From: Sarea resinae
Lineage: Eukaryota
Assembly (NCBI GenBank): GCA_026026165.1
Contig: JAPEUD010000002.1
Location: 310,001-374,000 of the forward strand
Reading direction: 5' to 3'
Length of the DNA: 64,000 bases
Shown here one piece after another: positions 1-64,000 of this stretch. Numbering within the stretch: position 1 is the stretch's first letter; each line of letters starts with the position of its first letter. Under the pieces are notes generated by a model that saw only the letters and a program-made list of their open reading frames with translations, ran no database searches and was not told where the DNA came from. A program made the position numbers and the translations under genes.

Positions 1-1
1 C

Positions 2-1288
2 TCGGCCAAGCGCCAGAAGCCAAATGCCCTGCAACGAGCTGCTCCCCTTGCCGACCGCATGCGCCCCACCACTCTCGATGAAGTCGCTGGCCAGTCTCTC
101 GTCGGGCCAACGGGCATCCTCCGCTCCCTCATCCTCCAGAATCGCATCCCGTCGATGATCCTCTGGGGCGGGCCCGGTACTGGAAAGACTACCATCGCGC
201 GCGTCATAGCCAACACATCCGGCTCGAAGTTCGTTGAGATCAACAGCACGTCTTCAGGGGTAGCCGAATGCAAACGGCTGTTCGCGGACGCCCGCAACGA
301 GCTATCTCTTACCGGCCGCAAAACTATCATCTTCTGCGACGAGATCCACCGCTTCTCGAAGTCGCAACAGGACGTCTTCCTCGGGCCCGTCGAAAGCGGC
401 GCCATCACCCTCATCGGCGCCACGACCGAAAACCCGAGCTTCAAGGTCGTGAACCCGCTCCTCTCCCGCTGCCGCACCTTCACTCTCGAAAAACTGTCGC
501 CAGAGACCATCACCACGATCCTGACCCGCGCCCTAGCCCTCGAAGGGCCCCACTATCACCCCGCTGACTCCCCTTCGCCACTCATAGACCAGGCCCTCCT
601 CTCCTACCTCGCGCATTCCAGCAACGGCGACGCACGCACGGCGCTGAACCTCCTGGAGCTCTCCCTCTCCCTCTCCACCCACCCATCCACCACCCCAGCA
701 TCCCTGAAATCCGCCCTCACCACCACCCTCGTCTACGACCGCCAGGGCGACAACCACTACGACACCATCTCGGCCCTGCACAAATCCATCCGCGGCTCCG
801 ACGCCGACGCCGCCCTCTACTACCTCGCACGCATGCTCGCCTCGGGCGAAGACCCGCTCTTCATCGCGCGCCGCCTCGTCGTCTGCGCCAGCGAAGACAT
901 CGGCCTCGCCGACAACACGATGCTCTCGCTCGCCACGGCCGCCTACACGGCCGCCGAGCGGCTCGGGATGCCGGAAGCGCGGATCCCGCTCGCGCACGCC
1001 ACCGTCGCCCTGGCGCTCTCGCCCAAATCGACGCGCGCCTACCGCGGCCTGAACGCGGCCCTGGCCGCCGTCGAGTCCGAGCCCGGCGTCGGCGGCCTGC
1101 CCGTCCCGCTCCACCTCCGCAATGCCCCCACGCGCCTCATGAAGGAGAGCGGGTATGGCAAGGACTATAAGTATAACCCGGATTACCGCGACGGCCGGGT
1201 CGCGCAGGACTATCTGCCGCCCGAGCTGAAGGACAGGCGGTTTCTGGACCGCCGCGATCTGGGCGTCAAGGTTGATCCGGATTTATAG
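2..1288 (+). CDS. MGS1: DNA-dependent AAA+ ATPase Mgs1/WRNIP1/RarA (5' part lies outside the window)
   Basis: PLADRMRP, Walker A GGPGTGKT, Walker B IFCDEIHRF, GATTENPSF, YDTISALHKSIRGSD, SEDIGLAD, VPLHLRNAPT. The frame is open back to base 2. Confidence 0.96.
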   Translation, partial: SAKRQKPNALQRAAPLADRMRPTTLDEVAGQSLVGPTGILRSLILQNRIPSMILWGGPGTGKTTIARVIANTSGSKFVEINSTSSGVAECKRLFADARNELSLTGRKTIIFCDEIHRFSKSQQDVFLGPVESGAITLIGATTENPSFKVVNPLLSRCRTFTLEKLSPETITTILTRALALEGPHYHPADSPSPLIDQALLSYLAHSSNGDARTALNLLELSLSLSTHPSTTPASLKSALTTTLVYDRQGDNHYDTISALHKSIRGSDADAALYYLARMLASGEDPLFIARRLVVCASEDIGLADNTMLSLATAAYTAAERLGMPEARIPLAHATVALALSPKSTRAYRGLNAALAAVESEPGVGGLPVPLHLRNAPTRLMKESGYGKDYKYNPDYRDGRVAQDYLPPELKDRRFLDRRDLGVKVDPDL

Positions 1289-1529
1289 ATGATAATGATT
1301 GTGTGGGGAGGGGGGAGAGAGGGAGGGGGGGAACGTGGTGGCGGTTTTCCCGTTACGACGATCTAGTCTGGACGGACCGTTTGGCCTGGCTGGCTAGCTG
1401 ACTAGCTGACTATCTAGCGGCCACTTCCCATTCTACCTACCTACTACCCCATCATCTCCGTTTCCGTCCCACTCACTCCTACCCTCCTACCCTCCCTCCC
1501 TCCCTCCCTCTCCCCACATTCTCCTTTCC

Positions 1530-1872
1530 CTCATACCATCATACCATCATACAATCATACCATCATACAACCATACACATACCAGTATACCATTTCCCCC
1601 TACATCTAAAAACCCCAACGGCGTTTTTCTTATACTCATGCAGCGAGGCGTACGTATAGCAGCACCCAGTCAGTTCACAGCCAGTCTTCAAGGATTAGAT
1701 ATGATTAGATAGGGTTAGAAAAGGGGGAAGCATTCCACTATTGTTCTCATGTAGCCCCCTTTTTTTGGCTATGGAAAGAAGGAGAGCATATGGTATATGG
1801 TGTATCTACCTTGCGTGTGTGTGTATGTGTATGTATGTGTGTGTGAGCGACAGAGAGAGAGAGAGAGAGAGA
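1530..1872. repeat. Microsatellite cluster: (CATAC)n-like, (GT)n, (GA)n
   Basis: Short tandem repeats visible between the convergent MGS1 and IES2 3' ends. Confidence 0.85.
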
Positions 1873-2138
1873 AATGTAAGCTGAGTGAGCTCTTGATTGC
1901 ATGGATGCGTCCCCGGCGCCGTCGTGCATGGGAAAGATCGATCGATCGGTTGATGGAAAAAAACCCCGCGCCAGGTGAACCAAAAGAAATAGAACCCCCG
2001 GTCCATGAACACCCACACATCCGGCCATGGAAGAAAGAAAGAAAACCCCCGAACCTAGAAAGACGCGAGAGACAAGAGACAAGAGAAGGAAAGCCAAAGA
2101 AAAAAACAAACAAGCAAGCCAGCAAGCCAATAAACGGC

Positions 2139-3621
2139 TCAAGCCTCAGCCTCAGCCTCCGGCTCGACAATCTCCTCGATCATGCCAAAGACGCTGCCGA
2201 CGGGTTTACCGCCCCACTCGGCCGGCACCCCCACCCGCACGCCGTCGCTCGACGACACCCAGCGCACGAACAGCGGATTCGCCTTCTCGAACACGGCGGG
2301 CGCGTCGCCGTCGGCCGGGTTGGGCGTGGCGTCGCCGTTGGTGGCAGTGGCGGCGGTGTCGACTGCGCCGCCTGCAGCGGCACGACCGCGGCGTTTCGGG
2401 GCTTGTTTCTTAAGGAGCCGGTTGATGGTGTCCATCTGGTGGTCAAGGGGTCAGTATCTTCTTTTTTGGAGAGGGGGGGGGGGGATGCGGCAAGGTGGGG
2501 CTGGAGACGATCGGGAAGGGTGCTTAGGTAGTGGGGATGAAGAATGCGTGTGGAGTTGTAGATAGATATACCTTTTCCTCTTCGTTGCGCTTCTCGCTCA
2601 GATTCTTTCTCCGACGAGCCATTTCGGCGCGGCGCATGGCGTGTTCTTCGGCCGTGAGGTGCTTCTTGACTTTGGCTTCTGCAGGCGCGTGAGTGAGTGA
2701 CGTCTTCTAATTTGAAACATGTGGAATTGAGAAAGTAGAAGGGCATCAACATGTGGACATACCTGACGGGAGAGCCAGCAGTTCGCCGGTCATCGCGCCG
2801 CGTTGTCTTCGCGTCAATTTGTTGATGTCCGGCGTGCTGGCTCGACTGCCTCCAGCGGGGGTCTCGTCATCGCTATCGGCTGGGTCTTCGTCCTCATCCT
2901 CTTCATCTCCGACTTCCTCGCCTTCGGCATCTTCTTCGCCTCCTTCGTCCATCTCTTCGGGTTCCTCTTCGGACTCCAGTTCCGAGAGCTCCTCGTCATC
3001 GTCATCGTTGTCGTCTAATCCCATCTCTTTCGATTCGACACTCTGTATTTTGCCATTGCTGGCTGGTGTAATTGTAAGACTAGGCTTGGCACCTACTGGA
3101 GCCGCTTTTGATATCACTATCGGTGGTGGGGGGGCATCGTCCATGTCGGCATCGCCATCCGCATCAGCATCCGCATCCGCATCCGCGTCATCATCTTCAT
3201 CCTCCACAACGTCGCTTTCCTCTTCGACGTCCTCGTCCATTGCATCATCGTCGTCGTCGTCCTCTTCCTCTTCCTCTTCGCTGTCACTATCCTCGACGAT
3301 TGCCTTCTTCGCACGGCTGCCACGAGGCCCACTCACGATCTCGCCCCCAACAAAGTTGTCCCGTGAGTTGACCGACACGTTTTGACGCGCACCGCTCGTG
3401 GCTTCGCGGAGCTTGCTAGAGGCGACCTTGACGGTAAGGCGCATGGACTTGGCAGGGTCTTCCTTCGGTTGGGCCGGGGGATGCGCGACCGTGATCGAGG
3501 ACATTGGGGAGGACGCTGGATCGGGGGCGGCTCGACGTCGCCGGGACATGTTCGTCGCAGGAGGACTAGGCGGAGCTACTGTCAGCGGTTTGCGAGAGCG
3601 GAGAGACCGTGAGTTGCTCAT
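2139..3621 (-). CDS. IES2: INO80 complex subunit Ies2 (PAPA-1 domain). Exons 3621-2763, 2678-2572, 2435-2139; a possible upstream exon lies at 4163-3970
   Basis: Acidic N-terminus, KLTRRQR, spliced LTAEEHAMRRAEMARRRKNLSEKRNEEEK|MDTINRLLKKQAPK, and FVRWVSS..GVRVGVPAEW. Introns are GT-AG and in phase. Confidence 0.92.
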
Positions 3622-3987
3622 GGTGGTGTAGAACAGTAACAAATGCCAAAAGAGTCTAGTGATTTCTCGCAGGAATGGATATTTTGAGACGTGCAGCTAC
3701 GGGATGGAGGGCGAAGGCTGGCGACGAGACGATCTCGGGGATCTCATGCAAATGCAAAGGCCCGAATGCAGCTCGTCGTGATCCACCTCATCGGCACGGT
3801 CCATACAGCATACAGAAAAGCAGCAAGTGTCATGCGCGAAGCAGATGCAAAAGGGCAATCGATGCCTCCAGCGCGGGCCTCGGCGATGCGATGCGATGTG
3901 ATGCGATACGATGCGAAGTGCAGAGACCGAAGTGCAAGTGAAGTGGTCACAAAGGAAAGAGCGACTCACCTGGCTCGAGCACTTTCT

Positions 3988-3988
<1 letters not shown>

Positions 3989-4020
<32 letters not shown>
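3989..4020. repeat. (CTG/CAG)n trinucleotide repeat, read as polyQ on the minus strand
   Basis: gctgctgct... run inside the minus-strand ORF 4163-3966. Confidence 0.9.
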
Positions 4021-4572
4021 GGAAGACCCCTGCTTCTGTCCTTGGTGGGGATCCAATCGTCGGGGCTGCCAGTACTGTCGTCGTCGTAGTCGGTGCTGAG
4101 CCCTCTCAGTCGCTTAGCCGGTCTCTCCGCAGGATGATTGGTATTGGTATTGGTGTCTGACATGTTGATGATGCGGCGGCTATTGTGGTGGCCCAGGGGA
4201 AGGGCGGCAGTAGTGCAGTGGACAGTGGAGAGGAACACGGACGGATACGGATACGGATACGTATTGAGTGCTTGCTCGGAGTATGGGTTGATGCACGGTA
4301 TCGAGATCACTCAGATCAGAATGTCCAAGCTGGAGGTGTTGAAGGTGAAGGTGTTGAGCCTGGCACGGAGACTTCGCTGTTGATAGGCAGGTACCTGGCA
4401 TCAGGCGCAATCACCGGCAGGCAGAAGGTCTCTGGCTACCTCACCCTCCATGCCGAGGTACTTCGTGCTTCGTACTTCCCCACGGTCCCTAGCCGTCATC
4501 GCATCTGGAGCTTCCACTCGACTCGACACTCGACACAGCATCACCACCACCAACGAGCCAATCTCCCTCGCG

Positions 4573-5825
4573 ATGGCCGACCCAGACCAGAAACAGCGAA
4601 AGGGAGGTCCGGCCATTCCTCAGTGGCAACGGAAAGACTGCTCGGAAGGGCTGACGGCGGAAAAGGCTTCGTCCGAAGCTCCATCGGAGAAACCATCTCG
4701 GGCGTCGCTCCTCGAACAAGCGTCCCGTTTCCTCGAAGACGACGATATCCGAGACGCCTCCACCGACCGCAAGGTAGCCTTTCTCGAGTCGAAAGGCCTC
4801 ACCAACGACGAAATCGACAGTCTTCTCGGCGTCTCGCGCAATACCGAGGCATCAGCATCCACATCAGCCGCCCCTACAACATCCTCGGGCCAGCAAATAG
4901 AGGTATGAGCCGTTACCTCCCATTAACCCATAGTCTATTTTGACGCCGATTCCAGCAGAAGAGTCCCCAAGAGCCATCTGACCCGAAAAGCCCCTTGTCA
5001 CCGCCGGGAACAGCCCAAATACCCCCTCCTTCTCCACCCTCACAGCAAAAGGACGTCCCACCTGTGATAACGTACCCCGAATTCCTCGCTCATGCCCACA
5101 GACCCCCACCACTAGTAACCTTCCGACGCCTTCTCAACACCTTCTATGCGGCCGCCGGCACAGCTCTGACCATCTACGGCGCCAACAAGTACCTCGTCGC
5201 GCCCATGAGGGAAGCGCTGACCTCAGCCCGCCATGACTTCGCCTCGACGACGCAGTCGAACCTCGATAACCTCAATGAGAAACTCGAGGGCGTAGTCTCC
5301 GAGGTCCCGCCACCACGTCCGACTGGCCAGGCAAAGGAGGGCGATGCCGTCGCCTCATCATCCGACGCTGAATCAGACACGTCAGATCCGACGGAGCTGT
5401 TCCACCGGGACATGGGCACGCAAACATCTCCCCCATCCCTCTCGCCCTCTGCCCGCTCCCCCTCTTCTTCCCCACCTTCGAAACCCGATACCGCAATCGA
5501 CACCCAAACGACAGCCCTTGCAACCCTCCACACCTCCCTGACTTCCCTCCTAGACTCGGCCACCGATCTCACAGACTCGAATCTAGAAACCACACTGCGC
5601 CTTCAGGAGCTTACGAACTACCTGAACGACATCTCGTACTCCAGCCCCTACTATCTCGGCAATGGCGCTTTCAGCGGCGCAGGCAACGGCATGGCCAAGG
5701 ACAAAGACGATCTGGTCAACAAAGTCAAGGCGGAGATCAGGGGCGTCAAGGGCGTGTTTTTATCAGCGAAAAATTTCCCTGCTAGTAGTGGCCCTGCCGC
5801 GAGACCCGGCGCGATTGCGAGGTGA
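4573..5825 (+). CDS. PEX33: Peroxisomal docking protein with Pex14_N domain, most like the filamentous-fungal Pex14/17 (Pex33). Intron from 4903 to 4955 or 4958
   Basis: Pex14_N motif ASRFLEDDDIRDASTDRKVAFLESKGLTNDEI, PPVITYPEFL...PPLVT, a hydrophobic segment, coiled coil, and C-terminal VKAEIRGVKGVFLSAKNFP. Confidence 0.8.
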
Positions 5826-6297
5826 ATTGAAACAAAAGCGCCTGTGAGCATTCTGAGTATCGGACTTTTGGCAGTTTTTTTACGGCGTGGAAGGGAGGGA
5901 GCGAGCTATCTTACACGGTGTTGGAACGGAGAAAGCGCGGTGCGCAATCATATTATACCTACCTTGCGATTTATAAGCCCTGTCCTTTTATCAATCGACT
6001 TTTCAAATAGTACTTCAATGTTAGTCTTACTGGATGGAAGGACGATCTTTCAACTCTTGACTGAACATATACTTCAAGAATGACTGGGCGTTGACGAATC
6101 TCTCCTCACACTAGTAAGCTTTGAGGTCCCACCTGGTCCGCCCTTCAAAGGAGATGACTGGCTCAAGGTCCAGGTGCGAGATGAAGCCACAAGACATGGC
6201 GATAAGAGTAAATTGCGTAGAAATCAACCGCTTCATACAACACACCAAACGCATCTCGAAGGTAGCTAGTTTTCACGAATGATTGCGAAGGCATCCT

Positions 6298-6830
6298 TCA
6301 ACTTAGTTTGGAATTCGTAGGACGTTCTGGCAGTATTTCGCTAGCTTGTCCTGAAGTTTCCCCGTCCGAGCCAGCTTTTCCCGGTTCCTTTTCCTTTGAT
6401 TCTCCACCCCAGATATTGAACAGAGACCATCGTGACTTTTCTTGGCCTTGTACATCTGTGTTGTTCTGGGCTGCAATAGCGCCCACTACGGGCTCCGCAT
6501 CTCGAGGTATATCAGCCGTCGTTGGCTCGGAGGCGGTTGTTGGTTCGGACTGGTTCCTTGAGATGCTATTAGGAACTGCACACTGGACAATCCAAGAGAG
6601 GTCGTACTTGTCCGCCTCCATACTCTGCTTTTCCTTCTCTAGCTTCTCCTTCTCTAGCTTCTCCTTCTCTAGCTTCTCCTTCTGCTGGTCTTGGAAAGCA
6701 GGGCCGAATATTGCCACGCCTGTCAAGCAATGAGCATTTCGCGGACCGGTAGAATTTTCACCAAGGGCATACCATTGAGCACCCCAAAGCCCGTCGCTAT
6801 GGCGATAGGCAGGAAACCGCGCCTACTCAT
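6298..6830 (-). CDS. Small protein with an N-terminal hydrophobic/TM segment and (EKEKL)n coiled coil. Intron 6772-6720 and a likely in-frame intron 6607-6557
   Basis: ATG at 6830 gives MSRRGFLPIAIATGFGVLN; G|GTATGC...TTGACAG| joins it in phase to GVAIFGPAFQDQQKEK. Confidence 0.75.
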
Positions 6831-7130
6831 GGCATTGGGTCGCGATACTTCCGCTGTCGACTGAATCACACATCATACAATTGAAAGCATCATCGCCAGG
6901 AATTGAGGTAGAGGCTCTACTCATAGTAGACGCGCTAGCCGGGATGGAGCGAGTGAGAAGGCGGGCGGTAAGCGAATCGTCTGCTACGCGTGGTGGACAC
7001 TTGCTCGGCGCGTCAACCTTCAAGGGCTCCAGTGGTACTCATAGTGGTCGCTGACATAATTCAACACCCGCGACACCCACGAAGACAAAACTGACAGTCA
7101 ATGCCACCACCGGGATGACAGCAAAGGCAA

Positions 7131-10100
7131 ATGTTGGAATGGAGGGATCGTGGGTTCGTTCCGGACTCGGACGACGAAGATGACTCCCAGGAAGTCGCTG
7201 TCCAGGAATCTCTAGGGCCAAAGGTGGCTCTGGAAGTCAGTTCATCCCAGGACTGTGACGAGTTGGCTGGCGAGGATGAGGTGGCCACGAGGGGCTGTGA
7301 TGATGCAAGCCAGGGGAGCCCGCGGGCTCGACGGACGGGAGTGAAGATAGTGGATCTTAGTGGCTACCAGAGCGACAGTTCGGTGATACTCAGGAGATTC
7401 CCTCCCTCTTCGCATCTCACTGACAGGTAATCGCAGGACGAGATTGTCTCAGGGAATCGGTCCACCTCGGTGAAGGAGCCAGCCGTAAATCAACCAGCAG
7501 CCGATGAGCACGATGAAGTCCCCCAGGATGCCTTTCGAGAACCCTTTTTGTTACCATCTTCACCGCCACTGCCAGGAGAGTATCTGGGAGAGCAACGTCC
7601 AGATCCGGCATCCCCAGTCCTTCGCCGAGATGCGGTGCTGTCAAATCTGGATACTTCCACACCGTCCTCTCCGTTAAGTGAATTATCATCGTCGCCATCT
7701 ACAGTTCTTCCGCAAGAGGACTATACACCAGGCACTAGCGACCAGACAAGAGTAGAGGCACCTCAAGTTCGCGAAGTGTCCCCCAATCATAATCTATCAC
7801 ATAGCGAGCTTCGAGAACACGAGGAAATCGTTGCTGCTCACACTGAGCAGATCCGTCGTTCCCTCAGGCAACGAAATCCGATACAGCTTCATCCTTATAT
7901 GCTAGAAGGCGAGAGATATCGGCAGTTTCTGAAAGCACGTGGTTTAAAGCCTCTTCGGATAGCCCAAGCCGAGGCAGAGAGGGCAAGAATTGCTGCTCAT
8001 TATTCGTCTGACACGGACTTTGAAGCAGAGAACGCCAGCCAAAACGTGAGCTCTCAGCCGCCACAGTCCTCGCCTCCCTTGGCGACGAACGAAGGGGAAA
8101 ACAGCCAGGCACCCATACCCCCCATCAATAACATAGAAGACGACTTTCCCGATATAGACGTGCTTTTACACCGCAACTTGGAAGGAGCAGTCCGAGAAGG
8201 CCCTAAGAGACGTCGGATCTCTCAGAAAAACACGAAAGAGAACGTCTTGATATATCCAAAGACGGCCAAATCTACGAAGGAGGTGCCCACGCAGCAGCCA
8301 CATGTCATGAAATCAAGCCATATTGAACTGGGAGATGAGATATGGGATGTGCCGCTTTCGCCGCCATTGTCGCAAGATCAGTCAGGGACCCCTGAATCCA
8401 ATCCCATCGCTGAGACTTTCAGATTTCCTCGTGGCCTCTCGCCAGTACGCTTACAGACACCAATGGCCTCCTCGGAATTGAAGAGGCGGTCGTTACTTGA
8501 ACCATTAGACACGGAAGATGAATCTGAACCTAGGTGGCGCTCACAGACGCGATCTCGAGCATCTTCCAAGCCAAGGTCAGGTTCAACATCTACTGATGTT
8601 TCGGTTGAGCTTCGTAGTGTGCAGCGAAAGATCAAAGGAGTTCTGCCAGCCTCTTGGCTGAGACTGGACCAGCAGAGTAAGCCGGCGGAACAACCACAGC
8701 ATCGGAACCCATCACCGAGGAAGACTCAATTTCAGCGAGGAGTAGCAAGAAGAGTACCAGGCTCGCACAGTAAGAGTCCAGCTACACCTTCGGTCCGCAA
8801 AGACGTCATCGAGATATCAGATGGATCTTCCAGTCCGGACCCAGGGACACCTCCACTTAGGCACCCTTTTGAGGAACAGTTGAATCTACTAGGACCTGGA
8901 CCTGGAGATGTAGAAGAGGATAATCGCATCGATTTTATGGTTCCTGGTAGGGCCCGATCTGAGTCTGCCGCGAAGCACAGTAGACCCAAAAAAAGGGAGC
9001 TGAAAAAGCAGTCATCAGCTCATGGTCTTTTCAAAGATCATCATGCACCCCATTGGCGGCAGCCTAAAATAACGGATGACGTCAGTTCAAAGAAGCCACA
9101 AAAGCCACGAAAATCGAAGCCAAAGCCAAAAGCTCCCAGAATGGGTATCCTTGACGCTCCTAATTCGGCCTCGAAAACAGCTCCACGTTTCCTTAAAATT
9201 GCATCTCGACAAGCGCGTGCTCGAAGGGATCTTGGGAGACACTCTCCTAACCGAAAGGTTATCAAGCTGCATACACGGCAGGACACGGTAGATGCGAATG
9301 AAACCCTTCGACATTGGCGGAAGGGATCTATCGGCCCGACGGACGACCGCGAGGGTACAACAAGTTCACGTTTGCCTCTGAAAAATAGATCTGCCAATGA
9401 GCAGCAAGCACCCAGACTACGGCAAGTCGTCAATCTAGAGAGGCCCAGTAGCCTGGACGTCAGAAGTCAGCGATCGCCACGGTCCGTGGAGTCCGTCAAA
9501 ACTCCAGCGAAGTTGGCTCCTGTTTTCCATCCAAAATCTGCCATACATTCCCTGTCTTCAAGTAAGCTTGTCATCAAGCCACAGGGTCGAAAACATCTCA
9601 AGGCACCCTTTCGAGATCAATTAAAGACTCGTCCGGCTCAGCTGGAATCTTTGGAATCTGATTATGACCGTCATCACCCTCGAGCGGCTTTCCAGCGTCG
9701 GCTTGCCAATTTAGATCGTCTCTATGACAGATCAAGCAAGAACGCAGTGACAGCGAACGTCCAGCTTCAAAGGTTCCTTGCCGACAAAAACGTTGTTGCT
9801 AGTGCAGCGAAACCCATTGCTGCTCAAGCAGATTTACCAAAGAGGGCACCGAAAGGTCGGAGAAAAAACCCCGCTCGACGAATTGACGCGGACGCTTTTG
9901 AGTACCGCCAGCCAACTGAGCCCATCCTTATCGATGATCGCGAGAGCACCAGACAGTCAGACGAGGACTCTGAACAGCATAAGTTGCTTCACTTGGGCCC
10001 TTTTGGCACGACCTATACCGTGACTTTTGATGTAACGCCTTTGAAAGCAGGGACGTTCTTCCATGAAAGCACATTTATAGGTAATGGAGAATTTGTAAAA

Positions 10101-13100
10101 GCTCTCAATACTCTGCCTGCGCGAGACCTTGACACGTCAACTGGACAAAGCGTCTACCGATTTCAAGAGCAGACACTTCGCTGGTCGTGCTGGAACGATG
10201 ATGTGTCTTCCGAACTTGGTCTGCTCTTCGACTGGGTTGGGCAGTCACTCAAAAACAGTCAAACGGCATCGCAAAGTCCCAAAGGCTTGTCGATGCTGTC
10301 AGGGCTCCTTCGGTTCATTGTCAACTACTTCACGGGCTCGTTAAGTTTTACAGAATCGACTGATCGGACATCCTGTTTACTACGATCCCTTGCGCTCCTG
10401 AATGCTTTGTGTGAACGACTAAGGGGGCTTGAATCATCGTCGGAGACGCTGGACGGGGCAGTCTTCAGCTCTGCCATGCAAACTTCTGCATACGGCCTTG
10501 TTCTTGCTAATTTATTACGCCTAATAGCCGAAGACGAGACAGTGGAAGTCGAAATAAAAGCCAAGACCCGGGCTTCATTGCAAGCCATTGCTCGATCGCT
10601 AATTTGTTTGCTGATGAAGTCGAATCTGGACGATGTACGAGCCTTTTTCGAGGACAATAAACACCACCAGAAGCGTGAGGCCGGCATCCGAGATGTTCAT
10701 GTCAGTATTGAATGCTGGGTCATCGCACTCAATGTGCTAGGGCGAGCAAGATTACCTGGCGTCGGGTTTTGGGACCTAGTCAATCAATTCCTCGGTGATG
10801 ACACCTCCAATACTTACGACGCGAGAATTTTTGAACGGGTATGGTATAACGTCATGAGTCTGCTTCCTCTACAAGAGTTTGATGAATATGGCGTTGTCGA
10901 ACCTGGTCGGCGCTTTCGGAGTTCTTTTGAAAACTGGGTACCAATCAGGGCAATCTTGAACCGGCTTTTTGCCATCTATACCAAAGATCCGGGAGGTCAG
11001 GGGCCAACGTTCAACGCTTACTGTAGAGCATCACTGAGCCGCTGTCACAACCTCATCCAGGCTTGGGGCTGGTACAAATGCGAAAGCATCATCGGCACTG
11101 TCTTCGATTTCTTTGCTGCTAATAGTCTTGCGCATCTACGCAACGAAGAAAGTCATGGATCACCTCGGTTCCTCGAGCAGCTAGACATGGAGCCTTCACT
11201 GGATGTTGAGTCGAGTGATCGATGCTTCCATATCTTCCTCAAGATCATCGCCGTCGGCCTGAAAAACATGCGTGCAGCATATTCAGATAAAAAGATTCGT
11301 GATGTAGCGTGGCGTCTAATGCCTAACCATGGACGTCTATATCCAAAAGATGAGGCTGTTCGTCGAGAGGATCTGGACTCGTTGCGAAATCATCATGATC
11401 TTCTCTGCACCCTTTACTGGGCATCACCTCCTTCATTCCGGCCAAAGCTTGATGTCATTCGCAACTTGGTGTCTCCTGAAACATCACATCGGGAAGCATG
11501 TCATCTAAGCTTGCGAGCTTGGTCCAATCTTGTTCGTTTCCAGCTGGCTACTGACGAACCAGCGCCAGCTCTGGAACCGTTTGCTTCCTGGCATAGTGAT
11601 ATCGTCCGACAAATTCTGCTGCAGCACAGTCTTGCGAGAACAGAGGCCGAAGCTTTCTTCGCCAGGTCGGTTGGCATCACTTCTGATATGCTTGAATCGA
11701 CGATCCGAAGGAATCAAAAACAAGTCGAAGCAATCATCAGTGACGCTCTCTTGTCAATGAAAACTGCAATTAGCTTGGCTAGAAGTGTCGACTCCGCAAA
11801 GGCCATGCTGACGACAGGTATGCGCTTCCTTCAGGCCAATGTCACTATCTAACTTCAAACAGCCTCGACGGTTGATATTTTCGCTCTCTTTGATGTGAAA
11901 AAGCGCCAAACAAACGACATCATCCTCCAAGCACTCGAAATCATTGCGGAATATTTGGCCCAACTCGGAAGATTGTCAAAGCCTGAATCGCAGTCAGTCA
12001 ACGAGGACAGTCAAGAGTACGGGGATTGGCTGGCCTTTGAAGAAGTAGCTCAAGAGCTCTCGGAAGAACATGTGGAAGAAGCCATTGAGGTAAGAGTTTT
12101 GATTTTGGTGCTGACCTGTATTAACAGTGGTGTCAATGTTAGTATGTTCCTGCTGCTATCTACGATGGACTTGCTCGTCTCCTTTCAAACGCGTTTGGAG
12201 CGGACACTGTTCCAGAAGAAGCAATTTTACTGAAGGTGACGGAGACATGGGCTTCGATGGCTGTGTGTATGGTGAAGTATGGAGTCAAGGTAGCTAGCCA
12301 CAGTCTGTGTCTTCTATTCATACTGACAGGTTCAAGCAATGGGAGAACTATATCGGCTCTTACGGGCATGACTCCTGGTCGTCCCTCAGAAACACGACAC
12401 AAACCAGGAAGTACTCCGCCTATTTTATGTCGAAGGCTGTGGAAAAGGACCATTCTAGTTGTCAGGTAAGTCACTTGCCACCTAGCTCTGGATACCACTC
12501 ACATCAGCAGGACAATCTCCAATCCTTCTTGGCATCCTGGTTATCTTGTCTTGTTGAGCCAGAGCCGATGCTTTCATTTCAACATCACTTTACAGCAGCT
12601 CTTTTGAATGCACACCTTGGGACTCCTCTCCTAAGGAATCTTCCGTTCTGGAGTAATGACACCGGAAAATACGTGATCAGTGCTCGTGACTTTTGCGAAA
12701 GGAGATTGTCTCTCATTTCTAGTATGTGGTTCTGCGGGCGTCCTTTTCTTTGCTAATTGTTGCAGCTGTCCTATCCAACATGCGAACGTCATTGGAAGAA
12801 ACAATCTCTTCAGCCCCGGAGGATGTCATCATTCTGAAGCAGCAATACAAGGACCTGCTGAAGCATCTCATGGCAAGTATGAAGGATAACTACCAGGAGA
12901 TTCGAAAAGACGCCCAGCCATACGTCGACTTTGTACAGAATGTCGTCCAGCTGTTACAACAGCATGCATCCGATATCTGCCCTGTGGACAAGTTCTTTAC
13001 CGAGTCCACCTTCCCTCTTCCTGCGACTGACCCGACTTATGTTGTCGGACGATTAAAGAATTACGGTCTTCGCCTGGTCGAGTCAAGAACGCCAAAACAG

Positions 13101-14180
13101 CTTGCGATCTTTGTTCAAACGGTGTCGGAAAGAGCAGCAGCGGATACGCAGCAGACGTACCTTGTTCAACAGCTTTACACCGCGATGTCGGACTGCTACG
13201 AGAGTGGCGACGCCGATCACCCTACTTTGCGGGCTTTTCTCTGCCAGGCAGTCTTCCCGGCTTACATCCAACATGGGTTCAAGACCACCAGCGGATGGAT
13301 CCTCGCGAGGCCCATCTTACGTGCGACTGAGCGCATGTTTGATTGCGTATTGCTCGATGTCGACGCAACGAATGCCTCCAACGCTGGGGCTGTTATGAGA
13401 ACTATCGCAACCCTCTTGGACACTTTTCGGGAAAGCTTTGAGCTGCTGGTCGATCATTCCGGACTGCTCGAGCAAGCCTCTGTGCTGAGTACCTTGGGGG
13501 CATCCTTTTCAGCCATCACCGCCACTCTCATTCCCCTGGACTACCTCTCCCGCACTGCCACTTATTTTTCCCGCGAAGATATATCTCTCCTCGCTGCCCA
13601 AGCCAATCAATCTCTCACCTTTGTGCGCTCTTTCGCTCTCTTCGCCCGCGCCATTCTCTCCGGGCACGAAGACGCGCTTTCGCCTTACCATAAGGAGAAC
13701 ACCGACGCCCGCACCTCTCCTGATCTTTCCCCGCCACAACATCCAGAACGGCGTGATCAAGCCCTCATCGCTTCCACACTCCGGTTTACCGCCGACGAGC
13801 TTCGCTCCTCGCTCTCAAGCAACTGGGTCCGGCACCAGGATACGTATTTCCTGCTCCGCGGACGTGTTCGGAAAGAAGTCTCTGTTGAATTAGGCACGGT
13901 GGAGGAGGAGAGAGCGAGTATTCTTTGCCGTATTGAAGCTTTCGATGAGCTTTGGGGGGGATTGCGCGATGGTGACGAGGATGATGATGATGATGATGAT
14001 GACGGTGATGGTGATGGTGATGGTGATGGTGATGGTGATGGTGATGGTGATGGTGATGGTGATGGTGATGGTGATGGTGATGGTGATGGCGATGGCGATG
14101 ATGGCAACGCGGCGAATCACGCTGGCCTTGTTCGACGTAGCAGAAGGGGTCGTCCGCCTGAAGAGGACGTCTTCGTCTGA
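7131..14180 (+). CDS. MMS22: Mus7/Mms22 family DNA-repair protein, multi-exon (introns near 7341-7436 [uncertain], 11818-11862, 12090-12142, 12290-12336, 12465-12510, 12722-12766)
   Basis: N-terminal WRDRGFVPDSDDED, RRSLRQRNPIQLHPY, IKGVLPASWLRLD, FFHESTFIG, LAHLRNEESHGSPRFLE, RLMPNHGR, LRNHHDLLCTLYW. Consecutive ORFs join through canonical introns. Confidence 0.9.
13980..14103 (+). repeat. Coding microsatellite: (GAT)n, then (GGTGAT)x14 plus 2 GGCGAT, giving a poly-D/(GD)n tail
   Basis: Perfect hexamer array at 14004-14087 within the last MMS22 exon. Confidence 0.95.
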
Positions 14181-14329
14181 TTGGTACGCATCACGTAGCT
14201 CAAACTCAAGAAAATGGCGTTTTAATGGGGGGATTTCGGGGGGAAAGGGAAACACGGATAGATGGTTATCTTTGTTTATTCTGTATTCATAGCCCACGGC
14301 TACGACTTGGCGGATTCTGATGATTCCAC

Positions 14330-14510
14330 CGGCCAGTCAGGTCAGTCAGTCAATCAGGCCAGTCAGTCAGGCCGGCCAGTCAGTCAGGCCGGCCAGTCAG
14401 TCAGTCCAGTGCCTGATGATAGATAGAATCAGCCAACCCCCAACCAAAAGTAGAAACGAACGAACAGACAGATAAACAAACAAACGAACAAACGAACGAA
14501 CGAACAAACG
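14330..14510. repeat. (CAGT)n and (AAAC/GAAC)n tetranucleotide arrays
   Basis: Visible in the sequence. Confidence 0.85.
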
Positions 14511-15538
14511 CTCAGACCCAATTTTCCTCCTTTGCGATCGTGCAGTATGTATGTTGATGATTATTACACTGGGTGGAAATTGACCGAACGTTTATCTCAC
14601 GATCGGTCAGTCAATAGACAAATTAATCTGCCTGCCTGCTTCTTTCTGTTGCTCGCTTGCTCCGTGGACATTGAGTGAGTGAGTGAGTGAGTGTTGTTTT
14701 ATTAATTTAGGAGTCTTTTAGAGAGAGAGAGAGACTACAGATATCTATCATGCTAGAGATCCTACCACTAAGATACTCTGGCTATTAGGAGGTAGAATAG
14801 CTAGAGTAGACTAGAGTAAAGTAAAGGAGACTACTAGCTAGCTAGTCAGATAGATGTATATATCAAGAGATAAAGAGATTACATCTATATATTCTTCTAC
14901 TATATATATAGGCAGTCTTGTATCTATGTCTGATACAAGACAATGACTTTTTAATCACCTTACCTTACCTTATCTTAGGCTAGATTAGGTTCGAAGTGTA
15001 CTATCAATTTATTTATAGTAAGTGTAGTGTAGTAACTAGAGTGTAGTGTTATAAGTGTAGTAGAGTGTAGATATCATCGTATCAACATAACAACTACAAT
15101 CTGTCTTAGGATTTCTTTCCTTCCTTTAAGGGGCGGCTTGCTAGCTAAGGTTTCTCTAGCCCTACCCTCTAACACCTTACGAGCGTGTTAACATAATAAT
15201 TTTAGCTAATTCGAGCAAGTCCTCCTCTTCTAATAGCCCTAATATTTCTGACTGCTTCTTCTTCTTCTTCTTCTTCTTCTCCCCGCCATACGTCTTGTGT
15301 GAGGTGAGTGGGCGGGTGTGTTAGCTGTCTCTAGCTTTTACGCAAATAGACAAGTAAATAGCTAGATACTAAGTCTCTTCCTTAACTCTTAGCCCTCTTC
15401 CTCTCCTTGCTCTTTAACAGAAGGACACAAAAAAAAGTATCTATCTCTCTATCTAAACCCCCTCTCCCTACTAGAGAGGCCCTACCAAAAACCCCGCTCC
15501 TACAAAAACCAAAAAGAAAAAACATACAAAAGAGAAAT

Positions 15539-15642
15539 TTCGGATACCGGGAATCGAACCCGGATCGTGTGAGGACACCATAATTAAGCAACGAACTGCT
15601 TGGATTGAGAGTCACACATGCTAGCCTTTACACCATATCCGA
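15539..15642 (-). tRNA. tRNA-Glu(CTC) with a 32-nt intron (15605-15574)
   Basis: Acceptor stem TCGGATA/TATCCGA, anticodon stem TGTGA/TCACA around CT-CTC-A, T arm CCGGG-TTCGATT-CCCGG, intron after position 37, T-rich terminator downstream. Confidence 0.95.
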
Positions 15643-16244
15643 TTTCATGCAAGAAGAGTAGTTAACATGTTATGTATACCAGCTGGATAGATAGAGAGAT
15701 GACTTGGTACTGTAGGTGAGGTAGGATGATAATGTGGGGTGGGTAAGCATGAGCTCTATGTAGCTGCAATGTCACTTTCGTATGCCAGTACAGTACAGAG
15801 TAGATATACCTCTGTCATTCGCGTCCATCCATCCATCCATCTAGCCGCCTACTCTACCTCTTACCTCTTACCTCTTACCGTACTCGTATGCCTACTAACC
15901 TAAGGTACCTACCTTACTCGAGTATGGGCAGTATTATAAAAAAATAGATCTAACCAAATTCGCTCGGCATGGATCGCCGAGATGCAGAGATGAAGAAAAT
16001 AATAATGATAATGAGAAAAATGATAATATATCAAGTAAAGCGCACGCGGTGGGAGGATGAAATATTATGGCTTATAGCATGTCTTGTCTGAGTTGAGTAC
16101 TATGTATGTAGGGTAGCAGACCAAGTACCTAGGTAGATTTACCTGAGTGGGGTACTCTATTATCGATCGAGAGATAAGGTTAGAGGTATCAACAGTCTAC
16201 TGTATTTAATCATATTGTAAGGTCTGATGCTGGGTTATTTTCGC

Positions 16245-16325
16245 ATTGATTGATTGACTGACTAACTGCTTGGTTGATTGACTGCTTGGTTGATTGACTG
16301 CTTGATTGATTGATTGATTGCTTGC
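16245..16325. repeat. (ATTG/ACTG)n tetranucleotide array
   Basis: Visible in the sequence. Confidence 0.8.
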
Positions 16326-16512
16326 TTTAATCACCCAGGATCAACCGAAACCGATCGTATAATAAACAGAAACAAAGCCAAGACACCGCCTTTCCACCCT
16401 TTTACCCGCAGACAGACGCTATCGTGTATCGTGTTTCGTGTATCGTTCGTAGCATACAAGGGAAAAGCCAGAGCGAAGTAAAGCAAACCAAACCAAGAGA
16501 AGAGATTGAAGA

Positions 16513-18597
16513 CTACATGGTATCCATGCGCGACAGGCTCTTGCCACTGACCACCCTCTCCAACTCCTCGAGGTCCTCACCCTTGGGCTCCTCCCTGACC
16601 TGCATGGAGCCGCGCCGGAAGCTGCCCCTGCGATTGCGCTCACGCTCCGGGCTGCGCTCCCTCTCCTCTTCCTGCTCCTCCTTCTCGATCATCTTCAGCG
16701 TCTCTTCCTCGCGCACGACCTCCTCGACCTCGACGTCCTCGAACCCAATCTCGCGCAGGATGCTGCCTACCAGCCAGCGGTACCGCAGATGGCCGCTGAC
16801 GAGTTTGCTGACGTCGACGTTCTGCACCCCGGCCACGCCCGCCGCCGGCTGCAGACCCGCGACCCCATACTGTATGCTGCTGGTCCGGTACAGAAATCCA
16901 AGGATGTAGTCGTTCTCCGAGTAGACGTTGACGACGCGTCCGGCGACGACGGACCGCATGACGCGCCAGTCGGCCGACGCCGAAGGGGCGGGTGCACCGA
17001 TGAGGACGACCGACTCGATGAGCCCGAACGCCTTACGGTCCGCGAGGCTCATGAGACAGGAGTAGATGAGCCGGGCGCCGAGCGAGTAGCCGACGAGCGT
17101 GACGGGGCGCTCGCCCTGGGCCTTGTTGATGAGGGCATCGGCGAGCACCTCGCCTGCCTTCTCGCTGCGGGACTTGGCGACGCTGAAGGGGTTGTCAACG
17201 ATGCGGGAGACTTTGAGGAGGCCGATGGGCCAGAGCGCCGCCGTCAAACTGGCGAAGATGGTGCGTTTGATGATTTCGCTCTTGGCGTACGACCAGGCCG
17301 CGCTCTTGACCATGGTCGTGATGGAGCCGCCGAGCGCCATCAGCGCCTCGAGTTCCCAGCGCAGCGCGAAGATCTCGACGTTCTTGCCCAGGACGCGCCA
17401 GGGCTGAACGACCTCTTCTTTCTCGGTGAGCCAGCCGCTGATGCCGATGGCGACGCGGAGACGGCGGTCCTGCACCTCGTCGGTGGCGTGCGATTGCCAT
17501 GGCTTCTTGGACTTGGTGCGTACAGGTATAAAAGCGAAGTCGGACACTTCTTTGGCGTAGCTGTCCATCATCTGGCCCGTCATTCTCGCGCCGTACGCGC
17601 CGAATAGACTGCCTACGAGGACGCCGCTGCCGGCGAGGGTGCCGAGGTAGCCCGCTGCGGCTGTGGCGCCCAGTCCGATGCCTCCCATGACGCCACCGAT
17701 GCCAGCAGCAACCAGAGGTGCGGCCAGGCCTCCCGTAACCCCGATGATTGCGGCGCCGGCCACGGAAGCCAAGCCAACTTTCCACCGTCTCGCCGCCTTG
17801 TTGCCCTCGGCCTTCTTCTGAGTTTCTTCATCGCCACTCATTTGCTTGGCTGCTTTGAGCAGGCCCTGGGCAACCTTGGTTTCGTCGTCCGCGAGGATTT
17901 TGACATCCAAACGCAGACTGCTGGTCAGATAGAGGAGTAGAATTCTCGAATGCGCAATATAGTGCTCCAGACTGAGAATTAGCAATAACATCGAGTGAAG
18001 AATTAGCATCCTTTGCTCCTCCTCGAGTTTCGACAACGGCGTATCAATGGGCGGGTACAGCTCATGCAAGGCCGTAGTCACACTCGCGTCTTCATTGTTG
18101 TTATCCCTGTTGAGTCTCTTGTTCGACTGCTTCGATTTCGGAGTGTCCTTGACATCCTTCTTCTGGCCCACAGCCTCGTCTCTCGAATTGACCACCTCTC
18201 CCACCCTTTGTAGCACGCTGTCTCTCCAATCGTCGAAAAAGGTCAACGCAGCCGTCTTCAGCTCTTTCATCTTCGGGGCCGACAACTCTTTCTCGCGGCG
18301 CTCTTTGAGTTTCCGCTCCTCATCCTCGGCAGCGGGATCAGCGGTCGACGGATCAACATTGGGATTCCGTATCTTATCATCCTCGGTGGTGAGCTCAGTG
18401 ACAAGATCAGATGATTTGCCGCTTTCTGAGGAGAATGTTGAGAGGATGCTAGAGCGCATAGATTCGGTCGCGCTGGCAATGAGCAGAGTAAGGTCTGAGC
18501 GTTGAGAGGTCGAGAGGATAGTCGTCAGCGATGGCTCTTCCTTGGGTTCGGAGTCCTTTTCTTCCTTGTGGGAAGACCATGGCGCTTGTTTGAACAT
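16513..18597 (-). CDS. DUF726 / TMCO4 (Mil1-like) alpha/beta-hydrolase-fold membrane protein
   Basis: KVGLASVAGAAIIGVTGGLAAP, ISGWL, FALRWE, IVDNPFSVA, GERPVTLVGYSLGARLI, NVYSENDYILGFLYR. Single-exon 694-aa ORF. Confidence 0.92.
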   Translation of the reverse strand: MFKQAPWSSHKEEKDSEPKEEPSLTTILSTSQRSDLTLLIASATESMRSSILSTFSSESGKSSDLVTELTTEDDKIRNPNVDPSTADPAAEDEERKLKERREKELSAPKMKELKTAALTFFDDWRDSVLQRVGEVVNSRDEAVGQKKDVKDTPKSKQSNKRLNRDNNNEDASVTTALHELYPPIDTPLSKLEEEQRMLILHSMLLLILSLEHYIAHSRILLLYLTSSLRLDVKILADDETKVAQGLLKAAKQMSGDEETQKKAEGNKAARRWKVGLASVAGAAIIGVTGGLAAPLVAAGIGGVMGGIGLGATAAAGYLGTLAGSGVLVGSLFGAYGARMTGQMMDSYAKEVSDFAFIPVRTKSKKPWQSHATDEVQDRRLRVAIGISGWLTEKEEVVQPWRVLGKNVEIFALRWELEALMALGGSITTMVKSAAWSYAKSEIIKRTIFASLTAALWPIGLLKVSRIVDNPFSVAKSRSEKAGEVLADALINKAQGERPVTLVGYSLGARLIYSCLMSLADRKAFGLIESVVLIGAPAPSASADWRVMRSVVAGRVVNVYSENDYILGFLYRTSSIQYGVAGLQPAAGVAGVQNVDVSKLVSGHLRYRWLVGSILREIGFEDVEVEEVVREEETLKMIEKEEQEEERERSPERERNRRGSFRRGSMQVREEPKGEDLEELERVVSGKSLSRMDTM

Positions 18598-19658
18598 TAT
18601 GAGGTCGATTGAGAGGGAGCCCGAGACGGTCGCGGCCTTCGTGCCTTATAGCATCAAAAGTACTCGAGCTGGATGGTCCGTCTTTACTCGGTCTACCCGT
18701 CGACTCGCAGTAGTTGATAAGGATTGAACGTGTTGCGTTATCGTGGATTCATGGCGCTGTATTTGTTGTTGATGGTTGATGGGGAGGGATAGGGAGGGCA
18801 TAGCCATGGCATGTGCTGCTCCCTTGCGTGGTAGTACTTTGTACGACGGGACGTACGACTTACTCATGACGTCGGTTGGGGACCCGCGACCGTCGCATTC
18901 CAAACAAACCAAACACTGGAAAGTCAAGATTCGATACCTACGGTACCTACCTCCTTGTTCACTCCATGGATGTCGTACGTATATCATGCGCGATATCGCC
19001 TCAATAGGGCCTCAAGAGGATTATCCTCAGTGGTCTAATACAGGCATCTGTATTTACTACGTAGAGTGCTATCCTACTCAAGGACTGAGAGCGGTGCCAG
19101 CCAGGACAAGCAGACTCCTCTTACATCGGACCTTTCTAATGCGAACGCGTGGATGCTTCGATGAGGCCATTTCCGCGAAGAGAGCAGAAAGTCTGGGTAT
19201 ATGTGAGGGATGGCCGAGAACGCTGTATCCGACGACCGATCTCACTGGCGACGCATTCTGTGGATGATCCTCGAGACGAGCGCTGGTTGATCTTCCCCAT
19301 CCCTTAAACCCGTCAAGACAGTTGGGAACCAGTTCATGCGCAGTCCAATTTCTCAGGATTGATGCCACGTCCGATGCGCTGTAAACAATGAAAACTGCGG
19401 GTAGTGCCAGTAATTTATCTGTGATAATCCCGGCGTCCGTTGGAAGGTAAGATGGATGTCGGAATAGAGCATTGATATCCGATTCCGTCGTCAGTGACAC
19501 ATAGACGCGCGAGATCCTACACGCAGAGTTGAAAGCGGATCGGCGGAGCTATCGGGCTGCCGCGATTTTGCTCATAGGAGGACCTGTCTTCCTGACCATA
19601 TTGCAGGAGTGACCATCTCTCAACCATCTCCGTTGCTCGTTCATACGAAATGAAAAGG

Positions 19659-20213
19659 CTACTCCTGACCGCTTTCAACGATGAAATATTTCCCCACTCT
19701 CCTCGAGGTGTGACCCAGAACATCCCAATTCTCCGCCTCATTGGCATCAATCTTCGACTTTCTCCTCCGAATACGTCCCGTCCGCCCCGTTCTTTCTTCC
19801 TTTGCCAGAGCTTCCTTCAGGCTCTCCAATGAAATCTCCGCCTCTTTCTCCGCCTCCAATGTCTCATCCCTAATACTCTGTAGTGGTTCGACGCCTTCAG
19901 TATCGACCGACTGTATCTCCTTCACAAAGTGCAGCTGAGAGCGTAGCGTGCTGAGCATTTTCTCCTCTTCCTCGGGGGTTTCGGGAGGCGGCAGGGCAGA
20001 CAGACGGAGAAGATGATTCAATTGCTTCGAACTAATCTCCGGAGTGGTGGTATCGGACTTTGGCACGAGGGAGCGGACGGACCACGTAGGCTTCTGGAGG
20101 AGAGCAGATATGTCGGCTGCGGAAGAATAATTGCGCAAAGAGCAAGTATCGACCGGCGGTGCTATTATGCCAGACTGCAAGAGAGCCGGTCTCAGTATCC
20201 GTATTACGCTCAT
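19659..20213 (-). CDS. Mitochondrial glutamyl-tRNA(Gln) amidotransferase small subunit (GatC/GatF/Gta3-like)
   Basis: Presequence-like N-terminus, PTWSVRSL, LNHLLRLSALP, QLHFVKEIQSVDTEGVEPL, C-terminal GKYFIV. Confidence 0.75.
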   Translation of the reverse strand: MSVIRILRPALLQSGIIAPPVDTCSLRNYSSAADISALLQKPTWSVRSLVPKSDTTTPEISSKQLNHLLRLSALPPPETPEEEEKMLSTLRSQLHFVKEIQSVDTEGVEPLQSIRDETLEAEKEAEISLESLKEALAKEERTGRTGRIRRRKSKIDANEAENWDVLGHTSRRVGKYFIVESGQE

Positions 20214-20526
20214 CTCTGCAACTTCGATGAGCTCCGATGTCCAGGATGTCCGGGAATGGAACAACAGCAACATTGGCCGCGATTTCACCCAAGCAGCCCG
20301 AGGGAGAATTGTAGAGGTCCAGAAAGGGTAATCTAAGCGAGGAGTCTGTGAGCGCCTACATAGTACCTTAGGTAACTTACCTTACGCAGCGCCAGTCAAC
20401 AGCGCATGACAGCATAACATTTATCGGTCCGAAATACCAGTCTTACCTAGAGCACGAGATCATCAGCGCTGTCGCAACTACGAAGCGTTTCCCATCTGTT
20501 TTACGATAGAAGTCGCATTCGCAACT

Positions 20527-21631
20527 ATGGCTCAAGATCCTCGGGCATTGTTACAGAAGGTTGGCTCTACCCCTCTACCCCTCCACCCCACCATCTTGGA
20601 TGAAGAGCCCGCGAAAGCTCATGCTCAGTAGGCCGACAAAGCTTTGTCCGGCGCAGGAAGTGGGTTTAGTCTGTTCGGTGGTCGAACGGAGAAGTATGAA
20701 GCTGCTGCAGATCTCTATACCCAAGCGGCCAACGCCTTTCGACTGCAGAAGCAAGGTATGCTGGAGATCCGCGCTCGAGACCTTCGGTGGAAATAACCTC
20801 GATTCTGATGCGTAATAGGCAAGGAAGCTGGTGTGGCATTTGAGCGTGCGGCCAGCGTCCAGACCAAGAATCTGAACGAACCTGACGATGCAGCAAATAG
20901 CCTGACGGAAGCTTTCAAGGCTTATCGAAAGACGGATCCAGAGGATGCAGCAAGAGTACTTGACCAGGCCATCAACCATTACACCATGAAGGGAAACTTC
21001 AGGAGGGCAGCCACCCACAAGCAAAATCTGGCAGAGGTGTTCGAAGTCGAGATTGGAGATCAGAAAAGAGCAATAGAGGCATACGACACGGCTGCGGGAT
21101 GGTTCGAGAGCGACAACGCCGAAGCGTAGGTGCCACCAGTACACTCAAGTACAATGACTGACATCAGCAGCCTTGCCAACAAGGCATACCTGAAAGTCGC
21201 CGATTTGGCAGCTCTGGAAGGTGACTACTACAAGTCCATCGAGAACTACGAGAAAGTGGCGAAATCGTCCATTGGAAACAATCTCATGAAATGGTCGGTT
21301 AAGGATTATTTCCTCAAGGCTGGAATATGCCATCTTGCTACTAATGTAAGTCCCTGCGTTTGATCCACAGTAAAGTTTCTGACAGTGGCAGGACTTGGTT
21401 GCCGCGAACCGAGCACTCGAGAGCTATCGTGACTTGGATCCGACATTCCCATCGACAAGGGAACATCAGCTTCTGGTCGATCTCACCGAGTCGGTCGAAC
21501 AGGGCGATCAAGAGGCGTTTGCCGACAAACTGTTCCAGTATGACCAGCTGAGCAAATTAGATAAGTGGAAGACTACTCTCCTTCTGAGGGTAAAGAACAG
21601 CATTGAGGAGAAGGGCGAGGACTTTTCTTGA
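20527..21631 (+). CDS. SEC17: Alpha-SNAP vesicle fusion protein, 5 exons
   Basis: MAQDPRALLQK|ADKA...EKYEAAADLYTQAANAF, GNFRRAATHKQNLAEVFE, KWSVKDYFLKAGIC, KLDKWKTTLLLRVK. Four GT-AG introns. Confidence 0.96.
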
Positions 21632-23724
21632 TTGATTAATTCGGCGTTGTTTTCCCATAGTAATGAGCAATTACCATTGATATACTTCAAAGAAAGAGCC
21701 GCACATGCTTGGTGCCACATCGACTATGAGGGTTTTTGGAATAAGAAATCGGCGGTCCAAGGAAAGCGATTGCAAGCGCGAGGCCGATACGAGTGATCGT
21801 GGCCTATCAGACCTCTGTTCTCTGAATCAATGCCATTAATCCTGCGGCGATCTAGTGCCTTCTGGAAGCGTTCAATTAAGTCAAGTTGGCTTTGATCAGC
21901 GCCAAGGTCTCTGATGATGTTACGGAGTACAGCCACGGGTGCCAGCAGGGACTTATCCGTCGCATCGGTTCCAAGAGGCCAAGGCCCGCCGATCCACATG
22001 GCCAACAGCACACATGGCGGCATCTCGAGTCGTCATTAGCTAGACAGCTATGGCCAAGAGCAGGTACCTCACTTGGCGCTACATCTGTCGGGTAGAGAGG
22101 CTGGTCAGGCTGATACCGTGTCTGGCACCTTCAATTTACCGACACGGCTCTTGTTCGCAGCGCGAGTGGAATGAGTGAGCTGGAGAGAATAGAGCGAGAG
22201 AGACAGAGAGGGCATGAGTTCTTTTCTCTGGCCACCATGGACATCTTGGTGATGGCCCCTGCCCACGCGTTCGCACCACCATCAAGTCGAGCTTCATGCA
22301 ATGCACATGCATTCATGGCTGCGATTATCTCATTCTGGGTAGCACGTGGCTGGGGGCAAGAATACAACCCGTTCCAAATTGGCGGATGCGACTAGAGAAT
22401 TGAGGCCCCGGGTGTTCTCCAAAGGTCTGGCTGGCTTTCTGTAACGTAAGTCCCGAACAAACACCGCAGGCGTGGGGGCAGAGGCGAAGTCAAGTAATCC
22501 GTCCATCCACTGCTGCTAGGGTACCTTACTCAGAGCACTGGTACTGATGGTTTCCAGTCTTCGATGCTGACAGTCAGAAAGGCTCCGAATTGGCTTTCCT
22601 TGACCACGTTGAACCCTTACCACACATGCGAGCACGTTGCTCGCTTTGCACCAAGACGAAAGCGTGCGGGGGGACGTCTGGTGGATTATTAGGGAGCAAT
22701 ACGAACAATCACCTACCTAGCCCGGTCCACGCCACCACTCACTTACTTGCCCTTCTCATCATACTACCACGTACCGTGCATTCCGTCCAGAACAATCTCC
22801 GCGCCACCGCCCATGTACAGGACCGTCCAAGGTTGTACCTTCGTGCGCTCATGCCTGATCCATTGACGCCTTTGACGCCTTTGGTACGAAGAGAGCGCAT
22901 GCGAGGTAGGATGTAGGTCACCACGGAATCCCGGCGGTTTCATAAATTACCACGTCTACCGTCGTAGTCGGAGTAGCCTCGTCGAAGACGACGGTCGACT
23001 AATCTCTTGCTGATCGATCGGGCATATCGAGCACGGACAGGACATGAAGAATAGGTAGGTGGCTCGGTGATGGTGTAGAAATTCACCCCCTCGACCCCTC
23101 TCGTCCTCCCTTGCGGAGCCTCGAGCGGGCGACGATCCTCGTGCTGATTGATTCTTGCGTGCGTTGCTCTGGGATTTGTTCTGGGATTAGTCGTAGTCCG
23201 TAGTCCGTAGTTTCTTGGATCTCTCGATTGTTGATAGTCGCACTGTCTAATTTAGTCGGGCCGGGGTCTTCAAGGCTTCCCGGGCCTGTCAGCGCACTAC
23301 CGCAGTAGAGCAGGACGCGGCACAACCGTCAAGTCAGCCAATGCGCGCCGAAACATGTCGGCTGGCTGCTGGCTCATGGCGAACCGTTCATGCACGTTTC
23401 TCCAACCTCGCCCATGATTGGCAACTTGGCCACTCCATCGCTCTCGCGCTGCAGTGCCCGACAGAGCGCTCGCAGCGACACATGCAGTGGCTCTGCTCCT
23501 CGAGAGGCCACGGTCGTCGACCGTGGGCGTAAATAATATAATGGCGAAAAGGGCAATAAATCATGATGATGATGATGCTAGTGGGGAAGAGAGCTGATAT
23601 CGTTATTGTTATCGTCGTCATTCTGCACATGCCATCCAACGTTGTCGCAGTCGTCTTTGCTCGATAGTCGTTCTCATTCATTCTTGATGGGCCTTCCCTT
23701 CGAGTCTCGCCCAAACACCAAACT

Positions 23725-24931
23725 ATGAGCTTTGGCTCGTCAACAACGTCTGATTCGGTCTTCTCTTCCAATGCGTCCGAGTCTTCCTCCAAGAGTAGTC
23801 TACGATCCATCAGTCAAGGCTCCGATATAGCAGAACACTTCTTTGCGGGGCCGCGCGCCAGCTTGGATCGTTATTCCAGTGGCACCCCGAGTGTATATAA
23901 TGGCAGTGCCAGCGGCAGCGTTTTCAATGGATTTCCATCCCCAGTCTCCAGCAACTGCTCGACTTTGACACTGAACCCATCCGTTACCCTGTAAGTTTAA
24001 TGCTTTTGCTTTCGCTCTTCTCACCCCGCTCATCCCGCTCTCTGCAGATCGTTCTACCGATCAAATAAACATTTCCGTTTGCGATATGCACGAATCGATG
24101 TTTGTAAGGATGCCATGGGCAACCTGGAGAGCATCCAACTGAGCGAAGCCAGTGGTTTTCATATGCACACAGTCCACAAATGTGAGTTCAACAATTTCTC
24201 ATACTCGCTCTAGGCATTTCTAAATAATCTCAGTTCCTAATACGAAACGGCCTGTTCCGCACGTCGAGCAACCCGTGACGGCAACTAAGGACACCACATA
24301 CTCGGTGTCTTTCTTGGGACCTCAGACCATCACGGCTGCTCAGACCTCATTCGACGCGCAACCCCATTATACGTTCGAGAGCCGCAGTGGTAAGTTGATC
24401 TCACAGAATACCATGGCTGTTCGCTGACCAGATAGACTTCGAACGCTTTCAAGAGACTGTCTTCGATCAGCAGCTATTATTCATCGCTGGTGTTTCCGAG
24501 ATCAAATCGAAAGGCCGTGGTGAAGAGTGCATCAGCCAGAATTTACGATTACTGCGGGCCAAAAACGGGCGCCAGACGTTGTTGTATTTCGCCAACTCCC
24601 AAAAGAAGGAGAAAAAGCGTTATGTTTCTTTACCACGTAAGTCTGCTTTCCTGCGCCGACGGAGAGGTAACGTCGCTGACCGCTGCCGGTACAGTGGATT
24701 CTATCGATCGAATGAACCAAGCACCAAAACCTGGCAAGCCTGCCACTCTACGTCTGAGACCGAATACGGATCAGTTGACGCAACTGAAGACCGTCTATAT
24801 AACGTTCCTGGATGATATTGGTGAGTCTAACTGGTTTCCCCCCATCTTTCAAAACGCTGACATACATGTCATCAATAGACCAGAAAACATTTTGGGCGTT
24901 ACTTTGCGCCGGCGTTGGATCAGCATCCTAG
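23725..24931 (+). CDS. Six-exon hypothetical protein (exons ~23725-23990, 24048-24181, 24234-24389, 24437-24636, 24696-24820, 24879-24931)
   Basis: Five GTAAGT/GTGAGT donors with YAG acceptors join, all in phase, into one stop-free frame ending at TAG 24931. Confidence 0.82.
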
Positions 24932-26065
24932 GCATTGGAAAGGCAGGGCTGGGTTATCATTATCATGGCGTTTTCTCTCTTTCTCTTTCTGTCCAGAATC
25001 TTTCTGATACCAATGTACGATCTGATTACGGTAGAGATGACACGAATATCCTTACGCCAGCAGTCATCATTAATACAAGGTCGGAGACACGAGATATCCA
25101 TCGAATAATCGAGCGATTTTTTTGCGAGCCTGTCTGCCCGTCTGCTTAGACTGGTCGAGCGATGGATGAACAGCAGTAGTTCCACCTGCCTAATTCATGA
25201 CCTCGGTATCGCGCGCCCGCGCGCGTGTCAGCTATAGTATACTATAGCTTCAGACCTGCTATCTAAGATAGGTACCTACCTACCTACCTTACCTACTTGC
25301 CTACCTGAGAGCGGTGTCATTCGCATAAGGTATGGGCCGGGCGCAAGGAGTGTGCGCGCGCCGGTGGTCCCATCCAGGGGGTTCCAGGACAGGATCTCGC
25401 GAGAACCGGCTCGCTGGGGCGTGTCGCAGAAATCATCAACTTGCGCACGGTCGAGACGACTCGAGAGCGCATCAGGCAACGAACGGATTACGACTGTGAT
25501 GAGGCTGGGGGTTCTGTGCGTCTTCTCTAACATGCCATGCCGCCGAACGAAGCACAATCGTGACACGGTTCCTGGACGGAGCGATGGCTGGTCGTGTATC
25601 TAAGTAGGTGATTGGGTTTTATAGGGGGGGGGGGGGCGGTTTCGTTTTCAATGTGATGATGGGACGTGATGGGATTTTGGCATGAGAGCGGTTTGGCTGG
25701 ATAAGAGGGGGAAAGAGTAGAACTTCGGGCTGGCCAGTAACTGTATCTTGCGTCTCTCCGGGTTCGTTGATGCGATTGATGGTTCGATGGAGAATAGACC
25801 AGGGCGAGGAGTAAGGTAGCCCTGATTAGGTAGTATTATAATCACGTCGAAGGAGTACAGTAATAATGAACGAACACGATCTCTGTACGATTCGGCACGA
25901 AAGACGGAGGGGACCTCGGACCTCTGCTGATCCCTTTCGCTAAATCTAACCTTACTGTTAGTCAGAGCATCGTATGGCATCATGGCGGGCGGAGTGGAGT
26001 GGAGTGGGATTGATGTGATCTCCGCCCGTCGTCTTCGATTCTTCATGTGCCCGCCCGAGGGAACC

Positions 26066-26071
26066 CACGTG
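26066..26071. promoter_or_regulatory. CACGTG E-box (Pho4/NUC-1/PalcA-type site) ~450 bp upstream of the phosphate transporter
   Basis: Exact CACGTG in the promoter of a PHO84-like gene. Confidence 0.5.
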
Positions 26072-26519
26072 CTGCCAACTCGAGTCCTGACAGGTACGGC
26101 CTCCGCAGGGTCCGAGGGAGCGAACCCCCGGCACAGCAAGGGCACCCCCTCCGCACCCTTCAGGGCTCCCCGGTCCCTCTCATGCCTCGAATCCCGCCTA
26201 CTGCGGCCTACTGCGCAGTAATGCCCGTCCCACGCCTTCCCAACCGCACGCTAACTCGCCTGGGATCTCACTACCGATTCATCCCATGCACCCCCCATGG
26301 ATCGCCTCAGCCCTTCTAGAATCCATTGCAACATCACACTTATCGACCCCTCCTGCGCCGTACGAGGGGGGCAGACAGGAGCCATGAACAAACCATTGAA
26401 AAAAGGCCCACTACCAGAGCCTCAGTCTTCTCTCGGCACCCGTTTTTGAAAAATGGCCTTGCGCTGAACTACGATTGTTATTATTTTTCTGCTATTATCA
26501 TTACACTCATTTGGTCACG

Positions 26520-28597
26520 ATGGGAAGATGGGGAGGTCGTCTCTATGCGACGGATCGAGCCCGAGATTTCGATCACGAACGGGTATGATGATGATGATCA
26601 TCTTCTCGGATGGGGAAAAGAGCTGACGGGAGTCCTGGCAGGACCGAAATGTTCGCGTTCAACAGATTTATGAGACTATTGATAGGCAGCCCTTTCAATG
26701 GGTCGTGGTGCTGGTCGCAGGTATTGGTTTCTTTTTGGATGGATACACCGTCAGTACTCCCTGCAGAGATGGCTGGAATTCATTCTTCGCTTGTCGGACG
26801 TGACTGAGATCGTATCTTCGACTTGAAGCTTTTTGCGAGTAATATAGCGCTGCCGATGGTTGCATACGTTTATTGGCAGGATGACACCTCTTCACTGCGC
26901 GAGACGTATGTAAATATTGCGACTTTGGCTGGGACCATCTTGGGTCAGGTTATCTTCGGAATCGCAGCGGACAAAATGGGCCGGAAAAAGATGTACGGTC
27001 TCGAGCTCTTGCTGGTCATTGGTGCTACTTTGGGCGTGGTAATGTGCTCGACCGGCGAACATAACAGCATGAATGTTTTCGCCTGGTTGATATGGTGGAG
27101 AATCGTGGTGGGAATAGGTGTCGGTGCCGATTATCCTTTGAGTGCGGTCATAACATCCGAGTAAGATATCTGGATCTCGCCTGAGTTTTTCATCCTTCAT
27201 CCGCTTACGGTTCTTCGTCGCAGATTCGCGCCTACTCGCCATCGTGCCCGGATGATGGCTGCTGTCTTCTTCATGCAGCCGCTTGGGCAGATCTCCGGAA
27301 ACGTGGTCTCCTTGCTCGTGGTACTTGGTGTTCGAGGTCAACATGGCCCGGACACGATCAAGGAGGTTGACAGGATATGGAGATGGGTGATCGGAGTGGG
27401 CATCTTGCCAGGACTTTTCGCTGTCGTTTTCAGGGTTGCCATTCCTGAGACACCTCGATACATCCTCGATATCGAAGATGACCCGATCAAAGCCGAATTC
27501 GACGCTGCAAATCTATTCGGGGAGTCGCCAGCAGATATCGAGCTGGAAAGTCATGATTGGGGAAGTCAAGTGGCGGATCTCCAATCCCCGAATGAACCGC
27601 GAATATTCTCGGATACCCGGACGTTGACGGAGAATAGTGTCTCGTGGGTCGTTGGCCCTTCAAATGCTCCGCCCCTGAAATGGGGTAAAGAAGATGCTTA
27701 TCGATACTTTTGGCTCGAGGGGAACTGGAGGACTCTTGCTGGGACCTGTCTCTGCTGGTTTTTCATGGACTTTGGATATTACGGCATTTCACTGAGTAGT
27801 CCTCAGTTCTTGGCCAAGACGTGGGGTGCTCTCCATGTAGCGAACAACAGTTCTGCGCCCATCTGGCTGATCAACGATGCCCCGAATGCCTCAGTCTACA
27901 ACATGTTTATGGACACCTCAGTACACGCCCTAGTTATCTTGAACGTGGGAAGTTTCATCGGTGGACTCCTCCTCATTCTCTTGGCAAATCATGTAAACCG
28001 GACGAGTCTCCAGAAATATGGATTCCTCGTGCTCGCTGCTCTTTTCATTGCCATGGGCTCTATGTTTGCAGCAGTGCAGAAAACAGGCGCCGTGGCCATT
28101 GTGCTTTATGTCATCTGCCAGATCGCTTTCAACTTGGGTGAGGTTCAGCAACCCCGCTTTTGATCAGACTGCTTGTACTGACAGGATTAGGCCCGAATGG
28201 AACAACCTTTATGATACCAGCAGAAGTTTTTCCTACTCGATATCGATCTAGCTGTCATGGCATTTCAGCGGGAGCCGGGAAGCTCGGCTCCATTCTCGTT
28301 CAGATATTTTCTGCATACGTCAAATTTAGCGGCTCGAGTCCTTTCCGGGCAGACACGAAACGATACGGACAGATTCTCCTCGTCTTTTCCGTCTTCATGA
28401 TTGCTGGGGCCGTCATCACCCATTTTTGGATTCCAGACACGCAATACAAAGGACGAAAGGAGAAATCTTTGGAAGTGCTCGCGACTGGCCGTGCTGGATT
28501 GGTCGCCATGAATCGAGAGTCCATGAGGATGGGGAGGACGCCCTCCTATTTTGGCGGCTCGGCGGGAGACATCTGGGATGGCACTGTACGGCAATGA
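26520..28597 (+). CDS. MFS phosphate:H+ symporter, Pho84-like, 5 exons
   Basis: VLVAGIGFFLDGY, ADKMGRKKMYGLEL, GIGVGADYPLSAVITSE|FAP..RARMMAAVFFMQPLG, IPETPRY, GPNGTTFMIPAEVFPTRYRSSCHGISAGAGKLG. Confidence 0.92.
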
Positions 28598-29037
28598 TAG
28601 CTGGGCTGATATGACATGATAGCGTAACGTATCTATTAATATACCTGGTCTGGAATGGCGTTTCCGGACGATTTGCTGGACAGGACGGCCACTCCTCGGT
28701 CTCAGAATTTCTACATGTTCCTTTAAAAAGGACTTCATATCCATTTGCAAGCCTCAAGTAGAGTAGACCTAGAGCCACAATACTGCTGGGCTCAGTGTCT
28801 GAGCTTAATCTACGATAGGATCGTGCCATACGATGATGGTGGTGGAGCTTTACTCCTGAATATCACCTTGCCTCATTGGGTGTAGTCAATAGGGGATCTC
28901 GCGCGTTACCCGGCTAGCGATTTGAGGTACATGTTTGATGTATCTCGATAAGTTGGTCATTGGCGACGCGCGACAGCTGAAATTTGAGCTCGATCGTGAA
29001 CCTTCAGCATCAAGCTCTATCGAGCCATTTGGACTGG

Positions 29038-31878
29038 ATGAATGTCGTAGCATGGCACGCTCTGCGAGTGCTGCCTAGGGCCTCTCCACGAGCTACGTGC
29101 CGTCTGATCGCGGGCCGCCGATACCCTCTCCCGATACGCTCCTTTCACCGGTCCGCCATCGCATATCGAGACCCTCGAGATCCTGATTCAAGGAGTCCAG
29201 CCCCAAGGCAAGATGATGACAGCATAGCACCGCCTGAACCGACAGCGGCAGAGGTTACAGAGCTGGATGACCAGCCGGAGACAGAGGTCCAGCGAGAGAA
29301 GAACAACTACGGCTCGGCAGCTCGGCGATCGATGAGGAACAAGAAGCCAAAGGAGATTCCGCCGATCATATTCCCGGACTGGTTCCTCGCAAAGAATGTG
29401 AAATCCCGCGACTCTTTGTCTCAGAAGGGGACCTCTCTAGGCATATATGAGGAGAACTCGGCGGATGACAGCGCGGTCGACCCTTTCAATGGGAAGTCCC
29501 AGAAGCAGACCGAATTTCGTTATCTTCTGCCTAAAAACCTTTGGCTCGAGATCCTAGCCACAACGAAAGCCAGCCTTGACCTTCCTCCATCTCGTTACGC
29601 CGACGACTTCCTTGCTGAGAAGCACAATCTTCTGCTCCAATGCCCCCACGACGGCGGCACCTTCTTCCTCGACGCAGTCACTGAATCAGTAGCGAGATCT
29701 GTTGGAGCAGACTTGGTCCGAATAGATGCTCAAGATATCGCCGAGATCGGTGGCGATTATATTGGGGAACGGCCCGGAGCAGAGTCGATAAGATCGCTCG
29801 GATATGACGCCTATCGATCACGGCAAGATTTCAGAGAGACGGAGGATATTGAAGAGGATGATGAAGAGTTTTCTTTGGAGGACGAAGATGACGAGCCTAC
29901 GTCTCGGTCACCAGGCAGACCAGCCATTTCAAAGTTCAGCGCGATACCGATCGGGACGATCACTGGCTCCCTTGAAGATTTCCTGAAATCTGCCAACAAG
30001 CCCGGAAGGGGTTCAGGGGATTGGAAGCCACAGAAGACAAGGTATAGGGGCTTGGCTTCGGGCGATTGGGATGACATGAAGCTTTCAGCTCTCATCGAGA
30101 CATGGGTGGATGCATGCCAGCTGAAGCGTACTCCGGGATCTGTCGAGGTCCACTCCGTACTGGGAGCGGATCCATCTAAAAAGCTCATCATTGCGGTCCG
30201 AGATTTCAAAGAGGTTTTTGATACTTCACAGGGAGCTATCATCTTGTCCAGGCTTGTGGACATTGTACAAAGACGAAGAAAGGAGGGCCAAAGCGTCATA
30301 ATCATCGGATCAATCTCTTCTGAGGCTCTTATGCCATCCTTCTCCAAGTCGGGAATCAAAAGCCTCCAGGGCGAGTATGAGGACGGAGTGGGAAGGACGA
30401 TAGTGGTGCCTCCTGGTAAATATGCCTCGAACATTGACAAATATAATGAGGACGATAAGCAACGGTTAAGACTCATTAACACTCGACACTTGAGGGATAT
30501 GCTACGTCGACTAGGCTATGATGTGGAACGCCACAACAGTGCTATCGATCAGCTCGATCTACGACTGGATACTTCACAGACATTTGCTTCAGGGCTGGAA
30601 GAATACGTTTGGCCATTCAATCACGTTCACCGAGTGGCTGCCACGGCTCTAGGATTGCTTAAACCCGACGAGGCCTTGACGCAGGCGACCCTACAGGAAG
30701 CGCTTCTATTACTTGACAGCAGTGACCAGGAAAAATTCGAGATGGCAGCCGAGGAGAGGGAGCGCATGAAGGAGCCAGAAGAAAAGCCGACGACAGGCAA
30801 GGATACGGAGGAGAAGATGAAGAAACTGCGAAAGTCCTGCAACAAGCACGAGAAGAAGCTACTTGGCGGTGTTGTCAACCCTGGTAAGTCTCATTCATCT
30901 GAGCACATGTTCCCAATACTGACTCGCGTAGAACATCTTCACACTACCTTTGCAGACGTGCAGACTTCGCCCCAGACTGTCGAGGCTCTTCGAACTCTGA
31001 CGTCACTATCCTTGGTTCGCCCAGAAGCCTTCACATATGGTGTCTTGTCGACTGACAAGATTCCCGGCCTTCTCTTGTATGGACCACCTGGGACTGGTAA
31101 GACCCTGTTGGCCAAGGCTGTCGCCAAGGAAAGCGGGGCCACGGTCCTGGAAGTCAGTGGATCCGAGGTCTACGACATGTACGTTGGAGAGGGCGAGAAG
31201 AACGTGAAAGCAATCTTTACGCTGGCGAAGAAGCTTAGCCCTTGCGTCGTCTTCATCGATGAAGCGGATGCCATCTTCGGGTCCCGGGGCGGCAACGCCA
31301 GTCGAACCAGCCATCGCGAACTCATCAATCAATTCTTGCGTGAATGGGACGGCATGAATGATCTCTCTGCCTTCATCATGGTAGCGACGAATCGACCATT
31401 CGACCTAGATGATGCCGTGCTCCGACGTCTACCTCGTCGTCTCCTCATCGACCTTCCCGTCGAAAAGGACCGCGAAGCTATCCTCAAGATCCATCTTCGC
31501 GACGAGTCTCTCGATTCCTCTGTGATACTCTCAGAGCTTGCTGCACAGACGCCACTCTACTCTGGATCCGATCTCAAGAACCTCAGCGTCGCGGCCGCTC
31601 TCGCCTGCGTGCGGGAAGAGAACGACGTGGCCGCGCAACACCAAGGCTCCGAGGCGTACCAATACCCGGAGAAGCGAGTTCTGGCGAAACGGCATTTCGA
31701 GCAGGCCATGGATGAGATCAGCGCCAGTATCAGCGAAGACATGAGTTCTCTGTCTGCGATCAAGAAGTTTGATGAGAAGTACGGGGATCGTCGGGGCCGG
31801 CGGAAGAAGAGTGCGGCGTGGGGATTTGCGACCGCTCTGGAGTCGGAGAAGACGGAGACGGGGAGAGTGAGGAACTAG
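29038..31878 (+). CDS. Large mitochondrial AAA ATPase (Msp1/ATAD1/spastin-related). In-frame intron ~30884-30931
   Basis: Arg-rich presequence, degenerate first AAA domain, GLLLYGPPGTGKT, VFIDEAD, VATNRPFDLDDAVLRRLPRR, YSGSDLKNL. Confidence 0.9.
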   Translation: MNVVAWHALRVLPRASPRATCRLIAGRRYPLPIRSFHRSAIAYRDPRDPDSRSPAPRQDDDSIAPPEPTAAEVTELDDQPETEVQREKNNYGSAARRSMRNKKPKEIPPIIFPDWFLAKNVKSRDSLSQKGTSLGIYEENSADDSAVDPFNGKSQKQTEFRYLLPKNLWLEILATTKASLDLPPSRYADDFLAEKHNLLLQCPHDGGTFFLDAVTESVARSVGADLVRIDAQDIAEIGGDYIGERPGAESIRSLGYDAYRSRQDFRETEDIEEDDEEFSLEDEDDEPTSRSPGRPAISKFSAIPIGTITGSLEDFLKSANKPGRGSGDWKPQKTRYRGLASGDWDDMKLSALIETWVDACQLKRTPGSVEVHSVLGADPSKKLIIAVRDFKEVFDTSQGAIILSRLVDIVQRRRKEGQSVIIIGSISSEALMPSFSKSGIKSLQGEYEDGVGRTIVVPPGKYASNIDKYNEDDKQRLRLINTRHLRDMLRRLGYDVERHNSAIDQLDLRLDTSQTFASGLEEYVWPFNHVHRVAATALGLLKPDEALTQATLQEALLLLDSSDQEKFEMAAEERERMKEPEEKPTTGKDTEEKMKKLRKSCNKHEKKLLGGVVNPGKSHSSEHMFPILTRVEHLHTTFADVQTSPQTVEALRTLTSLSLVRPEAFTYGVLSTDKIPGLLLYGPPGTGKTLLAKAVAKESGATVLEVSGSEVYDMYVGEGEKNVKAIFTLAKKLSPCVVFIDEADAIFGSRGGNASRTSHRELINQFLREWDGMNDLSAFIMVATNRPFDLDDAVLRRLPRRLLIDLPVEKDREAILKIHLRDESLDSSVILSELAAQTPLYSGSDLKNLSVAAALACVREENDVAAQHQGSEAYQYPEKRVLAKRHFEQAMDEISASISEDMSSLSAIKKFDEKYGDRRGRRKKSAAWGFATALESEKTETGRVRN

Positions 31879-32619
31879 CATGTGCATTGGAGAAGTAGAC
31901 AGCGCGACGTTTCATGTATCATAGGTAGAAAGGAATAGGAATATGTCATCTGTCGTCGAGGAGCAGGTGCTTATGGTGGTATGAAGTACATAGAATAAAG
32001 GAGGTAGGGTTTGTGGGTTTGAATCATGGCGGGTGAGATCATCTTATCGTATCTTATCTTATCTTATCCGCTCCGGAGAAGCCAAGCTTTCAAGGTTGTT
32101 ACCGTTTTGGTACTCGATTACCGCTCTATCGCCGCCACCACCACTTTCGAATTTCTCACTCGCTCAATCCCTCATTCGGTCTTTGTCCCGTTTCCTCACG
32201 CACCCACAATCCCCTCCCCGAAGGCCGCATCTGCCAAATATCTCACTTGCCATTTCTGCCATATATCTTTCTCATCATCTTGGCTACATTGAGGATCTGC
32301 TCCTCTAAAACCAATCTCCGTCAGTCGCATTGACCTTACCAGCGTGTCTCACATCGCACAAAATGGCTGTTCTCGCTCCTCGACTCTAGTTTAGACCCCG
32401 CAATGCCGCTATCCTGTCTAGTCCTCTATCCGCGAGAACTTCAATGCGCAGCTGCAAACTCATGACATCAAGCTCTCTGTCTCTCTTGGCGCCTAGAAAC
32501 CACTACTGACAGCCTGCCACGTTCTCAATCAACGATCATCTCGCGACCGCTTTACCTCAAACAAACCCCTCCCCCGGGCCTCACCCGCGCACGCTGCAGT
32601 GCGTCGCACCTATAGAAAC

Positions 32620-34266
32620 ATGAGCACCTCGACGCGCCGACGCTTCCTCCCTTCCCACTCACACTCTCCATCCCGCGCCGGGATAAGTAATACCGACATC
32701 CTACGTCGCGACGAGGCCATTCGCGCCGCCAAAGCAGAATTGCGCGCCAAAGTCCGCGATGACTGGGAGTATGTGCCAGTGCAGGCGACGAAAGCGCAAA
32801 AGTGCGTCGGCCTAAAGCAGTCCGACGACGACCAATCCAGCAATGGCACACCATTCAGCTCCGCCAATACTAGCCAATGGGAGACCGCGCTGCAGCGACC
32901 ATCGTTCATAACGCCCCAGACGCAATGGGTCGAGCGCGAACTCGACCTCGAATCTCCGCCGCCATCACCGTCCGCCTCGTCGCTGGACGTCGGCCCTGGC
33001 TTCAATAACAACGACTACGATTCACACTACAAATACGACACCCCGGAATCAGTCCTGGGTGCCGAAGCTCTGGCGGCACAGATGCGCGAGCGCAAACGCA
33101 GGAGACGGAAGGCGCTCGAAGAGGAGATGGCCTGGAACGAGGGCTTGCGCGTCTGGGTCGAGCGAAGAGATGCCTGGTCCGGTGGGCGCGTGGTGCCGCG
33201 CAGAACCGTTGCGCCTGCTGGTGCTGCGCATAGCGATAGCAGTAATGGTGTTGCGACCAGTAGCGCATCAGCGTCAACAACCTCGCAACGACCCTCCCTG
33301 GACGGACCCTTGGCCTCACTCGAGCCTCGACCTGAACCCGAACCACAACCAGAACCACAATCACAATCGCCATCCCAGCCCCAGCCCCAACCCCAACCCC
33401 AACCCCAACAACCATCCGCACCTCTCTCACCCCCGACCACCACCACCACCACCACCACCACCATCTCTCCCGCCTCCCCCGCCGCCCTCGAAGAAGAAGA
33501 AGAAGAAGACCCAGACACCCTCCCTGTGGAAGTCCTCCCGATCCCCCCGCCCATCCTGCCAGCCACCAACCCGATCCGCGCCTCCATCACCCCCGCATCC
33601 TACAAATCCATCTACACGAAAGTGATCCTGCAATCGGTCGCGCCTGCTATCCCGATCAACCTCGCCGACGTCACGCGCGCGCTCGTCCAGGGCTGGAAGG
33701 ACGACGACCTGTGGCCGCCAAAGCCGACGACGGCGGCCCCGGAGCCCAGTCTCGTGACTACTGTCGCCGGTCGGGGCGCTGCTGCGGCGGCGGCGGCGAG
33801 GAGCAAGAGGGGCAAGCTTAGAGGCGGCGGCGCTACCGTCGCTGGGAAGACCTTGCTTGGAGCAAATACAGCTGGTGGTGGTGACGCCATCGCCGTCCTC
33901 GAACCCAGCCACGCCGGCACTGGCGAAAGCGCCGCATCCGCGAAACCGGGAAGCCGGTCCGGCCGCATGCGCCGACGGAGTAGCGCCACGTTCACCAAGG
34001 GCGTGGGCGCGGTGAAGAAAGCCCTGGGGCTTAGTACTACGCATGAGAATGGTGATGGTGGTGGTTACAGCGGCGGCGGTAGCGGTGGCGGTAGCGGTGG
34101 CGGTAGCGGTGGTTATGGTGGTGGTGGTGGGGGAATCAATGGCGACGGCGCAGCAGTGGCGCGCGGGGAACCGGAACCCGAATCGGAAATACTACCCATC
34201 TCGCCTCCGCCTCCGCCTCCGACTGCTTCTGGTGATCTCTTGGGCCGGCGGGGGCTGGGAGAGTAA
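32620..34266 (+). CDS. Gag1-like clamp (DUF4050-type) protein with long low-complexity insertions; start uncertain
   Basis: KVRDDWEY, EEEMAWNEGLRVWVERRDAWSG, PILPATNPIRASITPASYKSIYTKVI, PINLADVTRALVQGWKDDDLWPP. Confidence 0.8.
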   Translation: MSTSTRRRFLPSHSHSPSRAGISNTDILRRDEAIRAAKAELRAKVRDDWEYVPVQATKAQKCVGLKQSDDDQSSNGTPFSSANTSQWETALQRPSFITPQTQWVERELDLESPPPSPSASSLDVGPGFNNNDYDSHYKYDTPESVLGAEALAAQMRERKRRRRKALEEEMAWNEGLRVWVERRDAWSGGRVVPRRTVAPAGAAHSDSSNGVATSSASASTTSQRPSLDGPLASLEPRPEPEPQPEPQSQSPSQPQPQPQPQPQQPSAPLSPPTTTTTTTTTISPASPAALEEEEEEDPDTLPVEVLPIPPPILPATNPIRASITPASYKSIYTKVILQSVAPAIPINLADVTRALVQGWKDDDLWPPKPTTAAPEPSLVTTVAGRGAAAAAAARSKRGKLRGGGATVAGKTLLGANTAGGGDAIAVLEPSHAGTGESAASAKPGSRSGRMRRRSSATFTKGVGAVKKALGLSTTHENGDGGGYSGGGSGGGSGGGSGGYGGGGGGINGDGAAVARGEPEPESEILPISPPPPPPTASGDLLGRRGLGE

Positions 34267-34830
34267 ATCGAAGGGGGGAAATAAGGAGGGAAGGGGCGCG
34301 GTGTGTGCGGTGGCTATGGGTTTGGCTTTGACTTTCGACTTTGTTGCTTGTTTGTGCTCTTGATCGGTATCGTTGCTGTTAGAGGCGGAGGCAGAGGCGG
34401 ACGAGGAAGAGGAGGAGGACGAGGAGTTTTCGCAGCAATCATCGGAGGAATCAGCAGAGGAGCAGCAAATAAAGAAGAAAGAATGCACTCAGGCAAGCAC
34501 AGGACCAAAAGCAGCAATTGAATTTTCCATGTCTATACTGCCTCGTTGCATTTTCCTAAATCTATTTTGGGGTGGGGAAAAAAGAAAATCATCATCTATT
34601 CGAAGCTTTATGGACTATCCGAACCACCACCATCCCCATCATCATCATCATGATCATCATCATCGTCATCACTGAGTAGATGCAGATACCTAGGCTCGCA
34701 TTCTTTTCTATTCCAATGAACCAATCAAGCAAGCAAGCAAGCAAGCAAGCCCAACCCAAACCTCCCACTCCCACTTTCCCCTGTCATGCCATGCTCACTT
34801 CCCCTCCCGTACCCAGCACACAGCACTCAC

Positions 34831-37449
34831 TCACACATGCGCCTGCCAAGCCCTCGCGCGGCGTGGGAAAACGCGCTTATAGAGGCTGACGCCGACCGAG
34901 TCCTGCGGATTGATTCTCCCATCAAACGTCGCCTTGAAATACCCATGGGTGCCCAGGCTCTCCTTGATGAAACCGGAGCGGCCGCGGCGCGTCCACAGCT
35001 GCAGCGCCTTGAACCACGCCACGTCCTCCGCGTTGAAGAACATGTAGCGGATCGTGACGAGCTTCTTGTGGATCTTGTAGGGGTGGCCGGTCAGGATGAC
35101 GCGCTTGGCGATGACGCGGGTCTGGTCGGGCGGCTGCGAGGTCCCGGTGCCGAGGAGTTCGAGGGAGGTGGTAGGGCTGGTGGAAGTGGGAGTGTCGGTT
35201 GTCATGGCTTCCGTGTCGGTGGCGTCTTCTTTTTCGACGGGTGCTTTTCGCCGCAGAAACAATGTCGGCACTGAGCCCCAGGTCAGCGGACCGATGCAGG
35301 TGGCCATGGCCGTGCGTCCCGGGTGGAGGTATCGGTCGAATTTGTGGACGTTGTTGGGCGTATTTCCCGGCTGCGAGAACAGTGGTTTGATGAGGAAACG
35401 ACGGGGTCCGCATTGCACAATCAGCTCTTCCTTTGACCTGATGGGCGCATCGTAGTCAGAGCTGAGGGTGATGCTGTAATTGGCCACCGTGTGTTTGTGC
35501 TCATGGCGAAGGAGAGAGAACAGCGACAATGGAGCCGTGGGGTTGTAGGATGTGCGGAGATTCAGGGGAACGGCGCGAAGGTGGACGTTCACGCGTGTCC
35601 CGGGCTGGACAGTGTCAGAATGAAATCGCGTAGCAAAACAGAAGATCCTACCTGTACGCCTCCTACGAGTGCCTCTCGAGTAGCTCTGCTCTTGCCGCCC
35701 TTGTAGTCTGCAACCTGAAGCAGTCTTCCCCATTCCTCGGGTTCGTGTGCTTTGTCCTCATCCGTCTCCCAGTGACTAGTTCGCAAGCTTTTCAGACCGC
35801 GATATCTCGCAAGCCGTTCTCGAGCCAGCACGTTCGGATGCAATTCAATCTCGTCTGGGAATTCGAGATCCTCCTCGGCCTCGTTCCGCCGTTGGGATCG
35901 ATACGCCTCGAGCTCCGCAGCTTCCTCTTCAGGGGATGGATCAAGGAACATCTCGGACTGCGGATATTCTGATGGTGCTATCTCCGTAGGTTCTGGCGCA
36001 GCATTCAACCCCTCAACACCGTCCTGCGGTAAAGCTGGAGTGTCCATGGCCAAGTCTCCCTCTTCATCTTCCGCGTCTTCCAGATCAGATCCAGAATCAG
36101 AGACATCATCAATGTACCAAGCTGACTGGTATTTTGAGGTGCCTTTGGGAAGACGCTTCGGCACCTCAGGCAAGTGCGATTCATCGTCCGAGAAATAATG
36201 GTGGTCATCCAATAGCACACCCTTCTTCTCCGGAACTGCCTCGGTCATAGATGCCGTATCAACATCGTCCATGACTGCTTCCTCTGGAGCCAGCTCGTCG
36301 AGGTCATCTTGATCTTCGGTTGGTTGCTCCAGGACCTTGCTCTCTTCTGCCGCATCGACCGCCATGTCGTCCGTCCGTTTCTTACTCGACTCTAAGGGGG
36401 CTGCCTCAATCTTTTCGATCTGGAAGTCACCCCAGGCTCCGACTTGCACCAGTCTGTCAGCTTTTAGACCCTTTCCTCTGACAACACCTGTCACAACAAC
36501 TTCTCCACGGCGGTCTGACAACTGTGCTGCAGCCTCGTCTTCCTCGGGCCACTGAACGTTTTCAACGAGCATCCAACTTCGATCCTCTCTCCAACGAATG
36601 CCCTTGGGAGTCGTCGTGCACAGGGAGCGTATGGTATTGGCGCAATCTTGCCGCGAATCCAAGGAGTGCACCTTTTCGATGGCTGGAAAGAAATGCGTAA
36701 TGAAAGACTTGAGAGAAGAGACAACTTGAGGGCGCCTCTTTGCTGGCTCAATACTATCAAGTCCCTGCATAGACTGTCAGTAAAAGAATTAGACTTCAAG
36801 AAAACTGAACATACTTGTACGACTGTGAGCGCATTCGAAACTCCTTGGCCTTCAATGCATCGAAGCATTAGCTCTCCCAGATCATCTACCTCCTGCTCGG
36901 GTGAGAGGACAAAGACGACAAAATCAGCCACACGACAGGCATCCAGGGCGGCCATCAGATCTCTTTTGACAACCACAAATTCAAGTTTCTGCTTGAATCG
37001 GTCGATGTTCGCGCGCAAAAGCCCCTCTGTGGGAGTGTCGAGCTCCAGATCCACACTGGCAATCAGACTTCGAACAGCAGCCGCCACATCGACATCCGCA
37101 CACAGTGGAACTAAGGAAACAATCCTAGGAGCTCCATCCCTCCCGGAGAATACGCTCGTGGCCTTGACGTTCTGCTGGTGTTTGACGAGCTGCTTTTGGC
37201 GGGCTTGGTTGCGTCGCTCGATCTTCGACATGACTTGCTGATGAGGAGTTCTTCGACGCCCTCTGTCTCCGTCCTCAATTTTACCTAGAGATCGTTAGCG
37301 GTTTTGGTCAAAATCCTGCCCGTTCTCTGAGATTACACACCCTTGGACCGCTCTTTCAGCTCACTCTTGCTGGCGTGTCGCGACTTGTACGACTTGTTCG
37401 AAGCCTTTGTCGTGCTCCGATGATGATGAGCGTCGACCATTGGTGCCAT
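34831..37449 (-). CDS. TSR1: Pre-40S ribosome assembly factor Tsr1, 4 exons
   Basis: HHHRSTTK...KSRHASK, SKIERRNQARQ, PKGTSKYQSAW, EFPDEIELHP..ARERLARYRGLKSLRTS, KRVILTGHPYKIHK, GFIKESLGTHGYFKATFD. Confidence 0.96.
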
Positions 37450-37698
37450 GGTGCCACCGGCCTTGAATCTGAACGGTATAGTCGCCAGTATGACGGTAAA
37501 GTGAGGAATTTAGAGTTGTTGTTCGTCCTCTGCCCCTCTGACGTTGAATTGGCGGGATGTCGAATATGGAATATTTTTGTGTGGGGTCACGAGGCGATAA
37601 GATAAGCGCAGCCCGCCTAGCCAATCCTAAAATTTCCTTAGCTTGATCAACTGCGACACCACCGGAGTCGACAAGAGAAAGACTTCAACTCCACCGAG
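37450..37698. promoter_or_regulatory. Compact bidirectional promoter shared by TSR1 and UTP7
   Basis: 249 bp between divergent ATGs. Contains GATAAGATAAG (37596-37606), GCCCGCCT and an RRPE-like AAAATTT (37629-37635). Confidence 0.65.
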
Positions 37699-39442
37699 AT
37701 GTCAAATACCACCGCTATGGCACTTGATGCCAGCGGAGTCGAGGGACAGCAGTCAGGAGCTTCAAACCATGCGAATGAACTGGTTCGTAAAAAGTCTCTG
37801 CCTCCAACGGCTCGAGTCAATCCCGAAGATGCAGAAGCCAAGCGTCTCGCCGCCGAAGCGCAAAAAGCCTACGGTCGCGGCCGCAAGATCGCAACCAAAA
37901 GCATCCGAGACAAGAAGCTTCGAGGGAACCTCAAGCGACTAGAGGACAAATACAAGGATGCGGCTATCAAGGCTCGTGATGTCGAGATCTTGCTCGAGAA
38001 CGAATCTGGCTTCATCGAGCCCGAAGGGGAACTTGAAAGGACATACAAGGTGCAGCAAGACGACATACGGGACAATGTAGCGGTTGAGACGGCAAAGAAA
38101 GGGTTCGAACTGAAACTTGAAGATCTGGGACCATACGTGGCAGACTATACCAGGAATGGGCGAGAATTGCTGCTGGCTGGTCGCAAAGGCCATGTTGCGA
38201 CAATGGACTGGAGGGCCGGAAAGCTGGGATGCGAATTACAGCTCGGCGAGACCGTGCGGGATGCAAAGTGGTTGCATAATAATCAGTTCTTTGCTGTAGC
38301 TCAGAAGAAGCATGTCTACATCTACGACCATGCAGGTGTAGAGCTGCACTGTTTGAGCAAACACGTCGAGGTCACGCATATGGAATTCCTGCCATACCAC
38401 TTTCTGCTTGCGACTATTGTAAGTCCTATAAGACCACACCTCATAAGCAGGTCGCTGATATTCAAAGGGGAACGCGGGCTATCTAAAATATACCGACACC
38501 TCCACCGGTCAGATGGTAACCGAAATGCCCACCAAAATGGGCTCTCCAACTTCCCTAGCCCAAAATCCCCACAATGCCATCCTCCACGTCGGCCACCAAA
38601 ATGGCAATGTCACTCTCTGGTCTCCAAACTCCACTACTCCCCTCGTCAAGCTCCTCGCCCACCATGGACCCGTACGGTCTCTCGCCATCGACCGGGAAGG
38701 CAGATATATGGTATCTGCAGGCCAAGACCTCAAAATGGCCGTCTGGGACATCCGCATGTTCAAAGAAGTCAACAATTACTTCCTCCGGCAGCCAGGGTCT
38801 TCCATCGCCATTAGCGATCGCGGCCTTACAGCCGTAGGATGGGGAACGCAAACCTCGATCTGGAAAGGCCTCTTCGATAAGGCTTCGACTGACCAAGAGA
38901 AAATCCAGAGCCCCTACATGGCGTGGGGCGGCGAGGGCAAACGGATAGAACGCACGCGCTGGTGTCCCTTCGAAGATGTTCTTGGCATCTCACACGAAAA
39001 GGGCTTCTCCAGCATCATCGTCCCCGGAGCCGGCGAGCCTAACTTTGATGCCCTGGAAGTGAACCCCTACGAGAATACCAAGCAACGGCAAGAGACTGAA
39101 GTGCGCGCGTTGCTTAACAAACTACAACCGGAGATGATCTCTCTCAACTCAGACTACATTGGCAACCTAGACCTGGTGTCGGCCGAGCAACGCAAGAAGG
39201 AGGCCGATCTCGATCGCAAGCCAGAGGACCCGCTTCTGCACGTGAAGAATCGGGGCAGAGGCAAGAACAGCAGCCTGAGGAAGTATCTGAGGAAGAGAGG
39301 CAGTAAGAACATCATTGATGATAAGAGGCTCAGAATTGAGGCATTGAGGAAGGAGCAGATCAAGAAAAACAATGCGAAGCTGAAGAAGAGCGAGCAGGAG
39401 CTCGGACCGGCTCTTGCGAGATTTGCGCGAAAGGGGGCATGA
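37699..39442 (+). CDS. UTP7: U3 snoRNP/SSU processome WD40 protein Utp7 (BING4 C-terminal domain). Intron 38419-38467
   Basis: YTRNGRELLLAGRKGHVA, FFAVAQKKHVYIYD, EFLPYHFLLAT, NPHNAILHVGH.NG.VTLWSP, IIVPGAGEPNFDALEVNPYE. Confidence 0.96.
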
Positions 39443-40039
39443 TTGGTGTTTTCTGCTGAGGAGAATATCAGCTATTGCCAAGGATTGTGCGGCTTGTGTT
39501 GCTGGTGGAGTTTTTTTGACGTAGAGGGACATTGCGTTTGTTGTCTCAAGCATTGCATAGCATGGCTGGCGTTTGTGGGGTTCATCTCGTATCCCTTGTT
39601 TCCTACTCATATGATTCACTGGCTTCTGCGAGCTTTACAAAAGGCTCTCAATCGGACAGACAAGAAACCTAAAAGCTTCCATGTACGATTGAGATCCGCC
39701 GTTGCCCTGTGTAACCAACATCCCGAAGCTGAAAATAGCCACGAGGTCCCAATAATCCTTCGCCAATCTCAAAGCCTCAGAGCAGAAGGTTCCCACCGTG
39801 TGGCTACCAGCTAGGCCGTTTGTATCTATCTGGAAAGGATCTGATGCCTCTCAGTGTAGCATAGATGTACCATAGGGTGGAGATGTGTAGGCGGGAGGAT
39901 CGGTAGTATTCTATTCTAGAGGCGAACAGTGGTTTCAACCACTCCCAATTCACCTAAGCGCCGCTCCTCAAGATATCCCCTTTTAAACGGCTGATCCCCT
40001 GGAGGCCAGGCTCGATCCTATAGAGGCAAAAGAGCAAAG

Positions 40040-40860
40040 CTAGCACGATAATGTAATCCTGATGATTGCCGCCATTCTATGACCCGTAACCCGTAACTTG
40101 TCCATGGAATTCGCCCATGAGACCTCCCGGATCCGCTCTGGAACCTTGAGGTCCTCGTTTATCTCTTTGAGATTATTCGCGATGCCCTCTATGGAGTCTG
40201 CGAGAGTCTCGATAGTTTCCCCCTTCTGATTCGTTGCGTCTTCCGTCTTCTTGATCTGATCTGCTTGGTCCTTGATTTGATCTTCCAGGCTCGTCAGGAC
40301 AGTTTGCATAGTGACGGCCACTATGACCGATCAAAGCCGTGAGCCCTCTGGCCCAGGAAATCCGTCGTTTTCGCAAGAGATATCGAAGCATGTTGTCCTG
40401 TCCAGCATCGGAGATAGAGTGATGGTAAAGCAGCTGTAGCAGCTTGGCTGGCAGACATCTCCCAAGCTCGTCGCCTCGCGGAAACTACGATATAAGGGAA
40501 AAGCAATGGCAGAGGTTCCAATAGGAGGTGAGCGTCGCCTGCTTGCGTTCTTCTAGGGCGGCTGACTGGTCGATTTTCCAACATCTTTGGAATAATTCTT
40601 TCCATGCCCAACCAACAGGCAATGAATACACCGGCTTCTCGCAACATTCTTACAAACTCCGGCGTGAAACAAGGCACAAATGAATACGCATTTCCCTCCA
40701 CACAGCACGCCCATGAATATGCCGTTAAAACCGAAGAACCTCGAGCCAGAGTCACCTTCCTCCGAAAGGGGTTGTTCCTCGTAGTTTCCTTCAACAAACC
40801 CTCTACTGTTGCGTTTTCCTTAGCCTCTTCCTCTCCGGCATAGGTCCCCCAGATTCCCAA
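40040..40860 (-). pseudogene. Gene relic with an FPYIVV..R..QAATAA motif followed by a coiled-coil segment
   Basis: Fragmented minus-strand ORFs 40321-40860 and 40040-40321 (MQTVLTSLEDQIKDQADQIKK heptads). Confidence 0.4.
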
Positions 40861-41959
40861 GCTGGCTGTGATGTATCCTGCTCATGTGCAGGACTTGTGC
40901 CCGTTTTGCGGTCACAGTGCTCGTACCCACGGCCCAGCTTGGACGTACGTACCTATACCTTTTGTTGGCACGCTCGGTCACACAAACGAGTGGACAGAGG
41001 GTTGCACTTACAGAGCCGTCCCAGGGGACGCGCCACTATTGGGGGGCGTGACCTGCCCGGTGGAAGCAGAGGGAGCGGAAGGAGCGGCGCCAAACGGTGA
41101 AGAGTACGAGCTGACAGTCCCGGACGCGTTCAATCTGTAAACAGTGTTAGCCTGTATGTATTACACGGGAGAAAGAGAACACTTATAGGAGAGTACCAAC
41201 CCAAAGGATGATCCATTATAGGGGGCTGTGACCTGGCCGAAGTGCGCAAAGAGCGCGACAGACAACGGCGTGGCGGACGAGGGACCTGGGCAACTGGAAT
41301 ACAGAAAGGCGGCGGACCCACCAAGAGCGCGGACACACCAAGGGCGCGGACACACCACGGGCAGCGTAGGGCTGCATGATCTCCGCTATTCTTGACATGA
41401 CCTAGCCTAGCGAGCGACCTCGTCGACCGACTGAGAGCGCGAGGAACGAAAGCTGCTCCCGCAGTTAGCCTGATTCTACGACCAGGGGGAACCTAACACC
41501 GCGCGCGTGTATCTGCCGATCTCATTAGAGACTGGTTTCGCTCTTGTAATACTCGCCTCTTCCTTTCCACGTCTTGATAACAGTGTTGCTACTGCTTAGT
41601 CTTGTCACGGCCCCTTTTTCTTCTGGTCACCTCTCTAGCTACTGCATAATATATATGTTAGAGGATTGGCGCTCTAGTTATTCAATCTCTCTCTTTTCGA
41701 GGTTTAATAGTACGCCTGCGAATTAAAGAGCCCCTTGATATTTGGGAACGGTGCGTATAGGGGCTGGAACAGCCTCAATTTTCTCAAGTCCATATATCTT
41801 GGTTCATTGGCAGTCAATCTTGACGAGCTTAGCTTTGTGTTTTAGAAGGTTGTACACATCAGCGCTGTGGTTCCGAAAAGAGCAGGGCATGCCCAATTGG
41901 CTATCAGAGGAGATATCAAGTTGAGGTTTGGTCTCAAGGACGTGCAAGGAAACCTGGTT

Positions 41960-42060
41960 ACCCTCTAGATGAGAAATCCGATGCTCAGCTAGGTCGGTGA
42001 CCGGCATTTCACCGATATCAGTGAAGAATAAATCGTCCATTCGTTGCACCAACTCAGCCA
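41960..42060 (-). mobile_element. Fragment resembling the Ty3/Gypsy pol region just upstream of reverse transcriptase
   Basis: DLFFTDIGEMPVTDLAEHRI resembles the DLF....LP.TDL.EH.I segment. No RT core follows. Confidence 0.45.
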
Positions 42061-43184
42061 TTTGTGATTGGGCCTTACAGCGCTGCATCTTTTTCTTCAA
42101 ACTACCAGCAGCACTTTGTAGAGTTGCAGTTGGTGAGAGTCCCTAGTTGATGACAGTATCTGCGATTAAGGCCCTCGAAACACTCTCTCGGGCTGGCCAA
42201 TAAGCTCTTCTGGTGTAATCTCAGCCCAGAGAGTAGCCATGTTAGTCTGCGCAACAAGATCGATGTCTCGAGTCTGACGGTCTGCACCGCCGCAGATCAT
42301 ACCTTAATCCGATCAGGTCTCGGGTTGTATGGAAGATGCAAATCACTCATTCATTTCATGATCCGTCTAGGACGTCATACAAAGACAAAGACCAGTCGAT
42401 TGAATTCGTTTAGAGGAGCTATCGAAACCTCTTCGATCCGAACAAGGGAAGAGCCAGATGTCGCTTTCTAATTGGCAGTTGTGGTCGCTGAACCTTTTGA
42501 TATCGTATTGTGATTTCGGTCTAAAAAGAACTAAATTGTCTGTAGAAACGCCCTGGGCACCTTTCCATGGATATTCGGATGACCGGAAGGGGAACTCGGC
42601 GGCGGTGTCAAATCCCTATAGCAAGCTGAGAACTAAGTCCACATCCAGGATTCAGGCAACTCTAACATTTCATGATCGGCCTGTATTCTCAGCGGAAACG
42701 GATAAACTACTCGTCGCAGCTTTGTAGGGTAAGTAGTAGCACCATGTGGCAACCCAGGGAGGCTGACTTGTAACCTGTACTTAGGGCAAGGCTGCTCAGC
42801 TATTTTGACATCCAGGTGCCCGCTGACTACTAGGGCCAGGTGATGAATCCTCTGGCTTAGCGGAATTAAAGCTTTACTGCAGGTCAGCTTTATCCTTGAA
42901 CTTAGATAGATAGCTTAGGGCCTCGATTATCTCTAGAGAGCGTACTATTGTGCTCGAAGAAGTTCTGAGAGTTGCTTGTAGCGTCCTAAGGCGTGAGCTG
43001 GCGGCGCTAAGAGAGGACCGGAGATCTCTCCCTGAAACGAGAAGAAAGCAACGAGACAGAGAAGAGCAGAATAGGCTGGCAATCAGGTATCTGTTGTAAG
43101 CTAGGCTCTTTGCCAAATAAGGTTATGTAGCCAGTCAAAACCTACTCTACGTGCTTCAGCCATTCCGGCCCCGTCCAAGTGCAA

Positions 43185-43526
43185 TCATCCCTGCTCGGTG
43201 ATTCCTGGCAGTGTATGCTGCGTCCATATAGTCCTGCAGCTCCGCTGTGACAGGACGGCCCGGCTCCGCGTCCGCCTGGTCCCAGGCACGCGAGAGGTAT
43301 CCGCCCACCCATGCTTATCGCATCGGCTGCAGGCGGGGCAAGGGTTCATGCATACCCTGAAGTGCCCTTTTCCGCAGTCTGGGCAGGTGGGCTTGTCTTG
43401 CCTCCTTGGTTTTTGCGGCATGTCAGCAGCTCGGCCTTCCGCAGTGGTCGGCTCATCGAGGTGCACAGGGTCGTCTTGTGACTTAGACGCCGCATGCTTC
43501 GACATGTCAAGGTCATTGCCCGACAT
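43185..43526 (-). pseudogene. Gag-like zinc-knuckle fragment
   Basis: CPDCGKGHFRVC (CX2CX3HX3C) followed by PCPAC, preceded by basic low-complexity sequence. Confidence 0.4.
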
Positions 43527-44334
43527 CTATACGAGTTGATTAACTATTTTGTTTCATATGCGGTCGACCTTGCCTTGATTTTCAAAGATATCAGCAGAAG
43601 AGAGAACCCGCGGCGGCAATATGCCCGAAGCCATATTTCTGGATCTGGCTGCGTCTCGCAGCTCGGACGCCACCTCTACACTGATGCATTGGCACCAGTA
43701 GGCCAGCATCACCCAGCTTCGTATGGAGCCTGCCGTTTGGAGAGTCTAAACAAGGGACCGAGGGGATATACTTCCGGAGTCGTGCCGGTGGATGTGCCAC
43801 CATTGTGGGCTGTGGCCTGTCCGGTGGAAGCGACGGGAGCGTTGCCGAACGGAGTAGCTAAACCCAACCATATCCATTGCTATGCGAAAGATAAGAAGAG
43901 ACAAGGAACAAAACCACAATCTCACACTGTAAAGAAATTCCCCGATCCATCACAGAAGGCCTAGCGGAATGGGGGTGGTGGGCAAAAGCGTGGCAGACGA
44001 GGGATCTGGGCAACTGCGGCCCACGAGGACGAAGCACCAGATTTCGATGGCCAAGGACCCGAGCAGGAACGCCATAAACTGCACGAAGGGCCAATCGACA
44101 ATCTTCAAGAGGGAGGAGTCCCTATGCCCCTGAGCGTTCCCCCAAACTACGTTAGCTTTCCCGACCCCTAATCTTGGTTCAGCGTTGCTGAGTATAAACT
44201 TGGCCAGCAGAAAGAGCCGTGCCATTGGAATAGGAGAGCTCGGGGAGGGGGGTGGAGGGCGGGAGCCTGCTGTTGCTGTTGCGGTTGCGGTTGAGGCTGT
44301 GGATGGGGAGGTCTGGGTGGTTGCCGATCTAAGT

Positions 44335-45400
44335 TCATCGCTGGTTCGATAACTGATCTCTGCACTGATGCCTGCTTGAGTCGCTTGTGATGAAGGTTGA
44401 AGGTTGCATTTCATCTGCATCTTTTCCTCGCCACTTTCTTAGTCTTAGTATGGCCTGGGTTTTTACCGCCCTCATACTCTCTTCGAACGGTTGATTCAGA
44501 GCAACAGCCTTCATGGCATTACTCTCTTCGTATCGTCTCGAAATTTCTTCCATAGTAACAGCAACACTTTGTAGAGTTGCAGTTGTACTTCTTTATCATA
44601 TTTTAGCATTATTAGCCTTTTCCTTGCCTGGCCGGTTATCTATAAGGGAAGCGTCTGTAGGTGGATGTAAATCTGCGATCTTCAGCCTCTAGAATCTTTC
44701 TAATAGCTAGATAGCAATATCTCTAAAGCCATAGTCTCTTGACATCTCCTGGGTGCTAAGTTTCTCCACATAGTCTCGCGTGTGCTCGCACTGAATCTTA
44801 GTGGAACGCATCTTGTCCCGAGTCGTTAGTATCAGACAAGGGTAGATTCTCAACTGCCTCTAGAGAATCATCCTTTTAAGGTCCTAGCTCAGCGATAGGC
44901 ACGACATACTTCTCTGGGATATATATTATATACTCTACCAGAGATGGTTCTAGCTCATCGATCGACACCCATCATAGAGACCTTGACACGCTCAGTCTCC
45001 ATGGATGTTATCCTTGCCTGCTCGAAGGCATATGGTTGAATCCACTCAGGCGGGTGCAGGATCACTTCCTCTCTAAAGAATGTCATCTTTCTTATTTTTC
45101 CACGACAGCTTCTTTAGAGAGTTCACGGCCGTGGAGCTGCTGGCTAGTAAAAACAAATCTCTTGCTCTTATACAAGCTATATTTATCCTCTGCTTATCTG
45201 CTATAAATCCTAGACGCAGATTAACAACTAACTTAAATATCACTACTAGGGCTTCATAGCCTTAAGAGGAATTGACTGTATTTCCACGTTCACCAAAGGT
45301 GCTTCAAATCCGCGTAATAAGATAGTAGAGTCGTCAGTGCCTTTGATGATGTCAAATATGTCGTAAATTTCGTGAAACCCCGTGTGGGGTCGCCCTCTGT
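44335..45400 (-). pseudogene. RIP-damaged reading frame of unknown family
   Basis: Protein-like runs (GRPHTGFHEIYDIFDIIKGTDD, FREEVILHPPEWIQPYAFEQARI, TATLQSVAVTMEEISRRYEE) separated by TAG/TAA stops. Confidence 0.4.
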
Positions 45401-45799
45401 TAGGCGGGTCCCTCAGGTAGGCTGCTCGAACGGCGCTGACAGGTAGGCGCCTTGGGCGCGGCTAGTAGCCGGCTATGGGCTAGGGATAGGCAGGATGGGT
45501 ATGGCTTGGTAGGCAGCAATCGTATATAGTTTCTATGCTTCAATTACTACTATCCTCGTAGAGTTGAATGCTGAGGTTCTATCCTCTAGCATTCAGGCCC
45601 TGCTATGTGGGAATCGCTTCGATGCCTGGCAACCCCTATTACCCCGCTCACGTGCCTCTGATCTGATTCCATGCGATTCTATGGCTTTCCCTGCTGCGGC
45701 GGTGCAGCAGCCACATGTGGCGGTCTGAGCCGCGCAGCGCCCCTGACACCCTCTGACCCTGATCGGCGTCCGTGCTGTTATTCTCTGCCAACTAACTGT

Positions 45800-47790
45800 C
45801 TTCTCTTGCCTGAAAATCATACAGGCCTTTGTCTGAAACCCAGTCAAGCTTCTTAATAGGCGATCTTTGACTTCAGTTGCGAGTTTGGTAGGTGTGCTGT
45901 TAGGCCATCGTGCGATGACTATAGCGAGGTCCTTATCATTGTGGTCGAACCATTTTGAAACGAGCAAGTTTTCGTCGTTCTCTAGTGAGAACCTTTTAAG
46001 AGGGGACTTTGATGATATGACTGACGTAGATGGAGACATTTTCGAGGGACCTACATCGACCGTCTAATTCAGGGCGACCAAGTGGACGTAGAGCCAATGA
46101 CTTCGAAGATTTTTCTTGGTGGCGCCGCATTGATCCCAATAGCATGTCGTTGAGTGCGAGTCCACATGCGCAAAAGTTACGTGTTGCTCCAATTGCCGTA
46201 CCTTTTCCAATTTCCTGCCACAGCTGCGCCATTTGCATTTGAATTCCACACGTACAGACGGCTTCGTTGGTTCTTGCGCTTCTAGTGTTGTGTGGTCGCT
46301 CATTTGCTGCATCACTTTATCGAACTCCACCTGAGGAAAGTCTTGAATACTAAGCAATATGCTCTTAGCTCTCTTATATATCTTAGCTTAATACTTGTTT
46401 TGCTGCGCTCTGTATAGTGTGGTAATATAGATTTTGCTTATCTAAATTGTTGCTGATTTGTAAAGAGCTACAGTAAGATCTAATACCCAAAGAATATTTG
46501 CCTCTTATTAAACTTAGATCTTTGTAATTGTAGTGTCTTGGCTAGCATGGTATAGGGATTCATTTGCGCCGAGTACCTAACCACGGCCCCCTTCTAGGTG
46601 GTCTGCAATACAATAATATTAGCCTGTCGCTATGCTTAATGTCTGTAAAAATCAGTCTTATATACTTGTCTTTTTCAGAAGACACACTAAAGCGCTTTTT
46701 CTCTATATAAGAGAGTTATGTTATTTAAACGCGACAGATCGAGCTGTGCCTTTGGAGGTGGACCCGGAGGATAGGTCTGAAGAATGTTATACAGGCTACT
46801 AACCCAGCGACCTTGCTGATCTATCAAGAATCGAAACGGACGAACGCTCGAGAGAGATGCAGTAACTTTGTGTTGTTCTCCCCACCATTTTGCTGGTATT
46901 GAACCTCTTGGGAAACAATATGCTATCGTTGGTTCACCGTGGTTCGATACGATGGCGTTTGACTCGATGTCTTCCCGTCTGGTCGTCTAAGGTGCAAATC
47001 TGCCTCTGTCTCATCCTCGCTGGAAGAATCTTGCAGAGTATCGAGGTCCCACTATTCGAGTGCGAGACCACGCAATATCGACTGAAGGTGTGATCGAGCA
47101 ACTAGAGTTCTGTCGATACCAATTGCTAAGGAACGAGCATATAAAGCAGTGAATAGTGCGATTAATTGCTAGCGCTTCAAGAAACTTTTTATCATCTCTA
47201 CTAATAGAGGTCAGTCTGTTAATAGGCTGTTTGTCAAATAACAAGTATTTAGGAAAGCTATTATAACAGGATGCGGTTAAATTGCTGGTGAGATTTAATT
47301 GTAGGAAACCTCGTAGCCTAAAGTTGTAAGAACAGCGACTTTTTGAAGTCAAAGCATGTTTATTGTAATAGGTAAATTCCTGGCCAGGCGTAAATGTCCG
47401 CGCGAGCTGTGTCTTATCTCTGACTGGAATAAGACCTGTGACACGATTCCTTGCACTGAGTTTTATAACTAGAATCTATAAATTAGATTCAAGTTCTCTT
47501 CTAGCTTTGTCTTGAATAACAATAATGGTAGCAGTGTCTTCTCCAAAGTTGGTGCGATCTTCTTCGCTACCAACATTGTTGTTGGTGGACAAGTCATCTG
47601 TTCTTAAACACGATATGATTGAGCTTCAGCAGCACAGCGTGATCTGGTTGAGATTCCTTATGTTTAAATTCATCCCCTGTGCTATTGTACACCCTGATGT
47701 CACCGGCCAGCGCGAAGACTTTCCAAAGTCGATGCGCCGTTCTATCGTCTTTAAGAACACCGAGGAGATCTAGATCCATGGCCACTTAAC
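45800..47790 (-). pseudogene. Large degraded gene carrying tandem C2H2 zinc fingers near its 3' part
   Basis: FKCKWRSCGRKLEKVRQLEQHVTFAH and CYWDQCGATKKNLRSHWLYVH at ~46240-46080. Upstream frames are broken by stops in TA-rich blocks. Confidence 0.55.
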
Positions 47791-48338
47791 GGGCTTTTGA
47801 GGCTCCTCAGCCATCGGCCGGCTAGCAATCTCGAATATTTCGGCTGAGTGGAAGGCCAAGGCGAGCAGTCCTCATGCGATTGCTTGACCTAACCAGCGTG
47901 TGCGACACCAAGGGAATCCTCAGTTTGCTGAAAGCTTTTCTCATGATAGGGACTGTGACATTATGTATTTCGACCCTAGCGTTAGCAAGGTGGAAATGAT
48001 AATGCGCCACCAGCTCTCATCGTGCGTGAAGTAGGCAGATGACCACGCGCTGTTTCCCTGGGACTACCTAGGGTAGAGAGAACTCTAGGGCGTGATTCTA
48101 GGCGGCTCTGTAGGTGGCCCTTTCCAGCCCGTCCTCCTCTTGACAATCCGTCTTGAAGCTGTGACTTTGCTGTACTCTTCCTTTGATCGAGGCAGGAGTT
48201 TTCTGCTATCTGAATGGAAATAGATGCCTTACGAGCAAAAACACCCTTTGCAAAACGGCCCTTAATGGCCTGCGGCCCACGAAGACGAAGCACCAGATTT
48301 CGATGGCCAATGACCCGAGCAGGAACGAATTCACCCTT

Positions 48339-48644
48339 TTATCTATATGTCGAAATAGGTTCTGGTAGGATTCTGCTCACGAGTGCATCCGACAGGGGCC
48401 CAAGGCCTGTAAGTGCCACGTTTGCCAGCAATCTACAGAGGAGAGTGCCGTGAGCATTCGGCTGGCCAGAGAGGCTGCTTGGCCCAAGAAGGAGGTCGCG
48501 GTGAGCAATGGCAAGGTCATTCCAGGTTCTGAATTCTGGAATCTCGAAGGTGCTGTGATCCTTTTCAATTTTCACGAGCCAGGGAAAATATATGCGCAAA
48601 GCCGTACTCCCTGATATTGCCAGAGTTTTGTAACTCAAACGCAA
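48339..48644 (-). pseudogene. Copy 1 of the unknown FPWLVKIEKDH domain
   Basis: 47/72 aa identical to the ORF at 49286-49567 by manual alignment. Confidence 0.65.
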
Positions 48645-49285
48645 TATTGGCGTTGAGGCCTTGGCACCAATGGCCGAGGGTGACCCAGCTTTTTATGAAG
48701 CATGTGGCCCCTTCCAGGCCCCGGACAAGGAGGACTAGACTCGACCCCTGTGGGGCCTCCGTGAGGTAGCGGATCAGGTTGCGGTATGGGCCCCCCCCCC
48801 CCCCCCCCCCCCCCGGCGAACTTTCGTAGGGTCGGGCGCCGGAGCGTGAGGAATAGTTGGTAAAGTGAGACGCACACTAGGTGGTTGACGTCTTACTCTG
48901 ATTCCGAGTTTGGCTGCATCAGCCGGCGTCCCTATTTTCGAGCCAACATCCTGAATTTTGCTGGTCTGGTTACAACGTTTCAGCTCTCTCTTTGATATTT
49001 CAGCCGCCTACGCGTTTATCTTATTGTGCATACCGAGCAAAAGTCGTACGCAGTTCTTGTTGTCCTCGTCGTCAAGCAATACCGTCACCTATACTATGTT
49101 TAGTCCTCTTCCACGTTCAACTATTATCTGTAAGCTGCATCCTAATCAGAGTGCTCTAGGTGTAGCCCAGGCAAGTAGTGGAAGTACGCTCTTGTGCCTA
49201 GTCGCTGTAATAAAGCCAAATTCCTAGACACGGAAGCCTTCTCGGAGTACTACTTCTGTGTCCGGATCACTACTGCTGGATCGTC

Positions 49286-49567
49286 CTATCTGCGTCGGCC
49301 CACCAATGCATCTGACAGTGCACCCAGTCCTGTCACAGCGACGCTTGCCAGAAATTTATATGGAATAGCTCCGTGCGTATTCGGGTGTCCTGATGGACTA
49401 TTCAGAGCTGGCACCAAATATCGATGCGCGATAGCGATCTCGTTCCAAGTCCCTGACTCGGGTATCTCGAGGGTGTTATGGTCCTTCTCGATCTTGACCA
49501 GCCATGGGAAAATGACACGCCGGACTTTAGTCGGATCCGGTGCTGGACCGTGTGGAATAGTCGGCAT
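49286..49567 (-). CDS. Copy 2 of the unknown FPWLVKIEKDH domain (ATG start; early TAG may be a RIP-type stop)
   Basis: Paralogous to 48339-48644 with mostly synonymous differences. Confidence 0.55.
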   Translation of the reverse strand: MPTIPHGPAPDPTKVRRVIFPWLVKIEKDHNTLEIPESGTWNEIAIAHRYLVPALNSPSGHPNTHGAIPYKFLASVAVTGLGALSDALVGRRR

Positions 49568-50593
49568 GGTAATACGCGCGCCGTATTAGGGGCAGGGTTG
49601 TCTCTTAATTTGAAGATTTAGCTTTGCTGCGTCCGCTGGAGTCTAGAGTTTGGCGTCAACGTCTTACCTTATGTAGCACATAGCTGTGTAGGAACCACTA
49701 GATCCTCAACCAAAGTTTGGTCCCTCTACCTGTAGTCCCTTTAACCCTTCCTGTATGCTTTAGTCGACTTCTTTTGGTGTTTCTTGGTAATATCCCTGTA
49801 TATAACAGTCTGTTTATTGCTTAAGATTAGAATGATTTTCTTTAGACTTGTTATTATATAGCTCCTTATAATCTGTCTTCTCTGTAATATTAAGTCTTTT
49901 GCCTCTCTTATACTCTTAGTCTTAGGCTTATCTTTATCCTTAGGTAATCTTGTTATCCTCTTCTGCTGTATTAGCAGCTAGTGTATTCTTAATTCTAAGA
50001 CAGAAGTCTAGACTTAAGCAGTCTCTCCTAGTTAGTATATAGTATTAGCTTTGCTTTTCTTTTTTCTTAAGCCAGGTGTGAGCCAGATATAAGCTAGTTA
50101 GGAGCTGGCTTAATTTAAGAGCCCTAGGGTGCATCACGTATTCGATATATAGTGACTGATATCTGATATCTGCATGACCAATGGCGTTCCTCGTGCGTCA
50201 GGCATCAGTAGTATGCCATGGTATAAGCTGTATAGATAGATCCGACCATCGTTCTAGTAAAATGAAACAGATTGAAAAGCAATAAAGATGCTTACAAAAC
50301 GAGAGGTGGTGCTCGAGAGACAGGAAGTGCAGGGAAGGGCTTTATCAATGACGTGACTCGACGTCTGGTTGCGAGTGAATGAGGAGCACATTGCCGGTGG
50401 GGAAGCCAATAGCTTATGGCCGTGAATGCTAGGGAAGTGAATGCGGCAACCAGGAAGCCAAGTGTGTCAGCAGCTCAATCAATCCAAAAATGCTGGCAAA
50501 TAATAGAAGAGGAAGCAAATAGATAATTGTCTATGTTCTATCAATGTGTTTTTTGCATCTACCCTCCATATGGTACCTAACTGGCCCACATAC

Positions 50594-51948
50594 TCACTCA
50601 TCCTCTCCCATTTCCAGCACAACCTTCAACACCAGATTCCCCTGCGCATCCACCGTCTTGCCAGCCATCTCGAAAGCCTCTGGTGCATTTTCGAGGCCCT
50701 TGTATCGATGCGTAACCAGCTTCTCAAGATCCAGTGCGCCTGGACCCTTCTTCGATACAAGCTCGATGCCTCGCTCGTACGCATGTTTCCCGTATCGGAA
50801 TACACCCACGAGGTCGACTTCTCTTAGAGCAGCGGCAGAAATGGGAAGGGTTTGCACAGGCGTGCCCATGCCTATCAGCATTATGCGGCCGCCTGGGCGG
50901 GTTGCCTGGTTGACGTAAGTCATCTGAAATAGAAAAAGAAGGTGGTGCGTAAGAGAGACATACGTAGATGGCAGCTTGGAGGCACGACTCTTGGCCAGTG
51001 CATTCAAAAACAGCATCTACCTCTCCAATAGTACCCCCTGTCTCGTTTTCTACTTTACCCACCGAGGCAGCAATTTCCCTCGCAGTCTCGAGCTTCTGCT
51101 CTACAGTCTCTCCTCGTTTCCGTGGTACGACAAGTCCCCGGCGCGCAAATCCATTCTTGACAGCAAAATCAACACGGCCTTGGTCAATATCTGCAATAAC
51201 AACCGTACTTGATCCAATCAGTGTTGTCGTAGCTGCGCAGAGCAAGCCCACTGCTCCGGCCCCAAATACGAGGACTGTGCTATTTGGAGCCAATTGAGCC
51301 CGCTGAGATGCGTGAATTGCTACGCCGAGGGGTTCTAGAAGACTGCCGAGAGCCAGAGATACATTTTCAGGAAGCCTGGATCCTCATATTAGTCTGTGTG
51401 ATGCATCGAGAAATCATAGATCTCAGTCTCACTTATAGCACCAAGCTGCGGGATGGTTTATTCTTTCCTGTAACGTCCCTTGGAAGTGCGGAAAAGATTT
51501 GGCTGAGCTCCTGAAACTCATCCCTTTGCATATATTGTACCTCCCTTCGGCGCATCGCTCGCATTTCCCACATGGAAGCCCAACTTCCAAAGCCACTTTG
51601 TCTCCAATTTGAAAATTTGAGACCGCCGAGCCGACGTTTGTGACCACACCCGCAGACTCGTGGCCTAGGGACATGGGCTCACGGACAATAATATCGCCAT
51701 TACGGTAGTGGTGGTAATAATGAAGATCTGAGCCGCACAGTCCCGTCGATTGGATCGACACTTGAATCTCGTCAGGGCCAGGCGCGCCTAGGGTTCTGCT
51801 TTCCTTTGCACGTCTCATAAGTGCTGTTCTACGGCAATGTATTCTCTGGCATGCTCACTATTCGCAGATTCCCTGCACCATGAAGCACAGAAGCCTTGAT
51901 CGTGCGAGGCACGCCCGATGCTGTCGATTCGACACTCGACGGCGACAT
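50594..51948 (-). CDS. Zn-dependent medium-chain dehydrogenase (sorbitol DH family), likely L-idonate 5-dehydrogenase-like. Exons 51948-51859, 51803-51433, 51375-50964, 50905-50594
   Basis: GLCGSDLH, GHESAG, structural Zn CGKCERC...C, GAGAVG, VFECTG, GVFRY. Has FRSSAKSFPHFQGTLQ rather than the FAATPP of canonical SDH/XDH. Confidence 0.88.
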
Positions 51949-52134
51949 CTCCCGGGTCTCTTACTCTGCTGAACGGAAGGAGTCAGGGGGCTCAATGACT
52001 ATGGAGCTGTATTTGCTTTATTTTGGCAGACGTTCTACTTCAGTATGTGCAGAAGAGGGCCTGAGATCTTCGAAACATTTCGGAGTTCAACTTTGAGAGT
52101 CGAACCATCCTGATTGTCACGCTCCAAACCGTTT

Positions 52135-52310
52135 CCCCAGGAAATGCGGAGGGGCACTGCGGCGGTCTTCCGAGACGCACGGACGGATCGAGAGCGGCTC
52201 GGTCAGACAATCCTCCGAAAAGCGAGAGTCGTGATGACTGTTCCATGGGAACCAAAACTTCATTTCCATTCGATCGATCTCCAGCTCTCGACCGCTTTTC
52301 CACCTCCAGC
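52135..52310. promoter_or_regulatory. Cluster of CreA-type SYGGRG sites and CGG triplets in the divergent promoter
   Basis: CCCCAG (52135-52140) and GCGGAG (52146-52151) form a divergent pair, with CTCCAG near 52279 and 52305 and several CGG/CCG triplets. Confidence 0.4.
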
Positions 52311-52731
52311 TGTCTTCTATAATTGCAGGATCAAAGCAACAGCACTCATGATCGTTCGGAGCCGCAATGCAGCGAGCCTCCCAACCACCACATGGACCGA
52401 GCGTGTACGGTAAGAGGAGAATAATACTATCATGAGCCATTCGAGAATTGTAGCTGTAGTATGAGATGTGATTGCTGGCTGCCTCAACGGAGCATATCGC
52501 GGCGAGTTGCAAATTCGCTGCGTGATTATGTGCTCAAACTCACCCGATTCGATATACTATCGACGCAAGGGACGACGACCAGGGACATCATTGTCATTGG
52601 CGGACCCAACACTTCCGTATCACCACCCTCTACCCCTCAACTGCAGGCGCATATTATATGGGTTTATCTTTCGCCAGTCGGACTCGGTTCCAAATGTCCA
52701 AGTAACACCTACCCGCTTTCTTGAAATCACC

Positions 52732-53643
52732 ATGACCTCAATACAGCAACTCTTCTCCCTCGAAGGGCAAACCGCCCTTGCAACGGGCGGGACTCGGGGC
52801 ATTGGCCAAGCAATGGCTCTGGCATTAGCGGAAGCTGGCGCAGATGTCATACTAATTCAGGTCCGCCTCTTACTTGCTTTACGATCAAGGTCGAAACATA
52901 TTTCTCGATGCTGAAGCCTGTGAATCCGCAAAACAGAGGGACGCCTCCAACACCTCAACTAAGGAAGCTATCGAGGCGCTCGGCCGAAAGGCGACGATCT
53001 ATGTTGCGGATCTCAGTTCGCACAGTTCCATTAGCAAAATAACGCCTGCTATCCTCGCAGACGGTCATAAAATCGACATCCTGCTGAATTGCGCGGGCAT
53101 CCAGCGCAGACATCCAAGCCATGAATTCCCAGACGCCGATTGGAATGATGTCCATCTCTCCACTTCCTCCCTCTGGCGCTCCTAGCTAATTTAGATCAGG
53201 TCCTCCAAGTCAATCTCACCTCCGTCTTCACCCTCGCCCGTGACGTAGGCGCGCAAATGCTTGCCCGCGATCCGGATTCCTCAGGACGAAGAGGCAGCAT
53301 CATAAATGTAGCGTCGCTCCTCTCTTTCCAAGGTGGGCTCCTTGTGCCTGCCTACGCCGCCTCGAAGGGAGGAGTGGCGCAACTCACAAAGGCACTATCG
53401 AATGAATGGGCCGGGAAAGGTATCACCGTGAATGCCATTGCGCCAGGTTACATAGCTACGGAGATGAACACGGCACTGATTCAGGATCAAGTGCGTGCAA
53501 AGAGCATCTTAGAGCGGATCCCGGCCGGGAGGTGGGGGGAGCCGGAGGATTTCAAGGGAGCCGTGGTTTTCTTGGCGGCGAAGGCGAGTGCATATGTCTC
53601 TGGGGAGGTGTTGACGGTTGATGGCGGATGGATGGCAAGATGA
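52732..53643 (+). CDS. Short-chain dehydrogenase/reductase, KduD/IdnO (2-deoxy-D-gluconate 3-DH / 5-keto-gluconate reductase)-like, 3 exons
   Basis: [78 protein letters not shown]. Confidence 0.92.
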
Positions 53644-56586
53644 GTGGAGATGGAATTCGGGACGCCTACCTCTATTTCCCTCTAAAAGCCTTCGAATACC
53701 CTTCGAAGCCATTTTCGAAGGACTTGCTACTTTACTCATGACAACCCTCGCAATGTTCAAGCTACCAAAGTCGGGTCGTGCCTCACATACCCCGCCGCAC
53801 AGACCATGCAATAAAGGATTTCCCGACCCCAAACCACTATCGCGGAAAGACTGTCTTTCCCCTCCCACCCGTTCGCTTACCGCCGACCCAGTGCCCAGTG
53901 AGAGGTTGGATTCGAACCCTAAGACCCTGAGACTGTCAGGTCTTCAGAGGGCCAGACTCTGTCTCCTACCGCAAAAGAGGCCATGTAACTCAATCCGTAG
54001 TTCTCCGATACGTTTGAACTGTCATTCTTGCTAGATAACAAGTTGGAATGGCACCTGGTGCACTTGCTATCATTAGATTGGTCACTTGTCTATCTATGCT
54101 TAGGTAGGTCTGTCTCACGTTGAGTATTGGCCGTATTCAACATTCGCCTTTTTAAGCATTGCACTGCCAACTGCGTTGCTTTGGAGGCGTATGAAGGAAA
54201 AGGGTGTATACATTGAGATTGGACCACTCCTTGTGGTTGCGGCGCACACCCAAAACCCAGCCGAAACAGCCCCCAGCCAAACAAGGGACCGAAGGCCAGA
54301 TGCATCAGAACAACCCTGATCGAGTCTGCGCGCCAGTCTGCTCAGGATGCAACTGTCGACCGCTGGCTGGATGTAACCCAGATGCCACGCGATGTCAAGG
54401 AACATTACAGAGATAGGCTCAGCGTGATCGATGTGATCGGACAGTTATTAATTACTACAGCGTAACTAGGTGACCTTCCAGAAGACTGACAGAAGGGGAG
54501 CGTTTGGCCCCTGATTCGCGGAACAACACCGTTGGTGCTTGTCGGGGAATCTGATAGGTGCAACGGCCCACGACTAAGTGGAGACGCTTCACTATCGGCA
54601 AATTGGCCGCTTGCGGAGCATGAAAACGGTCTCGAGATTCTCAGATCTGGTCTGCGGAGTCGACGCTTTTACGGTCCGAACAGGTGCTCTAGGTCTAGTC
54701 GGGCAATCAGGGTAACGATGGAGATGATAGAGCACCTCTGAATAGGTCTAGACGGAAGCGATTCGTTCGTGAATGGTAGCTCCAATCTCGTTCTCGGATT
54801 GGCATGCTCTTCAGCACCGTGGGCCGGATTTCATATGAGATTTCCTCGTACATGCAGAGAAGATACTGTCGCAGCAGCCATCCATAGCCGTTTCATCATA
54901 TCGATTGACGGCCAGCCACAACGACGGTCAGATCCGTCTTTCACTACACGATGGACGGCAACAGCCAGCCGCTTGCGGTCCAAGGCGGCAGAGGCGCTTT
55001 GAGCCATTGGATTTCTCTCCCGAGCGTGCCCAGACTACTCTAAGGCATATTGGAAATCTCACCCGTCTGGTGTTGACTCGTCATGCTTGCCTTCGGAGTC
55101 GATGCTCGTCTGGCTCGCGTTCCAAGGGCACTCGGTTCGATGTCGTCTCGAATGCCCGAGGGCCCCTTGAACGCCACTCGGGTGTCTTAGGTAATGAATG
55201 GAACGGCAACATCAGCACAGAGCAAGAGAGAGAGGTAGGGTTGGCGATGCGACGCCCCGACATGTGGCTTAGCCTGGACAACCGAAACGTGTCAGAGAGA
55301 ATAACGATGGACGTTGCGATCACTTAATAAGGAAGGAAGCAAGATGGAAACTACCTCCCATACTACTCTACAGATTCAGGAGATTGTCGATGCGGCGCGG
55401 TTTTGCCATCCGAGATTGTTCCAGGATGACTCCCCGCATCGCTCGGCCGCTTTCGGATGTTTTGTCGGTCCCTGGAGGAGAGTCACCCACCATTGAGTTA
55501 ACCACCGATGAGGACGGAGTAGAGTAGAGTATTACCGAGGAGTCAATCGCGTGGCCACCACGGGGATCAAAGACAGGACGCGATATGAGGCCATCTGTGC
55601 TAAATGGTAGAGTGCATACCTAACGGGACACCCACGCTTTCCAGATTGCTGATATTCTAGCGTTGCGCTTGTCGAGACGGTCAAGTCGCGCCGGTTCCCC
55701 CATAGCTCGTGTGCGCTCGTGTGCCCTCGCGTGCCCTCGTCGGCTTCTCACCTCGGGATGCGCAAAGACGGCAAGCACCGTGATGATCTGGAGACCGTGG
55801 AGGACTAACGAAGTACCAAGTACGAATACCAGGCACTCAGGTCCTCGTAGTAGTGGACCTGGGGGCCCTTTCGCCTCGACACTTATCGCCGTGCGCTGCC
55901 TACCAGGTATTGTGCCAATTGCTCTCAGTGATTCTACGCTCGGAATGACCATGTATATGGAGCTCTACGGATCACGCCTGGCTCGACGACGGCTCTCCAG
56001 GGCTGTTCGAATACTAGCACCTCAGTCGAAGCATTCGCTCCACGGAGGACTGCCGAATGGCTGTGGCAGTTAGACCTTGGACCTTGTGGGCGCGGGGTCC
56101 ACTTGGTCCGGTCTGCGGACGCAAGGGTCTTCACCCCTCACACCACAAGGATAAACAAACCCCTGCCCACACGCCAGTCTTCTCTCCTTCCATCTGCGTG
56201 CGAACTTGCCATGGGCAGAACCTGCAGGGTTGGTAGCTCGACCGTCGCTGCTTCTGGTGCCTCTAGAAACGGCCAGATCACTACTCGTTGAGGTAAAAGT
56301 CATGGCATCATGCAGCCCATCAGAGAGCGATGCCATGCATGGCCTAACGTTACGCAGTGCTAACCGTTGCCATCCATCGCTATCAGATAGCCCCCTGTTG
56401 CGTTGCCGTGAGGAGCCATCGAAGGCTCGCTCGGAAGCTCCATCGTTCAATCGTTCAGACCACCCGCTTGCTCATCCGCTCGGATAAAACCCACGAGGTG
56501 TCGCTCCGCTATATTGGGTCGACGTCCTTTTGCTCTACCTCTGCGGTCATTATCGAATCTCACCGCATCGCAGCTCGTCCGTCAAG

Positions 56587-58470
56587 ATGTCACTGGGCAA
56601 GGGGTCGAACGATCTGGTGTTGACCGTGTCAAATACACAGTCAGAGGAAATCCCGGGAACTGCGCTTGAGTTCGCCGACGAGAATGGAGGCCAGAGAATA
56701 TTGTTGCCTCATCCGACCAAGGACCCCAACGACCCATTGGTAAGGCAGCCATCTACCTGGCGATATGCCATCTGAACCTTCTATATTGTTCACGGGTTTC
56801 GGCTGGACGAAAAAGCTAATGATCTCAGAATTGGAGCGCGTTCGAGAAATATACGACCTTCATAACAATATGTTGCTTCTCTTGGCTTGCGACGGTGAAC
56901 AGCACATCTCTCACCGTCGCCACCGTTCCTCTAGTCAAAGAATTCCACCAGAGCATCACGCGTACCTCCTTCCTCACCGTCTTCAATACGCTTCTGCTCG
57001 GCGTCGGCAATTTGTTTTGGGTCCCATTGATGAAGGTCATCGGAAAGCGGCCTGTGTACCTCATGGCCTTACCTCTCGTCATCGCATTCAACTTCTGGAG
57101 CTTCAAGGCCACGAGCTATAATTCGCTACTGGCAGCCCGTATCTTGTCCGGTTTCGCCTGCGCTGCCGCAGATGCTACCGCGCCGCAAGTTGTGGCCGAT
57201 CTGTTCTTCACACACGAAAGAGGCCACTGCATGATGATCTTCCACTTTGCGCTCAGTGCGGGCATCTTCGTTGGGCCATTGTTGAATGCGTATATTGTAC
57301 AATATGCTGGCTGGAGATGGTGCTGCATGTTCATGGGTACGCTAGCCGCCGTCATCTTCGTCGTCGCCATCTTCACCATTCACGAAACGAGCTATGACCG
57401 CGAACTCGCCGACGAGACACTACCGGTCGAAGCGTACGCGCCAAAGAAGACCTGGATCCAATCGCTGTCTCTTACCGCGGGATACGACCCGCGCGGCTCC
57501 TTCTTCAAGACCTTCTACCAGACCATCATGCTAGTCTTCTACCCGTCGGTCCCACTCGCCGGCCTCACAATCGGCTCCTTCATCGGCTGGTCAATCGTTG
57601 TCCAACTCACCTCCTCGCGCACCTTCACCAAGCCCCCGTACGGCTGGAAAACGGGCTCGTTGGGCCTGCTCTCGCTGGCCGGTTTCATCGGCGCCATGTT
57701 TGCCTTCTTCGTCGGCGGCAAACTGATCGATTACATCGCGACCCGCTCCTCGCTCCGCAACCATGGCCGACGCGAGCCCGAGGCCCGATTGCCCGCTATG
57801 GTGATCCCGGCCTTCTTTGGGCCCATGGGCACGCTCATTTTCGGCCTCTGCGTTGCGCACAAGGTCAGCTGGGTGGGTGCGGCTTTTGGCTATGCGATGC
57901 AGGGTTTCGGTATCACGGCCGCGAGCAACGTCGCTGTGACTTATTGCGTGGACTCGTATCGTCCGGTATGTCGCAACATTCCCTTGTTCGAAGTGAGACA
58001 CCTGACTAACGCAAATGGTTCCTCATAGCTTGCGGGCGAAATCCTCGTCATCATTTTCGTGATCCGCAACTCCATTGGCTGTATCTGTTCCCTCTTTGCC
58101 GCCGACTGGGAAGCCGCGACCGGGATCCAGAACGTATGTTTCCCCTCTGTCCCTCTTCCCCCTTTCACCCTTTCACCCTTTCACCCTTTTCCTCGCCAAT
58201 GGGCCTCGCACACTCACACGCTCCTCTCCTATATCTTCATCACTTACATGTCTCTGTCTACGCTATTGTATTCCTCTATCATTCGAGGTATTCCAAGAAA
58301 AAGACTAACGTGGGCGTCCCCCAATCCAGAGTTTTGGCCAAATGACCGCCATTCAGTTCTTCATCCCGTCGTTGTTTATCTTCATCTACTTCTACGGCAA
58401 ACGCATCCGCATGTGGACGTCGTCGTGGGGTCCCATGGCTAGGGTCCAGCATTTGCGTCATGTGGACTGA
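56587..58470 (+). CDS. MFS transporter (HOL1/DHA1-like), 4 exons
   Basis: PHPTKDPNDPL|NWS, GKRPVYL, ADLFFTHERG, GWRW, IHETSY, EPEARL, YCVDSYRP, FYGKRIR. Confidence 0.9.
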
Positions 58471-60169
58471 CTCTTCTGCTCTATATCTTGTCTTCATTCA
58501 TTGTTTGTTCCTGGTAGATTTCAGCCAGAGCGAGAGGGGTTTCTTTTCTGGGAGGGTTTCGTCAAGGTTGAGTAAACTGAAATATAATATAGATTCGGGG
58601 GATGAAAAGACGAGAAGGATCCTATCAAATGGCTTCTTCTTTCCCTCTTTTCTGTTTCTTTCGGGGGCCCTTGGCTCGTTATGTATGTGATGTATATATG
58701 TATGTATGAGTGGGGGGCCATCTTGATCGAGCGAGCGTGCGAGTCAGCGAGCGAATGTGTTTCTTCTTTGGTATTGTTGCTGTCTTTCTTCTCATTGGAT
58801 TTCCTTCTTTGACCGGTAGACTTCATCGACATCTATTATCATTCTTCCTTCTATCATTCCCTCTCTTTCACACACACACTCTCTCTCCCTCCCTCTCTTT
58901 CTCTCACTCTCTTTTCCTTTCCCTCTCCTTTTCTCTCTACCTCTCTTCTTCTTACCCCTAAGTCGGCCTAGCCTGGCCTAGCCTGCTGAGCTCTCCGTCC
59001 CCTCTCCCCCTCCCTCCCTCTCTTTGTCGCTGTTTTGTCCAGGAAAAAAAGGATTCACCCTCCTTACCCGGTTGTCATACCTAGTTACCTAGTGAGTTGG
59101 CCTTATCCTTGGCCTGATCCTTGGGCTCTGGCTCTGGTTCTGGCTCTGAGCTTTGGGCTTTGGCTTTAAGCTTTAGCTTTGGATTTGGCTTTTCGAAGCC
59201 TGCTGCCTGCTGCTTCCTGAGCTGAGCTACCTAGGTTGGGTTAGTAGATTTATTGATTCGTTGAATACCTAGCTAGATTAGTAGATAAGATGATAGGAAT
59301 ATAGATGGATGATAGGAAAGCAGATGCATAAGAAGAGAATAGGAAATAAGAAAATAAGAAAAGGGATTCTTTAGGTTAGTTAGTGTTGTTATTAGAAGCG
59401 TGACTAGCCAAAGGCAGTAGAGAGAGAGATATATATATATACCGTGTACCTATATAAGGTATACAAGGTCTGTAAGGTTAGTATGTGATTTATGTGCTGT
59501 ACCTTAGACTGTGGGGCTGTATGTTGAAGGATATAGGCTGTGGACTGTAAGGTAGTGGTTTGTTAGAGTCGTCGTGATGTATAGTTAGGGGTAGGATAGA
59601 AAAGGGGTAGGTTAGGAGAGAGGCAGGGAGGTCAGCAGGCAGAAAGGGGTAGAGAGGTAATGTCGATAGTGGAATAAGCAGAGTCGCTTTTCTCTCTCTC
59701 TCTTTCTCTCTCTGTGTGTGTGTCTGGGTGTGGGAGGGAAAGAGAAGAGGTTTCTGGGTGGGACTTGTGGGATGTGTTTTTTGTAGTTGTAGGTTATTAG
59801 ATATTAGGATAGCTAAGGTCGGAGGAGAAGAGTTGTATAGCTGCGTGTTAGATAGAAAGAGGCTAGAGGAGGGGGGAGGGTAGGTAGGTAGGTAGAGAGG
59901 TAAGGAGGTAGGCAGTAGAATAGGCAGGATTACTTCTCTGTGTCTGTTCAGAGGGCAGGAGGTGTTAAGTGGAGGGTTTCTAGGTGATATTTATGGGATA
60001 GAATTATCTATGGTTCTAGATTCTAGGCAAATGGTCTGATTGAGGTACAAAAGAAGAAGAGAGAAGAGAAGAGAAGAGAAATGTGAGAATAGGCGTTGGT
60101 ATGTTTCTATATTTACAGAGACTGCGCGTCTTATTTTCTCTATATCTTCAAATCCTGCACGTCTGCTTT

Positions 60170-61335
60170 CTATAGCTGCGCCCTCTCCACCCTCCGGCCG
60201 ATCTCATCAAAGAAGATCTTCTTCCCCGACACGACGCTCTCCTGCAATGCGGCACAGATCTCGAGCACGCGGACGGCGGTGTCGAGTCGGAACGGCAAGG
60301 GCGTATCGTCGAGCACGGCGGCGGTGAACTCGTTGGCCTCGGTGACAAAGGCCTGCTCGAAGCGGCCGTAGTAGTTCTGCGGGATCTCGCGGCGCACGCC
60401 GCCGGGCTCGTGGAACTCGACCAGGTCCGTGGCCGGGGCCGCGTTGACGGCGATCTTGCCCTCGGTGCCGATAATCTCCGTCATGTCGTGCTGGCCGGCC
60501 GCCATGATGCGCGAGCAGTAAAAGTACGCCAGCTTGCCGCCCCAGAACTCGACGATGGCCACGCCGTTGTCGACGTCGCCGTGCGCGGCGAGCTCGGGCG
60601 CCGTGGCCCGGATCCCGATCGCCGTGCACGACTTGGGGATGCTGTCCTGGCCCAGGAACCAGAGCGCCAGGTCGACGTCGTGCAGCTGGCAGTCGACGAA
60701 GATGCCGCCCGATTTGGCGGCGTACTGGATGAAGAAGCCGGTCCGGTCCAGCTTGTCGCAGGTCTGGCTGCGCACGATGCAGGGCCGGCCGATGGCGCCG
60801 GAGTCGGTCTTCTCAAAGGCCCGGCGGTACGAGGCGTCGAAGCGCCGGGAGAAGCCGCAGAGGACTTTCAGGTGAGGCTTCGAGCGTGCGGCGTCGACGA
60901 CGGTTTGGGACTGCGAAGATGAATGTGAGTGTGAGGATTCGGGGTTGCATCTGGATTTGGGATTCGAGATAGATGAGGCTCTTCTTCTCTCGGGGACGCG
61001 GTACTCACCACCTCGACACTCGTCGATAACGGCTTCTCGCACAGCACATGCAAGTCCTTGTTGATGGCCTTGACCGCCTGTTCGGCGTGCACGGTGGTGA
61101 CGGTCGAGATGACGACGGCCTCGAGGCCGCCATGCTTGAGCATTTCATCATAGTCGGCGTAGAGGGTCACGCCAAAGGGCTCGAGGTGGTGTTTGGCCCA
61201 GGCCAGCTCGGCCGGATCGGGCGAGAAGGCGGCGACCAGCGTGGCTCGCGGGGTGCGGTTCAGGAAGTGCAGGGCGTGGCGGGTGCCCATGCGGCCGAGG
61301 CCCGCGACGGCGACCTTGAGGGTCCGGGGAGACAT
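60170..61335 (-). CDS. Gfo/Idh/MocA oxidoreductase, myo-/scyllo-inositol 2-dehydrogenase-like. Intron 61008-60911
   Basis: KVAVAGLGRMG, HVLCEKPLS, CGFSRRFDASY, SGGIFVDCQLHDVD, TEIIGTEG, RFEQAFVTE. Confidence 0.92.
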
Positions 61336-61695
61336 GGTGGAGGATGGAGGGTTGCTGTCGATGGAGAATCGACGGAAAGGGGCAGCAATGGCAGCAGGAA
61401 TGATCAGAGGTTGCAGTCTCACTCTTTCAACATCTACGACGAGTACAGCGTACTGCTCGAGAGTACTGAAGTAATTGCACGACGGCGATGCCGCGACTAA
61501 CACACGCGAGCATCGACCATTCCAGGCACCGGCGAGTCATGACGCTCGCTGCCCTTCACCGCCTCCCGTTAAGCGCACAGGGCGCACACAGGGCGCGCAC
61601 AGGGCCACAACACCACGGATGATCAACATGCCCGTCTCTGTCCTCTTCATTATCGTCTGCTCCTCTGCCACTCGCCACTTGACCACATCATCAGT

Positions 61696-62181
61696 ATGCC
61701 GTCTGTACCTCTACATCCCCCCACTCCCGAACGGAGTATTCCCAAGGCAACCGCGAACCCTCTGCCCCAACTCCTGCAGACGCCTTCCGGCCTGGCTATC
61801 CTAGAGCTCCAGGGGACTATCAACATGCCAGCAGCCGACTTCCTCGATGGTGACGAAGAAGATGAGGATAACGAAGATAGCAGCCACCATCAGACCGATG
61901 TCGCAGTTGGCCGACTCGTCTTCCCTCTCTATTCCGTTCATGATCCCCCCGAGAGCACCGCCTGGATGGAGCGTGTGCATCTCTACGTGGGCAGGCATCA
62001 ACGACTAACCGGCGAAGTCAAGAAACTGCCCAATCCCATGGCTGTGATACGACGCAAGCATGCCAGCTCGGACGCGATGGACCTTGACGGTGCGTCTGCC
62101 GAGGAAAAGCTGGAGATCGTCGAGATTGTGCGCTGGAAGATATTGTTCTCGCAGCGGCCCGAGCCCGTCAGCGAGGAATGA
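61696..62181 (+). CDS. CTF8: Chromosome transmission fidelity protein 8 (Ctf18-RFC subunit)
   Basis: LPQLLQTPSGLAILELQGTIN, VHLYVGRHQRLTGEVKKL, IVRWKILFSQRPEPV. Confidence 0.92.
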   Translation: MPSVPLHPPTPERSIPKATANPLPQLLQTPSGLAILELQGTINMPAADFLDGDEEDEDNEDSSHHQTDVAVGRLVFPLYSVHDPPESTAWMERVHLYVGRHQRLTGEVKKLPNPMAVIRRKHASSDAMDLDGASAEEKLEIVEIVRWKILFSQRPEPVSEE

Positions 62182-62657
62182 TTCTGGGTATGAATGAAAG
62201 AGCAGCAAGCAGATGGCCGGCCCCTCATCTCCTCCGCATTTCCTGCGGAGATGGTGTGGCAGCTGCATCTTGCAAGTTTCCTTGCTTCATGCAAGCCGAA
62301 CGTTACGAACAAATCACGAGTCAGACTCGCCGTCAGGGTTCCAACCCTGGAAAACCATGGTTGCACAGAACGTTTGCACGTTGACTGGATGCAGGACGAG
62401 TCATGAATATATCCGCAGGTAGTCTATTCATTGGTTCGGCCCTGCTCCAATCCGCTGCATGTCCCCGCGGAATGGACTGTCCTCGACGTCAACTATATTG
62501 GACGAAAGTCAATGACCAACATGTTCCAATAATGAAAGCGGACTTTCAACTCCAGTGATGAGAATATGTATAAAGCATATGGTCAGGCGATTCATTGGAT
62601 TTAGCAATCCCAAGGATTCTATCACAGGATCCATATTGGATTGCTGATTTTGTTGCC

Positions 62658-64000
62658 ATGGCGCTGATGGAATATCACCACGATCAGGACGCATTCATCA
62701 GATCTCTGATTCTTCTGCCCTCGGCAGTACTACTGCTTCTCACGTTCTACCTGATTAGTCTTGCCATATATAACGTGTGGTTTCATCCTCTGGCTTCATT
62801 TCCTGGACCCAAGGCTTTCGCGGCCTCGAGGATCCCATATCTCCGCCTTGCCCTGACTGGCCGTCTCGTCTTTACGGTTGCAGAATTGCATGATCGATAT
62901 GGAGATGTCGTTCGTATTGGCCCAGATGAGCTCTCGTTTATCAATCCTACGGCCTGGAAAGATATTTACGGACACCGCCAAGGCCATCTCTCATTCCAGA
63001 AAGATCCAATGCTCTACAACACCGACACGAGAGGCGCGCGCGCTCTGCTCTCGGCCTTTGATGCCGACCACACGCGCATGCGTCGGCTTCTCTCTCACGC
63101 CTTCTCGGAGAAGGCGCTCAAGGAGCAAGAGCCCGTCCTCCAGTCCTACGCCGATCTCATGATCGACGGTTTGCATAAGCAAGTCAAAGGCGCAGCCCGC
63201 GGTAGAGTCGACATTGTGAAATGGTACAATTGGACCACCTTCGACGTCATCGGTGACCTGTCATTCGGTGAGCCCTTCAACTGTCTCAAAGACTCGAAAT
63301 ACCACCCCTGGGTATCTCTCGTCTTTGACTCGGTCAAGTCTGGCGTCATGATCAACGCCACAAAACGGTTCCCCAAGATGTTGGCCAAGTATATCCGTCC
63401 TTTCTTCGTCTCGAGGTCCATGTACCAGAAACGGCTCGATCACGACAATTTCAGTAGGGATAAGGTCGACCGCCGCATGGCTATGCAGACCGACCGCAAG
63501 GACTTTCTCGCCTACATCCTCCGGCACAACGACGAGAAGGGCATGAAGCGAGAGGAGATTTACGCCAATGCCGCGCTGCTGATCCTCGCCGGCAGCGAGA
63601 CCACAGCGACGCTCCTATCGGGCGTCACATATCATCTCCTGAAGAACCCCGAGACGCTCAAGACGCTCGTCGCTGAGATCCGTGGCGCGTTCACGTCGGA
63701 CGAAGACATCCATCTTGCTGCATTAAATGAGCTGAAGTATCTCAGGGCTGTGCTGCAGGAGGGTCTGCGCATGTATCCGCCTGTTCCAGGGTCCATGACC
63801 CGTCGTGTGCCGCCGCAGGGAGATTCAGTCTGTGGCCTCTGGGTCCCTGGGAATGTGAGTTGACTGCTCTATCTATTTGGACCTCACCTTTTTATCCCAA
63901 ACCCGGCCTGTTTTCTGACATATATAAGACGGCGGTGTCGGTGCCGCAGTACGCCTGCTTTCACTCCGACTCCAACTTCCACGCCGCGGATTCGTTCATG
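62658..64000 (+). CDS. Cytochrome P450 (CYP65/Tri11-like clan), 3'-truncated by the window edge. Intron 63855-63928
   Basis: TM anchor, HPLASFPGP, YGDVVRIGPDELSF, AWKDIYG, FDVIGDLSFGEPF, I-helix AGSETT, K-helix EGLR. Confidence 0.93.

Follow-up and report, generated by a model that had tools for sequence, protein, structure and literature searches.

The DNA between the UTP7 gene and a pair of dehydrogenase genes in Sarea resinae is a nested patchwork of gene fragments, 60-700 bp long and separately imported from at least nine dispersed families; every piece of assignable sense lies on the minus strand. The window, that is, the whole stretch of DNA analysed, was 64,000 nt of assembly GCA_026026165.1 (contig JAPEUD010000002.1, forward strand, positions 310,001-374,000). 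The island occupies 39880..50124 of the window (~10 kb) and is one of dozens of similar patchworks sharing a pool of pieces. Its polarised, terminus-free nested architecture is unusual; no earlier description of a genome-wide set of terminus-free, strand-polarised mosaics growing by nested inserts was found in the literature searched. The features are given below; C-numbers denote other contigs of the same genome, and YWCQG-AWD is a working label for an unnamed gene piece.

37642..39442, plus strand: UTP7/BING4 host gene, left flank (Pfam BING4CT; transcription converges on the island)
40040..40330, minus strand: coiled-coil ORF fragment (from the ORF list; 37% amino acid identity to a C74 paralogue)
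40373..40452, minus strand: dispersed segment without family assignment (85% DNA identity to C78)
40597..40881, minus strand: S64-like protease fragment, a weak assignment (70% DNA identity to a C59 ORF)
40984..41296, minus strand: S/T/G/P-rich exon pair, copy 1, with an intron-like gap (71-75% to 43748-44016)
41741..42100, minus strand: probable coding relic (no Pfam, Gypsy or protein match)
42212-42310 and 42398-42455, minus strand: dispersed segments without family assignment (87% to C133 and 84% to C105)
42531..42815, minus strand: PhyH-type dioxygenase fragment, amino acids 495-589 of the 879-aa reference (clusters with the copy in the C61 island; support 97/94)
43100..43314, minus strand: YWCQG-AWD piece, 3' part (continuous with 43607-43730 in C105 and C134)
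43315..43606, minus strand: Zn-knuckle gene fragment inside the YWCQG-AWD piece (aligned to an intact 225-aa C69 paralogue)
43607..43730, minus strand: YWCQG-AWD piece, 5' part (86% DNA identity to C105)
43748..44016, minus strand: S/T/G/P-rich exon pair, copy 2 (repeat of copy 1; splice-like signals by eye)
43950..44438, minus strand: S/T-rich and hydrophobic-segment ORF of a dispersed family, 162 aa open (paralogues on C102, C60, C99 and C74)
44404..44523, minus strand: PhyH-type ORF, N-terminal fragment, amino acids 19-58 (match to the reference ORF)
44822..45285, minus strand: SF1 helicase relic, C-terminal end (AAA_12, E 3.5e-4, below cut-off) and 3' flank
45286..46327, minus strand: C2H2-finger ORF, internal fragment inside the helicase relic (62% amino acid identity to a 356-aa C137 ORF)
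45398..45748, minus strand: Ty3/Gypsy solo LTR, 351 bp, TG...CA (75% to both LTRs of a 7.4-kb C101 element)
46328..47599, minus strand: SF1 helicase relic, middle, degraded (47203-47592: 34% amino acid identity to a C72 paralogue, E 7e-13)
48166..48335, minus strand: second piece of the S/T-rich hydrophobic-segment family (85-93% DNA identity to C74 and C94)
48369..49133, minus strand: PhyH-type fragment, amino acids ~420-604, split by a YWCQG insert (halves collinear with the C11 Gypsy ORF)
48590..48813, minus strand: YWCQG fragment inside the PhyH-type piece (64-67% DNA identity to C134 and C105)
49262..49666, minus strand: PhyH-type fragment, amino acids 480-614 (nearest to Gypsy-borne copies; 72% DNA and 81% amino acid identity to C56:192863)
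49670..50124, no strand assigned: AT-rich, RIP-marked segment of unassigned origin (RIP indices; single-copy)
50594..51854, minus strand: Zn-dependent dehydrogenase, right flank (Pfam ADH_N; presumably of sorbitol/xylitol-type substrate)

The flanking genes, UTP7 (+), the Zn-dehydrogenase (-) and a short-chain dehydrogenase (+), were genuine by their Pfam matches (BING4CT, ADH_N). The original prediction, made from the letters alone, held that nothing between them is recognisably intact, and indeed no Pfam family reached its curated cut-off in 42 overlapping frame translations of the island (21 per strand, X for stops). The longest ATG ORF on either strand was 156 aa. There may be a small gene at 43950-44438; the island is probably non-functional debris of non-coding grade. 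About 45% of it had no paralogue in the 0.92 Mb of genome compared.

The sense of a piece was fixed through a paralogous ORF, a Pfam match or a parent element. All 12 pieces that could be assigned in this way (four PhyH-type, two YWCQG, helicase, C2H2, Zn knuckle, coiled coil, S64-like and the solo LTR) were on the minus strand (two-sided binomial ~0.0005), as predicted for the coding relics. The predicted coiled-coil, Zn-knuckle and C2H2 modules were borne out by paralogues elsewhere in the genome. For the S/T/G/P-rich exons, said to be intron-bearing, intron-like sequences are visible, while the splice-like signals were read by eye only; no copy of the exon pair was found outside the island. 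The proposed Gypsy-like fragment at ~41741-42100 did not survive, as it matched no Pfam family, no protein and none of three resident Gypsy elements. The solo LTR and the dioxygenase, helicase and protease pieces had been overlooked. The C59 relative of the protease piece matched Peptidase_S64 at E 9e-4, below cut-off. The helicase relic at 44822..45285 was collinear with C61 and matched helicase paralogues in tblastn, and its middle at 46330-46600 matched only at the level of motifs, by eye. Searches of longer proteins gave no match to the C2H2 ORF, the YWCQG piece or the 41.7-kb relic, two of two Atlas queries (including the C102 paralogue of the S/T-rich hydrophobic-segment family) gave no usable match, a sequence search of PDB gave nothing below E 0.05, and none of 26 pattern matches in viral contigs was confirmed.

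Three of the pieces that are not transposable elements were nested inside others, and all three were co-oriented with the recipient, internal to the ORF, and followed by a near-exact return to the recipient (within 0-22 nt), with 2-4-nt overlaps at the junctions. The Zn-knuckle insert (43315..43606) retained a 47-nt intron, with ~22 nt of recipient gone and no target site duplication (TSD). The C2H2 insert (45286..46327) had the 5-nt direct repeat GTGGA on either side and 2-nt overlaps to its donor. The YWCQG insert (48590..48813) began in a G run, without a TSD, and ~4 nt of the PhyH-type recipient was lost. Marks of LINE retropseudogenes were missing at these junctions: there was no poly(A) at any, no TSD in two of the three, and the intron was kept in one. 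The solo LTR, by contrast with these inserts, is an ordinary Ty3/Gypsy insertion, with TG...CA ends, a match to a full element, the 5-bp duplication CCCTC at 45393-45397 and 45749-45753, and an empty site in the C137 paralogue. Its C101 parent carries RT, integrase and chromodomain motifs, read by eye in translation, and is more mutated than the LTR itself.

Ordinary transposable element insertion thus accounts for only ~0.35 kb of the island. As a whole it was not an LTR retrotransposon, having no long terminal direct repeat and no gag or pol match; nor was it a Pack-MULE or Pack-TIR element, with no inverted repeats at E<=1e-3 and no TIRs or TSD at its edges. In a scan of the edges the longest exact direct match was 9 nt, and the longest inverted match, 12 nt, lay away from them. 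Both edges were single-copy in the genome. These results agree with the view that the island is a mosaic of paralogous modules on one strand and not one LTR, LINE or TIR element. Later RIP, also proposed, was upheld in part: TpA/ApT was 0.94 in the island against 0.63-0.65 outside, and patchy marks were found when RIP was tested as TpA excess and CpA/TpG depletion, but only 6 of 38 300-bp bins reached the indices.

The strand polarity extended to the other islands. Across 38 regions with 170 shared segments, nine segments were discordant, compared with 24.2+-2.3 (minimum 16) and 17.4+-2.3 (minimum 13) under two nulls of 40 replicates each. A smaller test made earlier found 6 discordant links among 86 against 18.3+-2.6 (minimum 11 of 150), and a 44-region test with a weaker optimiser, now superseded, gave 16 of 170 against 31.7 and 25.5. 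Dozens of same-strand patchworks indicate a copying process that preserves strand direction. The window island and the C61 island had collinear blocks in common. Module order in the window island is shuffled, and pieces sit inside others. Two Copia pol pieces in islands were co-oriented; internal Gypsy or LTR pieces were co-oriented in C86, C89, C92 and C133 and anti-oriented in C59 and C74. No LTR pairs flanking other islands were recognised in 18 stretches, which had only short repeats of 59-258 bp, and the intact Zn-knuckle and C2H2 donors had no LTR bounds within the 10-30 kb inspected. Read-through from host genes was considered by hand as a source of polarity: of the islands between tandem host genes, four were co-oriented, two opposed and one mixed.

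Relatives were compared by a scan with the C-terminal exon of UTP7, in which 80 of 133 metagenome relatives were retained, all of them distant (64-84% amino acid identity). TSR1 adjoined UTP7 in 43 of the 80 loci. None of these distant loci had the dehydrogenases downstream of UTP7 or any homology to the island, and thus none held a conserved, collinear island. An empty insertion site was not found because all retained relatives are this distant. In a DNA sequencing run that is possibly the source of the assembly, a minor genome at ~48x has 48774-50432 in common with the window but lacks two modules, the PhyH-type piece at 49262-49666 and 49745-50206; these differences may be deletions instead of gains. 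Contigs from that same run at ~340x, which are not independent support, covered the Zn-knuckle, C2H2 and LTR junctions without differences. They skipped the G run at 48782-48824, and none of the pieces listed reaches from one end of the stretch to the other. Two further runs gave short matches only, mostly in conserved flanks.

Four of the island pieces derive from one PhyH-type 2OG-Fe(II) dioxygenase ORF, which is carried in sense as an extra third ORF by 11.8-kb Ty3/Gypsy elements. Six copies of these elements have ~400-bp LTR pairs that are 94-97.5% identical, and the C56 copy has the PR-RT-RH-INT order by Pfam. The ORF region is exchanged among copies of the element, the C11 and C56 copies being 94% identical over the upstream internal body and 72% over the ORF region. 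Residues H610, D612, H711 and R721 of the HxD...H...R motif are conserved in 36 homologues. PhyH was matched by 7 of 26 homologues, one above cut-off, and a model of the natural homologue P0002 resembled DUF1479 and PhyH-type structures (best E 6e-6). By this motif and the modelled double-stranded beta-helix fold, the product belongs with the PhyH-like 2OG-Fe(II) dioxygenases; its catalytic activity is a prediction.

The polarity may originate in copying at the RNA level, by template switching of a reverse transcriptase followed by recombination of the cDNA into islands; we favour this explanation tentatively, judging it a little short of probable. The reverse transcriptase of resident Gypsy or Copia elements would switch between co-packaged RNAs for a few hundred bases and return to the first RNA at 2-4-nt microhomologies. 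The chimeric cDNA would then recombine into a homologous island with no integrase, a route known from work in yeast, so that islands would grow in place without LTRs, target duplications or poly(A). Integrase insertions such as the solo LTR, and patchy RIP, would be superimposed afterwards. For plant LTR elements, PMC13317346 describes abnormal template switches that join unrelated co-packaged RNAs, and for a fungal LINE, PMC2104539 describes RT double jumps. The polarity of all 12 pieces, its genome-wide excess, the nested co-oriented inserts, the Gypsy-borne sense ORF with its exchanged region, the mostly matching orientation of other retroelement pieces in islands, the non-sister repeats and the minor genome that skips modules argue for RNA-level copying. 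Against it stand the retained intron of the Zn-knuckle insert and the apparently intron-bearing S/T/G/P-rich exons, since spliced RNA would lose introns; an unspliced template would be called for. No intron-loss junction was found, the C57 helicase comparison being too divergent. The nine discordant segments, the donors without LTR bounds and the ~45% of the island without a paralogue also count against it.

The main rival is ectopic repair at the DNA level, in which a broken island invades a homeologous piece elsewhere, copies its neighbour and rejoins by microhomology; polarity would be inherited because homology sets the direction. Such conversion accounts for the kept introns, the missing termini, the blocks collinear with C61 and the module-level differences of the minor genome. 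It is on balance unlikely, since the nested inserts are bounded by 2-4-nt overlaps and not by homeology, with the return within 0-22 nt, microhomology capture from DNA should show no strand preference, and the initial co-orientation of unrelated families is left unexplained. The original prediction had offered the remnant of a large cargo element, which could be Starship-like or a co-oriented multi-gene element, deleted down and later reshuffled. DUF3435 captains do exist in the genome, synteny with distant fungi breaks at the site, and old termini could have decayed. But all five captain matches are on C28, C35 and C104 and none in the window, the ends are single-copy with no direct repeat or TIR above chance length, and a comparison of the 17.4 kb surrounding the best captain with the islands gave no match at E<=1e-5. 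Shuffled, nested order and a minor genome that differs module by module, not as a whole block, make descent from one such element quite improbable.

A birth-and-death array, the other predicted origin, is barely conceivable: it is refuted for the dioxygenase family, and only the S/T/G/P exon pair might have arisen in this way. The island does contain eight internal direct repeat pairs and no inverted ones at E<=1e-3 (57-97% identity; at least five had been predicted), compared with 0-1 matches in each of five other window stretches and none in 20 of 20 dinucleotide shuffles, and the S/T/G/P pair was found only here. But the repeats are short, interleaved and non-tandem, and in the tree the overlapping dioxygenase pieces, three in number, group with copies elsewhere and not with one another, so that the repeats are separate imports. 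Nested transposon debris, co-oriented by chance or insertion bias, would fit the one true solo LTR with its TSD, the four Gypsy-ORF pieces and the RIP patches. It is largely refuted and highly improbable: no gag, pol or LTR from the elements that carry the ORF is present in the island, its inserts are ORF-internal and without termini, and the polarity exceeds both nulls. Capture by non-autonomous Helitrons could yield chimeric, intron-bearing fragments; same-orientation capture is known in maize, and gene fragment capture in fungi is described in PMC6431247. This, too, is extremely improbable, as the genome has only one PIF1 locus (with a working control) and no Helitron_like_N match (the control also gave none), and the island ends are not repeated: repeated 5' TC and 3' hairpin-CTRR ends were assessed by copy number, and both edge regions are single-copy.

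Helitrons, Pack-MULEs and Pack-CACTA elements, as described in PMC6431247, PMC4224331 and PMC13317346, resemble the island in their chimeric short gene fragments with introns and their dispersed copies. Unlike them, the island has ends without shared termini, TIRs or TSD, no Helitron helicase was found, and islands swap pieces instead of moving as units. Known fragment-capturing elements are bounded by their own termini; the Sarea mosaics are not. Chimeras of BARE-2/Veju LTR elements and LINE retropseudogenes in Magnaporthe also fuse unrelated transcripts directly, by single or double jumps (PMC13317346 and PMC2104539), but have LTRs or LINE ends, TSDs and two to three parts, whereas the island has at least 14 parts, no termini, a kept intron and growth in place. 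Like a Starship, the island is accessory DNA flanked by host genes, in an ascomycete that is RIP-competent and has captains elsewhere in its genome. Against the definition in PMC11162782, it lacks a captain, DR/TIR and any DUF3723, FRE, PLP or NLR Pfam match, and its content is fragments where that of a Starship is cargo genes.

If the RNA-level explanation is true, it would give fungi a way to form chimeric orphan genes, and the pieces would escape RIP because they are short and diverged. A broader reading, which we consider distinctly unlikely, is of a terminus-free, retrotransposon-driven exon-shuffling compartment, in which RT-patched islands would be a reservoir for the Gypsy third-ORF slot and the predicted dioxygenase an accessory acting on nucleic acid or in host defence. 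Homologues of the dioxygenase are widespread in fungi and make up an unnamed protein family of 836 clusters (50% identity), which is here linked to the third ORF of Gypsy elements in the Sarea resinae genome. In orchids, too, large Ty3/Gypsy elements carry a 2OG-Fe(II) dioxygenase as an added ORF, with retained iron-binding residues (PMC9289625). The extra domain there is AlkB/ALKBH5-like, whereas that of Sarea is PhyH/DUF1479-like by Pfam and homologue fold, and the Sarea element differs further in its ~880-aa protein, its fungal host and its exchangeable ORF region.

The island (39880..50124 of the window) lies in a genome assembly of 25.5 Mb and 143 contigs, where the window is C56:310001-374000. 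UTP7 (+) and a Zn-dehydrogenase (-) border it, each with its 3' end towards the island. The structure of the introns and the stops of RIP type suggest that the genome is that of a filamentous ascomycete. None of its 42 frame translations contained a Pfam family at that family's own cut-off, which upheld the original prediction that no gene here is recognisably intact. Comparison of the island with itself gave eight direct repeats and no inverted ones, as against 0-1 matches in each of five control stretches and none in 20 shuffles. The island is non-random. Both ends are single-copy in the genome, a search with the entire interval found matches at 34 other places, and DNA and protein matches to a comparison set of 125 loci (0.92 Mb) covered at least 55% of it. 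RIP, also proposed earlier, was indicated in six of 38 bins and not in the remainder, and a suspected Gypsy-like fragment found no confirmation from Pfam, resident Gypsy elements or protein comparison. As a locus, the island is probably functionless.

The largest repeat family in the island traces to an ORF of 879 codons, for which the genome has 37 matches. Near-full copies sit within 11.8-kb elements with LTRs of about 400 bp (both LTRs seen in six), and the least mutated element copy encodes protease, RT, RNase H and integrase, followed by the 879-codon ORF in sense. These are Ty3/Gypsy elements with a third ORF, and they fall into two families.

11.8-kb Ty3/Gypsy elements with a third ORF in sense (contig:positions)
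C60:213640-225503
C138:56493-68648
C56:182633-194421
C56:9158-21088, second family
C77:16415-28343, second family
C101:11488-23257, second family
C107:124685-136455, second family

Three of the four second-family copies lie between two 4-bp CTAG sequences, which may point to preferred target sites. Proteins related to the third ORF form 836 clusters outside this genome, and the 10 looked up are unnamed or "hypothetical". HxD...H...R is kept across 36 aligned homologues, seven of 26 homologues matched PhyH (Pfam), and a structure predicted for one natural homologue, with a mean pLDDT of 78, resembles DUF1479 and PhyH-type dioxygenases. The literature searched, in part and exclusive of supplementary tables, Repbase and Dfam, contained no case of a PhyH-type ORF in a Gypsy of a fungus, and neither PhyH nor 2OG occurs in PMC3248453. 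The ORF region differs far more among element copies than the upstream body does (e.g. 57-72% vs 87-94% identity), which suggests that it may be exchanged as a cassette among Gypsy copies.

Five matches to the dioxygenase ORF in the island represent four separate pieces, and no gag, pol or LTR of the 11.8-kb elements was found within it. In a tree of 22 matches covering the shared dioxygenase stretch (those spanning <55 residues excluded), the three window copies did not form one group, as read from the topology. Copy 1 has 81% identity with a Gypsy copy, copy 2 joined a C61 island copy (support 97/94), and copy 3 had no resolved placement; the three look like separate imports.

Other pieces of the island
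SF1 helicase piece, from Pfam and protein comparison with paralogues
C2H2 ORF piece, from a paralogous ORF
Zn-knuckle ORF piece, from a paralogous ORF
YWCQG-AWD gene piece, no established name, labelled from its translations
S64-like protease piece
coiled-coil piece
S/T-rich hydrophobic family piece
solo LTR, 351 bp, from a different, 7.4-kb Gypsy, TSD CCCTC

The solo LTR went in as integrase insertions normally do, and the C137 paralogue has the empty site. Three other pieces are nested. A 224-nt YWCQG piece lies within a dioxygenase piece, whose sequence picks up about 4 nt further on. A Zn-knuckle piece of 290 nt, including a 47-nt intron, lies within the YWCQG-AWD piece, with about 22 nt of the recipient missing and an overlap of 3-4 nt. 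Between two helicase motifs, the upstream one matched by eye only, lies a stretch of 690 nt from inside the C2H2 ORF, with GTGGA on each side and junctions overlapping the donor by 2 nt. All three inserts are ORF-internal and co-oriented, and no terminal repeats or poly(A) were found at them. The YWCQG insert starts with a run of about 25 C (window 48789-48813) that has expanded from a G-rich donor stretch; the length of the run may be uncertain. AAA_11/AAA_12 SF1 helicases are expanded in this genome (31 matches; C57, C52, C72, C77, C97, C139), many of them broken and located in islands.

The other places matched by island pieces are similar patchworks. Linkage of 44 regions by blastn (E<=1e-5, self matches and matches <36% GC removed) gave 170 segments in 65 families and 38 regions, with a median of about 150 bp. 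The regions were picked for matching island pieces, a choice that leaves orientation free. When each region was given one polarity, only 9 of the 170 segments were discordant, compared with 24.2+-2.3 (minimum 16, 40 runs) under random flips. Because that null can be set too high where several collinear segments come from one gene, 86 neighbour blocks were also flipped, giving 17.4+-2.3 (minimum 13, 40 runs); an earlier test on fewer regions had 6 of 86 links discordant vs 18.3+-2.6. The island opens onto an unusual process acting genome-wide. Adjoining one mosaic island (C74, about 197181-198257; L174:4182-5258, +) is a 359-aa open frame with SsdA_C, the ssDNA deaminase toxin C-terminal domain (E 9e-21). 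Equal-score match pairs (C11:45793-48435 and C118:45758-48400; C84:148153 and C123:60998) are probably contigs assembled twice.

Assembly was piecemeal, nested and polarised, from a shared pool, and we infer a copying step that preserves sense across unrelated donors. Our tentative preference is for RT jumping between co-packaged RNAs, with recombination of the cDNA into a resident island. RT would move among the RNAs, keeping sense, and the chimeric cDNA would recombine into the island without leaving termini, a step invoked because termini are absent; such recombination into resident copies has precedent in yeast. The in-and-out inserts are short, several pieces come from retroelements, and Gypsy copies appear to exchange their third-ORF region, all of which favour this reading. 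Its weak point is that the Zn-knuckle insert kept its intron, so unspliced RNA would have to serve as template. Ectopic conversion at the DNA level, the main rival, is less likely.

A derelict cargo element is less probable still, no Starship captain being present in the window; stop-bearing DUF3435 captains occur elsewhere (C28:21132-22364, C35:422993-423256, C104:95559-95984). That the island is ordinary TE debris seems quite improbable, Helitron activity even more so, with a single PIF1 in the genome, and a local array is the most remote of these explanations. In its workings the island resembles both RT chimeras and the capture of gene pieces by Pack-elements or Helitrons. It does not belong with them or with Starships by their defining features: no captain lies in the window, self-comparison and an edge scan found no TIR, DR or LTR pair, and no RepHel partner was found in the genome. 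The comparison drew on parts of PMC6431247, PMC11417382, PMC11162782, PMC4224331, PMC13317346, PMC3248453, PMC9289625 and PMC2104539, and the literature searched, partial and exclusive of supplementary domain tables (Starship and LTR surveys), held no terminus-free polarised mosaic in fungi.

At 80 UTP7 loci, all from distant relatives, the dehydrogenases and the island are both absent. In the one sequencing run that contains this DNA, possibly its source, a second contig with a depth of 47.9 vs about 340 for the main one (about one seventh) aligned with indels to window 48774-50432, skipping 49114-49669 and 49745-50206, as read from summary tables. We take this contig to come from a minor genome in that library, of a related strain or species, which shares the nested YWCQG junction region but lacks two modules. 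The divergent TSR1-UTP7 ribosome-biogenesis pair (window 34831-39442) is linked in 43 of the 80 other fungal loci.

Follow-up and report, generated by a model that had tools for sequence, protein, structure and literature searches.

Two short, similar open reading frames on the minus strand of a stretch of Sarea resinae DNA (64,000 nucleotides, hereafter the window) were found to be the remains of a much longer gene. Together with a third, more decayed piece, they are dead and truncated remnants of copies that diverged long ago, probably of a gene belonging to selfish elements; its intact relatives elsewhere are located inside fungal LTR retrotransposons and encode a predicted oxygenase. The original prediction, which saw an old, selected and unrecognised domain tandemly duplicated as an N-terminal module of accessory or selfish-element proteins, stood in part: the old selected family and the selfish-element guess fit our results, while the N-terminal module, the unrelated sequence downstream of it and a simple tandem duplication had to be given up.

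Relic copies in the window

The two frames, ORF A and ORF B (Table 1), align without gaps over 75 residues with 48 identities and 58 positives (BLASTP, E 5e-34), so the gapless similarity first counted as 47 of 72 residues is real. At the nucleotide level, the two copies are only 64% identical. Within the shared peptide FPWLVKIEKDH, whose codons had been quoted correctly, 9 of 11 codons differ, in the third base only, and over the 75 codons the differences at positions 1, 2 and 3 numbered 17, 13 and 50 (16, 12 and 51 in a BLASTP-like register), which departs significantly from an even spread (chi-square p = 2.6e-8). Nei-Gojobori estimates gave a pN of 0.19 against a saturated pS of 0.85, and third positions were saturated in every pairwise comparison among copies A, B and C. 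RIP was rejected as the source of the third-position bias because transitions made up only 21 of 51 third-position differences between A and B (~40%); the signal is therefore one of saturation under purifying selection rather than of RIP-type mutation, and points to an old, selected protein family instead of a recent DNA duplicate, as had been proposed.

Table 1. Open reading frames, relic copies and associated features, in window coordinates
Feature	Position	Strand	Remarks
ORF A	48339-48692	minus	
ORF B	49286-49585	minus	
Copy A, upstream part	48813..49145	minus	profile positions ~590-689
~216-nt insertion	48597..48812	minus	separates VRR from IYFPW within copy A
Copy A, downstream part	48288..48596	minus	profile positions ~689-830; HMM E 9e-24
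Copy B, relic	49172..49690	minus	profile positions ~635-800 of 867; HMM (70 full-length relatives) E 1e-45
AT-rich RIP-like block	49650..50000		truncates copy B at its 5' side
Copy C, third relic, more decayed	42534..42818	minus	profile positions ~654-744
58-nt piece	44014..44071	minus	97% identical to 48270-48327, copy A tail (self-blastn)

Copy A as a whole covers about 48288-49145 in a single frame, shared by both of its halves, with seven in-frame stops, and corresponds to profile positions ~590-830. Its upstream part, matched by residues 611-722 of the relative P0004 (tblastn, 49145-48813) and by two HMM pieces (49088-49011 and 49007-48777), runs from a degenerate HxD region through ...LLDDEDNKNC... 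to PTIPHAPAPDPTKVRR, and in-frame stops start at 49148, 49091 and 49010. The ~216-nt insertion that follows opens with a 24-nt G run (48791-48814, minus strand), holds three in-frame stops and lies at a site that is uninterrupted in copy B and all relatives; the family alignment resumes exactly on its far side, where residues 722-812 of P0004 match 48596-48288 (tblastn). An intron was rejected as the origin of the insertion, since no GT...AG was found at its ends. The downstream part consists of an ORF (48342-48692), a stop and then further family-like sequence (VPARVIGHRNLVL...), and the supposedly unrelated downstream sequence thus proves homologous to the family as well when translation is continued past the stops. 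Copy A departs from the family at two invariant columns, P763L and F777L (P0004 numbering).

Copy B is matched by residues 620-795 of another relative, P0005, at 49642-49175 (tblastn, E 4e-30). Its open core (49289-49585) carries the distal His (PHG), Arg-Arg, FPW, AHR, PSG and SDALV, and all invariant family columns within its span are retained. Five in-frame stops start at 49666, 49645, 49588, 49288 and 49252; the family consensus has W at the stop after VGRRR, a TGG-to-TAG type change, and several stops in copies A and B coincide, by eye against the family consensus, with a W or Q of the relatives. Beyond about 49690, on the 5' side of copy B, neither tblastn nor HMM nor in-frame translation detected any similarity to the family. 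The bin at 49501-50000 showed a TpA/ApT of 1.47, a (CpA+TpG)/(ApC+GpT) of 0.84 and a composite index of +0.63, against whole-window averages of 0.68 and 1.23 for the two ratios. Copies A and B cover different stretches of the parent protein (~590-830 vs ~635-800) and their third positions are saturated, which does not describe a simple tandem duplication.

Copy C was identified by residues 701-789 of a third relative, P0009, which match 42812-42546 (tblastn, E 2e-12), and by HMM pieces of E 4e-13 and 3e-7. It has one in-frame stop and has lost the invariant columns H753 (Y) and W727 (F). The 58-nt piece is the sole recent DNA-level copy in the region. Besides, three collinear weak matches (75-93% identical) between 40984-42132 and 43748-44585 suggest a putative old segmental duplication of ~1.1 kb, of which one copy adjoins copy C and the other contains the 58-nt piece of copy A.

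The HMM built from 70 full-length relatives matched the window in three places only, at profile positions ~599-765, and the N-terminal part of the family was found nowhere in the window. Across the surrounding island (~39.5-50.5 kb), which shows RIP-like patches that are strongest directly upstream of copy B, none of 49 ORFs was recognisable by Pfam except the edge of a dehydrogenase gene. Elsewhere in the window, the ORF of an AAA-ATPase (28981-31875) shares 98% identity with a protein that one source attributes to a Sarea resinae MAG; the named relative that ranks after it comes from Xylona heveae (56%).

The paired frames might also stem from recent duplication of DNA, from chance resemblance or from an artefact of assembly. 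The contigs of one public run do break at the G run within copy A (48782-48824), so the join across 48791-48814 is not independently confirmed. However, one contig of that run, which may be the source of the window itself, bridges the B/A junction (48825-49650), and the family alignment runs on exactly from one half of copy A to the other despite the insertion. The low nucleotide identity with saturated third positions refutes a recent duplication and the protein E value a chance match, and the chance that any of the three holds is practically negligible. The public-run contigs covered the region at an even depth of ~210-450 per bin without differences, contig depth not being equivalent to copy number. 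Summed contig depth doubles (709) over 43908-44208, loose contig ends occur at 44142 and 44228, and one contig skips 259 nt (45434-45694).

A family of long fungal proteins with a predicted oxygenase fold

A phmmer search with copy B among 1.84 billion representatives returned 399 proteins at E <= 1e-3. The best relative, P0004 (949 aa; E 1.7e-27, 59% identity), aligns residues 1-93 of the query with its residues 706-798, and a search of longer proteins by word index gave two matches, the best 56% identical. The parent family comprises ~820-1000-aa proteins of Pezizomycotina, in which the window unit lies at residues ~700-800; this position near the C-terminus of the long relatives means that the ~70-aa unit is not N-terminal. 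Hosts named include Xylona, Coccidioides, Rhinocladiella, Penicillium, Aspergillus, Geoglossum and lichen fungi. Among the 120 relatives listed, one JGI entry was labelled phytanoyl-CoA dioxygenase, and other labels were "hypothetical", "uncharacterized" or "unnamed protein product". As had been supposed, the window peptides are recognised by no curated family, and Pfam gave no match to them at E <= 10. None of 15 relatives scanned reached a Pfam cut-off; PhyH (PF05721) appeared in four of them at 18-19.4 bits, below the 22-bit gathering cut-off, and Tet_JBP in none. A sequence profile of 63 relatives retrieved nothing meaningful from the PDB (best E 0.05, a designed helical protein). Among full-length relatives, pS was saturated (0.69-0.85) in 11 of 11 pairs, and therefore only pN < pS can be stated for them.

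Structure was more informative. The AlphaFold model of P0004 (mean pLDDT 78.8) is composed of a helical domain (25-255), a disordered linker (256-365) and a confident C-terminal domain (~366-870), most 10-residue blocks at 371-860 averaging > 90. Foldseek found 139 PDB matches to this model at E <= 1e-3; among the rows listed, all with an activity in the title were 2OG/Fe(II) or PhyH-family oxygenases, and TET, JBP or AlkB entries were not among the rows shown. An ESM Atlas feature search likewise indicated PhyH. The model thereby shows the parent C-terminal domain as a predicted PhyH-like Fe(II)/2-oxoglutarate oxygenase with a double-stranded beta-helix fold, as in the solved examples GIG2/DUF1479 (6akz), GriE (5ncj), EctD (4mhr), SnoN (5erl) and YbiU (4rgk), which matched at E 3e-6 to 1e-4 with probability 1.00. 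Compared with these solved enzymes, the family protein has three to four times their length and adds the helical N-terminal domain of ~230 aa and the disordered linker of ~110 aa. It also differs from PhyH members in falling under the Pfam cut-off, in having no PDB relative by sequence profile and in the location of its gene in transposons.

The residues expected of such an enzyme are conserved. In the 63-sequence alignment, H711, G712, R721, W727, H753 and P763-S764-G765 are invariant, and H610 and D612 are near-invariant (at least 90%), so that the HxD...H iron triad is present as H610, D612 and H711. R721 and R722, the latter at least 90% conserved, follow H711 by 10-11 residues as in PhyH-like oxygenases; this spacing after the distal His is that of human PHYH (H264, R275), and the pair presumably binds 2-oxoglutarate, as in PHYH structures. 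We infer that the parent protein is an iron and 2-oxoglutarate-dependent hydroxylase or a related oxidase.

What survives in the window is the end of this domain, made up of the strand with the distal His, the Arg pair, the final strands of the core (E711-713, E721-724, E727-731) and the C-terminal helices that follow. The HxD is out of their reach: copy B starts past its position, in copy A it is degenerate and in copy C it is missing. All three copies hold in-frame stops and, the HxD being degenerate or absent, none of them can function as an enzyme. This bears on the idea that ORF B, and perhaps ORF A, is a small working gene for a stand-alone domain protein of ~90-110 aa under selection. 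ORF B is open for 99 codons, starts near an ATG and keeps every invariant residue of its span, its terminal branch in the tree below is short (0.084), and many short predicted proteins of this kind (74-215 aa) are in the database. However, the apparent start Met is an internal residue of the motif ITMPHLPHG, shared by four of the six relatives read (P0004, P0005, L009 and L005; P0007 has I and P0009 has S), and family similarity runs through the stops on either side of the frame. Oxygenase activity would be impossible with the HxD absent from B and degenerate in A, copy A is further broken by its stop-bearing insertion and the loss of two invariant residues, and the short database proteins may be gene calls on fragments or contig ends. 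We thus regard small working genes as very improbable.

Mobile elements that carry the intact gene

A scan of metagenome contigs yielded 409 stretches encoding relatives, from which 80 loci were kept. ORF clustering showed that many of the long loci have a big same-strand ORF immediately upstream of the family gene. In locus L049, this ORF encodes a Gag-Pol of 2168 aa, in which Asp protease, RVT_1, RNase H, integrase zinc-binding and chromo domains were recognised. In 16 of 30 loci with 5 kb or more of upstream sequence, a gag-pol in the orientation of the family gene ends no more than 5 kb upstream of it; near-duplicates are counted separately here (L022, L023 and L030 form one near-identical set, L008 and L009 another). 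In 13 of 20 pol-adjacent loci, gag-pol and the family gene are enclosed by direct repeats (127-357 nt, 84-100% identity) that lie ~10.0-10.6 kb from each other. The gene thus sits between pol and the 3' LTR of ~10.3-10.6-kb Ty3/gypsy chromoviruses, in the order LTR, gag-pol, family gene (ORF3), LTR; the contig of L049 shows this layout in circularly permuted form. In L009, the termini are TG...CA, a purine tract precedes the 3' LTR, CTAC stands at both flanks and the LTRs are 99.6% identical, and such oxygenase-carrying retrotransposons are apparently active in fungi. The LTR-flanked loci and L049 come from contigs with six different record prefixes, and the LTR-borne copies retain FRHIDVN, PHG and RR.

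The identities of pol and ORF3 co-vary across 12 elements (Mantel r 0.98, with none of 2000 permutations as high), a correlation dominated by one close group versus the rest; in the deep lineages pol is 37-51% and ORF3 38-48% identical. Even so, this co-divergence argues for a long association and against recent capture.

The family gene is not always borne by retroelements, since 14 of the 30 loci examined for an upstream gag-pol showed none. At other loci free of gag-pol, the neighbours include Helitron, pogo, Plavaka, DDE_3, DUF6589 or OrsD-helicase ORFs. In one contig (L013:5408-11814), an intact family gene, an rva_4 integrase-like ORF and two further ORFs that Pfam does not match lie between inverted repeats of 72 nt, which are 92% identical and bordered on either side by GAAGA; the arrangement looks like a putative TIR DNA transposon bearing the same oxygenase gene.

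Several other arrangements were observed. Inverted repeats of 290 nt (92% identical) at L022:1468-12474 enclose two family genes and a pol fragment, and a third family copy lies on the opposite strand at 20628-21842 of that contig. An ORF of ~1280 aa stands upstream of the family gene at L005:1325-5161 and L012:3281-7144, on the same strand, and also at L024:18841-19737, on the opposite strand; it has no Pfam match, and the L005 copy (1279 aa) had no usable ESM Atlas match. Large DEAD/Helicase_C ORFs adjoin the family gene at L057:12514-16908, L001:4884-6917 and L004:6704-8648, the first of them additionally carrying an OrsD domain.

Oxygenases have been described as passengers of transposons before. 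First, an extra ORF in a lineage of orchid Ty3/gypsy elements, plant elements of 25 kb and the Tat/Ogre kind, is an AlkB-like m6A RNA demethylase with demonstrated activity (PMC9289625). The likeness lies in an added 2OG/Fe(II) oxygenase ORF whose cofactor-binding residues are kept through rounds of replication; the fungal elements differ from the orchid case in being chromoviruses of ~10.3-10.6 kb with a predicted PhyH-type domain. Second, TET/JBP dioxygenases are carried by fungal DNA transposons (Kyakuja-Dileera-Zisupton and others), and that study states that it found no retrotransposon with such an enzyme (PMC12730594). The present family resembles them as a 2OG/Fe(II) oxygenase passenger in several kinds of fungal transposons that is presumed to serve the element and not its host, and one TIR-bounded element (L013) holds it as well; it differs from TET/JBP in lacking a Tet_JBP Pfam match (15 relatives) and in matching the PhyH-type fold. 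A possible counterpart is the "additional ORF with unknown function" drawn in some fungal chromodomain Gypsy elements of up to > 13 kb, in a survey whose hosts included Coccidioides, from which the present family also has a member (Novikova et al., 2010; PMC2864245). Searches of the open full-text literature, with Repbase and subscription journals outside their scope, turned up no paper on PhyH-like ORFs of LTR retrotransposons in fungi.

Origin of the relics and what they indicate

In a tree of 60 rows and 118 columns, in which only four confirmed-LTR rows passed the coverage filter, copies A, B and C formed one clade (SH-aLRT 98), nested in a larger clade that also holds LTR-borne copies. 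Terminal branches lengthen from copy B to copy A (0.47) and copy C (0.89). Taken with the third-position saturation, these branches indicate that the copies diverged long ago under selection and died later, B most recently. As ORF3 has diverged in step with pol, we attribute the codon-position signal to purifying selection that acted on element lineages while they were active, before each copy died, and not on the window fragments.

A decayed local cluster, in which non-mobile full-length paralogues of a host gene, once under selection, had been reduced in place to C-terminal stumps, would likewise leave three co-oriented relics within 7 kb that cover similar stretches and are most closely related to one another. 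In keeping with such a host cluster, neither an LTR nor a gag-pol remnant could be made out in the window: a full gag-pol tblastn gave nothing better than E 0.045, Pfam detected no TE-like ORF among the 49 island ORFs, and tblastx of the window against the 80 loci returned almost only family pieces, with five short isolated matches elsewhere (24-32 bits). Neither these searches nor a self-comparison of the window revealed LTR, gag or pol relics beside the copies, although old ones could be beyond detection. The loci without gag-pol fit a host cluster too, as does one relative (L071), a fragment beside housekeeping and NLR genes. However, wherever its surroundings could be read, the gene mostly lay within or next to mobile elements, with 13 loci flanked by LTRs, one bounded by TIRs, and Helitron, pogo and Plavaka transposase ORFs among the neighbours of relatives; the island has RIP-like patches, as expected for repeats; and a resident transposon family also yields multi-copy families confined to one host lineage. 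The best relative being only 59% identical, the source lineage of the window copies is unseen, and the word-index search gives weak evidence that the record contains no close intact relative. Weighing the RIP-like patches against the missing element relics and close relative, we consider a host cluster unlikely, if far from negligible, and a mobile origin probable.

If the window copies are of mobile origin, the following course may be proposed. An intact oxygenase gene of ~820-1000 codons, carried as the third ORF of Ty3/gypsy chromoviruses, would be maintained by purifying selection within active element lineages until each copy died; the window copies would have arrived as parts of mobile elements and then have been trimmed by deletions and RIP-like decay. 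For the enzyme, our guess is hydroxylation of a macromolecule or metabolite that may aid replication of the element or its escape from silencing.

The fragments themselves are ordinary dead relics without function of their own, and their value is that of a pointer to a widespread and mostly "hypothetical" family that Pfam does not claim in the members scanned. For annotation, the family explains why ascomycete genomes hold a class of short "orphan" ORFs that lie in repeat-rich islands and yet are well conserved. Its long retention inside the element suggests a role in the element's own success. A further possibility, doubtful at present and put forward tentatively, is that the third-gene oxygenase is catalytically competent and an integral, anciently retained part of a Pezizomycotina Ty3/gypsy chromovirus lineage, and is borne on other transposon types as well; it might act on chromatin, nucleic acid or element proteins, promoting retrotransposition or blunting genome defence, and its carriers would then be the first dioxygenase-bearing fungal retrotransposons. 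A transposon-borne family of this kind is a directly testable enzyme that deserves follow-up. Transposon-borne 2OG oxygenases are already known in the form of TET/JBP in fungal DNA transposons and of AlkB-like proteins in one orchid Ty3/gypsy lineage, and a different oxygenase class on fungal chromoviruses would broaden the question of how elements manipulate their hosts.
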